DNA of 62,952 nt, the filler included, from Hyphochytrium catenoides (taxonomy: Eukaryota; Protista; Hyphochytriomycota): NCBI GenBank assembly GCA_900088475.1. It is 6 parts of 6 records of this genome, joined end to end, with 100 filler letters (N's around TTAATTAATTAA, not from the genome) between each part and the next. Parts side by side here need not be neighbours in the genome. Positions count along the whole stretch, not along the records: positions 37,536 to 50,821 come from FLMG01003504.1; 5 more parts are not named here. One strand, given 5' to 3'. The notes below the pieces were generated by a model that made no database searches, had not been told where the DNA came from, and saw only the letters and a program-made list of their open reading frames with translations. Shown here piece after piece: positions 1-62,952 of the stretch; position 1 is the first letter of the stretch, and every line of letters begins with the position of its first letter. Both the position numbers and the translations under genes were made by a program.

Positions 1-767
1 CATAGGCGAACGCCATTATGTGCTGTGCAGAAGCGTTGCCCAAGGACGCAGACTGCGTGTCGAGAGTATGAGCAATAAACCATTTGTGAACCTCGTGGTC
101 GGACAGAGTGAGAGACATAGCAATAGGCTCCCCCAGCGAGAGAGAGAGAGAGAGACAGAGACAGAGAGAGACAGACAGAGAGAGAGAGAGAGAGAAGCTA
201 CTGGCAACGAGGAATGCTTCTGTAAAAAGAGAATGCGCTCGCTATGAAAGAGTATGAGGAGGAACTTGAGAGAAGCAGGGAGTAGGAAGAGCTAGAGAGG
301 ACATGGAGGGCAGAAAGGGAGAGAAGGAGGTGCACAGGAAGAGAGAGAAGTGCAAGGACACCAGTTAAACAAGCGGGGCTCTCGCTTACCTTCTCAAGCA
401 AGCTGACAGCGAGTGTGAAGTTTCTTGTCAAGCTCTCATCTCTGCCAGATAATGAGCGCAGTCCCAGCTCTGCCAGCGCGTCAGCAATAACGGTAGAGTT
501 CCCTTGCTCTTGCTCTATGAAGAGCACTCTATCTCTTACTCTCTCGTCCCCAGTGTTATACAGGTGACTCAGACTCGCTTTCGCATCAGGGAGAAAGACA
601 CCGGAAGTGGGAGGGAGAACGCTTTGGTCTATCTCTCCTGCTGAAGAAGGCTCCGCAGATGATGAGAGGAGAGAAGATGAGAAGAGCAGAACTGCAATCG
701 CTCCCAACCCCCCTGCGTAGGATAAAACAGAAGAGGAGGAGGAAGGGGTAAGGTTGTTGCCAAACAT
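1..767 (-). CDS. Sel1-like repeat protein with N-terminal hydrophobic segment (SEL1L/HRD3-like), 5' part only
   Basis: Exon 767-390 (MFGNNL...LGAIAVLLFSSSLL...ALAELGLRSLSGRDESLTRNFTLAVSLLEK), GT-AG intron 389-53, exon 52-1 (SASLGNASAQHIMAFAY). The spliced product fits the Sel1 repeat pattern (A..LG..YL.G...RN.T.A..LLEK.A.LGN..AQ..LA..Y). Runs off the window; start codon uncertain. Confidence 0.65.
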
Positions 768-871
768 GTCGTCGCCTTGTGAGTCACGCTTCACTTCAAG
801 GGGTGACCGGCCATGAGAAACAGTATAAAAATGCAAGGAGAGAAAGAGAGAGAGAGAGACAGCGAGAGGAA

Positions 872-905
<34 letters not shown>

Positions 906-1419
906 NNNNNNNNNNNNNNNNNNNNNNNNNNNNNNNNNNNNNNNGAGAGAGAGAGAGAGAGAGAGAGAAAACAGCAAGGTGGTCGAAGAGGTAGCACAAG
1001 AGGGCGAAGACTGTCTCCGGCGAGATCTGTCTTGGTGGCTTACCTCCCCACCGAAGCATCCCTGCTATCTTGGAAGGACCCATGCTACGGAGAGAGAACG
1101 TGCTATGCGCGTTGACCCTACCAATCTAGATATTGTTGCTCCGTGGCGATGTTAGCGACTCAGCCGCCCTTCGAGCGAGATGGAAGAAAAGAGAGAGGGG
1201 GGACCCTTTCTCTCTCTTCTCTGCTCCTAGGGATCAGTCCCGCAATGCGCGATCATGAAGAGTCCAGGTCTTCGTATAACTCCCCAAGCAGAGCTCAAGA
1301 ATCCGGAGAGGGAGGCACAGAGAGAGCGCCGAAGAACTGCTCAAGGGCAAGGATGACAGGAAGAGGAGCAGGGCCAGAAAGGAAACGGAGCAACATGCTG
1401 GAGAGAGAGAGACACACAT

Positions 1420-1450
<31 letters not shown>

Positions 1451-1492
1451 ATAAGAGAAAGAGGAAGAGAGAGAGAGAAAAGATAGATAGAT

Positions 1493-1527
<35 letters not shown>

Positions 1528-2008
1528 TGCGAAGCCATCCCAGCCGGACCAGAAGGAGGTTTTGCTGTTGTGAGGGGGTTTTTCTTTGCTCTTTCTTGTT
1601 GCTTCTGAGCCCCTAATGTTATGTTAGGAGAACTAGCCAGACCTGGGTTTGTTATTATTAGTACTTTATCAAAACAGAAGTCAACAGATCCTCTTCCAAG
1701 CCCCAAAAAAATGCTTCCTAACACAAAGCTTTGTTTTTGCAGGCAGGACGCCTAAATTACGCTGTTGGCAAACGAAAGCAAGGTTTAATACAGCGCTGAT
1801 TAGGGAAGGTTACCCGAATATAAACGCCGCTGACGAAGCTAAGTGCCCAGATAGATTTAAAGAGTTTTATAGTTTTTATGTATGTGGATTTTATTGATTT
1901 AATTGGTGGGAGCAGTTGTGCCTTTCTCAACAGAACTGCTGGGTGCCCCGCTTCTCATCCATTTTTTGGCATTCTGATGATGACCCAAGTCAGTAGGCAC
2001 ACTACTGA

Positions 2009-2050
<42 letters not shown>

Positions 2051-2897
2051 GTAAGGAGAGAGAGAGAGGGGTAAAGAGAGCGAGAGAGAGAGGTAAAGAG
2101 AGAGAGAGAGAGGTAAAGAAAGAGAGAGAGAGGTAAAGAGAGCGAGAGGTGAAGAGAGGAGAGAGGTACTTGTAGAGAGAGAGGGACGTGAAGAGAGAGA
2201 AAGAGTGAGGTAGAAGCTGAGGTAGAATGAGACGGAGAGAGCGACAATTGGGTTATTAGAAAGAGTGGAGTGCACAAACTGGTTGTTTACAGAAGAGCCA
2301 GTCTGAGAGGGTTGTCTGCTACAAGCTGTTGTCCTCTGCATCTTTCCCATCGTGGCTGGAAGTCCTTCACAGTTCAACTTCTTCATCTTTACGACTTTGT
2401 TTATGTCTGGCCTAAGGTGCTAGTGAAGGAGAGCAGGGAACTTGGGGACTTCATCCTCGTCTCCCAGGTTGTACAAGAAGCACTACATGGCCTGGAGAAC
2501 CTTTGAAGGCGCATTCATTTTTAGGGAGACAGCGTGGTCCCTTCACTTGCAGAAAGGATTCACAAGATCGTGACGGCATAGGGGAGATGTGCCCTTCGGA
2601 TAGGGAGAGAGATAGCATATCTATTGCTGCCTGCGCTAAAGAAACATACCAAGAACAACAGTAGAGAGTCAAGGATGCAGAGATAAGATGTAAGAATGGC
2701 ACTTCACAACCCTTGGCATCAGAGCTAAAGCAAGTGAGAAAGTGAATACTAGGGATAGTAAGAGCCCAATCCCAGGCAGGCAATGGCTCCAGTCAACAGT
2801 CATCCACTCTCTAGTCAAAATGATACGTTTTAATCAGAACATAGTCCTCATGTCCTTCTCGTCGTCATTCGTCTTCTCTCCTGTCTAAGTGCTCTCG

Positions 2898-5800
2898 TTA
2901 GTGGACGGCTGCCGTCTGTACATTGGGGTTTCCGCCCGTAAAGAGCCTGGGGGTGATGCTCATGGCCATTAGCTCCTGAAAGAGCAGCTTGCACGCGTAA
3001 GGAATGTGGATCTGAGATATCTTTGTTTTGTTTCTGCAATGACGGCACTCGAAGGTCATTTTCCTGAGGTTGGCAATGGCGATGAGTCCGCAGATATCGC
3101 AGATGTGAATGCGATAGGCGTCAGAGTTGGCGAACAGCCTGTCCATGAGGAATCCAGCCGAGCCGTGTGAGATAAGACAGTCTCGTTCCATCTCTCCCAT
3201 TCTTAGTCCTCCGTCCCTCGCTCTTCCTTCCATAGGCTGCCTCGTCAACATGGTGACAGGCCCCCTGCTCCGAGAGTGGATCTTATCGTCCACCATATGT
3301 TTAAGTCGCTGGTAGAAGGTAGGACCGATGAAGATCTTCGCCTGAAAAGGAAGCAACAGACAGATGTACGAGCATGTTGGTATGGCATGGTTGAAATGAT
3401 AAGCGGGGGAAGGCAGAAGAGGGCAAGAGGGAGTCTTACTATCCGCGCACAGAAACACATGTTTAAAAGTCTAGAAGAGGCCTGACAGAGATTATAAAGA
3501 CAAGTTATAGCAGCTCACCTCCAGCGGTCTGCCTGTGTGGCCAGAGTAAAGAACTTCATTGCCATATCTCTGATAGCCCAGCGCATGAAGGGAAGAAGCA
3601 ATGTCGTCTACGGTTACGTCTGTGAAGGGCGTTGCATCACCCTCATCACCAGTCATCGATGCAACCTGAGGGAAAAATGACGTGAGATGGAGACAGAAGC
3701 GATGGCCACGTTTTGGGGAGATAGAAGTAAAACCGCCGCGATAGGAGCTAATAAATCCTTTTTATGACGCAGACAGCAGATTCTTGATCTACACGCGACA
3801 GGTGGAAGACAGAAAAGACGGCAAGAGGAGAAGCAAGCCAAAAAGTCCATGTGTACAATGCCAAAGCGGGGAGCTTACCTTCGAGAAGAGACATTCGACA
3901 AGATGTCCGATGGTCATACGCGACGGGATAGCGTGCGGGTTGACAATAATATCCGGAGAGATGCCTTCAATAGTAAACGGCATGTCCTCCTGGCGGTAGG
4001 TCATACCAATGGTACCTGATCCGAAGGCCAGACAATGTATTAAATATGGTTTAAGAAGTAGAGAACCGAACACAATCGAAGCCTCGAACGTAGCAGACAA
4101 ATATAGCGGTCACACTGATGCTGACAGACAAACGACGAGTATGCGCCTCTCGCTGTAGCAGTTGGAACAGATCAAAATAGGGCGCACAAGGGTACAAAAG
4201 CAGGAAAGGCAAGAATAACTCAATTCTCGAGAAGGTGAATCATGGAGAAAGCAAAGAGCATCCAGGCAGAAGGGCAAGGAATACAAAGGTAACTTACCCT
4301 TTTGACCGTGTCGACTAGCAAACTTGTCTCCAATCTGTGGAATTCTAATGTTTCTTATGCGAACCTTGCAAAACTTAGCCCCTTGCTCGTTAGTAGTGAG
4401 CATGACCTGATCGATGATACCGTTCTCATGAGAGCGCATCGATGTGCTACTATCTCTCTTCTGCGCCCGCTGAGGGCCCAGACTCTCGTCGGTTGTCTAA
4501 AGAAGGACAAGGGAGGTGTCAAATCCTAGACTACGTTCTCCTAGACACTTCACAGTCTAGAAAGGATAGGGACGAAAGGAATCAGCCGCGAGTCGCACGG
4601 CTGATCTACCAATAGTTACAAACAACGAGGAAACCGCCCTATGAGCGTACGTACGCGGCCTCAAGATTACTGAAAAGGGTTGAGGATGGAGAAGGTTGTG
4701 GTACAAGAGATCTTGCTTACCTGTATGGGTGTAGTCTTCCCAATAATAACATCGTTGCCTGACACTCGTGTCCCCGGGGCGACTAGTCCGTCCATATCTA
4801 GCTTGTCATATGACCCGTGTCTGAGACCAATACAGGTGTCCCTCGATGGCTTCTCGAACTCCTCAGCTGCCACACTCCCAGGTCTGGTGTGCTCCTGGAG
4901 TGAAATACGAGAAATAGTTGGTAGTTAAGAGCTAAGATAGATTGTCCTCTAACCCAAAAACGGGAGGCGCGCAGTCCTGTCCAAGCTATCGCTCCCTAAC
5001 TTCGCATCCCCTTTCCTATTAAGCATCAGTACCAACGCCTCCCGGAGACCCCTTAAGCTCTTTCCCACGAAATAGATGACGGGAGGCTAACAACAATACA
5101 AATTCGCAAATGACGCCCTGCGTCTTCTTTGGACTCCCGCTCTCCCTTGCTCTGGCATTACCTGGTCCACATAGGATCTGAAGAACATCGATCGAAAGAG
5201 CCCTCTATCGATGGAACTTTGATTCATAATCAACGAATCTTCCTGATTGTACCCCGAGTAACAGGCGATCGCCACGATAGCGTTGACTCCTGACGGGAGT
5301 TCCCTAAAGTGTAGGAATTCCATCGCACGTGTCGTTACTAAGGGCTTCTGAGGGTAGCACAGGACGTGAGCTAGAGTGTCCATTCGAACCTAGAGGAGGA
5401 GAAACGTGGGGTTAAAGAATGTTTAAGCCAACAGTTTCCAAGGGCCAGGTCAAAAACAAGGTTAGAGGGCCACGGCTATACCTGGAAGTTGGATGCATAA
5501 ACTCCCATCGCCTGCTTGCCCATAGCGCTTTGATAGGTGTTACGAGGAGACTGATTGTGATCAGGGAAGGGGATGATAGATGCACAAACGCCTAGAATCA
5601 TTGACGGATGGATCTCGCAGTGTGTATAGGTAGATGAGTAGCCTTGGTTCTCCTTTAAATCAGCAGGAGACATCGCAATCATCGTTGTCTCTTCCTCCTC
5701 GGTATCAATTAGTTCTACCAGCCCCTCTGTTTGGGATAGCATAAGAGCGAAATGTAAGAGAGACTGTTGCGTGAGTCGGAATAACAGCTACTGCTCTCTC

Positions 5801-8800
5801 CTTAGCATGTCCATTTCGAATATCCTATTTCCTTTTCCTCTATCTATGTAGCTAATGTCCCTGTATTTTCAACCGGTAGCCTTTGCCCGTAGCTTTTGCG
5901 CTACTCTTCAAAAAGATCCAGTATCTCCTACCTCGTAGCAGCTGATGCCAGCCATAGTCAATGTTCTTGTGCATGAGCTTCAGTATGTGGTGCTTCTTGA
6001 TTTTCAACTCCTGCTTCTCAACCACGAACAGGGGACGCATGATTCTCCCAGCGTCTACATATATTCTAAGTTCCCTGTTGGCAATATCTCTCACTGCTGA
6101 AATCTCCGGGTCTACTTGACAACTCCGCCTGAATTGAATCATCGTGTTGATCAACTCGTTGGGATCGCGGTGGATGCCTACCCAGTTGCCATTCACAAAG
6201 ACCTACACGGAAGAATGTAATAAGGTGAGCAAAAAGGAGACTCATATGGGTTTATGCAGCAAAAACGGTCAAGGCAAAAGGCAACGTAAGCAGGGATCAT
6301 AGCCTAGCGAGGTGTAGCAAATGCAGCAGAGTCATTAGATTAGTAACGACATGGGGCTTTGTACAGGTAGCGAGGGAGAGAGGGAATCGTATAGGGTAGG
6401 CTCTAACGGCACCTTGGTAGACTCTGGGACCATCTGCGGCGCAATTTCCTCAAGGTTCTCCAGACCCCATTCCTCTAGAAACTCCAAAATTGGCGCTTGC
6501 GACGACCCAACTGAGATGTACGACATCAATGCCAGATTCTTCACGAGACCCACCGCCTGCCCTTCAGGGGTCTCCGCTGGACAGATCATCCCCCAATGCG
6601 TGTTATGCAGCTGACGAGGCTTGGCCTGTAAAAAGCAAAAAGGAAGGGAGTGATCAACAGCCCGTCGTACTCGCCGTACTCAGCTCACGATTCTAACAAT
6701 GGTGTCAAATAGCTCCCCGATACTTAGTTTCTCTTACCTGCTTGCCCTCTCTGCCGAGTGGTGTGTTCATACGTCGTAGGTGAGATAAGGCTGAGGCATA
6801 GGTCAATCTATTTAACACCTGGCTAACTCCTGCCTGTGTCGCGGCTTTTTGCATCCCCCAGTTGCCTGTTGCCAGTGAATACTTAAGCCCAGACGAGATG
6901 GTCTTTGGCTTGATGGCACGGTTAAGATTGAAGTCTTTTCCGGCATCTACACATTTTTGTAGGTCCTTCTTGATGTTCTTGGTTAGTTGCCGAAACAGAA
7001 CGCGGAAGAGCCCTGCCAGTAGTGGACCCGCCAAATCTAATCGCTTGTTTCCATAGTGATCACGATCATCTAGTAAAGATAACAACCAAAAGGACAAAGA
7101 GGCATAGGGTTAGCTGAGGCGCCAAGATCCTATGGATGAGTACAAGTGAGGCCCAGGGAGATGCGATAAGGGTACTTGAAGTCATGACACCAGAGAGAGC
7201 GTAACTCTTTCTCACAGAAACTGTGCAGACAAAAGCACGTCATTAGCAAGCGAGAGGGACTTGCGATAGAAGAAAATGATACGTTTTACGAGGTCCACCA
7301 AATGCAAGCGGACACTCTTCCACCTTTTACCTTCTTCTAAGCGTCCGAGCGAGCACATGAGCAGCTTATGCACCACATAACCCAAGAAATACACCTTTTT
7401 CCTCTCGCAGTGCTCCTCCACGCCAACGTGTGGAAGCATCTCCTTTTGCAGTATATCATAGGCATAACGAACTCTGTCTTGCTTGCTAGCATAGATCTGG
7501 CTTCCTCTCCTTCCGATAAAGTCCAGGGCTACATTCTGATCCTGGATGACGAAGGCTTCTTCTAAGCTAGGCCTGAACTTCTCCATTAGCTCTCTGTCGG
7601 ACATGTCGTACGCGATGTGTTCCAGGATGTCCCTGTCTGCCACAAAGCCAAGTGCACGGAAGATGGCAACAATTGGGATGTCCGTTTTGATGTAAGGGAT
7701 GACGGCTCGAATTTGATTCCCTATAGATAGTTGCATTGTTTTCAGTCCCACTTAGGCTTCAACTGCATTAAGTTGGTGGTAACTGCGTGATACATCAGCG
7801 AAGCATGCTGACAGGCTGGTGTAGAAGAGAGTTGAACGAGATGAACGACAAGATGAATGTTTCAAAGGCAGTCAAGCTAGAGGACACTTCCGCGCAATCA
7901 AGCTCTGGGCAGTAACACACTTTGCTCACAAGTCCACGTGCAAAACAGCGACAGCAGAACAAGACAACAACAATATCTTCCGCGTGCCCTTACCTTCTCC
8001 CATTCCTCTTCCCCCACGGTTATACATCTGCACATACATCGTACTTGTAGGCCTTGCACCTCTCTCAACATGGGAACGGATCTCGCAGACCCATGACCAC
8101 TTGGCAGAGTGGTGCTTTTTAAAGCAGTAGACGTGGTTGTTACTCAGCCTTTCTTGGGCAATGAGAACCTTCTCACTGCCGTTGATGATAAAATAGCCAC
8201 CTTGGTCGTAGATGCACTCCTTGAATTCTGTAAGCTCTTTGTCGGTCTTGCCATGAAGCTAACGAGGATAAGCGATGAGTATGTTGGCGCAGCAGTACAC
8301 CGGATAGAGAACCCAAAAGGGCGGAAGTGAGAAAAGATGCTGAAGATGGACGGCATACTTCACAGAGCAAAGGGAGAGCCAGAAATAAGAGGACTGGAAC
8401 AGAAGTAGGAAGACTCATGGAACTGGATGATAGAACGTCATTGGGCCTTCGTCAGAGCCCTCATCTACCGCGCTCAGGCAAAGCTTACCTGGCAGAACGA
8501 GGAACGAAGCATGATTGGGACATAGCCAATCAATTCCTGATTGATTAGAGAGCGATCATAGGGCTCCTGGTCATCAAAGCTGCCAATATGAAACTTCTCC
8601 AGCGTCACATCGACGTATAGGGGCGCAGAATAGGTAAGGTTTCGAAGCCGAGCTTCGTGAGGATAGAGATAGCTGGTACTTCCATCTGCCTCTCGTGCTA
8701 TCGGCTTTCCCAAGTACAGCCGGCCGAAAGAGATTTGGAACATCGTGTCTGTCTTCTTCTGCCCTGGGTTATATTGAGACTCCGGTGTAATTCTGATACT

Positions 8801-8965
8801 CCTAGAGTCATCCACAAGCTCCTGCATGGTGTTTTGTATGAACTCATCGAAAGAATCTAGCTGTTGCCGAACCAGGCCTTTCTCTGTAAAGTAGGCGACA
8901 ATGACAGCCCAGGCATCCTCTTGTGCAATGTCCTGCTCGCCGTCTACTGCGTCTGCCCAATCCAT
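2898..8965 (-). CDS. RPB2: DNA-directed RNA polymerase II second-largest subunit, 13 exons, 1173 aa
   Basis: Exons 8965-8489, 8258-7994, 7720-7331, 7069-6738, 6625-6413, 6202-5932, 5726-5482, 5389-5162, 4894-4721, 4496-4298, 4015-3879, 3665-3519, 3341-2898; all GT-AG and phase-consistent. Motifs [85 protein letters not shown]. Confidence 0.99.
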
Positions 8966-9905
8966 GATTGGCGTCTACCGAGAGTTACGTCACAAACAAG
9001 TGCCTGTTGTGGGAACCCTGTGAAACCCCAGAAGAGCCTAACTATCAATGCCCCTGCGCTTCTTCGTTCTCGGTGCTCTCACAAGTGGGAAAGCTCAGCA
9101 GCCAAGACGCTAGGAGAGTTAGTTCACAAGTTCCTACTGGACAAGAGCGAGCATAACAGAGACCTCCACGTCACTCCAGGCAACAAGGGAACTTCCTCTT
9201 GCAACCTTCCGGCATATGTTTCCCTCCTCCAAAAGCGGGATTGACCTCAGACGGAGACGGCAGAGCTTTGCTTGCGAGCGCTGCAGACTATTGCGTCTCT
9301 CATCCACATCGAGACTGACAAGAGATTTCCGCTGCGCTTCAAGAGACCGAAATTATGGATCTCAACAAAAAAGAGCCCCAAATTCTCTTCAAAGCACACT
9401 CTCGCGCTCAAACACACATATTACAAGTACAAGCCCCACTCATAGGCCGGTCCTTTAAGGACCTCCACACACACAGAGGTTATTGAATAAGAAAGCTCTA
9501 ATACGCAGGTGACCAAGAGGTTAGGGATCCTTAAAGGGCCGACGCTAGAAGTGGTAAAGTCACTCATTTCAAGATGTAAAATGTCTGTTTCACACTGGTG
9601 CTGCGTTGTGGAATCGTAACCTTACGGATGTGACAATGTGCCAAACTGACAAATGACCTTTTGCTTCTGGGCCATCATCATGACCCATCTAAAGCGTCTT
9701 ACTACGACTAGATCTCCATAGATAATGTACCTACTATGGGCTAGTATTGGAAACTATTACTTGTTGACATGTCTGTGGCCACCAAAATTGTGCAGTTGCG
9801 GGAGAATCTGAAGCTTTATGCAAATCAATCGGAGGCGAGAGACGCAGATCTGGCAGAGTATTTGAGCTCAAATAGGAGAACTCTGCCGGTATTAACGTGG
9901 TAACC

Positions 9906-11289
9906 ATGGCGGATATTATATACCTGCAGTCCGAGTCAGTGAACAGGGTGAAAGTACACCCCCTTGTGCTTTTCTCCATCCTGGACCACTTTACACGGCG
10001 ACCAGAAGGCCAGACCCGTGTCATAGGTATGCTCCACTATTTAGGGTTTGTCGTATGCGGACAGAGGCAGAGGCTAAGCTTCATATCCGTATGCCTTCAA
10101 TAAAGGCACTCTTCTAGGCACAATTGAGGAGGGTGTGGTAGAACTGAAGAGCAGCTTCGCTGTGCCTCATCTCGAGAAAGATGAGGAGGTTGCTGTGGGC
10201 AAGGACTTCAACCGTCAGATGCTTCTGATGCACAAAAAAATCAACCCTCAGGAGGACATAGTTGGCTGGTAAATGATAATCCTTCCTTTCGTCTATTACG
10301 GCTGGACAGTCAGTAAGAGATGCATGTTTCTCTTGTGTAGGTATGCCACGTCGCTGAATGGGATCGACATTACAGAGCATTCTTGCCTTATCCACGACTT
10401 TTATGGCACTGAGTGTAATACTCCTGTCCACTTAGTCGTGGATACTGCCCTGACCAACGACCAGCTCTCAATCAAAGCTTTCGTCAGCACTCCGCTCACT
10501 CTAGCTGACAGAGCGCTGGAGAGTCAGTTCCAACAGATCCCTGTTGAGTTGGCCTTTGAAGACCATGAAGCCATTGGCGGTACCGATTTACCTTCTACAT
10601 TATCTTCTGCCCTTTGTAATCAGACCACAAGCTCTTGCATTACATGGATCCCTGGACTACTTACTATCTGGCTTAGGCTGGATGACTTCATTTCTTTTGA
10701 TAAGCATTCTTTATGTCTACGCCCCTTTCTTCTTTTTGTCTGTAGTCGATGCAATGATGAAGAACAAGAATGGACCCTGGTCCGTGGAGACTGTTGCCGA
10801 TATGGGCAATGACCAGGAAAAGCTGGAGGCCTCTATGCGAAGGTTGCTAAGCCTTCTTGAGACGACCAGTGACTATGTACAGGATGTCGTGGTGAGTGTG
10901 CTAGGTATAAGGCATTCCTCTGCTGCTCCTTACTATCTAAAGATAAAGACTCACACTGTCATCCTGCGTGACCTTTCTTCTCGCACAATTGTCGTATGTG
11001 GACTGGCTATCGACATTCATTCTCTGAGCGCCGCTAATTTGACCAATATTTCATTCACGAGTCTGACCCTCCTCTCGCTCTTGCTATATGGAAGGATGGC
11101 AAGGTACCAAAGGACAACGACATTGGCCGCAAAATTGCCCACACTGTGGCTGCTGTGCCGACAGTGAACCCCGAGACCTTTGACCGAGTCTTCAACAACA
11201 GCATGCACGATCTCCTCATGATTTCCTACCTCTCCAACCTCACTAAGGCCCAGTTGGCCATTGCCAATAAGCTCTGCACGAGTACGTGA
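9906..11289 (+). CDS. EIF3F: Eukaryotic translation initiation factor 3 subunit F (MPN domain), 5 exons
   Basis: VKVHPLVLFSILDHFTRR...RVIGTLLG, SFAVPH, IVGWYAT, HLVVDT and C-terminal FNNSMHDLLMISYLSNLTKAQLAIA across GT-AG introns; stop TGA 11287-11289. Head-to-head with RPB2. Confidence 0.93.
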
Positions 11290-11823
11290 TAGAGGGAAGA
11301 AACTTTTGCGGGCAGCTGCAAAATAGCCTGATTAGAGATAATAGCAGGCCACTTGAGCTGTGGTATGTATTTGAACGACGAAGGCAACGAGCAGGGCGAG
11401 ATCTGGCTTCTTTCCGCCGCAATCGCCCCAAGTCTTTCCCAAGAGGGCCTTCCGAGGATTGAGGAGGCTAGCTCTGATGTCATCTGTCGAAGAACTTGTA
11501 GGTTGAGAAGCCTGGTCGGCGATCTACAACTCATAAAGATAACAAGGGGTGACTGGAGATTTGATCTTTGCATCTGCCATTGCCACCGCCGGACTGCCAA
11601 GTCCTCCCGATTTTTCTACACCTATGTCAATAGATCCTCGAGCCTCTGCCTTCCTCTCGCTCTGGCTGCGACTAAGAACCCTGTCGTGTAGTTATTTATA
11701 GAGCTGAGACGGTTTTGGTGGGCTGGAGGCGCTACCACAATCAGGGCTCCCTGTCTGCTCTGAGACACCTCCGTTCCGTTGGTGTTGCTCTCTATCGTAT
11801 TGTGTTGCTCGATTGTCTTTCTG

Positions 11824-14800
11824 CTATAAGGACGACATATCCATCAAATCGCGTCTCTGGTTCTCTAGTAGCTGCGCTGTCCGTTGACTTCGGACGGAAA
11901 GGATGTCTATCTCTTCCTTCAGTTGGTCAATGATGTCGTCCTTTTTGGCAATTGCCTGGCGGACTCTGCCGTGAAGAGCATCTAATTCTTCCTCCTGTTG
12001 AAGTGCAGCACAGAGAGAGGGCCGTAGTCAGGAAAAATGCAAAGTGGTTTAAGCCTGTACCTATGCAGAACGTTTAGAGGCTCATCGCTGAACAGACAGG
12101 AAGGAGGCTAGAGTGACCGATACTGATACTTAAGAAGCTGCCTTTCCGTATATAGGTAGCTTACATGTTGGCGTTTAACACGCTGGACCTCTTCCCGGTA
12201 TTCCTTTTGAGTAGAGTCGAGCTGAGCTTTGACAGCTGAGAGATCGCCTTCCAAATCTGTTCGCTTTCTTATCTCCTTTTTCTGTTCCTCCCCTAGCTCC
12301 ACCAACACCTGCTTATAGCGTTGCTCACTCTCTGTTTCTATTTGACGGACATGGGCCATTAGATCCTCGTTCCTCTTTCTGAGGCTCTCGATCTCTCTCT
12401 CTAATGCAATCTGTCCAGCGCTTGCCCTTTCAGTAACCTCATCGGCCAGCTGGACCCTCTTCTCTAAGGTCCTGCGATGGCGAAAGTCAAAGAATGAGAA
12501 TTAGAAGGACACGGGATCAGCAGATTCGTCTGGACACGGGATCAGCAGATTCGTCTGGTCGGAGGTAGAAAAGACAAAAGAAGAAAAGGTACGAAGCGCA
12601 GGAGATGGCACGACCAAACGCACCTGCATTTCTCCATCCATTCATTTTCTGCACTTCTAGCTATCCGAATCGCTTGCTCCATTCTCTTTCGCTCATCTTC
12701 CAAACGCTCTTCAACAGTCTCGTCTTGTCTCTCGGTCCTTTCCTTCATTTCCGTCTTTATCAAAAGTCATAAGTTTCGTTGTGACATCAAATAGGGAGGG
12801 TGAAGAAGGAGGAAAATCCGTGACGAGGGTGACTCAACGAAGCTGAGCAAGCGCAATTGACAATGTTACGGTAAGCCGAAGGGAGCAGGGGTCATATTGA
12901 GACCAGAATCGGATAGGCAGTTTTTTCCTCCCGTGGCACTACCTGAAGCTTCCTTATAACCAAGTCGATCTCTCGATCTCTCTCCTCTGTTAACTTTCTC
13001 CGTAGCTCTTCCTCCTTAGCCAATGCTTCTTGTCTGAGCTTGGTCATCATATTTTCCTTCCACACCTCTCCTTCTATGTTCTGCTTCTCACTTTGTGCCG
13101 CTAACTCCGCAGCGTGCCGTCGCCGTATCTGACCGCAGAGCAATTCCCATTATTGGCAGAAGAGAAGGAAATCCCAACCTGTGCTTTCCCACCTGTTCTT
13201 TCTCCTCCTCAAACTTCCCGCGAAGCTCTTCCAGCCGTTGCTCGTTCGTCTAAGGTAAGAGGGGAATAGGAGACTCAGGAAAGGGCCGAGCAAGACAACT
13301 GTACGATGGCCTGCACCTTCTGCAGCCGCGTTACAACCATGCTATGTTCTTCTTTTGTCTGTTGAAGTTCGACAAAAAGGCGGCCGCGAGCTGCCTCTCC
13401 TTCTTGCTCCAATCTACTTCGCAGCGTCTATACGTTCAGCATCAGTACGCAGCTGAGTTTCGAAGGCGAAAACAACGCACACCTTCAACTGATGTTGGAA
13501 GTTCTCCTCTTGCTCTTCTAGCTTCTTTGCCGCTCTTTCTCTCTCTTGCTGGACTGAAGCATCTCGTTCCCGGAGAAGGAGCTCTCTCAATTGCCTTTAG
13601 TACGTCGCGAAGGTGGCAGCAAAGAGTTAAAGGTGTACGCGCAAAAACGCAAGCCAATTAGCACCCGCACCGAACAGTCTCTTCTTTTTCCTCGTCAAGG
13701 GCTCGCCTTAGCTGCAATTGCTCTTCCTGTGGGTGGGAAATATGAGGACGGGCTGAGAATTTTTGCTATATCGCCGCCTTCGGAGGAGGCAATGGGATGT
13801 AGGCGACCCGAGAAAAGCAATGCATAGCTCGAAGAGGTAGGGGAACTTGATAACTACAAGGAAAGTAAAGACCACCCCAGGCAAAACAGCGCAACGACCC
13901 TAGAACTGGGACGTGAGAATGATGGCAGCGCTATTCGCCCAGAAAGGGAGTGTAGTCAGGTGTCGTTACGGCCGCAGGAGCCTGTGGAGGTGGCAGAGAA
14001 ATAGCACTAGAGAAAAGTAGTAGCTGCTCACCTTTGCCACCTCTTCCAAGCGATGCAGGTCCTGCTTATGTTTTTGTAAGATCCCTTGGAGCTCTGGCTC
14101 CAACCCCTTTATAGTTCTTTCCTTGATCTCTTTCTCCTTCGCTGCCTCCTGTGAGTAACGGTCATCACTATCCAAGAGCTCATCCTGTCCATTCGAAAAC
14201 CTTACCCATTTCTCTCTATTAGATTTCTCAGCGATTTGCCATTTTTCCCGGGCTTTCTTCAGCTCCTTTGCGGCTGCTTCTTTTGCTGACTCTAACGCAG
14301 CTTCATGGCTCCTCTCTAATTCTTTGGTCTCCCCTGTGAGAGCTTCTACCTTCTCCGCAAGGGATGACTGAGCACAAGGGGTAGAAAACGCAACCCACCA
14401 AGAGGGGAGTTAGGATTCGTTTGTGCTTTCAAGAGGTGTTGAAGCGATGGCCACATCGTGGTGCCAATCTACCTTGTCAGCCAGAAGACGGTCAACGAAA
14501 CCGAGCTGCCGTTCTATGGCAGCCTCGTACTCCAACCGCTGCTTCTCTGCTCTGAATTCCATCTCTTTACACTGAGCATAGAAGATTAGGTTAGACTTAT
14601 GCCTAGAGAGCAGAAGCTGCATGGGACTGCGAGGTTAATGGAAGCCCCATGGAATTGGTGACAAGATGCTCAAGGGTAAAGACATCCAACCTTCTCCTGC
14701 AGAGTGGCTTCAAACCTTTCTTTGTCTCTGCGTCGAGCTTCCCGTAGCAACTCGATGGTCTTGCCCTTCTCCTGCACTAGAGTTAGCTCTTGCCCATGTA

Positions 14801-16239
14801 ATTGGCTCTTCGTTTACCCTCTCTCTCTCTCTCTCTACTTAGGGCTGTTCTGTTGCAACGCTTTCTTTATTCTTGCCTTCGTTAATGTTTCTTTGAGTCC
14901 ATTCACCATGAGATGTCCACACTTTCATTACCTCTATTTCAACAGTCATGGAAGCCAACTTGCCCTTCAGGTCACGATAGGCCTGTGAGCCGTTCCGCGA
15001 CCCTGACCCATAGCTTGCAGGGGCTGTCCGGGCAGAGAGAAGAGAGATATCTGTCTCTGCCATTGAGCTCTTTCTTGCAGAAAGTGAAGACTCCCAATCA
15101 TACTTCCTTGCCGCACTTTCAGGCTAATATCAAGAAGAAAGATGGAAGAGTAATGGGAACCATTGGCACAAAGCGTGAGACTCCCGGACAGACGAGGAGA
15201 TGAAGGGCTAAATCACCTTTTCAATAGGGAACGAAGAATCACGTCTGTCTGACGACGTATCGGACAGGAAAGATCGCGATGTTAAAAGGGACTGCCGCTC
15301 AAGTTCCACCTCCGTCTCAACTTCATCCAGAAACTGGAGGAGGCCGGAGACTTTGGCGCTTCCTTTCGAAAATCTTCCGGGGTCCCGGCTTCCTGTAGTG
15401 CCTATTTTCCTACTGCTGGCATTTTTTGCTGTCTCGTGCTCGTATACCTCCTCTTCCTTCATTCCCGCATTATCGTCCTTCTTAAAATTCTCTTTCCAGG
15501 CAGATGACAACCTTGGGGTATGTCCTCGAACGACATCATTAACTTGTCGGACAGGTTGAGTCTCTTCTGGCTGTTCCTCTTTCTTATTGCTCGCTTCTGT
15601 CCTGTCCTCAGGGGCACCCGTAAGCGAAGCTTTCAGGATTTGTCCGAGTTCCTCTTTCTGGTTGTCTGAACCACGATTATATGATAAAAGGACGGAGCAA
15701 GAGTCAAGACCATTGTCACTGATGTAATATAGGAGTGAAAGAGAAGGTTGGACGACGTAAGTAAAAATCCCCGCTGCGGACTAGGAGAGAGGGGTGTCTA
15801 TCTTTGAGATGTTTTCGAAAGAGGTCATACCGCCATCGTCTTGTGCCAAGAGCTCCGTCTGAGGCTGCAGGGCAGTGTACTCGGGGAAGTCGGAGCTGTC
15901 ACTATCATAATCTGCAGCACTGCCTGAAAGGTTATCGAAATCACCATAGCGATTGATGAGCTCTCGGCGGTCCTTGAGGCTCTTCGTGCTCGAAACGCTA
16001 TCCCAAGCTCTCCCATCACCCTCGGGTTTGTGAAGAGATAGTCTTGGAATGGAGGATGTTATGAGCTTAGCAGCTACCTGGCCTTTGGATGGTGACACCC
16101 CTGTGCTCAGGACAGGAGAGAAGCCTGACACTGACGGTGTTTCGGAGTTTTTGAGGACGTCGGTTTTGCCGCCTTCGCTTAGCAGAGCGTTGTTATGGGC
16201 TGAGAGCCTGAACGGGGAGGGCCTGGACATTGATTTCAT
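11824..16239 (-). CDS. CEP131: CEP131/AZI1-like centrosomal/ciliary coiled-coil protein, multi-exon
   Basis: Spliced exons give YEAAIERQLGFVDRLLADK, KEIKERTIKGLEPELQGILQKHKQDL, ERDREIDLVIRKL and C-terminal EEELDALHGRVRQAIAKKDDII, which match conserved AZI1 blocks. Start codon uncertain. Confidence 0.8.
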
Positions 16240-17644
16240 TATTGTAGGTGCGTGTATCTCAGGCTTTCCTCTTCTAGTAATTCAGAGGACATGATCAGCC
16301 CAAGAATAGATAGTCCATGGTGCTCTAGCCCTCAGCCCAGTAAAGAGCTCCTAACTTGAGATAACCAGAGAGTTATTGGGCTTTGAGGCTCCATAATTCT
16401 CGAGTTTCTGGACCGATCTCCGAATTTCAGAGACGCAATTAAGGTCACGAATTTTCTTCAAGCTGCGGAACTGATCTCAGTAATACAGTAATAAGATCTA
16501 TTCCCTACTGGGACGCTATTTATTCCAGATGATGCTTATAGCTGTAACGGATGAAAGCTTCACGAAACTTTGGCAAAGCCTTTGGGGCCGTTACTTTTGG
16601 GTGCGCCGGGGCGCTCTCTCTTTTATCTCCCCTCTCGCTCTGTCTCTCTCTCTGTCTGCCTCTCTCTCTCCTCCCTTTCCTTCCTTCCGACTCTTCTGAC
16701 TCGTTGTGTCTCTTTTCACTCTCTGTCTAACCCTTTTCTTCCCCTCGTCTCTCTATTTCTACGCGTGCACTGTCCCTCTGTCTCTCTGTCCCTCTCGCTC
16801 CTTGGCTCCTCGTTGTCTTTATCCTCCTTCCCCGGCCTCGTGTTCCTTCTCTGTCTGCTCTTCGCTCTTACTTATAAGCGTTTCCCCATTCACCTCCCAC
16901 GCCTCTCTCAATAGAACCGACTTGCTCCGCAGTCCGCTCCTCTTTCTCCAAGTGAGAGGGAGGCGAGAGAGAACAAACAGGAAGGTCGGTAACTGGGAAC
17001 ACCTAAGAAAGCTCCCGGCTGTATGAGTGTCTTCGGGTATGAAAGGAGAGAGGGGCATCCTTGGTCAACGAGGCCGACCAGTTAGTTGCAACAGTGATAT
17101 TAATTTGTCAAGAAGGAGAGGAAATGGTGGATGAGGATGAACCTATCTCTCTAACGTGTGATAGGCACTGCCATAGTAGTGTTGGGAGGTAATCCAGAAC
17201 CGACTTCTTGAAGAACCTGAAAGGAGGTAACTTTTGGAAGGGAGAGAGGGATGAGCACTGCCCTCCATTCGCCAGATATAGCTGCCGCAGCCTCTCATCT
17301 GCTTTGACAGTTGTCGCGGAGGAAAAAGTTTCTGTGACCCGGAGTAGCCTCTCCAGACCGCTCCGACTTCTGAAGAGAAAAAATGTTCGCCTAGGTCTGC
17401 CAGCAGTAAGCGCAGATGCAGCATCAGTAGGGCTCAAGCTCTATTAGCCGTCTTAATGAACACTTAAGGAAGTCTACTCGGAAGCTGCGGCCATAGAAAC
17501 AAAGCTCAATGAGTGGTACGAACATGAGCGAACTGGGGCCGAGAAGGCTACCGATGTAAGGGTATTCTGCATTGTTCTCTTCTTCTTTCTCGTCTGGCCC
17601 CTTGCTGACCATAGAGCGGGAGGGCGAGGTACGCCTCTCTAACT

Positions 17645-18847
17645 ATGACTGAGCAACGGCAGTCGCCCTCTTCTTCCCGTGGCCAAGGGGCTTTAAGCCC
17701 TCAAGCTCTTGCTAGTCCCACAGTTTTAGGAAGAAAGGTTGTCGCGTTAAGACTCGATGGCCTCAGATCTCCCACGAAGAACACCAGCTCCCCTAAGAGC
17801 TATGAAGAGAAAGAAGGAACAGGAAAAGCGAAACTTCTCTCTCCGACGCTTACCTTCAACATTGGCGCTCTACAGACTGTGACGGTCCAAATGGGAAAGA
17901 AGATCACCCAAGATCATAAGTCCAAGAAGACAAAAGAGAGTAAGTCTGAAGATGAAGTGGCCTCCAGTACTCCGAGAACCGCTCCTCTTCCTCGACCCGC
18001 CAGTCCTCTAGATATTGACCTAAAGCCCACAGCACGGACTGATGCTCCCTGGCGGACTTCAGAATACCGAGAGACAGAGTTGTCATCGCAACATAGCCAA
18101 GAGCCTTGTCCTTCCCCTTTGGAAAGACTTGAATCCGTCTCGGTTTACTCCGTCGAGAAAGAGGGAGAGACAGCAAGACTAATTGAGGCGCCATCTCCAG
18201 CATCTGGAGACCCTCCCTTGCCCTCTCGCCTTCTCCCAGCGGTTATGGATGTCACAGTTTCTTCACCTTCGAGCGCAACGACCCTCACTACAGATCAAGA
18301 GAGAGAGAAGACAAAGATACAGATTTCTTCCCCCTCTTCGTCTTCCAGTGCTCCCATTTCGCCGGCTCAGAGGAGTGGGAATGACGCCAAACAAGCATCA
18401 GAATCTCTTGGTTTTGGTAAGAAAGACTTAGGACCCGTGAAGGTAACTTCGAAGCACCAATCCTTTGGTGGGGCGAAGAGCCAGCAGAGAGACAAACTAG
18501 TGGGAAGTCCTAGCAGTATTCTGGGATCAAATAGTTCAAAGACAGCTTCTTTTGGCTCTCCTGCTACGGTGCGGAGACCCCTAGACACCGTAAAAGAGAA
18601 AGGAGAAAAGCCACAAGGTGCAGGAGGAGGAAGAGAAGTGACTGGTGTGGTCTTGCCCGCCAAAACAAGAGATAGCTTCTACGGCCCGGAGGTAAAGCCA
18701 AGGTCAGACAGTCTTCCCATGCCCCTAGGCCCAGGAAAAGATGGGACAACTCCTGCTTTCCTCCCGGTTCTCCCTCAACCAGCAAGGCCCAAATCGGGGT
18801 TACTTTCCCCACGTGACGGCTCCTCTCGCTCAAGTAGTAAGAAGTAA
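17645..18847 (+). CDS. Ser/Pro/Lys-rich, probably disordered protein of unknown function (400-aa ORF; extra 5' exons possible)
   Basis: 1.2-kb uninterrupted ORF not driven by microsatellite, with many SP/TP sites and no recognisable domain. Confidence 0.55.
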   Translation: MTEQRQSPSSSRGQGALSPQALASPTVLGRKVVALRLDGLRSPTKNTSSPKSYEEKEGTGKAKLLSPTLTFNIGALQTVTVQMGKKITQDHKSKKTKESKSEDEVASSTPRTAPLPRPASPLDIDLKPTARTDAPWRTSEYRETELSSQHSQEPCPSPLERLESVSVYSVEKEGETARLIEAPSPASGDPPLPSRLLPAVMDVTVSSPSSATTLTTDQEREKTKIQISSPSSSSSAPISPAQRSGNDAKQASESLGFGKKDLGPVKVTSKHQSFGGAKSQQRDKLVGSPSSILGSNSSKTASFGSPATVRRPLDTVKEKGEKPQGAGGGREVTGVVLPAKTRDSFYGPEVKPRSDSLPMPLGPGKDGTTPAFLPVLPQPARPKSGLLSPRDGSSRSSSKK

Positions 18848-19464
18848 CGGAACTGCTGCAAGCCGAGAGAGGAATAGAGAGAGAATGAGCAATGGAGAGG
18901 GAGAAAGAGAGGAAGACATAACCTTGACGGTTGCCTATTCTGTTCTATGGGAGACCAGAGCGGTCTCCTTGTAATTGTCTATGTCTGCCTGTGTCTCTAC
19001 GATAGAGAAAGAGGGAGTACGGCCCATGATGTGCTGAGCGGAGCTCCAACAGGGGACGAAGGAGCAAGCTTCCAGGACAGACACACACACGGAGAGAGAC
19101 AGAGAGAGAGAGAGAGTAAGGCAGTAATCGCTATCGGTTTTGGTTGCACACTAACATGAGGATAGCAAATGCATCTATGATCGGCACGACCATCCTTTGC
19201 ACACGTGCTTATGTCTCTCTGAACATGCACTATCTCTCGCCTATACCTTGGCCTCACTTGGACAAGCACAGCTGACCGCTGACCGCACCGACGCTCAACT
19301 GAGCTGTGGCATGTCACTTCAAATGGAGAAGGAGCGAATCAGTGTATAGCCTGTTACTGAGATGTTAGGTTCAGAGAGATGTAGGGAAGCAAGAGAGGTG
19401 CAGGAAGAAACTTCGAAAGTCCGCGAGAGAAGAAAGAGAAAAAAACAACAAAATAGATATATTT

Positions 19465-19495
<31 letters not shown>

Positions 19496-19756
19496 AAAGA
19501 GAAAGAGGGAGATTACGGAGCTAGATAGCTGAACGAGGATTAGCAGACTTTTTCTACACCACCAAGCTGCTATCTGACTTCCGTTGGGGAAGAAGAGATG
19601 CAGGAGAGGAAGACACTCCAAGGGGTAGAGAACGTTGATCACCGAAGGGTTTTAGCGAACCAGGACATTTTGATGTACATATGAAGGAACAAGGAAGGGA
19701 GACGTAACCTAATTAAAGGAGCATAAACTCTCTCTCTCCTCCCCGGCCTTTCTTTT

Positions 19757-19790
<34 letters not shown>

Positions 19791-20778
19791 CAGCAGAGTA
19801 TTGGGTCCGTGCTCTGCAACGTGTCTGTGGCTCTCGTTGTTGTCTAATCACATGCATGCAAGATGCATTGGTGCGTGCGCGATGCCAAGAGGAACACAGA
19901 GGAAAAGCTGGCCTACTATAGTAGGAAGCAGTACCCTGATCCACCACTAAAAGGTAAGCACACAGAGAGAGAACGAAAAGAGAGAGAATGCGGAGAGGGA
20001 AAGTAGATAATAGACAAGAAGATGAAGGAGAGAGAAAGGAGAGAAAAGTGAGGCTGAAGGAGATTGACAAAGAGACATAGAGCGAAAAGACAGAGGGAAA
20101 AAGAAGAAATAGAAGAATATTTATGGGTTGACGAAGGTTGAACGAGAAAAAGAGAAGACAGAGACAGAGAGACAGAAAGAAGAGGAGGAGAGGGACAGAA
20201 AGAGAGAGACAGAGCGAGAAAGACAGAAAGAGAACAAACAAGAAAGAAAGAGCAGAGAGAAGAAAGAGAGAAGCGCTGTACTGTAACGGACTTGGAAAAC
20301 GGTAGTGCCTCTCTCCTAACATTATCAAGGGGAATCACAGTCCTAAGCTTTATTAGACCGAGTGACCCAGGGCGTCAAAGTAGAAGACAGAAGACGTAGG
20401 AGAGGAGGAAAGGAACAGCGCCAAGGAAGAGAAGTGAACCAAGAGCGACGGAGGGAAGAGAGAGAGAGAGAGACAGAGCAGGAAATGGCCAGATCAGTAT
20501 ATGTCGTATGATAGAACAGGAGAAGAAGAAAGAATGGACGGAGAGGAAGAGCATGACCCAGAGTGATGTGAGCTTGTCTTCGCTGGAGAAGGGAGAGACA
20601 CATGAAGCAAGGGATCAATAAGAGTGAGAGTCCTTGAGAAACGAGCCCCAGTGTTTCTGCAGAGAAGCTCCGCTGCAGCTAGCGTCCGCGCAGGACTAGA
20701 GGCATTCCAGTCTTAAGTCGTAAGCAAAGTCGTAAAGAGACATAGAAGAGAGATAGCCAGAAGAGAAGTGTATGAACT

Positions 20779-23700
20779 ATGTCAACCCTAGTGGTGCCTC
20801 GGCGGCAGGTGCGGGCCATAGATAAGGATCTCATAGAGCAGGCCTTGCTTGACGAGCAGAGAGCACGACAGGGAGACGATTTGGTGGACAGAGAAAGCTC
20901 TCTGGCCAAAGTCTCAGGTGGAGGCAACGGACGGGAGGATTGCCTGGCTCTCCCTCCTTTGGGTGACGTTGAGGTTTTGAAGCTAAGCTTCAAATGTGTT
21001 CAGCCTATTTCAAACCTAGGCAAGTAAAGGATAGACCTTCTTTCCTCTCTCTCTCTTTCGCTCTCTCTCTCTTTCTCCGTCTCCGTCTCTGTCTCTCTCT
21101 CTCTGTCTCTCTCTGTCTCTTTCTCTCTCTTTCCACCTACTGATCTTCCTCTGGTCAACACGTTTCTTAGTACTGAGTTTCTTAGCTGCTGATTCGTGTC
21201 ACAAGCCGCATCGTGAGGCCAGAGCATGACTTTCTCTCTTTCTCCTTGTTTGTCTCATTTTGCTGCTAGCCGCGTACTTTGTCTCCTGACACACACACAC
21301 ATTCTCTCTCTGCATCACTATGCCTGTCGGCCACATTTAGATGGATTCGATCGACTTCACACGCTCTGTCTGGATAACAATGCCATTGAGAAGATAGAGC
21401 ATCTGGGGCATCTCGTGAACCTGCGCTGGCTGGACTTGTCCTTCAACAGCATTAGGACGATCGAGGGACTGGAAACACTGACCAAGCTTACGGATCTGTC
21501 ACTCTTCAATAACAAGATTGAGACCATTGAGAGACTGGAGCACTGCCAAGCATTAGAGGTGAGAAGACCTTGATCTAGAGAGTGGAGCTTGTCAAATGCT
21601 TCTCGTCCTCTGTTGAACCTCAACAGTGTGCGCTCTGTGTCTTGCTTGCTCTCCGTTGCCAAGATTCTCAGTCTCTCTCTCTATTAAGCATGTGCCGTCT
21701 AGTGTCTGTCTTTGGGCAATAACAGGATAAAGGCGCTGGAGAGCATCATGCACCTTCGAGCGCTGAAGGCCTTGAAAGTATTGAATCTACAAAGGAATCC
21801 AGTCTGCAAGGACCCAGAGTATAAAGCTTTCGTCCTGGCCTATCTTGATCCTCTAGTCTTCTTAGACTATTGTGTGGTTAACTTGAAGGAGAGAGCAGCG
21901 GCCAAGGAGCAGTACCAAGATGCCCTGACCGACATCCAGGAGAAGGAGGCGGTAGTCAAGCATAGGTGAGGAAGAGTATGGGGCAAAACAAGAGAAGTTA
22001 AGGGCTGTTCCTTCTCTTACCCTCTCTTCGTCCTCTTTTTAAGCATGCACACGAATGAACCAGTGCATCCTCTCGATGGGGAGCAGACAGGCTTTAAATG
22101 GACTGAAGCAGGGTCTCCAGTCCGAGAGGAGAAAGGAAGAAAGAGAGATGATAGACCATTCGGTCCAGGGCGCCATGCCGTAGCTACTGAAGGTCTCCTT
22201 ACAGAGCTTCTGAAGGAAGAGCCATCCGACTCTTCCATGCAGGTGACGCTGGTACCAGGCATGTCGGGCTTGCTTTCAAGCTTCAGAGAGCAGTATACAC
22301 TGGAAAGATGTAAGAAGGACGAAACAATTTTTCTTCGTTGTCTCTCTTCTTCTGGTCAAAAGTCCTCACGTCGCCCTGAGCAGCCATCCTTTGTAACATG
22401 CGAAGCGTCATCCTTCCTCGTCGTTTTTCCCTCTCATCTCAAGCAGTCCGTAGCCTTCCATGCGAAGCGTCATCCTTCATCCTTCCTCGTCATTTTCCCC
22501 TTTCCTCTCAAGCAGTCCTTAGCCTTCCTACCTAAACTATACGTTCTGTCCGACCTCTTCCCCGTCTCGCATGTTCATCTCCCCTTAGCAAGTTATCTTA
22601 CAAAGGTGACGGAGAGGAGTAAAAGGATCCAAGAAGCGATGCAGGAGTTTCAACAGCAAAAAGAGAACCTGGACACAGGGCTGCAGGAGAAGTCTATTGC
22701 CCTGGTAAGGCAGAAGAAAGCCTATATCCTTTAAGACCGCCTCCTCTCTTCTTCGATTGCATGGTAGATTCCCTTTGATGGACGGTGTTCGTCTAAGAGG
22801 CATTCTTCCTTCCACTTCCCCTTCTATATTACCTTGTGTTCGCACTCGTATAGGTCCGTCAATTTGAGAAGCTCAAGCAGCAGAAGAACCAGGCGGCTAT
22901 AAAGAAGGATAGCGAAGGCCAAGGACGCGTCAGCCGTCGCCCGGAGACTACCTTGAGCTATCTCTCTTTGCTTAACAGCCTGGACACCCTTCGCTCGACA
23001 CTGTTCGACATCGAGATCTATCGCACTGATCAGGCAGAGCGCCTTATTGAGGGTCTGGCGGCGGCCTTTAGCAGGTTTAAAGATGAAGGACTCCAGGTAG
23101 GCCAAAAGGATGAAGGAAAGGCTGGAGCGGGGTTACCTTATTTCGTTAGTTGTAGGCGGGGTAAGAGATGAGCTGGGACTACGAAGATAAGAAGAGAGAA
23201 CTGGGACCTAGAAGAGGACACGACGTGTGCTAGAGTCTAACAGAAAGAGAAAAGAGAGAAAAGAGACAACAGAGAGAGAGAGAGAGAGGCAGAAGGAGAG
23301 ATTGAGGAGAGAGAGAGAGAAAGAGAGCACAAGAAGGACTGTTCTGGTCCTCCAGGAACATCACCGGCAGAAGTGTAGTTGGAGCAAGGTAAAGCTTCTA
23401 CTTATGACGATCTGGTGGACGTTGCTAAGAGGTGAAAGAAGAACAGAGAAATGGGAGACGAGAAGCAATCTGATGATTCTTACACCTCTTCGGCAGGACC
23501 TGCAGCAGTTCTTCCGGGCGATAGAGTCAGCAGTGGACAAGCTGTATGAGGGACAAAAGCAAAGCGCTATCGACTCTTGCGATGCGTTCGCTAGAGGAGA
23601 GATGAATGAGGCAGAAATGCAGCCTCAAGTCACTGATCTCTTGAAGGACAAACCGCTGCTTCTATCTTCTCTCCTTTCAAGCCATGATTACCGCGTGGGT

Positions 23701-24033
23701 CTCCTCCTTACCGCTGAGGAAGACGCAAGGAACCAGGAGATGGACTGGTTTGAGCAAGTCCTCATTGGAAGAAGGGAGGATGAGTATGCGAGGAACAGGA
23801 CGGCAGTCTCAGATATCACCTGGCAGTACGATACACTAAAGGCTGAGACCGTGGAGATGGCCAGGCTGGGAGAAGGAGAGGAAGGAAAGGAAAGGGCGAA
23901 AGAAGACGAGAGGGTGCTGAATAAGGGAGAACACCGAGTAGGAGGGGTTGGCAGTCCTTCGCCTTCCTCTCTAGCAAGCTCTTCGCCACCTTGGCAGGAA
24001 AGTGCACATCGTCAGGCAGAGCTCGTAGGATAG
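20779..24033 (+). CDS. DRC3: Dynein regulatory complex subunit 3 (LRRC48), LRRs plus coiled coil, 7 exons
   Basis: LKLSFK...[59 protein letters not shown]...Y..FVLAYL..L.FLDY, then a coiled coil with SHD..V..L...EE and E..RNR..V.DI. First intron is GC-AG. Confidence 0.88.
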
Positions 24034-24784
24034 ACAAGGCCTAATGGAGTAGCACAGTAACCTTTACACCGATTGCGTCCGTCATCTCTACTCTGCCATC
24101 AGGATAAAGCTATGTCTCTTCTCCGTGCTCGGAAGTCTCTGTGCCCATGCCAATTTTGTCTCACCCTGTCATTTGTGAGTTTAGTCTTCTTCTATGTGAT
24201 CAGGGGTGGTCTTTTCCCTGAAAGCCATTTCTCTGTCTCTGTGTCTCTCTCGTTCTCTTCCTACCGCCCTCTTGGTCCCCCACATAGTTAGCACAATAGA
24301 CTTTGTCCCTCGAAGTATCAGAACCTTTGTACAAAGAGTGAGGATCAGGCGAAAGCTATAGGAGAAGGGGTTAACGTAGCTAGACCTTGCAGATGGGATA
24401 TATGTGGGCCAATCCTGCATGGGCGCATGTGTGGAGGTCTATGTTTGTTTAGAGGGGTGAGGCCATTCGCAATGCAAACCGAGAGATCTTAGACTAAGTA
24501 ACACAACTAGGCGTTGATGTCCTAACCTCCTGGCTTGTAGCACAATGTGTCCTCCTCCTCTCACTCCTTGCAATCTCCTCCAACCTGATGAAAGGAGGAC
24601 AGAGTGGCGATGGCACGGATGGACACGGACCATAAATGGAGGCAGCATCCTCCGTGCTGAAACCCATCTTCCTTGCAAGTTCAGGACTTGGTAGCTCGAG
24701 CTTTGAACCAAGCAATATCAGCTTGGAGAGGAAGTTGCACGAGGTGACCCAGGAAGGCACATTGCGCTAGAAGAGAGGAGAGGA

Positions 24785-24963
24785 CTGTTGGCTGAGACAG
24801 ATCTTCTTTGCCTGTCTATCCCTCGAGATCTCCATTCCGAGAAAAAATTTAAGTTCTCCCAAGTCCTTCATCTTAAAGTTCTTCATCAAAAGAGTCTTCA
24901 AGTTGTTGAGAGCTTCCCAGTCGTTGGAGGCAAGGATCAAGTCATCAACGTAGATGGCAATGA
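24785..24963 (-). mobile_element. Ty1/copia reverse transcriptase fragment at contig end
   Basis: Minus strand reads IAIYVDDLILASNDWEALNNLKTLLMKNFKMKDLGELKFFLGMEISRDRQAKKICLSQ. Confidence 0.9.
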
Positions 24964-25007
24964 NNNNNNNNNNNNNNNNNNNNNNNNNNNNNNNNNNNNN
25001 NNNNNNN

Positions 25008-25019
25008 TTAATTAATTAA
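25008..25019. other. Artificial contig linker TTAATTAATTAA between N runs (also 37480-37491, 50866-50877, 57623-57634, 61024-61035)
   Basis: Identical palindromic 12-mer with stops in all six frames, always centred in N runs. Confidence 0.97.
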
Positions 25020-25089
25020 NNNNNNNNNNNNNNNNNNNNNNNNNNNNNNNNNNNNNNNNNNNNACGCCTACACGATGAAGGAAAAGGCA

Positions 25090-25228
25090 ATTACTCCTTT
25101 GAACATGTGAGAGAGAAAGAGAGAGCATGTGAGAGAGAAAGAGAGAGCATGGTAAAGAGAGAGAAAAAGAAAGAGAGACACAGGAGACAGAGAGAAAGAC
25201 AGAAAAAGGGAGAGAGAGAGAGAGAGAC

Positions 25229-25261
<33 letters not shown>

Positions 25262-25286
25262 CAGAGAGAGAGACAGAGAGAAAGAC

Positions 25287-25317
<31 letters not shown>

Positions 25318-25342
25318 CAGAGAGAGAGACAGAGAGAGAGAC

Positions 25343-25374
<32 letters not shown>

Positions 25375-25385
25375 AGGGAGAGACG
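25090..25385 (+). repeat. (AG)n/(AGAC) microsatellite tract; similar tracts at about 136-196, 840-970, 1400-1530, 2010-2200, 47460-47550, 48540-48690, 61375-61500
   Basis: Directly visible dinucleotide repeats; they generate many spurious SLSL/RERE ORFs. Confidence 0.95.
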
Positions 25386-27646
25386 AGAGCAAGTTGATGT
25401 CAAGAGGAAGGCTGTGATGATGCGAACGGGACGAAGTCTGTCCGACAGTCTATGATGATAAAGATTTTGTCCCTGAGCATCAACCGCCCGTCGCACACTT
25501 AGTATAATTCTCTGTGGTAGTCCCGTAGTCCTATCCCAAACCTACTCCGCCCAAGCAAGTCATCAAGGTCACGTGGCATCAACCAAGTCAGAAGAGTAAT
25601 AATATGGCATCATCAGCCTGTTAGAGCGATAGAGATAACTAGTAGTAACCCACCTGTTTGGTTTATTTCAATGCTTTCCACTGGAAAGCTTCGCTCTAAA
25701 TCTCAACAACGGCTATCATATCCTACCCCTAAACTTTCAACATTCCATTCCTAGCCGTTAGCGGATAGATCTCCCCTGTATGTTTGATAACTAAATGCTG
25801 AAGTTCTTGCGGTGGTCTGGACCGTCGGGATCTTGGGAATTTCGGTAGAGCAATGAATAATTTTTCAGATGCCTCGCTTAACAGGGATCATTGCACAATT
25901 CCCTGAGGTCTAGGAGCCCTTTGAGCAGCAGATCAGGTTCAAATTTCAAAGCTTGCAAGAGAGCCTACACCAAGCCCGAGGGTCAATCATCGCGCCGACC
26001 ATATAGTAGTATGACATCACATTCTGCCAACGTTAGAGACCGCCCAGACATCAAGAACAAACCACTGGCTCAAACGTTGGTAGGATGTGGTGTCGTACTT
26101 TCTGGTTCGCACGATGGCTAAGCGGCCAATTGAGGAAGCATGTAAAGCTCTTAAGCGGCCAATTGAGGAAAAATGTAAACCGCGAAAGCTTAATGCTCCA
26201 TCGAGACATTGAGGAACTCTTTTCTGAGATCTAGTGCTCCAGGCTTTCGGATGTTACGTGAACAAAAAGAGGTAGACTTTGATAAGGCTGAACTCCTCCG
26301 TCCGACCGTACAATTCTCACGAGGTAATTGGAGTCGGCTCTCGGTGCGTAAAAGCTTTAACATTACCCGACCGCTTATCCTATTAATCCAGATGGGACTA
26401 AAGAACAGAGCCGACTTGGACGACCGAGAGCTACATTTAGTCACAGAGTCTTCATGAACTTCTACTACACCGACATCTTCAATCTAAGGTGTCGAAGAGT
26501 CCTGAACCAAAAGCCCCTAAAGGACTAAACACCAGTGAAAGAAGAGGCATAATGTTTTTCAGACCCTTGACCTGAAGGCCAGGGGCATAAAGTCGTCCTT
26601 CTCCGTCCTAGACTACTCAGATTCGGTGCTATGCAGGGGGCAAGCTGGCGATCTGTTGGTCCCTCACGATTAGAACTGCGTCGTCTGCGCCAATCTCAGT
26701 ACTGTCAAGCTGGAAAGCGGGGTCATTAAAAATATGGTCAGTTACTCGATGTACTGGCCCTGGTAAGTGCTTTGTGACTGCAGCCGGCGAATTTTTCTGA
26801 ACTGCAGTCATTTGCTCTTGTCGAAACAAGTTGGACTGTGAGCCCACTTCAGGATCGTGCTGACGCTCATGGCCCTAAAAACATAACCATCATTGATAGT
26901 CCACTTAGCTATCAGTGGTAGTTCCTAAGGAGAAGCTGTTCTCTTTGTCCAAGGTGGTGTAACATGTCAGACTGTGCCAAGCATCTTGTGTGCGACTTAG
27001 GGCTTTAAAAAAAAGCAACCCAATCTCTGTTATTATGCTAAGATCTTGCTCGAGCGAAGACGCTATTGGCAGGGATATCGTATGAGATAGTGCCCAGTAC
27101 CATTTGATGAGGAATCTCAGTAGGAAAAAACTCTCTCAATCACACGGAAGATCGACCCAAGAGTTTCTCTAATGGAGGTAGTTAGCCAGGAATATACATG
27201 GATACAAACGCGACGCTGGAAGCGTGAAGTGTGGCCGAGGGACTCAGCACTCACTGAATATGTGTTCGGGTGAATGACTCAGTACCTTGTTTGGGTACCC
27301 TAAGCCCTAAGGCTTTATGTGCAGAACTATACTAATCGCAATCATGAGCTTGAGGTTAAAGCACTCATTAGTACCTTGCTAAGGTGCAATGTAACCACCT
27401 CGGACGGCCAATCAGCTAAACACCGCCATCACCGAAGCTCTTTTACAGCTTACAATGTCTATCTTTTGGGCACCCCTTCGAAGGCCTCCTTCTTCTAAGT
27501 GCCTGGATGGAATAGCTGTTAATAAGGCAAAAAGACAGTCTCTAGAGAAGAATCAATCGGCTGACATTATCAGGGCAGCGAAGAGGAGGCACTTCTCCTC
27601 CTCTTTACCTGTAAATAATAAACTAATACAATGAAGTGCTCATAGA

Positions 27647-29476
27647 TTAAAATAGTCTGGGGCTCTTGTCCCCACGACTCGACGCGTTCAAACTCCTTGC
27701 CGAGGCCCCCAAAGCCCGTGCTGAATTAGAAGCAGTGGTTTCGGAAGCCGACTCGCGGTACTCTTTCTCTTCGAAGCAGGTTCCCACATAATAGAAAGCA
27801 ACAAGGCACACCAATGCAGAGGCAATGCTAAAGGTGTAGAAGAGCTCGAGCCTCCCCTCGTTGAGATCATTCGTGATGTCTGGAGCCATGATGATGCCCA
27901 TAACAGCAGTCAGTCCATTAGACAGCGCCGTGGTAAGTAGGAAGAGCGCGTGCGCAATGTGGGAGCAGGAGGGTGGAGACTGCTCATAGACAAAATAAAA
28001 GAGCACTGGGTTCACCATAATCTCACCTATCCCAGTCAGCGAGAAGGGAATAAACATCCAAAAGCCACTAATATCGCTCATATAAGTTCCCGGAGGAGCG
28101 CAGTTAGAAAAGGGCTCATCGGTCAGAACGTCTGACGCTCTTCTCTTCAACTCCAAAAAAATAGCCGAGGTAAGCGATAAAAATCCAAAAGAGAAGCCAC
28201 CGAAGATCTTTTGATGCCTCGTCAGTGGCGCCCTTTTCATCCTTCCGAGACACGGGTAAAGATACTTTTCCCATATGGAAGTGAACAGGATGATAGCGAT
28301 GTAGTCTGCAACGTTGAAAAAGGAGCCACTAATCTGCTGGGAGCCTACGATAAGGTCAAATTGGCAGGCTTGTATATTATAGTAGTTCATTGCGTTGTAG
28401 AGAAGATTGAAGCCAATGGACCCGGTGAATAACGTAGGGATGATCCTCAAGAGGTCCCTTGCGTCCTCAAGTGAGAGATCCTCCCTCTCATGGCAGTCTC
28501 TCATGAAGTGCGTGTTGATGTATCCAGGAATGAGTAGAGAAAGACCCAGTATGCCGAGACCATAGGTTATGAAAGAGAAGACCCTGTTCAGGATGAAGGC
28601 CTGGACCACGCTAAGTACCACGAAGGCCGCCAGAACGCACCAGCCAAACAGCAGTACCTTCCCCTTCAAGCTGTTTTTACTGCTATGATAGATATAAGAA
28701 CATAGAGACGCCAGATTGGTTCCCTCTGGCGCTACCCTGCGATACTTCCGGGAAGCCCCGAGGAAGAATAGAAGACCTATGAGCATACAACTGCCAGCCA
28801 CTAAGTAAGCTGAAAAGTACCCATATTCCCGAGGGATAAGCGGAGAAAGGCCGTTGGTAGCCAACGTCGTGAGGTAGCCGTAAGCCACCAGCGCGCCAAC
28901 ATTGATCGCGATGTAGAATAAATAGAACCACTTCTCTTGTTCTTTCGCCTCCCGATGGTTCGCTGTATCAAACTGATCAGCCCCAAACGGGCAGACGCAT
29001 GCCTTTATGCCTCCAGTCCCCAGCGCCACGAGTCCTAGCACACCCACTATATACAGTTCCCTCTGCAGTTCACGTGGATGTGCCGCGAACGTAGCGCAGA
29101 AAAGTCCCAGCAAATAAATAAGAGAGAAGCTCATGATGGTCTTAAACCTGCCCATGCCCGCTTCGGACAGGTAACCCCCTAGAATGGGGCTCAGATAACA
29201 GAACATGCCCATAATGTTGTTGATCGCTCCGGCTTCCGCGGCCGAATAGCCCACAGTCTCTAAGAAGTACGGCTGCGAACCAAAAAAGGTGTAAAAGCAA
29301 AGTCTTTCCATCAGCTCGATGGTAAGAATCCAGGTGCAGACACCGACCAGCTTTGACTTATACCGTCGGTCCTCCTCACTAACGCTAGAGTCTGATGCCA
29401 TTATCCTGGAGTTTGGTGTGAGCATTTCGTCGCCATCCGAGAAGGCTGGACTGGACTTGCTATCCCAGCGAAACAT
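27647..29476 (-). CDS. Proton-dependent oligopeptide transporter (POT/PTR2/SLC15 family), 609 aa, intronless
   Basis: ExxER motif (IELMERLCFY), GGYLSE..GRFKTI, LGTGGIKACV.PFGADQF, FY.FY.AINVGAL, about 12 hydrophobic segments, C-terminal FVYEQSP and LNEGRLE.FY. Confidence 0.95.
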   Translation of the reverse strand: MFRWDSKSSPAFSDGDEMLTPNSRIMASDSSVSEEDRRYKSKLVGVCTWILTIELMERLCFYTFFGSQPYFLETVGYSAAEAGAINNIMGMFCYLSPILGGYLSEAGMGRFKTIMSFSLIYLLGLFCATFAAHPRELQRELYIVGVLGLVALGTGGIKACVCPFGADQFDTANHREAKEQEKWFYLFYIAINVGALVAYGYLTTLATNGLSPLIPREYGYFSAYLVAGSCMLIGLLFFLGASRKYRRVAPEGTNLASLCSYIYHSSKNSLKGKVLLFGWCVLAAFVVLSVVQAFILNRVFSFITYGLGILGLSLLIPGYINTHFMRDCHEREDLSLEDARDLLRIIPTLFTGSIGFNLLYNAMNYYNIQACQFDLIVGSQQISGSFFNVADYIAIILFTSIWEKYLYPCLGRMKRAPLTRHQKIFGGFSFGFLSLTSAIFLELKRRASDVLTDEPFSNCAPPGTYMSDISGFWMFIPFSLTGIGEIMVNPVLFYFVYEQSPPSCSHIAHALFLLTTALSNGLTAVMGIIMAPDITNDLNEGRLELFYTFSIASALVCLVAFYYVGTCFEEKEYRESASETTASNSARALGASARSLNASSRGDKSPRLF

Positions 29477-30532
29477 CTTTTAGTTCGCAGGATGGTCACT
29501 ATAGCGACTCTTTGAGATGAGGTACTCCAAGCAAGATTGGGCTTGTTCCGTCCATTGACCCACTATTGTATGGGAACTCCCGAAGGCTGGTTATAGAGAG
29601 AACTTTGGTATGCTTGCTACGTGCAGCTAGGTTACGCCAAGACATGCACTGCGGCGTCCCACGTAGTTATGGTCCAAGAGCCTAAGGAACTCCCGGACAC
29701 TGCGCACCTCCTATACTTCTGGACATGCAAAACCAGCCCATGGCGGGCCCTACCTCACAGGAACCAAACTTGAAAAGGAAGCGCCAGGTCCCCAGGGAGC
29801 TTTAAAAACGTAGCAGTAAGGGTAGCTTACCAGCTATGCCATCCTGCTCTAAAAAGCCTGAGTGATCCACAGCTACAAAGCAACAAGGAGTTCAAGGTTC
29901 AAGGAGCTCACAAATCTCCTGAATCTTCATTGTGTGTTGCCGTCTGGGAATCAGGGAGCTGCAGATGAAGTTCTTCGTTGAAGCTGTTGCAGCGGCGCAA
30001 GGCTGTCAGAACCTATTCCTCCAAAGCAGAATCAGCACTTGATGAACGGGCTACAGGATTGTAGAAATGGCTAGCGAGACTCCTCCTCCAGCGTTATAGT
30101 ATGGGGCAGATACTACCTGATCCTTCGCCGCCTGATGTTACATCACTTCCACTGTGCCGTTGTCATGAGGAGGAGCACTGGCCCAAAACAATGAGAGACT
30201 GGCGCTGCTGTTTTAGGCGCCTCCAAAATTAATACTCCAGAGAAATGGCAATCAGAGGAACGAAGAGGGAACTGTGTATCTACCGAGAATAAGAGGTACA
30301 ATCATAAAGTAAAGTGAAGAAGCATGCTAGCTTTTTGATCTATTATCAAATCGTGTGGTGTATACTAGTTACTGCTCCAACTGATCTCCAGGTATCTAAT
30401 CTTTGATCTGCGGCAGGCTCTCTCAAAGATAAAGACAGCGGGAAAGCTGTCTGCCCAGAAGCCGTTTCTGCTAAGATCTGCCTGATGCTTGCTTGAACTG
30501 GATGATAGACAGACTTGGCCTTTTCTCTCTCC

Positions 30533-30590
<58 letters not shown>

Positions 30591-30750
30591 GACTGCTTCT
30601 TATCGTCCCCTCGGCTCATTGAAGTCTTCCTCAGCAGTTCTACGGCTGGCCATCTTTCTGGCGAGGCAACTCTGTCACTTTCAGTCTAGCAGTCTAGCGC
30701 CATAATCAAAGAGCAAAAGAGAGATTAAATTCTCCACTTTAACAGTCACG

Positions 30751-33700
30751 ATGGACTATCTGAAACCTCTGGCGGACTACATTGACCAGCTGAATGCAAG
30801 AATCGCAGCGCTGGAGGCCAAAGTGCGTCTCGCTGTCCATCACTTTGCATTGTGGACTCGCTGCGTTGCTGAAAGCTCTCTAACCAGCTGGCTAATTTCT
30901 GGCGTAGGTAAACGCAGGACAGAGCACGCCTGCAGCCGCGTCTACTTCTCGCGCAGCACCTACTCTGGCTGCCCCTCAGCTTGTGAAGGAGGAGCCCTTG
31001 CCTTCAAGCCTTGTAGCGTATGATGAGCTCACTAGAACCCTTCTTCAGCCATTTCTCGATGCTGGAAAGAAGCTCGGAGCGGACGCGGCTAAGCTTGTAC
31101 GTATGAAGCGAGGATCCTTTAGCTCCACTTAGGTCTTCGTAATCCAGTCGCTGCTCTCTGCTTTAAAGCTCTTTCTTCCCTACTTAACAAATCTGATGCT
31201 CATTCAAAGGTATTAACCGCTGCTTGACTTTGTTAGCTTTGAGCGTGGGTACCTGGGGGCATATCTTGCTGTCTATCCGTCCAGCCTACGACTTGCCATC
31301 TTCTTTGTCACCTCCTTTCCGTCCTTTCTGGCATTAATCACATGAGACCATACAGAGTGCCATCGTAGAAAGCGCATTCGCTGGCCAGCGTCAGTTCTTG
31401 CTAATGGCCTCCCGCTGCAAGAAACCTGCGAACCCACAGGACCTCTTGGTAAGATAATAGGAGCATTACCAAAAGATAGGCCATCCTCCGTCTGCTGATC
31501 TTCTGTGCTTTTTGCCTCGGTTCTCTTCCATCCTGATAATCCGCATGCTTCCTTTTTGAAGCGTCCCTTCCTCAGTACTGTGGGCTCATTAATTGTCTTT
31601 GGTCTCCCAGTCTTGTCTCACCCGCGCGCTTATACTCTTACATTCTGTGCTCTAGCCGGCGTTGTCTGCCATCCAGCAAGCCATAAAAGATGTAGCTGGT
31701 ATGCGCGACAACAGAAGCGAGTGGGCAAACCACCAAAATACTGTCAACGAGGGGATACAGAGTTTATCCTGGCTCACGGTGGTAAGCAACCTCTCTTATC
31801 TATGTCTTCAACCAAGTTTACAACGCTCTCTATGGATCCCCAGCCATTTTTGTCCTTCAACCTTGCTACCGCCGTTTATCTCTTAACAAGACCTCACCTT
31901 AACGTGTTCCCCGGCGCTGACCCGCTTCGTAGGAGCCGTCTCCAGTCTCTTTCATTGAGTCTTTCGTAGGCGGTGCGGACTTCTGGGGCAACAAAATTAG
32001 AGTCCAGTATAAAAGCTCGTACGGCCAACCTATCCTTTGCTTCATTCTAATTTCAGCTCGCTCCTTTATGAGAGCCGCTCTCACTCGTACGCTCTTTTAT
32101 TGTTGATCTCTTATTCCCCAGAAGTGGGTGCCCTTCTGGCTCGTGATCTTTGTGACTGTTGCCTTAACGTCCACATGGAGAGCTTTTGTTGCTAGTCATA
32201 ATGACTCCACGCTTACATTTTACCCGCGCAGTAACCCCGACCAAGTGGCCTTTGTGAATACGTTTAAGGCTCTTCTTTTGGGACTCATGGACTATGTGAA
32301 GGAGCATCACAAGACAGGTGTAACGTGGAATCCTAGGGTACGCATCTTTAGAAGGTCCCTTGTCTCCTCATGGCCCTATTCTCCCTCTTTCTCTCTCTTT
32401 CGTCATCACTGACACTTCAGTCTCGTTATGTGGAACTTCCTTATACCGCACACTAAAAGCAGCTCCACTTATGCTGGCTTATCAAGCTGGTTGTTAATGG
32501 TTCTTTCTCGACTATATATTGCTCTTGTGGTGGTAAAATAGTCAAGGCTGAACATCTAGCCCCTTATGGCACTCAGTAAGCTCTGCCCCTTCAGTTAGTA
32601 TATGCGATTCTTCTGTCTCCCGCTCTCTCCGTTGTTAACTCTAATCGATGGCCCGTGATAATATTGAACAATATTCCAACCGCACAAGGGTACGGACTTG
32701 GCCACCTACAAGGCTCAGGGAGGAGCTGCTGCATCAACCGCCAGGCCTGCATCTCCAAGACGTCCAGTTTCTCCAAAGCCCGCTGCGAAGGAGGCTCCTG
32801 CGTCTGCTTCACTCTCAAGCTATGATGAGATTCTGGAGGGTCCCCTCTCTGCCTTCGTCGAGAGCGGTAACAAAGTGGGAGGAGATCCTGGAAAACTGGT
32901 GAGATGGATTGAGGTTTGAAGCCTGCTACTTATCCACTGCCCTTACACTGAGCGCTGTTCCTAGTCTATGTTAATCATTGTCATCTTGGACGGCTATTCT
33001 ACTCCTTCCTGCCATTTCTAATCCTTCACTGCACAGACAAGCCTCGTCAAGCAGGCATTCGATGCTCATCGCAATCTCTTAGTCGCTGCTACCAAGTGCT
33101 CCAAGCCGTCCAGTCAGAAAGACTTTGTAAGTGTACTTCGGCGCGATGACAATACGCTTATGCAAGCGAGAGAGAGGAAGGATGACGATGACGATAAGTC
33201 GAGGAAGTATGAGTAAGGTTAGAGAAGAGGCGGCGTAGAAGTAGGCGTGTCGATGTACTAAAGTGGAGAGAATTGGAAGATAACGAAAGTGGAATGAGCA
33301 TATTCGAGCAACGTTAGCGCTACTCCTGCAGCAGAAGGGGACGTCAGACTGATAATATCTAAAGATAAAAAACAAAATGGGAGAGAGAGAGAGAGAGAGA
33401 CAGGAGAACAGGGTTAGATGCTAACTCCATTATGTCTTCCCCTCCCTTTGTCCCTCGTCCATAGCAAGCTGCATTGGAAGATATCCAAACCCCGATGAGG
33501 GAGATCTTCTCTTCCAAAGACAATCGAAGCCCATGGAGCAGCCATCAGAATGCCATAGCGGAGGGAATCCAGTGTCTGGGTTGGGTTGGGGTGGTACGCT
33601 CGTCTCAACTTCGCTGTCTCTTGTTTCTCATTGACAACCAAATCTGGTTGTAAGGAGTGATCTGGGTATTCCATATTTCCTGGTTCTGTAGAGTGTGTCC

Positions 33701-36269
33701 CTGGTTCGTCCAACATCATATCGCTCTTGTATGCCCTCTGCTAAGCTCTTTGATTGTTCCAGGAGCCTGCACCCATACCCTTCATTGAGTCCTACATTGA
33801 CGGCTCAGAGTTCTGGTCCAATAAGATTCGAGTCCAATGCAAGACCAGGTAAGCTTAATCCAAAGTAACCAATGCCAGCAAAGAGAAAGAGAGCTAGAGT
33901 CGAGTTGAGGATGGCATGAGCGAATCGAGGGAGGAGCTGAGCTACCCTAACATGACGTCTCTCAGTGACCCTGACCAGGTTGCCTTCGTTAACAACTTCA
34001 AGTCGCTGCTCATGGCGCTGAAGAACTACGTTAAGAGCGAGCATACAGCGGGGCTCTCTTGGAATAAGCAGGTCCATACTACTCTTCTTCCTGTATTGCT
34101 CTGCCTTGCATCTGCTAGTTCTTGAAGGAGTTCTCGTCCTCTTTTCACCAAACAAGGCACCCTGTTCCCAATAAGGCAGTCTTCCTGACTCCAGGGTCTT
34201 CGCATGAATAGTAGCTTACATGATCAATCTGGGCCCTTCTTCTGTCTCTTCCTGGTTATGCAGGGTGTAGACTATGCTTCGTATAAAGCTACCCAGGGAG
34301 CTGCAGAAACAGCGGCAGCTCCAGTGGGGAAAGTAGAGAAGCCCCCTGCTGGTGCGATGGGAGGTTTGTTTGCGAGCATCAAATCAATTGACCAGAGTCA
34401 AGGAAAGGTAACCTGGAGGATCTTCTGTTGCGGTTGGCTGTCGTCCCGTTGACTCTTTGTTATTCTATGTTCTGCCATGGTGTTATTGCGCAACCTTTGG
34501 TGGCTAAGGTGTGGTCAGGATAGATTGAGCCGCCGTCGGCGTGTATTCCACCCTTTCCGTTTCCAATCTTACTTTCTGCTAACTCCGCGTCACTCTTCAT
34601 TCCATGTACGCACCGTTTCTGTCTCTTATGCCTTCCCTGTCTAAATAACGCCGCAAATATACGCCAGACTGCTGGCTTGAAGCACGTAACGAAAGAACAA
34701 CAGACTTGGAGAAAGGAATATCAAGGCGCTGGCGCCGCACCAGCAGCCAAGGCTGCGCCGTCACCCCCTAAACCTGCTGCTGCTGCGTAAGCTCTTCTCC
34801 TAATGCATTTCTGTCTTTTTATAGCTTCTTTTGTCTCTTCCGCACTAACAGCATATTGTGGCATTCAGTTCCTGTGGTGACCTTCCAGCTTTGACCCATC
34901 TCTTGCTTATCTAGTGTTGAGGGACCAAAGGGCCAGCCAGTTAAAGAGCTCCGACAGGACAAATGGATCATTGAAAATCAGGTAGGAGAAAAGAGCAGAG
35001 AGATGAAGGATTGTACAGGTCGAGCATGGTAGGAAAGACGGTGCAGATTAACCTCTTTGAGACGTCTGCGACAGCTAAGTCACGTTGATATGCATGCAGG
35101 GCAAGGGGCAGGTGGAGATTGATGTGGAGCTGAAGCAGCAAGTCATGATCTATAACTGCATTGGAGGCATCGTCAAGCTAAACGGAAAATGCAAGAGCAT
35201 CGCAATTGATAGTAAGCATCACTTAAATTTTACTTCTAGGCCCTCCCTCCTCTTGCTGGGCACGTGCTGATGTCCCTTTGGACGCTACGGACAGTGCCGT
35301 AAGCTATGTGGGTCACGCTATTTATTCTTTTCGATAAAGGAGACTATCCAGCTTAGTTTCCACCTGTTTTTACCTTGTAATTGCCCTCTCTCTCACAGTC
35401 TCCACTTTTTCCGCTTTCTCATCCCTTAGAGTGCTCCAAGATGGGGGTTATCTTCGACAACGCGGTCTCAGCGGTGGAGGTAGTCAACTCTAAAAGAGTT
35501 CAGATCCAAGTAAATGGAAAGGTAAGCCTTATGCGGTTGTTTCAATCTCTCTTCTTCACCTTGTCTTCCTGTCCCCGTCTTTGTTCTCAGTCCATTACCT
35601 TTTGACTATAATCCTAGCAGCTTTCGTCATCACAACCATAGGGAAGAGGCTGATGCAGTTCCAAACCATTTGTCTTACTGTTATCTACCTTTCCTCTCAT
35701 CAGTCCCCTCCCTGAATGCTATACTTGCCTTTTATTTTGCGCCGTTAGCCCTTTTCTCCTTTTGTTGTCGTATCGGACTCCCGTGTACTCCGCCCCAACT
35801 CTAACATATCCATCATCAGGTTCCCTCCGCGGCAATTGACAAGAGCGACGGTATTCTGCTTCACTTATCAGCGGAGTGTGCACAGGATATCTTGATTGCC
35901 AGCTCCAAGTCCTCGGAGATGAACGTCCAGTTCCCCGGGAAGGATGGAGAACTTGTAAGTTAACAATCTCCCTTCTTCCCTCCTCTTTCTCTTCAACGGC
36001 AGTTCCCCGTCTCCCTTGCCTCACAGACCCTTGTGCTCCCGGAAGATTGTTTCTCGTAAAATACGACCTCTCCATTGAGCTGTCACTGACGTCTATGTGT
36101 TGCTAACAAGCGCTGACAATCAAAGTGTTCTCCCACTGATGTGCGCTCCCTTACTATACACACGTTATTGTCTCTACTACAGATTGAGCGGCCAATCCCT
36201 GAACAGTTTGTCCATCGCATTGAGAATGAGCAGATCTCATCCCAAGTCTCCGACCTCTACAGCCACTAG
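30751..36269 (+). CDS. CAP: Adenylyl cyclase-associated protein (CAP/Srv2) with two tandem N-terminal helical folded domains, WH2 and C-terminal CARP domain; 17 exons
   Basis: N-terminal RIAALEAK coiled coil; two HFD copies (NH...EGIQ.L.W..VEP.P..FI...F.W.NKIR...Y.K..H..G..WN); WH2 GLFASIK...GLKHVTK; CARP YNC...KCKSIAID, IDKSDG, SSKSSEMNV, E.PIPEQF; stop TAG 36267-36269. Confidence 0.93.
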
Positions 36270-37534
36270 CTGGAAATGGTTGCATGAGACTGAGGAGGGA
36301 AGAATGAGACTGAGGAAGGAAGAATGATAAAAGCCGAAAGAGATGGCGCCATTAAGGCTGGACAAGTGGCCAGAAGTCAAGAGAGAGAGAGAGAGAATGA
36401 AGAGAGAGGAGTCTGCCTGGCTCCTATGCTTAAGCTCCTACTATTTGTTCTTCATAAGAAGTAGAAGGGGCTCTTCCAATAATAACACTCTCCTTAGCTC
36501 TCAATCATTCTTAGTTTCTCTCTCTTATTTTCTCTCTTTCTCTCTCTCTCTCTCTCTTTCTCTCCTCTTTCTCTCCCTTTCTCAGCCAACGGGCAGATAT
36601 TGATGATGAAGGACGGAAGGAGACCTGGCTCTTTTGTCTCTTCGGTCCAGGGCGTTAGCGGCTAACGTGACGGGTGTTTCTTCGCCTTTTCTGCGAGAAG
36701 CGGTGTGGTGTCTCTCTGCAGTGCTTGTAACAGCATCATTCGCGAGACAGAGTGCAACTCAGATACAAACTTATTAGGTCGAAGCCATACCATTGACAAG
36801 ACAGACAAGGAGAGAGAGAGAAAGAAAGAATGTGTTGAAAGAGTGCTGAAGATCTTCTTTCTTCTTTCTTCGTACTCAGACCCATTTCCAAGTTCTGGTC
36901 TCTGGCTTCTGATGCAAGACAGAGCTCAGAGCTCACCGCACCTCGAGAGTCACCAGCGCTTCCTTCTCCTCCATCGTAGATTCAATGGAGGAACCCAGAC
37001 GCTGATTTTCGACGACCTGATGCCGGTGATGTGGACAGAGAGATAGAAAGAGGAGGGACTAGGAGTTAGTTTAAAAGCATCAAAGGAAAAGTAAGAAACG
37101 CCAGCCCTAGGAACCTAGGGAACTTTTAAAGTCTCATCAGCCTCTGTGGAGCTCCGAGAGGAGAAGGCAGGTTTGCTTTCAACCCTAGAAGCCAAAGTCT
37201 ATAAGTAGAGGAGAGACAGACAAAGAGAGGAAAAGAGCGGACTCGGGGATCAAGCAACACTAGCTGCCATGGACCCTAGAAGCCGTCCGCGGCAACAACC
37301 TGCATCCGTAGGGTCCAGACCCCACAGATTGGAGGAAGGTAAGTGCAATCATACTAGCATTGGTGCCAAGCACCCTTGTAACTCCGGTCCCAATCTGTCT
37401 GTTGGATTTTCAAGCCCAACAGTCTATGTATTGAGNNNNNNNNNNNNNNNNNNNNNNNNNNNNNNNNNNNNNNNNNNNNTTAATTAATTAANNNNNNNNN
37501 NNNNNNNNNNNNNNNNNNNNNNNNNNNNNNNNNN

Positions 37535-38745
37535 NCGGCCCCAGACAGTCATTGGTGGGTTCCTCTGGACTTGCTTCGTCAGCAGAAGGCTCACTTTCTT
37601 TTTCTGCTTGTCGCGCTGCACTCGCTTCCCACTTACTTGCGCTGCTTCAGCGGCAGTTGCTTCTTCGCTCCCTATGATGGGAAACAAAGAGACATAGTCA
37701 TCATGTTGCTGCCTTTTTGCCTGTTTGAGTAGAAGGCCCCAGAGCGAGACTCGTCGATAACCACAATACGCCGCACAGAGATTCTCTTGGTCAGAGGATC
37801 ATACACGATAGCCATGGGTGCCAGAGTCATACCCTACAAAGATATACCGAGAGCTCCGCGCATCAAGCTTTCGCAGCATCGTCGACGGCTTTAAAGCATA
37901 CGCAAGTGAACCAAAGACGCGTAGATGACCAACATCAGGCGACTTGCCATACCACTTTTCGTAGGGGGTAGAGCCATCGAGGGAAGCAGTAGGACAGCGA
38001 TTGATCACATGAACTGCGGAGGCCAATGCAACTGCCCAAAAAAAACGAGGTAGGTCAGTAGCAATCAGAAGGCATCTCGTCGCCTGCATGACAGTTCTCA
38101 TCCAGCGTTCACAACAGCCGTTGCTAGAGGGAGAATAAGCAGGTGTCGGAGAGTGCAGGATGCCCCGGCGAGAGCACACTTTGTGTGCAGCACTGCTAAC
38201 GAACTCTCCCCGCGATCGGAGCGTAACTCCTTCACGCGCTCACCCGTCTGGTCCTCCATGAAAAGAATGAGTTCCTCCAACTTAGCTTCTGCTTCTCCTA
38301 TGCTCCGAAGAAATTGCACAAAGCACCTCCGAGAGTGATCATCCACCACGAGCAGAAAATGTACATAGCCTTGATAGCTACGAGTATTGACAATGCCAAC
38401 ATCGGCGTGCAAAAGTTCCAGCAGTCTTGTTGTCTTACGGGGCTGAGCGTGGTGTTGTCTTACGGGGCTGAGCGTGGTACTTCGCAACAATGCAGGTCTC
38501 ACAAAGACAGAGCTGCTGAGAAGCTCTATCAAGGGCTATGCCGGAAGCCTGCAGGGCTACTCTTCGAATATCTGTGTGGTTAAGATGATTAAGGCGTTTG
38601 TGCCACAGGGTGATAGGCTCTTGCTTGCTCGTAGCTGCGGCTAGTCTTGGAATAGAAGGGTCACTTTGTCCCCGTGCATCGTCATTGTCCGAGGAGTAAT
38701 AGACGGTTCCATTCGTCAAACCAATACGTCTCACTTGTTCTTGTG
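37535..38745 (-). mobile_element. Decayed Ty1/copia element: GAG-pre-integrase and integrase
   Basis: LWHKRLNH...CETC, LELLHADV, VDDHSR, LRSDRGE, AYSPSSNGCCER, TPYEKWYGKSPD..HLRVFGS, KLDARS..YIFVGY. Contains frameshifts, including one from a 25-bp tandem duplication at about 38428-38479. Confidence 0.92.
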
Positions 38746-41701
38746 TGCCATGTAGGAGAAGCAAGGGTCAGAAAGGTAGCGGCCCTAGCTGATGGGATCC
38801 CTGCAAAAGAGATTGATGGGGAGCTCGCTGACTGTGTGGAGTGCGCTGAAGCGAAGCTTACAACAAGGAGCCCCTTTCCTGTAGGTGAAGCTAAGCGAGC
38901 ATCTGAACCGCTGGGCCTCGTGCATGCTGATACGGTGCAGGTAGAAGCGAAGACACATCAGAGAGCACACTATGCTGTCATCTACACTGATGACAATAGC
39001 AGGTATAAGAAGGGATATCTGTTGAAAGCCAAAGCTGACCAGCCAGCAGCCTACGAAAAGTATCTTGCTGACTGCAAGCGGACTTCCTCTTACTCTACAC
39101 ACTGACAAGGGTGGAGAGTTTATTAACGAGAAATCTGTAACTCCAATTTGCAGGAGAGCATTGACCACATTACTACTGCGTCATACACTCCACAACGGAA
39201 CGGGATACCAGAGAGAGGCAATCGGTCTCTGATGAAATGGTAAGAGCAATTTTGTTCACAGCAGGTCTTTCAAAGTCCTTCTGGGGAGAGGCGCTGCAAG
39301 GGCGATCTACCGCTCAAACCGCCTCCCGACCAAAGCTGTCCAAGGCAAGGTGCCCTACGAGGCCTTCTACGGACGGAAACCCTCTCTTCGTCACATCAGG
39401 ACTTTTGGTTGACTTGCGGTAGCGCATGTCCCCAAGGTTACCGGAAGAAGCGGGACAAGACTGGACAGAGTGCCTCTTTCTGGGGTATGCTACGCAGAAG
39501 AAGGCTTACAAATAGCTTAGGCTGGATAATCGCAAGATCATGTTCTCCCGAGACGTTCGGTTCTTTGAGGACATCTTCCTTTCAAAGATGGTCTCCTTCA
39601 ACCAGACGAAGACGACCTGGCTGGTGCAGTTACTCAGGATGGAGTACTTGAGTTGGCAGCTGTTGACATGATGGAGGCTATAGAGGATGCTGACGGTGAG
39701 CAACTACCAGTCGAGAGAAGGTTGAGCTGGATCATCGACTACTGGCAGATAGCTCTGCGGCAGGAAGAAGGGAAGTCAGACCGGAGCACGAGAGGCGTCA
39801 ACCTGACAGGCCTTTCATGGTGTCTTCCTTCGTGGCCACAAATGACCCTACACAGTTACCCGTGGTCGAGCCTTAGGCCTACAAAGAGGCCCTAGCGTCA
39901 CCTCAGAGGGAGGAATGGCTAGAGGCCATGGCGTCCGAGATGACCTCTTTATCGGAGAACAATACGTGGGAGCTGGTTGACCTACCTACAGGCCGGAAGA
40001 CTGTAATATGCAAGTGGGTCTTCAAAGTTAAACGAGATAGCGAGGGACATATTGAGAGGTACAAGGCCAGGCTCTGTGCCAAAGGATTCTTCCAGAAATT
40101 TGGCGTTGACTACTCCGAGACGTCTTCTCCAGTGTATCCTTCCCTGCACAACGGACCTTTCTATCTTACTGCGCTGGCTGCAAAGGTATCTTTATCAAGC
40201 AACTAGTTAGTACGACGCCCTTCATGTATGACAAACTTGATGAGGATTATCCTTATGGGTAAGCCGGAGGGATTTACAAACCCTGGACAGCCCAAGCTGG
40301 TCTAAAAACTGCTGAGGTCCACCTATGTTCTAAAACAGAGTCCACATCAATGGAATATTGAAGTGCATCAGCCTTTCTTAGACATGGGTTTTACGAGGAG
40401 CATTGTGGACCCTTGTATCTACTACAAGAGAAGCGGGGACATGGTCATCCTGATCGCAATTTATGTGGATGATTTGCTCATTGCAAGTCATGACAAGACA
40501 GGCACGGACGAGATAGTCTCTCAACTTATTTCTTGTTACCAGGTGAAGGATCTTGGCCCCCCTCAACCATTTTCTGGGAATAGACTTCCAATATGAGAGG
40601 GAGAAGCGAGTCTTGGTCATGCTGCAAACAAGACACATTGAGTGCTTGCTTTCTACACTTGGCATGACTGATCAATAATTAAGCGTCTATTCCTCTTCAA
40701 CCAGGAATACAGCTCAGAAAGGTGGAGAGCGGTAGTCGAAACTTTGAGAAACAAGAAAGAATGGCAAAGACTCCCTATCAGAGTCTTCTTGGAGCTCATT
40801 TTTCTAGTCAAATGCACTCGGCCAGATTTAACCTTCACAGTTGGTCTCCATTGTCGCTTTCTTGATCAAACTGGTCAAGAGCACTGGGAAGCAGCCAAAC
40901 AGGTGCTGAAGATGACTAAAGACTTAGGTCTTGTACTTGGCTCGTTTGATTCCTCTATTACTACCGTTACCTCACCTATTACTGGTAGTGGCTCCCCTAA
41001 TCTTACGGGTTATGGTGATGCTGGTTGGTGGGCTGGAAACCTTATTAGTAGAAAATCCACTACTGGTCTAGTAGTTTACTTTGGTACGCGTCAGCTTCCC
41101 TGGCGATCACGCAAGCAGTCCTTGGTCACACTTTCTTTGACGGAGGCAGAGCTCATCCCTGACGGACTTGATCAAAGAAGTCATTTGGCTCAAGTTCTTG
41201 GTCTCAGAAATCTCAGGGACTGAATCGTCTGATGGTTCTCGTACCACTCTCTACAGGGATAGCGCTAATACTATTGGGTTGGTTCTCGAAGACTTTGTCT
41301 CTCTGCGCACCAAACATCTCGACGTGCGATACCACTTTGTGAAAGAGAGACTGGAGATGCATGGCTTGGACCTAAAACATTGGCCGACCAATGGGATGGT
41401 GGCGGTCGTTTTACCAAGCTTCTGGCGCGAGTACAGTTTGAGACTTGACTAAGCAGCATAGTCTCATCTCTCTACGATAGTAGACCATGGGCTGAGCTGA
41501 GGGGGAGTATGTCGGAATTGGAGATACAGCTCATCCTCTTCTCTACACTGCAACGGATGGCTATCATCGACAAGGAGCTCCGGTAGACAACATCAGAGGG
41601 GGACTCCAGCGATACCTCTACGGAGTGTACAGAGTGTCGTTTGATCTACGGAGTCTTGGTCTCACTCATCTGTTAGGGCTTGAAGGCTTCAGACTTTGAC
41701 A
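38746..41701 (+). mobile_element. Decayed Ty1/copia element (IN-RT-RNaseH) with PPT and probable 3' LTR (about 41510-41701)
   Basis: C..C..AK...PLGLVHAD, ENNTWELVDLP.GRK...CKWVFK.K...RYKARL.AKGF.QK.GVDY.ET, IYVDDLLI, TRPDL, RKSTTG, RTKHLDVRYHF. PPT GAGGGGGAG at 41499-41507 is followed by TGTCGG...TTTGACA. Confidence 0.92.
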
Positions 41702-42264
41702 CGTACCCAAGCATAGTAGTAGGTTAGGCAACCGAGATTCTGATACTGTTAGCAAGAGCTACCTCAACTCCTTGGCTTTGGCACAAGCGTACAAGGATTC
41801 GCTCTGGGAACAATAGACAGACTTGCGGAGGGCGTTCCTAGGTTTGCAGACGAAATGCAAGTATCAAGTCAGCAGTGATAGTGTGGTAGAGATTTTTTCA
41901 GGAGAAAAGGCTTTCTATTAACCTTTCACCTCATTTGTCAACAACAGGGCTCCTGTGTTTGGTCTTGCTTGTGTTGTCTTTATGATACATTTTCTAGGGT
42001 AGAACTTTATGTTAGGAAAGACCTATTCTTCTTTCCTCTGCATGCTAAGCATAGTGAGAGGAGACTCTCAGTCTCACTTTTCTCACATTCGGAGAACGCA
42101 TTCTCATCGCTGACAGAAGCTGCTGTCGTGCTTAGTGAAGACTCACCAGTTCTTGTTGCTTTTCTTCTTTACTTTCGTTAGAGCTCAACTCTATTCTTGT
42201 GACTTGTCCAACATCCTCTGTCACACAATATATCTCATCACAAGCTTCACGGTCGGACGTTATA

Positions 42265-42578
42265 TGTTGGAGTCTGAGGGCACAGCAGCTATGTGGACTA
42301 CGAGCTGGAAAGATTCAGCTACCCAAGTTCCAGCTCCCAGTAGAAACCGAGATCTGAAGCAAGCGAAATGTCCCTGTTTATATCATGACTAATGGTCAGT
42401 ACCCGGAATAACCGCAGTACTGACTGTTCTGGACAAGGATATAGGACTGAAAATCTTAGGGCTTATTTGGAATCGTTGGCATAGTCAGAATAGCTCCAGA
42501 TTCTGGGACCCCAGCTCGGCTTAAAATTAGAGCACTCTCATCTAATGACATTGTACAATCATTCCATACAATCTAACA
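42265..42578 (+). mobile_element. Solo LTR (314 bp) with 5-bp target-site duplication
   Basis: TGTTGG...CTAACA, flanked by TTATA on both sides (42260-42264 and 42579-42583); homologous to the minus-strand LTR at 51179-51502. Confidence 0.9.
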
Positions 42579-42729
42579 TTATAAGAAGGGCAACGATCTC
42601 TTCCCTTCTTCAACATTCACTTTCTTTGTGCACGGCAATGGCGCCTTAGTATTCTGTTTTCCGCATTCCCCCTAGAGACCCCTGCCTGCATCACTACCTG
42701 CACCACTGAGGTATCGATCCAGTCAAGTA

Positions 42730-43880
42730 TTATCAATAGCTTTAGGCTTCGCCTAGGGCTCGCCAGAAGTTAGTTGCGAGCCCGAACGGCGAGCCTCAAT
42801 TTCAACCCACCACAGGGGCTTCAGCACAAATGGACGTGATCAAAAATTTCACTATTTGGAATTTCACTAATCACTGTTTGGGCTTTTTCTTTGGGTTTGA
42901 ATCTTTGTTTGTGTACTTTGGAGATATAAAAGGGGTCAGAGGAGGAGCGAAAGGGTTCTACGAATCGTATGAACATAACCGAATCTGTAACGCGAGACGT
43001 ATCACCATAACCGAGACACATCGCGTGCGTCCACGCGAATTTGTGTTGTAACCTCATATTAGCTGACACATCACCTACAATCCTGTATCTTTAGTTGTAG
43101 GAGCTGAGGGTGGGGGTGATATGTCATGCGACTCCTGCAGCAGTCAAGAGTTGAGAAAGTATCGCCATTCACTCACTCACTCACTACGCTGCTGTAGGGA
43201 GCGTGGGTGAAGGAGTAGAGAGATCCTTTAGAGAGTGTGCCTACCTAGGAAATACTACTTTATTGACCGTTTTTAGAAAGAATTGAAGAGTACTACTACA
43301 AATCTTGATGCTACCCTATTCCTACCAACTCTTATTATTAAGGTCTATTATACTAAAACCTCTTGGACTGCGGCTCCACCTCTCCTCCGTCGTCGCATCT
43401 GCTGCAGTTGTTGCAAGAGAGGGATTCCAAGGTATCTTCGAAGCATTATCCTAAATAGACCTGAGTCCTGCACCCGCTGATGTAATGGAGGGATGGGGCG
43501 AGCATGGACAAAGGCCCCAGCGTGACTCATGCCTACAGCTAAAAGACGAGCTCTGTTTCCTAAGCGATGCCTGTGTCAGCAATCGATGCTGAAGAGCACG
43601 CCACAACACGCCTTTCGAGAGTAGTTTTTGAAGGTTCGGGACATGTATCAGGGCGGCAGCAGCATGATCACTTTGTGTCTCGTGATTGTGTCGGGCAAGG
43701 AGTTCGGGAAGATCGTCTGAAACAAAGTCCTGTCTCGATCGCTTAAGTAGAGCGGCCGTCAAAGATGCGGTCTGCAAAGAAGAGCCTAGGAAATACTACT
43801 GATGGAAATAGTTCTACATGTTGTAGTTCTAGAAGGAATGACGAGCTCCTGGTGCTACTTACAAGTACAAGTACTACTAG
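42730..43880 (+). mobile_element. Non-autonomous Helentron/HINE-like repeat, copy 1, interrupted by a retro-insertion
   Basis: Co-linear over about 500 bp with 53937-54560; 5' GCCCGAA(C/G)GGC hairpin and (CACT)n tract; homology resumes after 43800. Confidence 0.65.
43260..43784 (-). mobile_element. Short non-LTR (CRE/RLE-type) retroelement derivative with 16-bp TSD
   Basis: CCTAGGAAATACTACT is duplicated at 43244-43259 and 43785-43800. Minus strand encodes RARLLAVGMSHAGAFVHARPIP...FRIMLRRYLGIP and ends ...TCAATAA at the TSD. Confidence 0.75.
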
Positions 43881-44800
43881 CCCGGTCAATTCCAACGTTC
43901 TACCTCGCCCTTCAAAAATAGTGTATCTATAAATGAGGCCGTCAAGTATCCTTCTTAGACTGCCGCTTAGCATGAAGTGACTCCTCTGCCAATATTGGTA
44001 CTCGTACACTACTACGTTGAGAGAGTTCGCCAGGGGAGAGGACAGAGAGGACTCGTTCCTGGGGCGACAAGTTACCAAACGTGCCATCCATCGCTCTCTC
44101 TCTCTCCGTGTAACCCTCTACCCGCAGACTGCGATTGGTAAATGGACGCCCTCGAGACCTTCTCTATCCTCAACAACCTCGTTACTGTAGCTTCTTGCGA
44201 GTCCAGGGTGACGGGACCTGAAGGGAGGAGAGGCGGGTGGAGGTGCCGGTTTGACAGAATAGCAATGGTCAGAGAGGTGTGGTACGTAAGACATCAATGA
44301 GAAATGCTTTACTACAAACCCACAAGCCGTAAGAGCGAGCCATCCGCTGCCAGAGCCGTGGACCTATCCTTTCCCCGCCCTGAGAAGGGAAGCCCATTGT
44401 TAAGTGTTGGTCAGTACCGTAATGCAGGAGGAGCTACGATGTTCAAGCGACAGGACGGGGGGCGCTGGTGGCGGTCAAGGAGTAGGGGGCCAGGCCACGC
44501 GGGAGACAAGGAAGCATTGGATGGAGCACGGGTGGTGCGGTGCGGTGCAGAAGCTGAGGTGAAGGGCGACAGCCGCGCTGAAGAGCTTTTTCAGCTCCTC
44601 GGCACGACCGCCTAATCTCCCCACCTGCAGCCCCAACAAGCCGCACAGACACGCCGAGGAGGTTGATGACCCAGACATACTTGAGGAAGGTTGACCGTCA
44701 GAGGGGGCCGCGGAGTAGGGAATGGAACTTGTGAGTTTATTAGACGCCTCCAAGCGGATTACCAGGTAGTGATTGGAGGAGAGTCAAGCCCTCATGCTAA

Positions 44801-46381
44801 TCATGCTGCCTCCTCCTCATCACCGCTGACCGGCACCGTCCCCAGAGCCTTCTTCGTGACCTTGTCCGCGCTCAAGACGTTCTCTGGTCCCACGATGTCA
44901 GAGACCTTGGTGCCCACGTAGAGTCGATCGGGGAGCTCGAAGCCGTTGAACTGAGAACCGGCTGCCGCGGTGTAGGCGCCCATGTTTGGGAAGTAGAGCC
45001 ACTCGCCCACATCCAGCATGGGCAGCTTCGCATCCTTCAGGATGCAATCGAAGCCGTCACAGGTGGGGCCCCAGATGCTGCAGGGCACGAGATCATCCTG
45101 GGAGGAGAGAACGGGAGATTTCTCAGCAGGTTTAGCGGTTGTCTTGAGGGCCACGGGCTGGACAGTGGCATGATCATAGAGAAGGCAGTTGAAGGAGCCA
45201 TACAGCCCGTCATTGACATAGTACATGTACGAAGGGATCGCGGCTTCAGTGTGCACGGCCATCGCGTGCGCCTGGCCGCCAATTTGGTGCCTCTCCAGGC
45301 TACGATCGAAGGCTGGGTAACTGGAGCTTTGGCGCTGTCCGGGGACCACCTTCCTACCGATAACATTGACGACGAGCGTATGGGAGGATCCGACGTAGTA
45401 GCGGCCCGGCTCTGCGATGATGCGGACCCCGCTCTCTTCAGGGAAGAGTTGGTCTAGTGCGGGGCGCAGCACGTCGCAGATCTGGCTGAATGTGATCGTG
45501 GAGTTGTTGTCACCTGGGAATCCGCCGCCGATGTCCAGCAGAGAAAGGTTGAGACCCAAGCGCGCCGCGATGTCGAAGGCCTTCCGTGCCCTCTGCACGG
45601 CATCCACAAACGCAAGCTCGCTGTAGCAGCCGCTGCCGACGTGGTAGGAGACCCCAACAACCTGCAGATCCAGCTCCTTCGCTGTCTTCAGCAAGAACTC
45701 CACGTCTCCAAGACCCGCACCATACTTGGAACCCATCTCACACTGAGACTTGGAGTCGTCGGCCTTGATCCGCAGTAGCAGCTGCGCGTCAGGATGATTG
45801 GCCTTCACTTTCCGCAGCTCATCGGCCGAGTCGAAGGTCATCTGCAGTACATTTTGCGCCCGTGCGAAGCGCAGGTGGGATAGCTGTTTGCAAGGATTCG
45901 CATAGATGATGCGGTCTGGCGTGACGCCAAGGCTGAGTACCGCCTCCATTTCGGGGCGAGAAGCGCAGTCAAAGTTGGCGCCGAGGCCCGCGAGCAGCTT
46001 GAGGACCAGAGGATCGGGGTTGCACTTTACAGCGTAGAAAGGGTGGACACGGGGCAGCTGGCGCTTCCACTCAGCGTGCTTCTCGGCAATGTCCTCTAGG
46101 TTCACGACGTAGAAAGCATCCTCCACGCCCGAGCGCACGTGCTGATCGATCACCTCTAAAATCTCCCCGAGCTCGGCGTCTGAGGCGGAGAGAGAGGAAC
46201 TGAAGCGCCAGCCTGCGCTGCCCATCTTTAGGGGGAGGCCAGCTGCGGATGGGGCGGGACGGAAGAACTGGCCATTGCGACCAAAAGCTGAGCGGCTGCT
46301 CAGCTGCGGTTGGGCCGTGGCGGCCCTGAGCGCTCCAATGCGGGCGAAGGGAGGTCGAAGTCCAAGTCTGGCGAACACCAT
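44801..46381 (-). CDS. ODC: Ornithine decarboxylase (fold-type III PLP enzyme), 526 aa, intronless CDS, with N-terminal extension
   Basis: PFYAVKCN (PLP Lys), FDCAS, IIYANPCK, GVSYHVGSG, LDIGGGFPG, IAEPGRY, YYVNDGLYGSFNC, WGPTCDGFD (catalytic Cys), NMGAYT...FNGF. Catalytic residues are intact. Confidence 0.96.
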   Translation of the reverse strand: MVFARLGLRPPFARIGALRAATAQPQLSSRSAFGRNGQFFRPAPSAAGLPLKMGSAGWRFSSSLSASDAELGEILEVIDQHVRSGVEDAFYVVNLEDIAEKHAEWKRQLPRVHPFYAVKCNPDPLVLKLLAGLGANFDCASRPEMEAVLSLGVTPDRIIYANPCKQLSHLRFARAQNVLQMTFDSADELRKVKANHPDAQLLLRIKADDSKSQCEMGSKYGAGLGDVEFLLKTAKELDLQVVGVSYHVGSGCYSELAFVDAVQRARKAFDIAARLGLNLSLLDIGGGFPGDNNSTITFSQICDVLRPALDQLFPEESGVRIIAEPGRYYVGSSHTLVVNVIGRKVVPGQRQSSSYPAFDRSLERHQIGGQAHAMAVHTEAAIPSYMYYVNDGLYGSFNCLLYDHATVQPVALKTTAKPAEKSPVLSSQDDLVPCSIWGPTCDGFDCILKDAKLPMLDVGEWLYFPNMGAYTAAAGSQFNGFELPDRLYVGTKVSDIVGPENVLSADKVTKKALGTVPVSGDEEEAA

Positions 46382-46449
46382 GCTACACAGGGACGGGACG
46401 GAGGTAGAAACCGTGTAACGAAAGCCGAAAGTCTCGCACGTAGCGAATG

Positions 46450-46763
46450 CTAATCACTCTCCCACTCCAACTCTGCGTTGAAGTGGTACGCCCCGGTCTT
46501 ATGACCGCCGCTGGAGACAAGAGAGAGAGAGAGAGAGAGCACGACAATGATCGGGGATCAGCAGAGGGGAATAGCTTTTGCAAGAATGAGAGGACCTAGT
46601 CGAGAGAGATATAAAGAGAACAAGACTCAGTCCACTGGAGAGGCTTCTGTTCTCTCTCTCTCTCGCGGTACTCTCTCTCTCTCTGAGACGAGCAGCTTCT
46701 TCTCTCTTACCTTGGGGCCAAAGGAAGCGGCGTGGAGCTGAGTAACAAGGTTGGCGGCGGAAT
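46450..46763 (-). promoter_or_regulatory. Spliced AUU-initiated upstream ORF (uCC-like) in the ODC 5' leader: join(46763-46711, 46510-46450), 37 aa
   Basis: TAA TAA CCA GCT ACA ATT CCG CCG CCA...CCA AG|GTAAG, 200-nt intron ending (CT)n TTGTCTCCAG|, then C GGC GGT...TTC AAC GCA GAG TTG GAG TGG GAG AGT GAT TAG. Peptide IPPPTLLLSSTPLPLAPSGGHKTGAYHFNAELEWESD*; the stop lies 68 nt before the ODC AUG. Confidence 0.8.
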
Positions 46764-47510
46764 TGTAGCTGGTTATTAGCTGGTTTCGCTCGCACCCAAC
46801 CGTCGAGCGAAAGGAACCACAGGAGGAAGTCGAGCCCTCAAGCGGTCAGGAGAGATGAGGAGAGAAGGCGCAGCTCTTTAGGAAGATTGACACCACCCGC
46901 GATGACCTTCTAGGGAGAGAGAGAGAGAAAGAGGAAAGGAGTTGGTTCACGCTCTAGAAAGACTGAATGCACTCCCACTTAGCAGGGAAGGAGAAGGAAC
47001 CAGGAGAACAGAAAGAAGAAGAAGCGCTCCGGGTGTCCCGGCTGAAGGAGTAATTGGGGAAGGGGAGAGAGGAAAAGGCGGGAGACAGAGCGCGGCTGTC
47101 AGGGTTCGAGAAGAAAGAGCTGGAAGGTCAGCGGACGATGGAAATCGCCAAGTGCTGGCCGCTGGTCTGGTGGAGCGAGCGAGCGATCAACGGCAGGCGT
47201 CACGCTAGAAGCAGCGAAGACGGAGCAGAATAAGAGGACGAACAAGAGAGAGAGCGCTTCGTCTGTCTTCTTTCTCTCTCTCTCTCTTCGTCTCTTTCTT
47301 TCTAGATTTTCCTTTTCCCTGTTCTGTTCTCGTCTCTCTGTCTCGCGGTCGGTGGGGGCTCCACAAGCACGAGCCCCAGCGCTAACAAAGACAGAGTAAA
47401 GAGAAAGACGAAAGAGAAGTGCAAAGGGTAAGATAAGAGAGACATGGAAAGGAGAGAGAGACTGTGTGAGAGAGGGACAGAGAGAGTGTGTGAGAGAGAG
47501 AAAGAGAGAG

Positions 47511-47551
<41 letters not shown>

Positions 47552-48590
47552 CCGCTGCAGCCAGAGGCGGCCGGTCTGTTTCACCTGGTCTTCTCTGCTA
47601 ATGGATCCTGGGCGTCTTATTATTTGCCTTGCGCATCACAGAATAAACAAACGGCGATCCAAGCAGAAAGCGAGTTCTGCGGTATTACTACTGCCCCCGC
47701 ACACCAGCCGCCGCACCAATAACTTCTCCCATCGCCTCCCCGTTCCCCTCTCGTAGGTAGCTCTGTCTTGGCATTAATCTGCTCCCTCCCGGTTTTATTG
47801 AGTAATACAGTACAGAATATATCACACGCATGTAATCGTCATATCTCTCCCTGGACTCTGTCTCGCACATGGAGGTCGGTATGGAAGACCAAAGCAGCGA
47901 AAAGGCATGTCGCCGCCACTGGTTGGAGGATCCCTAGTAATAATACTTACGTCCAGTTAATTAAGCAATCTAATACCCTCGCAAGTGAGAAGTGGTAATA
48001 TCCTTCTTGTCGTTTCCTTCAGCCAATAATTAGGGGTGGCGTCCGACCTCTGGGGTATGTTAGGCTCCCCCCTCCCCCGCGGGTGGGAAGTGCTAGGGGC
48101 AGCAGATAGAGGTGCAGACCGCAGAGGACTCATGATGGAGGCCTGCACATCCTTGCCTCTTTTTCTCTCTCTCTCTCTTTTTCTCTCTCTCTCTCTTTTT
48201 CTCTNNNNNNNNNNNNNNNNNNNNNNNNNNNNNNNNNNNNNNNNNNNNNNNNNNNNNNNNNNNNNNNNNNNACGATCGACACAGCTTCACACGTCTGTAA
48301 CTGCCCTGGCGATGTACAGCACACAGGCGGCAGGAAGGGAAGCAGGGAGGAGAGTAGCCCCGCATCCCCCTTGGGGAAGCCAGATGGCAGTCTGCCCCCT
48401 CTCCTTCTGTGGCCTATTACTACATATCCAAATTTGAATCCTTGGCTCTTCGCTGTGTAACAGACAGTCCAGCAACACTCTTACTACGGCGGAAGGTGCC
48501 TCAAACAGGATCCGAGATCCAACGGCTAGGCAACCCTTCTCTCTCTCTCTCTCTCTCTGTCTGTCTCTCTCTCTTTCTCTCTCTCTTTCC

Positions 48591-48622
<32 letters not shown>

Positions 48623-50922
48623 CTCTCCCCTGTCTCTCTCTCTGTCTCTGACATCTCTTCTCTCTGTGTGTCTCTCTCTCTTTTCTCATGTCTCTCTTCT
48701 GGTGTGCCTTGTCTGTACGTAGAACTATAGTGCATAGGGATAGAACGCTCTCGCTAGTAGTAGTGTAACTTCCCTCTCCCTGGCTTCCCGCCTCTCTCTC
48801 TCCCTCCCTCTCTCCTCTCTGCATGCTCCTCAAAGTTCAACTCCGCTTCAAGGGCCGTAGTAATAACTCAGACACCTCGATCTCCAACCACGAGACGAGA
48901 TAGAGAAAGAAGAGAGGGAAGTGAGAGAAAGCAGCTGAAAGAGAGAATCGAGCTTCCTGATGCACCAAAGAGGAGAAAAAGAGGAAGAAGAGAGAAAAAA
49001 GAAAAAGAGAGAAAAGGACTACATTTTCATAAATGGTAAAAGCAGGAGTGGGAGGAAGACCAGGACTGCAAGACAGAGTCTAAGAGAGGTAGACACATTC
49101 AAAATTCCAGCGACGTTCCATTATCTTGAAGGAGGCGGACGACAACGAGAGAGAGAGACAGAGAGTGAACCACGACAGGTGCAAGAGGGACAAGAGAGAG
49201 AGAGACAGAACGAGAGAGAGAGAGTTGAGGTGTGCCATGGCCATGGAGAGAAGAGACTCAAGAAATTTAAAAGAGAGAGAAAAGGAGCTGCAAGCCCGTC
49301 ATGCTCCAGACCCAGCGAAACACGGCACAAGGACGAAGAGTTCTTATGAGTTCCTTGAGGAGGAGGAAGAACGGGAACAGAAAGGGAACAACCTTATTTA
49401 TTCTGTTGCCTCCTGTCTTTTTTTCGCTCCTTTGACAGCGGCTGATGGCTGATGGCCCTCGCTGCTAGTGAGAGAGAGAGAGGAGAAAGAGAGAGAGGGA
49501 TGAGAGAGAAAAGAGAGAGAGAGACATTTTGATGATAGCAGGACAGAGAGAGAAACAGTTGTGAGAGCATGAGATGATAGACAGCGCGTGATATCAGGAC
49601 GATGGAAGGAAACTGCATTATCATGGCCAGGGCAGGAGACAGAGTACGACGCGACAAAAAGTAAAAAGCCAAGCGGGTTGGTGGGGGAGAAAGAAAGAGA
49701 CAGTTAGACTTTGCAGGTCAGAGCTAGAGCGAAAGGAAGAACGGAGAGAAAGAAGTGAAGGCCGCTCTATCGCAAGGTGCATCCCAAGGCCATCTTCTCG
49801 CTCCTCTCTCTCTTCTTCTTCTTTTCTGACTCTTCTCCTCTCAATCAAGCAGCTTCTCCCCTCAGCATCACCATGAGAAAACAGAGCAGGAATCTCTATA
49901 TGTAGGACCAGGGGCATTCTACGGCGGTGACCTCTTCAGAAGTGGTGGTGGGCGGCGGAGGTCAAATGAGTCTTCTGCGTGCCTGGGCTGTCGAGAAGAG
50001 GAAGGAGGAAACCTCAGGGGAGGGGCGAGGGACGGGGGAGAATAAGACCGCGCAGCTGCTGAGGAGCCTACTCTGTCTTCCTTTCCTGCTTCCTGCCTGT
50101 TGTCAGTAGTTCTGAAGAGACTAATGGCCCCGAGGCCATGGGTGAGACAGAAGAGTGAAGAGGTGCGCGTAGATAATAAACTAGCTATTGTATGTCTATT
50201 ATCATGCTCAGCGAGCGAGAGTAGCGAGAAAGCAAAGAAGCAGCGCAGCCTCAGCGGAGGAGGAAGAGGATGAAGGGAAGGAGAGCATGAGAGAGAGGAG
50301 ACAGAGGGCAAAGTAAGAGGGAGACTAGCAGCTTTCAAAGAGAACAATCGCCAGGCAGCAGGGCAACCCTTGAAAGCTTCTGCCGCTGGGAATGGCAGCA
50401 TAAGCGTCATTTCTCTCTCCTCCTTCCTCCACCCGCTGCTGCTCCGATCAGTCTCGAAACTGAGAGAAGAGAACTCTTGAGTCGACCATCATCCCGCTTC
50501 CCTCTGCTCTCCTCTGTCGTTTCTTCTTCTGCTGGAACAACAACCAGGCGGCGGCTGCTGATCTCCAGTCTTTCTTCCTCTTCTTCCTCCTCCTCCTTCG
50601 ACGCATCGACTACTATCAAAGAGAAGAGAGAGAGGAGGAGGAGGAGGGCACCATAGGGGGAGAGAGGCAGTGGCTTAGAGCCGGTAACGCTCATATCAGG
50701 TAAGGATAGCGGTTAGCGGCCATGTCGGTGGGCCATTGGTTACAGGAAGGGAAGGAGGAGGAGGACTGTCTGATTCTGTGTCCAAGGAGTGGGAGATGAC
50801 ACAGAGAGAGAGAAGAGAGAGNNNNNNNNNNNNNNNNNNNNNNNNNNNNNNNNNNNNNNNNNNNNTTAATTAATTAANNNNNNNNNNNNNNNNNNNNNNN
50901 NNNNNNNNNNNNNNNNNNNNNT

Positions 50923-51502
50923 TTCATTGAAATATATCAGAAAGTTTCAGTATAACAGGATTGCCGCTAGCAGGTATATGACTGTACCGGTAGCCGGTAC
51001 TGGCTAGATGTTTTGGAAGTCGGCGGGACCGGGTAGCCGTAGTGCCCAGTGGAGCTCGTTGGCTGCTCCAGGGGGCCGACTTGATCTTGGTCTCGGTCGG
51101 GATCACAATGGTCCAGTGGGTGGCTCAGAGGCCTCAGAACAAGTCTCCGAGTCCTGGTGGACGCGTGGGCCCATAACCTGTTAGATTTGTATGGGATGAT
51201 TGGACAATGTCATTAGATGAGAGTGCTCTACTTATAAGCCCAACTGGGGTCCCATAATCTAGAGCTATTCTGACTATGCCAACTATTCCTAATAAACCCT
51301 AAGATATTCAGTCATAGAGAAATCCCTGTCTAGAACAGTCAGTCCTGAAGGTATTCCGGGGTACTGACCATAAGCCATAGATATAAACAGGGACATTTCG
51401 TTTGCTTCATATCTCGGCTTCTACTGGGAGTTTGGAGCTGAAACTTGAGTAGTTAAGCTTGCCAGCTTGTAGGCCACATAGCTGTGCCCTCAGACTCCAA
51501 CA
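50923..51502 (-). mobile_element. 5' LTR (51502-51179), primer-binding site and start of the internal region of a Ty1/copia element
   Basis: TGTTGG...CTAACA is immediately followed by GGTTATGGGCCCAC (51178-51165), the copia-type PBS complementary to the anticodon-arm region of initiator tRNA-Met. Confidence 0.88.
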
Positions 51503-53722
51503 CTTTCGGGTAACACAGTCATTTTCTGGTCACTATTGCTGCTTCCAAAAGAAAACGAGTCACTTTCCAGTCCTTTTTGTAGGCGTACAAGCTGTGTTTG
51601 TGCTGCTACCTGTGTATCCTCGACCACCCATCTTTGCCCACCCATCATTCCAGAAACAATACAATGGATGTCAGCGGCCCCACGGGTGGCCGAGGTTACT
51701 GCCCCAGTGATTGATATATAATAAGGGGGCAACCCCCATTTTTTGGTACGAAGATCTTCACCTAGGGAGACAAAACACAGCTCAAAACACCACCACAGCG
51801 AGCGTTAGTGAAGACGATTCAATTCAAATCGATGCAGTCAGTCGTCAGAAGTCAGAGCACAGAAGCAGGTGCTTCTCTTTCCCTTGTTCTTCATAGAGTC
51901 TTTGTCTATCAAGCTCTCAGTCTAATAAGCACCGCGGCAGCTTCACGAAGTCGAGTCTCCCTCCACCACCCTCTCTGCTGGTTGCTGCGCTGGTTGCTGG
52001 CATAGAGTTGTCAGTTGGCCGCCATCGCGTCTATCCTGATGCCATCCTTCATCATTGTGACCAGCAGCTATACAATGTCAACGATATGCAACCCAAAGAT
52101 TGCTCGATCAGCTTCCTCCCATTTTTCAGATTGCTGTTGGCACAAATTCCTGAAACCCTTCTTTATCCCCCGTGAAGAATCAAGTCCTGCTTTCGTACCA
52201 GAACCAAGCTTCAATCTCTCGGAGATATGGCCAAGTACGTTGCTGTTCAACTACTCCAGGTCGTCAAAGTCGAGCGTTTGTTGATTCCGACGCCGGTGTG
52301 ACCTGAGGAACCTCCTCACCATGACCATTCCCGTAGTGCAGCACGGAAAGGTGGTAGCAGAGTCCTTATTAGTCCCTCCTCCTTCCTGCTCTTTCTCACT
52401 CATGATTTCATCGCTCACGTGCCATTGAACTGCCCTCCTCTATCATCAGGGAGAGCATCCGGTACCATCCCACCCTGGCGCGGATCATCATGCAACAGAA
52501 TATTATAATAGTAGGCCCTAAGAGTTCGCTGGTAAGACCCCTGACATTATTTGCGTCTTCTGGTAAGATCTGCGTACGTTGCTGACTCCATTTTGTGAAG
52601 CACTAGGGGATGCTATTGCTCGAAACCTGTTGCACAAGTCATCCCTACAGTAAAGCCCCGATTGCTACAGTACTAGAACTGACACTATTGATCCTGACCA
52701 CAAAAGGTGCGAAAGATTTGCCCTCCTTCTACTCGATCTCCCTTAACATTAACAGAAAAACTGGAGTCCTTCGATGTTTCTAGACCGTTTCGCTGTGTGA
52801 ACTGCAGGCTGCCTAACAAAATTCTCACAAGTCTGCTCCGTTGTTCCACCACCACGTTCTATAAATGTAGGGCTTTTGCGATTTTTGGGGGGGGGGAAAC
52901 CAAGACGACCTGAGTCAAAGGGAGAGGCAAGAGAAGTTGTTGACTAGTAGGTGGTAGATCTTCGCTCCTGCTAGCGTTTGGTGCTTCTGAGTGCCACTAT
53001 CCATATTTTTTGCTGCGAATTTTGATGTGCTACCTTCTCACTTCATGTTTTTCATGATAGCAGAGGTAGGGCTAGGGCATCCCATGGTAAGGATCGAGGG
53101 AGGCAAGGCAAGCGTGCCATCGATCGAGACAATTTGAGCAACTGTGGAAGCCCTAAGCCAGCGGATAGCACCAGCTCGTGATTAAGGTCACACATTCGCA
53201 ATCAGGCCAAAGGAGAGACCCCTATCGTTGAAGCGAGCAGATGAGTCATGATAGAAGCAGATGGTTCTCTCTCATGAAGTCTTGTTGACCACATCAAGCG
53301 AGAGAGACGGTAGAAATTTAGGAGTGCTCAGCAGCAAGCACTTTGTGTGACGTGTATCTCTTCTAGTTGTTTCTGGGACAGCTTAATAAGGGTCGGAACA
53401 TAGATTCTTGAATAGAATATAAGCCTAAGCCGAGTAATAAAAATGACTCGGAAGTGACATGCGCCAGCACAAAGAAAGCGATAAAAAAGACGATGATGAC
53501 CCATTACTAGTCAAAAAGTGACTAGCTATGGAAGCAAAGTGATCAAAAAATGACTGTTGCTATGCAAATCATATGAGCAAAAGTGACCGAAAAATGACTG
53601 AGGGATTACTAATCCTCACGTTTGGTATTCTGGAAGAATTCCTCACCATGCGGTCAGAGAATAATGACCTTTTTGTGACTGTTGTAAGTGACCGGAAAAT
53701 GACCACTTTTGGAGTTACAGTG
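51503..53722. mobile_element. Putative CACTA/CMC-type non-autonomous DNA transposon, left end truncated by the LTR insertion
   Basis: The right end reads CACTGTAACTCC on the minus strand and breaks a copia RT frame (NAVGSL|). AAAA(T/G)GAC subterminal repeats cluster at about 53440-53705, and an inverted GTCATTTTC.GGTCACT copy lies at 51518-51534. Confidence 0.55.
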
Positions 53723-55520
53723 ATAAGACTGCCAACAGCATTCCTGTACGGTATCTTGAGTAAATATTGCTCCTCTTCAGAAGTCAATGTAGAGAGAGAG
53801 TCTGCCTTGGGTAGCTTTTCACCAGGAGTAACAGGCGTGCTGATTGGGTTACAATCTTCCATGCCATAACGCTTCAGGAGGTCTTGAATAAATCTTCGTT
53901 AGCGAAGGTAAATCTTCCGATTCTGTCGATCCCTAATTGCGAGCCCGAAGGGCGACCCTCACTTTCAACCCACAGGGGCTTCAGCACAAATGGACTTTTT
54001 TGTGTTGTCTGTGTGTCTGCCTGTCTGTCTGTCTGTCTGTGAGCAAAATTTCACTATTTGCATTTTTACTAATCACTGTTTGGGCTTTTTCTTTGGGTTC
54101 GAATCAATGTTTGTGTACTTTGGAGATAGAAAAGGGGTCAGAGAAGGAGCGAAAGAGTTTCTATGAACATAAATCGAATTTGTAACGCAAGACGTATCAC
54201 TATAACCGAGACACATCGCGTGCTTCTACGCGAATTTGTGTTGTAACCTCATATTACCTGAGATGCATCACCTACAATCCTGTTTTTTTGCTCTAGGAGC
54301 TGAGGGTGAAGGTGACATGTCACGCGACTCTTTCAGCAGTCGAGAGTTGAGAAAGTTTCGCTGAATGTTTCGCCACTCATTCACTCACTCACACTCATCA
54401 CTCACTCACTACTCTGCTAAAGGAAGCGTGGGTGAAGGAGTAGAGAGATCATTAAAAGTGTGCCTACCTCCTCTAGGAAATACTAACTGATAGAACTAGT
54501 TCTAGAGTTCTAAAACATTGTAGAATGAATGGAGAGCTCCTGGTGTTACTTGTACAACTAAATGAGTGATCCAAGCATCTTCCACTCATAATGCAGCCGA
54601 AGGCTGGATTACGCACTAGTAACGTCGGGCGAGCCCTAGGCGAAGCCTAAAGCTATTGATAACTTCAAATTCTGAGAAGTATTGGAGTTCTCCTAAGTCC
54701 TTCACATCAAATCTGTCCTTTAGAAGTCCTTTAACTTGATCCGCACGATTGTTGCTTGGCGCGAACATCAGCAGGTCGTCTACGAAAGTCGAAACGATGG
54801 TCGGCTTGCCATCCTCCCCGGACCTGTCGATGTAGACGCAAGGTTCACACAAGCTGGGTTCAAATCTGTTGTCGCGAAGATAACTGTCTAATACTTTGTT
54901 CCATGGGCGAGGACTTTGTTTGAGCCCATAAATGCTGCGCTTTAGCTTACAAACCAGATGTTCCTGTCCTGGTTGAGCGAATCCCGGGGGTTGACGCATG
55001 TATATGGTCTCGTCAAGATCTCCATGGAGAAAGGCAGTTCGAATATCCAGATGATGAATGTCAAAGTCATACATCGCAGCTAAAGAGAGGATACATCGGA
55101 CGGACTCATAGCTGACCACTGGAGCGAAGACCTCGTCGGAATTAATCCTGTGAGTAGAGGTATTGGATCTATGACTTTGTAGTTCTGGAAAAGCGGCCGG
55201 TCGTGACATGATCTGTGGCACCGCTATCAGTTCCACCGTGCTGCGGTGTTGCTCTCTGTGAAAGCCACTTTTGCTTGTGATTTTGAGGGGGTTCTTTTAC
55301 TAATAAATGCCGCAAATGCGGCTGCAGGCTTTGGAGCTGGCTTACTATCTTTACCCTTAGTGCGCGGGATTTCCACCCCGCCGAACGACGATGAGCATTG
55401 GCCTCCAATTGCCAACATAGTTCTGCACGATGGGTGTGATGAACTTTACAGAGCTGGGTGGCAATGCCTGAAGCTTCTGTATGGGCACAATCTAGATGAA
55501 ACGATAACAAAGGGACTTGG
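53723..55520 (-). mobile_element. Internally deleted Ty1/copia element A (gag/protease remnant fused to RT), split by the HINE-like insertion
   Basis: DSGATDHVT protease motif near 55210; EVFAPVV...HLDIRTAFLHGDLDETIYMRQPPGF...KLKRSIYGLKQSPR...FVDDLL...DLGELQYF.EFEVI|RDRQNRKIYL...MEDCNPISTP...PYRNAVGSL. Confidence 0.9.
53937..54660 (+). mobile_element. Non-autonomous Helentron/HINE-like repeat, copy 2
   Basis: 5' hairpin GCCCGAAGGGC (53943-53953), (GTCT)n tract, 3' hairpin CAGCCGAAGGCTG then CGCACTAGT (54594-54620). Removing the insert restores the copia RT codons GTT ATT AGG with no TSD longer than AT. Confidence 0.75.
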
Positions 55521-57533
55521 TATTGATGTGTGATGGAGATTTCTATGAATGATCACTCAGTCCTGAGAGCCTGGTCTGGACTCGAGATCTTTTGCTCGGC
55601 CCAGCTTCCCTCATCATCTCTCTCTCCTGTTGTGCTGTTCCTGTGTTCTTCTGGAAATTCTTCTCACATCCCTCTTTCCCATAACACAGGTGTACCCGCA
55701 ACGTCTATGTCCCTGAGAGCTAGGTGTGTATAGAGAGGAGTGACTACTGTACCACTGACAACGAACATTGTAGCACTCAACACTCCCCCTCATACCGAGC
55801 TTCTCTGGATCATCAGTGGTGAGGGTCGAATTAACTCACCTAATTGTCGGTCTACTCACTCTCTCCCCCTCAGACGAAGCTAGGTGGGTAGAAGTGGCAA
55901 GAGTACTGACACTAGGAGGGAGCACTCCAAGGTGAGGACGCAGTGTCCGAAAGAGAGGAGCAGGTAAAGGCTTGGTGAGGCAATCGGCTACCATAGCTTT
56001 AGAGGGAGTATAGACCAGCTTAATTTTCCCATTGGCGACCTTCTCTTGCAGGACACAGTGCTTGACATCTAAAGTCTTTGACTTTGGTCGTGAAGAGGAG
56101 CAGAGGACAATTGCGCTTTGGTTGTCCTGATTAACAGGGATGGGCAGCTGGTTGGAGAAGCCAAGCTCGCCAAGGAAAACACTGAAGTGCTCTGCGACCT
56201 GGCTTGCGGACCAAAGAGAGACGCACTCCGCTTCCGTGGTTGACGACGCTCTGAGAGATTTGTTCTTTGACTTCCATGCAAAAGCACCTCCGTTGAGGCT
56301 CAAGAAATAGCCTGTGATAGACTTGCGGTCAGCTGGGTCACTAGCCCAATCAGCATCAGCCTGGACAGAGAGTTGAATAGGGGTATCTCCCCCTAGACAC
56401 AAGGAGTAGTCTTGGGTGGCCTTCAGGTAGGTGAAGATTTGTTTGACAGCCTCCCAGTGAACGTGGCGGAAGTTAGTGACGTGTTGGCTCACAGCTTGTA
56501 CCGCATAAGCGATATCAGGCCGCGTGCACACCATGACGTACAGCAAGGAACCCACTGCTTGACGGCAAGGAGTGCGAGCCAACCGGTCAGCGCCATCATC
56601 AGAAAGAGGAATGGTAGAAGCTTTGGGCAAGTACGTCTTAGGTATCGCTGGGATAGGATTGGGGTAGGCATCAAGTAGGTTGAAGCGGTCCAAGATCTCG
56701 GTAATATACTTGACTGTCGAAGGTAAATCTTCCTATCTAGCAGCTCGAATCCCGCTTTACTTGGATGCCCAAGTAATATTCTAACTCCCCAGATCGGTGA
56801 CGGAGAAACGAGCAGACAGCATAGTCTTGAGACCTGCAATTTGTCCGGTGGTGGGAGCAAAGAGGAGCATGTCATCCACGAAGACGCCGACGGTCTCAAG
56901 GTCCTCAGGTCTCGAAGAGTGGCGCTTGACGTATACCCCAAAGTCACAAACGCTGCGCTGGAACCCTTGCTCAATCAGATAATGGTGCGGCGTGTCATTC
57001 CACATCTTGAGGCTCTGGCGGAGACCATATATCGACTTCTTCAACCTCCAGACGTGATCTTCTTGTCCAGGGGTTGTAAATCCCGGCGGTTGACGCATGT
57101 ACACCTGCTCGTCGAGATTACCGTTCAGGAAGGCGGTCTTGATATCGACGTGATGCACTTCTAGTTCCAGCGTTGCAGCGAGCGAGAGAAGGCAGCGGAC
57201 AGTGTCATGCCCTATCACTGGAGCAAAGACCTCGCTAAAGTCANNNNNNNNNNNNNNNNNNNNNNNNNNNNNNNNNNNNNNNNNNGTAATGGCGGCTAGC
57301 CATTCTGTGGCATGAGGTCCAGAGAGTGCCTCGCGGACTGTTTTCGGTTCAGAAACATGAGAAGATTAGCCTGGCCTACTGGAAAAGAGAGAGAGTCTTC
57401 TTGTAGCAGTCTATTACGAGTACGAGTGATAGGACCGAGTGGAGAAGCGATTGTGGTCGGAGAGGAGGGAGAAGAAGCTGCGGGATGAACTTCGTTTTCG
57501 TCAAGCTCGCTCGTCTCCGTCCCATCAGCAACG
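55521..57533 (-). mobile_element. Ty1/copia element B (RT-RNaseH, PPT, 3' LTR about 55782-55521) nested in element A
   Basis: VDIKTAFLNGNLDEQVYMRQPPGF, FVDDMLL, CTRPDIAYAV, DADWASDPADRKSITGY, ADCLTKPL; PPT GAGGGGGAG is followed by TGTTGAGTGCTAC. Confidence 0.92.
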
Positions 57534-57578
57534 TGTTGAGTGCTACTATGTTCGTTGTCAGTAGTACAGTAGTCACTC
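57534..57578 (+). mobile_element. Start of an LTR of the same family as element B, in opposite orientation, cut by the contig end
   Basis: TGTTGAGTGCTACTATGTTCGTTGTCAGTAGTACAGTAGTCACTC matches the reverse complement of 55738-55782 with two mismatches. Confidence 0.85.
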
Positions 57579-59112
57579 NNNNNNNNNNNNNNNNNNNNNN
57601 NNNNNNNNNNNNNNNNNNNNNNTTAATTAATTAANNNNNNNNNNNNNNNNNNNNNNNNNNNNNNNNNNNNNNNNNNNNTCTCTCTCTGTCTCTCTCCTCT
57701 CTTTCTCTCTCTGTTTCCCTGCCTCTAATCTCTATCCGCCAACTCTGTCTCCCAAATTCCCACTCTATCTGCGCCATTTGTTACTGTCCTGAAGTTGTCC
57801 AATGTCCTCTGTCTTGCTACTTTGTCTCTTGCCTCTCAGGCGATTCCAAGGCTAAGTTATCCTGCCAAAGAGCCCTGGAAGCCTAAGAGTTCCACAGACC
57901 TATGAAGATATACACAGGGGCTCTTGGAAGCCTAAGAGCTAGAGAGGGACCTCAGAAGTCTAAGGTATTCTCAAGGGCCCACGGAAGCCTAAGATTAAGA
58001 CCTCGACAACTACAGAAAGGCTAAGGGACACACAGACAAAGGAACTACCGTTTTGCAGCTGTGCCTCTTCGTAGTTGTGAGGGTAGACAGAGTAGAATGT
58101 TAACCTAAGGTACTTGGCACAAGAGATGGCACGACAGCAGACGCAATGACTTATGTATAGTCTCGAAGCGAGGGCCGCCGGCTGGTCCTGCTGCTGCTAG
58201 AGCCAGAGCTCCAGCGGGCGAACAGTGCTAGTGCAAAGCTGAGAGGAAAGGATGCTTGAGGTGCTAACAACCAGCGTGAGCAGGTACGTGGACTCATCCC
58301 TAGCCCGGCGTCATGATGATCGATCTAGGAGCCCACCAAGTCTGTTGCTGCTGCTGGCGGCATCGCGGTTGGTGGGAAGAATGGATAGTTCTGGAAGTTG
58401 CTTAATAGCGTTAGGACGTGTGAAGAGTAGAGAGACAAGGAACGCGAGAGACTTTAGGGGATTGAGGAAGATAAGTATAGCATTGGGAGGTGGAAGAGAA
58501 GAAACTTCTTCCTAATGAAGGAAACTGAGGGCGTGCGTGGGTCCTAACGGGAGAGATGGGGACAGGAGACTAACAAAGAACGAAGTGATGAACCTATAAC
58601 AGACGGTAGCAGGAGCAAATCGTAAGTAGCAGAGCAATCTAGCTATGATGATGACAAACGACATGCAGCGTCACACAACGGCCATCATCGTATGCTAAGA
58701 TGAAGCACGCCACGAATTAGAGCGTGATCATTGGAGCGTCATGAGCAGTGATGACATGCCGGCCTAACCCCATTATTTTGTGCTCTTCGTTCTCCGAGTC
58801 CTTCCAAGAGAGAGACTTTTGTCGCGTTATTAGGAGCAGAGAACTTTTGAACTCAGGGGAAGATTCTAAGTCTACCAATTCTTGGTGAGAGGTCGCCTTC
58901 TCCTTTCCGGGATGAGATGCTTGGTCCCTTAACGATAGCAGGTCTCGATAAGATGGAGTCTGTTACGCAACAGGACGACGAGGAAACGACCCTGACCTCA
59001 AGACCTTCCTCTTCAGGTTCATGGCTGTTGGCACGACCATCATCCTGCTGCGGTCAGCAGCACTAGTTCGTCCTAATCCGCGCCTGCTTAGCGAGACTGT
59101 GGGAAGAGTAGT

Positions 59113-59770
59113 CTACGATACGAAGTCGGTAAAGGCTGAATAAGACATTTTGAGCATCAGGATCAGGACGTTGGAGCTTCTGTTGATGAGGAACTCGGCA
59201 ACAAAGGATAGGCTCCACTTTGACTTTTGAGCTTCCTGCTTCGCTTCCTCTTCTTCAACCAGTTCACCATGTTGCAGATCTACAGTCGATATGAGCACGT
59301 GCCTGCCGGCAGACGGAAGTAGATGAGTCCAGTCGCAACGATGGCGTACATGGAACACAGGGCAACAAGCTCATTACGCATCTGCTTTTTAGTAGACGGA
59401 GGCCAGGCGTCGTAGAAGATACAGGCACTGCAAACAAAGACTGTGGCATTAGCACAGAAAAGCAGCCGAGAGATTGAGAAGCAGAAGACGGCCCATCCGC
59501 AGATTGCCATGAGGCAGTCATCTACTAGCAGCACAAGCGCCTCAAAGGTCTTTAAGCTACTTCGAGCGAGGATCCTAGAGTTAAGAAAGGAGATCTGATA
59601 GAAGACAAGGAGGTAAGCGTGACTTGGAAAGGCGATCCCTGCCAACATCGCCAAATCCCGCAGCCTCTGAAGGGGATCCAGCCTTGTAAAAGCGTCGACC
59701 TAACAAAGCGCTCCATAACGGTCAAGTTGCTATCGCCTTCTGTGAGCTCCACGTAAGGCTGCACAGCCAA
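59113..59770 (-). pseudogene. Frameshifted multi-pass membrane protein remnant
   Basis: Three overlapping minus-strand frames (59770-59552, 59654-59280, 59358-59113) join into one hydrophobic protein-like sequence via two frameshifts; no family recognised. Confidence 0.4.
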
Positions 59771-60599
59771 AATGACCCGCTTCGTTGCGTGCCACGCCTT
59801 GCTAGAGTNNNNNNNNNNNNNNNNNNNNNNNNNNNNNNNNNNNNNNNNNNNNNNNNNNNNGTCCGGCCTGCCGGGGCCCCACCGTTGTTCGTCGCTCTTT
59901 GAGTCTTGGGTTGCTTTGAGACAATAATCCTCTTGAGAGATTTGACCTCAACTTCAGTCATCATGGGCGGATGCTTGGCTTGGGCCAGAAGGTGTCGATC
60001 TCAGCTCTGGCCTCGAACAAGGACTTTGGGCAGCATTGTCGTCCAAAGTTGGCCTACCGCGCAGATTCGTTACGAGGGGAAAGCACAGGCGAGCAGCCAT
60101 GGACTCGAACTCCTCCTCCATGATGGTGGCTACTACTGGACCACCAGAAGGTGAAATGGAAGGAGCCACCGCCAGCAGCCAACAACGTTGGGTCATGCCC
60201 ATACGCGTCGTTAGATGACTGTCTCATGATCGAGAGATGTCACGACGAGGATGGGAGCAACAGCGGCTCACCGAGCGTAGGTCACCTGATCACAAGATAG
60301 CACGACAGCTAACGCCTAGCCTCCCTTACTATAGGTTGATCGTGAGACGATGACGAGGTAGAATCTGTTACTTGCCTCAGGTTGCTTCTTCTATCTACTA
60401 TCTGCAGGCGGGTCAACAAACAAGGTCGCGTAGTAATAATAAACAAGGATAGACACTGTCCCCCGCAGCATCATCACCAGGACCACCTCCTGATGGGAAA
60501 CAAGACGGCAGCAGGAGGCAGGGCCCCGCCCTCCTCCTCCCAGCCTTCCTTTCATTGCTTGCCAATAATAGAAGACCCTCCTCGTCGTCCTCCTCCTCA

Positions 60600-60979
60600 G
60601 GTGTCTGCTGCTGCTGGTGGCCGGTAGTAGTCCTGCTGGTACTATGTATAGGGTCTGCTGCTGCTGCTGGTGACCGGTAGTAGTCCTGCTGCTAGTACTA
60701 TGTATAGGCTCTGCTGCTGCTGCTGGTGGCCGGTAGTCCTGCTAGTACTATGTATGGGGTCTGCTGCTGCTGCTGGTGGCCGGTAGTAGTCCTGCTGCTA
60801 GTACTATGTATGGGGTCTGCTGCTCCCGCTAGTACTATGTATGGGGTCTGCGGCTGCTGCTGGTGGCCGGTAGTCCTGCTAGGACTATGTATAGGGTCTG
60901 CTGCTGCTGCTGGTGGCCGGTAGTCCTGCTGCTAGTACTATGTATGGGGTCTGCTGCTGCTGCTGGTGGCCGGTAGTCC
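60600..60979 (+). repeat. Variable-unit minisatellite (about 50-60 bp; CTGCTGCTGGTGGCCGGTAGTAGTCCTGCTGCTAGTACTATGTATGGGGT), about 7 units, cut by the contig end
   Basis: Directly visible tandem units with variable CTG and TAG triplet numbers. Confidence 0.9.
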
Positions 60980-61375
60980 NNNNNNNNNNNNNNNNNNNNN
61001 NNNNNNNNNNNNNNNNNNNNNNNTTAATTAATTAANNNNNNNNNNNNNNNNNNNNNNNNNNNNNNNNNNNNNNNNNNNNTGTTTTACCAGAATATTTAGA
61101 AGTAGAACTACAGAAGGACAAGATAGGGGTTTTCCTGTTTATCCAGGCAGTATTTTGCATTGTTCTAGAAATGGACAGTAGAACTATGGATATAGAGAAG
61201 GACAGGCATATCCTTGGAAGACATAACCTCTAGAGCAATCTAACTAAAAAATGCATAAGATCTAGGGGAAACTCAATCTGTTTAGAACTGAAAGGATGCC
61301 GCTTTCATATAATACCACCAGTAGTGTCCCTAGTTAGACTATGAAGGCCAAAGCCTGGGTAAACGTGATATTGCT

Positions 61376-61410
<35 letters not shown>

Positions 61411-61870
61411 TCTCTTCTCTCTCTTTTTCTCTTCTCTCTCTCTCCTTCTTTCTCTCTCTCTCTTTCTCTCTCTCTCTTTCTCTCTCTCTTCTCTCCTCTC
61501 TTGTACTTAGTTGAGAGCAAGCAAGTTCTATGGGTTCTTCGCCGCCCGAAGATCGCGTACCTGGACCAGAGTTGGCTTGGTTCTTTGACGGCATAAGACA
61601 TAAGAGGAATCTTCGTTCTTATTGTTTGTTTCTCTGCGTCTCTCTCATTCTGCCGGGCTCCCACGTTAGCTTTTCCCTTTTCCTCCCTGTGTGTCTATCT
61701 GTTGTCTGTCTGCTGCCTGTGTGTTTCTCTCCTTCTTCTCTCTCTTTCTCCTCTTCTGTTATGTTGGCAGAAAGAAGTTATTCAATAGTGTCGTTCAGGA
61801 TGCCTGCTGCCTTGAATCGATGGCTCTTCTTTTCTTCTGCTTCCTTTCTTTCCTTCCTTTCTCTTTCTCG

Positions 61871-61901
<31 letters not shown>

Positions 61902-62631
61902 ATTGTGAGCTCCCTCTCTTTCGGCGCCTCCAGCTCTCTGTGGTTTTTTATCACGACTTGAACATCGGCCTCCTTGTTATATGAGATAGTTGATCTGATG
62001 GATGACAGCCAAAGCAAGACAGCTACCTTTAGAGAAGGACAACAGCCATCTTTGGAATGAATAAAGAGAGAGAGAAAGAGAGCGGGCACGGTGTGACTGC
62101 TCTCTTCCTTGCTTGCTTTTCCTCCTCTCCTCCCACCGGCGCTCTCACCTCCTCACTTACGCATCCCAGTGCTAGCTACATCGACCTGCCGACAGTCATA
62201 AAGCAGTGCACCTCTCACTCGGTCGGGAAGAGTAAAGCAAAGTGTTTCTCTCCAGGTCGATTGTAGACGGGATAAACGTTTCTGCCTCTCTTTCCCAGCA
62301 TCTGCTGCTGCTGCTCAGTCTCTTTCTCGGACACTCTAGCGGAAGCTCTCTGCATCTCTCTGTCCTTTTGTCTCCTCCTCGCTTTATATACGCCGATCTT
62401 CTTCTCCGATTGTCAGTTCTTCAAAGGCTCAACCTTGGCAAACATTTTCTACCTCTACCTTGAGGTGCCTCTCCTATTGCTTCTCCTATCCTTGAAGACC
62501 AGAACCAAGGACAAAAGGAGAAGGACACACTTCAATCTTCTTTTTGCTATTCACTCCTGCTGCGCTCCTTCTCGCTCGGCCGAGGTTGGCGCTAGTCCTC
62601 TTAGCCACGAAGGAGCTTGCGTCCCCACAAG

Positions 62632-62952
62632 ATGAGACACTTATCTCTCCTCTCCAGCTTCTCTCTCCTCTTGTTTGCCCTCCACGAACAGCCCGATAGA
62701 GTTTCCGGTTATACATTAGAGATAGAGTATAATGCCACAGGCAATGGCACCGCAGGCGAGCCTCAGGTGCAAACCAGGACGGTAGAGATTCCTGTCCCTG
62801 CTGATGAGTCAGTCTGCTTCAAAGCGACAAAACCTAGGAAAGTAAGGCAAGTGTTGGAGGTCCGCTGCAACGCAGATGAAGACCAATGGGGCGGGCTTTG
62901 CTATCCGAAGTGTAAGGAAGGATATGAAGCCGTCGGGTGCTGTCTCTGCAGA
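62632..62952 (+). CDS. Secreted cysteine-rich repeat protein, 5' part
   Basis: Open frame from ATG 62632 to the window end: signal-like MRHLSLLSSFSLLLFALH, N-glycosylation sequons NAT and NGT, then CNADEDQWGGLCYPKCKEGYEAVGCCLCR. Not in the ORF track because it has no stop. Confidence 0.75.
   Translation, partial: MRHLSLLSSFSLLLFALHEQPDRVSGYTLEIEYNATGNGTAGEPQVQTRTVEIPVPADESVCFKATKPRKVRQVLEVRCNADEDQWGGLCYPKCKEGYEAVGCCLCR

What the first reader, a model, noticed from the sequence alone, without database searches (positions are those of the whole stretch)
46450..46763. Hidden spliced, AUU-initiated uCC-like uORF on a protist ODC, with LEW instead of PPW
Seen: the ODC leader has a canonical 200-nt intron (AG|GTAAG at 46710; pyrimidine tract plus CAG| at 46511). 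Splicing creates a 37-codon frame with no AUG, closed upstream by tandem in-frame TAA TAA and opening at ATT in good context (ACA-AUU-C, A at -3): IPPPTLLLSSTPLPLAPSGGHKTGAYHFNAELEWESD*. Known: animal AZIN1/ODC homologs carry an AUU-initiated upstream conserved coding region. As I recall it, that peptide begins IPP and ends F-N-A-E-P-P-W-E-P-S*, and polyamine inhibition of eIF5A pauses ribosomes at PPW, which queues scanning ribosomes and represses the main ORF. Both ends match here (IPP... and FNAE-x-x-WE). Inference: this is a polyamine-sensing translational switch outside opisthokonts, where I do not know it to be described. The diprolyl stall core is replaced by LE, so the pause may depend on FNAE..W, on termination, or on the PPP at codons 2-4.
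Basis: partly seen in the sequence, partly recalled or inferred. Interest (0 to 1): 0.92.

Follow-up and report, generated by a model that had tools for sequence, protein, structure and literature searches.

The report
Ancient regulatory mini-gene before ODC
The leader of this ornithine decarboxylase gene carries a short upstream coding region whose peptide tail matches the polyamine-sensing one of animal AZIN1 mRNA, and I found the same element upstream of ODC in an oomycete, haptophytes and a green alga, so this translational switch looks far older and more widespread than described.

Summary
On the minus strand, 68 nt before the ODC start codon (46381), a frame ends in ...TGAYHFNAELEWESD-stop. 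The human AZIN1 uCC ends in FDFNAEPPWEPS-stop (quoted in PMC9648851). The DNA pattern for F-N-A-E-x-x-W occurs once in the window and in 0 of 100 shuffles.

The same core, TG-x-[YF]-[DH]-F-N-[ASV]-E-x-E-W, usually followed by F-P-S/C-x-stop, lies just upstream of ODC in:
- Aphanomyces euteiches (oomycete);
- a Coccolithus-braarudii-like transcript and other haptophyte-like contigs;
- Cymbomonas tetramitiformis (green alga);
- several unidentified contigs.

A blind metagenome scan for the codon pattern returned 11 loci, 9 with ODC directly downstream. Third codon positions vary about twice as much as first and second positions, so selection acts on the peptide.

Comparison supports it. Splicing gives AUU-IPPPTLL..., which matches the Aphanomyces uCC start (IPPETLL). 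It also gives a start-to-Trp spacing of 34 codons, inside the family's 32-37.

The diprolyl is absent from all 14 non-animal sequences examined, where x-E-W is invariant. Polyamine or eIF5A responsiveness is inferred, not shown. The window organism is an unidentified soil eukaryote, and its ODC lies outside the opisthokont clade, though not decisively.

The parts
46773..46778 (-). Tandem in-frame stops TAA TAA that close the uCC frame upstream
   Evidence: the translation of 46778-46711 begins with **.
46761..46763 (-). Proposed near-cognate AUU start of the uCC (context ACA-AUU-C, A at -3), followed by Pro-Pro-Pro
   Evidence: IPP also opens the human AZIN1 uCC, and IPPETLL opens the Aphanomyces uCC. 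Initiation was not tested.
46711..46763 (-). uCC exon 1: IPPPTLLLSSTPLPLAP plus 2 nt of a Ser codon
   Evidence: A 6/7 match to Aphanomyces IPPETLL was seen in 6 of 3000 simulated leaders.
46511..46710 (-). Putative 200-nt GT-AG intron in the leader (donor AG|GTAAGA, (CT)n tract, acceptor CAG). It contains allelic SNPs and an indel at 46586-46623.
   Evidence: variants. The splice is not verified by RNA; the support is comparative only.
46546..46548 (-). Alternative in-frame AUU (A at -3, G at +4) that is usable if the intron is retained. It would give a 32-codon uCC with 28 codons from start to Trp.
46450..46510 (-). uCC exon 2: (S)GGHKTGAYHFNAELEWESD plus TAG stop (46452-46450)
46462..46497 (-). 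Conserved core T-G-A-Y-H-F-N-A-E-L-E-W. The presumed stall site is at E-W (46467-46462).
   Evidence: unique in the window, 0/100 shuffles. (N, E, E and W invariant in 14 sequences; third-position bias).
46382..46449 (-). 68-nt AUG-free spacer between the uCC stop and the ODC start
44801..46381 (-). Ornithine decarboxylase main ORF: 526 aa, single exon, with a 70-90-aa N-terminal extension before the conserved domain
   Evidence: Transcribed: RNA contigs at about 100% identity lie on 45138-45330 and 45555-45705.
46382..47442 (-). 1061-nt stretch upstream of the ODC AUG with no ATG on the coding strand, consistent with a long AUG-free leader
   Evidence: first-order Markov expectation 3.8 ATG, P(0) = 0.019; mononucleotide shuffles mean 12.1 ATG, none of 5000 with zero ATG

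Best explanation
This is a uCC (upstream conserved coding region) of the ODC/AZIN1 type.

Proposed anatomy:
- The ODC leader carries no AUG.
- After removal of a 200-nt leader intron, scanning ribosomes meet a weak AUU start (46763).
- That start opens a 37-codon frame ending in ...TGAYHFNAELEWESD-stop, 68 nt before the ODC AUG and in another frame.

Proposed mechanism:
- Most ribosomes normally scan past the weak start and translate ODC.
- When polyamines are high, ribosomes that do translate the uCC pause near its end, at the invariant N-x-E-x-E-W segment and/or at termination.
- The pause blocks the leader. Following scanning ribosomes queue back about 34 codons to the start, which raises initiation there.
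- Ribosomes that finish the uCC do not reinitiate efficiently, so ODC synthesis falls. This is feedback repression of polyamine synthesis.

Shown here:
- The frame, its position and its uniqueness in the window.
- Peptide-level conservation across stramenopile, haptophyte and green-algal ODC leaders.
- Conserved spacing between start and Trp.
- Weak starts across the family.

Inferred:
- The splice and AUU usage.
- Stalling, and polyamine or eIF5A dependence.
For: (1) The tail matches the human AZIN1 uCC. Human FDFNAEPPWEPS-stop versus window YHFNAELEWESD-stop share F, N, A, E, W and E, with three sense codons between Trp and the stop in both. [quoted passage not shown]

(2) Relatives found through their ODC protein, not through the motif:
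- L006 ...GGHRTGVFDFNAELEWFPSK-stop;
- L007, ODC 97-100% identical to members of the cluster that includes Coccolithus braarudii ODC...TGAFDFNAEPEWFPCI-stop;
- L011 ...TGAYDFNAEVEWFQSGV-stop;
- Aphanomyces euteiches ...LVFDFNVEPEWFPCR-stop, 18 nt before the ODC ATG;
- Cymbomonas tetramitiformis ...SGSYDFNSEPEWFPAL-stop.

(3) A blind scan of JGI metagenomes with a degenerate codon pattern gave 11 loci. Nine have ODC immediately downstream (tblastn E 1e-100 to 1e-145).

(4) Pairwise differences per codon position in the 12-codon core are 0.22/0.24/0.52 for the independently found sequences. N, E, E and W are invariant in 14 sequences while their codons (AAC/AAT, GAA/GAG) vary.

(5) Start-to-Trp spacing is 32-37 codons in 10 of the 14 non-animal sequences, although the N-terminal halves are poorly conserved. 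The window's spliced form gives 34 and the unspliced AUU gives 28.

(6) Window exon 1 IPPPTLL versus Aphanomyces IPPETLL: a match this good arose in 6 of 3000 simulated leaders.

(7) Starts are weak throughout the family: non-AUG here, in L006 and in Aphanomyces, and mostly poor-context AUGs with C at +4 in the haptophyte-like contigs.

(8) The window leader has no ATG for 1061 nt.

(9) The queuing model for PPWxxPS-stop is described in PMC9082881 and PMC10855120.
Against: - No RNA evidence exists for the junction 46711/46510 or for a transcription start upstream of 46763. Only two short RNA contigs were found, both on the CDS.
- The diprolyl is missing here and in every non-animal member. It is the only element of the AZIN1 uCC for which eIF5A dependence is reported, so the eIF5A link does not transfer automatically.
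- An unspliced version with an AUU in better context (46548) also exists.
- 32 of 279 GT-AG pairs in the leader keep a frame open into the core, so an open spliced frame alone is weak evidence.
- No motif was recognised upstream of ODC in Phytophthora kernoviae, in one Nematostella paralogue, or in contigs L008-L010 and L014. The element is therefore dispensable in some lineages.
- The metagenome hits satisfy the peptide pattern by construction. Only their position in front of ODC is independent evidence.
Confidence: 0.72

Rival explanations
1. Same element and same function, but a different architecture. The leader intron is not removed, or transcription starts inside it. The uCC then begins at the in-frame AUU 46548 (or AUC 46551 / GUG 46542) and reads I-V-V-L-S-L-S-L-S-L-V-S-S-GGHKTG...
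For: The unspliced frame is open from 46557. AUU 46548 has A at -3 and G at +4, a better context than AUU 46763. No RNA data exist.
Against: - The unspliced N-terminus is encoded by a (CT)n tract that looks like an intron polypyrimidine tract.
- Its 28-codon spacing falls outside the family's 32-37.
- The IPPxTLL match to Aphanomyces and the IPP start of the human uCC are lost.
Confidence: 0.18
2. A conserved inhibitory uORF that does not sense polyamines through eIF5A. It could be a constitutive brake, a sensor of another metabolite such as ornithine, arginine or putrescine, or a nascent peptide that binds polyamine in the exit tunnel and stalls without eIF5A involvement.
For: P-P, the eIF5A-dependent part of the animal motif, is absent from all 14 non-animal sequences. 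What is conserved is F-N-A-E-x-E-W, which fits a tunnel-interacting arrest peptide.
Against: The element sits on the rate-limiting polyamine enzyme. It shares the segment of the AZIN1 uCC that is required for polyamine-dependent repression (PMC2811004). Many members keep a P-S near the stop, a motif tied to eIF5A-dependent termination on HOL1 (PMC10855120).
Confidence: 0.2
3. The resemblance to the animal uCC is convergence. The protist/algal element and the animal element arose separately under the same selective pressure, as the 2010 review proposed for the four opisthokont groups.
For: PMC2811004 argues that uCCs arose independently in four groups. The peptides are short, and the N-terminal halves are not alignable between human and the protists.
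Against: Ten of eleven constrained positions agree between the human tail and the protist consensus (F-D-F-N-A-E-x-x-W-x-P-S), at a similar distance from the stop. Both start with a weak codon followed by Pro. By my rough estimate from amino-acid frequencies, such agreement has a chance of about 1e-11 per position.
Confidence: 0.15
4. Chance open frame in a non-coding leader, with no function.
For: None beyond the lack of RNA or ribosome data for this locus.
Against:: the pattern is unique in the window, recurs in front of ODC in many lineages, and shows third-position-biased substitution.
Confidence: 0.01

Closest known systems
AZIN1 / animal ODC-homologue uCC (Ivanov, Loughran & Atkins 2008; Ivanov et al. 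2018), as summarised in PMC2811004, PMC9082881 and PMC10855120, with the peptide given in PMC9648851
   Same: - It lies in the 5' leader of an ODC-family mRNA.
- It has no AUG. The start is AUU followed by Pro-Pro.
- The C-terminal F-N-A-E-x-x-W-E has the same number of sense codons (three) between Trp and the stop.
- It lies close upstream of, and out of frame with, the main ORF.
- The start is weak and lies tens of codons upstream of the conserved tail.
   Different: - L-E-W (family-wide x-E-W) replaces P-P-W.
- The tail is E-S-D-stop here and F-P-S-x-stop in relatives, versus E-P-S-stop in human.
- It is shorter: 37 versus 52 codons, with start-to-Trp 34 versus 49 codons.
- It is split by a leader intron here.
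- It is found in stramenopile, haptophyte and chlorophyte ODC genes, which the accessible literature does not list.
Fungal ODC uCCs (Pezizomycotina, Basidiomycota, Zygomycota) described in PMC2811004
   Same: Non-AUG-initiated conserved coding regions in ODC leaders, 22-100 codons long.
   Different: They are reported to share little sequence with the animal uCC beyond two adjacent prolines near the C-terminus. The present family lacks the prolines but shares the animal F-N-A-E..W core. I could not retrieve fungal uCC sequences to compare.
HOL1 uORF (MLLLPS-stop) of S. cerevisiae, with polyamine/eIF5A-controlled termination (cited in PMC10855120)
   Same: A polyamine-pathway mRNA with a short conserved uORF. 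Many relatives of the window element have P-S one residue before the stop.
   Different: The gene (a transporter), the peptide and the AUG start all differ. The window's own tail (E-S-D-stop) has no Pro-Ser.
AMD1/AdoMetDC uORF (MAGDIS) and plant AdoMetDC CPuORFs
   Same: Peptide-dependent, polyamine-responsive ribosome stalling uORFs in polyamine biosynthetic mRNAs.
   Different: Unrelated peptides, AUG starts, a different enzyme, and stalling at termination.

Membership tests
ODC/AZIN1 uCC (animal type) | Located in the 5' leader of an ODC-homologue mRNA, upstream of and separate from the main ORF | tested here: met
   The uCC stop at 46450 lies 68 nt before the ODC ATG at 46381, in a different frame. 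The same arrangement is seen in relatives.
ODC/AZIN1 uCC (animal type) | Conserved at the amino-acid level, strongest near the C-terminus | tested here: met
   The core is shared by 14 sequences. Differences per codon position are 0.22/0.24/0.52. N, E, E and W are invariant with varying codons.
ODC/AZIN1 uCC (animal type) | C-terminal sequence alignable with FDFNAEPPWEPS-stop | tested here: met
   The window has YHFNAELEWESD-stop and relatives have FDFNAE-x-E-W-F-P-S-x-stop, compared with the human peptide from PMC9648851.
ODC/AZIN1 uCC (animal type) | No AUG; initiation at a conserved near-cognate codon (AUU) in good context | tested here: inconclusive
   The frame has no AUG, and AUU 46763 has A at -3. 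Aphanomyces has AUC-CCA-CCC at the homologous place. Most haptophyte-like members use a weak-context AUG instead. Actual initiation was not tested.
ODC/AZIN1 uCC (animal type) | Two adjacent prolines before Trp (the P-P-W pause motif) | tested here: not met
   The window has L-E-W. All 14 non-animal sequences have x-E-W, where x is L, P, V or E.
ODC/AZIN1 uCC (animal type) | Ends in Pro-Ser-stop | tested here: not met
   The window ends E-S-D-stop. Relatives mostly end F-P-S/C/A-x-stop, with P-S one residue further from the stop.
ODC/AZIN1 uCC (animal type) | Polyamine-dependent, eIF5A-sensitive repression of the main ORF through ribosome pausing and queuing | not testable with these tools
   This needs reporters, ribosome profiling or toeprinting. 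Indirect support comes from the conserved 32-37-codon start-to-Trp spacing and the weak starts.
Ornithine decarboxylase (group IV PLP decarboxylase) | Orn_Arg_deC_N and Orn_DAP_Arg_deC domains, with closest homologues being eukaryotic ODCs | tested here: met
   Pfam PF02784 (E 1.6e-82) and PF00278 (E 8.7e-24). The best hits are eukaryotic ODCs at 48-56% identity.

The most novel reading that the evidence does not exclude
The F-D-F-N-A-E-x-x-W uCC is a single ancient element. It was already present in the ODC leader of the common ancestor of opisthokonts, stramenopiles, haptophytes and green algae, close to the root of extant eukaryotes. Its ancestral pause site would be x-E-W, with P-P-W an animal derivative. 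That would make it one of the oldest conserved regulatory uORFs known. It would also mean the polyamine-sensing determinant is the N-A-E-x-x-W nascent peptide rather than the diprolyl. In haptophytes the switch has been tightened further: the ODC AUG sits inside the E-W codons (GA-AUG-G), so a ribosome paused there physically covers the main start codon.
Probability: 0.5. Interest if true: 0.88.

Novelty: new variant of a known kind. Interest (0 to 1): 0.82.

Why it matters
- Origin: ODC uCCs have been described only in animals and three fungal groups, and were thought to have arisen independently (PMC2811004). Here the animal-type tail turns up in front of ODC in an oomycete, haptophytes, a prasinophyte green alga and this soil eukaryote. 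That points to one origin more than a billion years old and gives a sequence signature for finding the element in any transcriptome.

- Mechanism: the natural absence of Pro-Pro, with strict retention of N-x-E-x-E-W and of the spacing to a weak start, offers a ready-made set of variants. These can test what the ribosome, eIF5A or polyamines actually read. The published mechanism rests on PPW.

- Other organisms: it predicts translational polyamine feedback in ecologically and agriculturally important groups, such as coccolithophores, prymnesiophytes and Aphanomyces, where ODC regulation is little studied.

Tried and rejected
- RNA evidence: no RNA run was listed for the leader. The single read-laying run gave only two short RNA contigs, both on the CDS, so the splice could not be tested.
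- Primary papers: Ivanov 2008 (PMC2481320) and Ivanov 2018 (PMC5916843) are not held. I relied on reviews and on a paper that quotes the human peptide.
- Organism identity: no exact protein match. The best ODC identity is 56%, to an unnamed contig. Atlas searches were uninformative. SRA run ids were not found in papers. The ODC tree places the window outside a 97%-supported opisthokont clade, but the AU test does not reject a sister position (p = 0.46).
- My first regex (NAE) missed Aphanomyces and Cymbomonas (A>V, A>S). A looser scan found them.
- No motif was found upstream of ODC in P. kernoviae, Nematostella P0058, L008-L010 or L014.
- Cymbomonas: I looked for an upstream exon 1 to go with a possible acceptor at the same position and phase as the window intron. 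Nothing passed strict criteria, so the conserved-intron idea stays speculative.
- I rejected an N-terminal extension of ODC: the uCC is out of frame and terminated by a stop in all members.
- I rejected an RNA-structure explanation: substitutions are concentrated at third codon positions.

Full report
**1. What is in the window**

The piece holds one clear gene. It is a single-exon ornithine decarboxylase ORF on the minus strand (46381-44801, 526 aa), with Pfam Orn_Arg_deC_N (E 1.6e-82) and Orn_DAP_Arg_deC (E 8.7e-24).

- TAA TAA (46778-46773), then CCA GCT ACA, then ATT (46763-46761).
- The frame reads IPPPTLLLSSTPLPLAP up to CCA AG|GTAAGA.
- A 200-nt interval (46710-46511) ends in a (CT)n tract and CAG.
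- Exon 2 continues as (S)GGHKTGAYHFNAELEWESD and TAG (46452-46450).
- A 68-nt spacer follows, then the ODC ATG in a different frame.

The coding strand has no ATG for 1061 nt upstream of the ODC start. First-order Markov simulations expect 3.8 ATGs, with P(0) = 0.019.

**2. Is the resemblance to the animal uCC real?**

The two primary papers are not held.

Aligned on the stop codon, the window shares F, N, A, E, W and E with the human tail. Both have three sense codons between Trp and the stop. PMC2811004 reports that putting the last ten codons of the AZIN1 uCC out of frame abolishes polyamine-dependent repression. That is exactly the segment conserved here.

The DNA pattern for F-N-A-E-x-x-W occurs once in the 50.9-kb window, at 46462-46482 on the minus strand, and in none of 100 dinucleotide-preserving shuffles.

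**3. Conservation in other organisms**

This was the decisive test. The window ODC has no close relative in the protein database; the best identity is 56%. I fetched the DNA around ODC genes of its nearest relatives and read the leaders. The motif turned up without having been used as a search key:

| Locus | Source | uCC tail |
|---|---|---|
| L006 | unnamed, sister to oomycetes in the ODC tree | ...SPCGGHRTGVFDFNAELEWFPSK-stop |
| L007 | ODC 97-100% identical to members of the cluster that includes Coccolithus braarudii ODC | AUG-started uORF ending TGAFDFNAEPEWFPCI-stop |
| L011-L013 | haptophyte-like | ...FVNKNPGRLCTGRDTGAYDFNAEVEWFQSGV-stop |
| L003/L004 | Aphanomyces euteiches | ...KIPPETLLSTTLGASTPHLTRRLVFDFNVEPEWFPCR-stop, 18 nt before the ODC ATG |
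| L026 | Cymbomonas tetramitiformis, NCBI assembly | ...HRSGSYDFNSEPEWFPAL-stop, about 110 nt before the annotated gene start |
| L001/L002 | unnamed | truncated-looking version ...NSELEWFPSQ-stop |

A single scan of JGI metagenome contigs with a degenerate codon pattern (T-G-x-[FY]-[DH]-F-N-A-E-x-x-W) gave 11 loci:
- Nine have an ODC ORF immediately downstream (tblastn E 1e-100 to 1e-145).
- One is a chance match inside a long bacterial-type ORF.
- One (L016) has the uORF in front of a COP9 signalosome subunit 3 ORF.

The named neighbours of these ODCs are haptophytes: a Prymnesium MAG, Emiliania, Haptolina and Coccolithus.

**4. Peptide selection or nucleotide selection?**

I compared the 12-codon core across the six sequences that were found through ODC rather than through the motif. 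Pairwise differences per site are 0.22, 0.24 and 0.52 for codon positions 1, 2 and 3. N, E, E and W are invariant in all 14 sequences, while their codons alternate (AAC/AAT, GAA/GAG). Position -2 from Trp is free (L, P, V or E). This is the signature of selection on the encoded peptide.

The consensus is TG-x-[YF]-[DH]-F-N-[ASV]-E-x-E-W-F-P-[SCA]-x-stop. Against the human F-D-F-N-A-E-P-P-W-E-P-S-stop, ten of eleven constrained positions agree. The exception is E versus P immediately before Trp.

**5. The splice and the AUU start**

No RNA run covers the leader. One call to read laying showed only a 193-nt RNA contig on 45138-45330 and a 151-nt soil-metatranscriptome contig on 45555-45705, both essentially identical to the window. 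ODC is therefore transcribed and the organism lives in soil, but the junction is untested.

An open frame across a GT-AG pair is not rare here: 32 of 279 pairs give one. An unspliced uCC is also possible, from AUU 46548 with A at -3 and G at +4.

- Exon 1 begins IPPPTLL and the Aphanomyces uCC begins IPPETLL, on an AUC with A at -3. A 6/7 match anywhere in the 932-nt leader arose in 6 of 3000 simulated leaders. The human uCC also starts IPP.
- The distance from the presumed start to the invariant Trp is 32-37 codons in 10 of the 14 non-animal sequences, although their N-terminal halves are barely alignable. The spliced window form gives 34 and the unspliced AUU gives 28.

I put the spliced AUU model at about 0.7.

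**6. Further anatomy of the family**

- Starts are weak. This locus, L006 and Aphanomyces have non-AUG starts. Most haptophyte-like contigs have an AUG with T or C at -3 and C at +4. Codon 2 is Pro in most members.
- The uCC ends close to the ODC start (18-70 nt) or overlaps it.
- In L007/L019, L011, L017, L020 and L021 the ODC AUG lies inside the E-W codons (GA-AUG-G, with G at -3 and +4) and opens an MV... N-terminal extension. A ribosome held at E-W would sit on the main start codon.
- The window does not have this overlap, because its Glu codon is GAG.

**7. Mechanism**

By homology, the most likely function is the one shown for AZIN1:
- leaky scanning past a weak uCC start;
- a polyamine-enhanced pause near the uCC end;
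- queuing of scanning ribosomes back to the start;
- more uCC translation, little reinitiation and less ODC (PMC9082881, PMC10855120).

The conserved spacing, the weak starts and the short or absent intercistronic spacer fit this model. The family lacks P-P, the element tied experimentally to eIF5A. Either E-W, in the context of N-A-E, is itself a slow, eIF5A-dependent peptide-bond context, or the nascent peptide senses polyamines in another way, or termination (P-S near the stop in many members) contributes. None of this can be tested with the tools available.

**8. Which organism, and is it outside opisthokonts?**

The window organism is unidentified.

- In a 68-row ODC tree, animals, fungi and Sphaeroforma, together with one colponemid and three EukProt sequences of unknown origin, form a clade with SH-aLRT 97 that excludes the window ODC.
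- The window groups weakly with unnamed marine sequences, next to the stramenopile and haptophyte clades.
- An AU test does not reject the window as sister to the opisthokont clade (p = 0.46).

The supergroup of this particular organism is therefore not settled by ODC alone. The uCC type (x-E-W) and the N-terminal match to Aphanomyces point towards the stramenopile side.

The general claim does not depend on this. The element is present in named non-opisthokonts: Aphanomyces euteiches, a Coccolithus-like haptophyte and Cymbomonas tetramitiformis.

**9. Novelty**

In the searchable literature the uCC is listed for animals, Pezizomycotina, Basidiomycota and Zygomycota, with independent origins proposed (PMC2811004). 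Searches for the term together with protist or algal groups, and for every paper using the phrase 'upstream conserved coding', found no report outside opisthokonts.

One caveat applies. The primary papers and their supplements could not be read.

I classify this as a new variant of a known kind, with a wide and previously unlisted phylogenetic range.

**10. Verdict**

The splice and AUU start are supported comparatively but not shown by RNA. The polyamine/eIF5A mechanism is inferred.

Noticed in passing
L007/L019 nt 158-168; L011; L017; L020; L021 (fetched loci): In haptophyte-type ODC mRNAs the main ODC AUG is embedded in the uCC's Glu-Trp codons (GA-AUG-G, strong context). The last 4-5 uCC codons (EWFPxx) therefore overlap the first ODC codons (MVP...). 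A ribosome paused at E-W would cover the ODC start codon.
   Followed up: partly
L016:1-1558: A metatranscriptome contig carries a typical uCC (...NPGFRSLGHSTGAYDFNAEEEWFPSY-stop), but it is followed by a COP9 signalosome subunit 3 ORF (Pfam COP9_hel_rpt and PCI) instead of ODC. This is either an assembly chimera or a second gene under the same leader.
   Followed up: partly
window 46381-46170 (minus strand) and the ODC ORFs of L007, L011, L017, L020, L021, L023: The ODCs that carry this uCC have a 50-90-residue N-terminal extension rich in R, A, S and L before the conserved domain. It resembles an organelle-targeting presequence. The window ODC starts MVFARLGLRPPF... and has a second in-frame Met at residue 53.
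   Followed up: no
window 37799-41223: Degenerate Ty1/copia-like retrotransposon remnants on both strands: an integrase SH3-like domain hit at 37799-38179 (minus strand), plus further integrase-like and RNase H-like ORF fragments (by eye; no Pfam hit for 40744-41223).
   Followed up: partly
window 46551-46653 and 47024-47138: DNA runs of the same organism contain a second haplotype, with 5 SNPs and 1 indel in about 100 nt of the putative leader intron and 8 differences in 115 nt further upstream. No variant is seen in uCC exon 2, the spacer or exon 1. The source appears to be a heterozygous diploid.
   Followed up: no
L026:3809-3830 (Cymbomonas): A pyrimidine tract plus CAG lies exactly nine whole codons and one split codon before the conserved Phe. 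This is the same position and phase (2) as the window's leader-intron acceptor, so the intron position may be conserved. No matching upstream exon was found.
   Followed up: partly
L027:1-2500 (Phytophthora kernoviae): No recognisable uCC lies within 2.5 kb upstream of ODC, although the saprolegnialean oomycete Aphanomyces has one. This suggests loss, or strong divergence, in Peronosporales.
   Followed up: partly
window about 48200-48270, and the (CT)n/(GA)n tracts at 46511-46550, 46650-46685, 47268-47303: There is an assembly gap (a run of N) flanked by CT/GA microsatellites. These microsatellites recruit thousands of unrelated contigs in read mapping and break the Logan contigs at the intron acceptor.
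   Followed up: no
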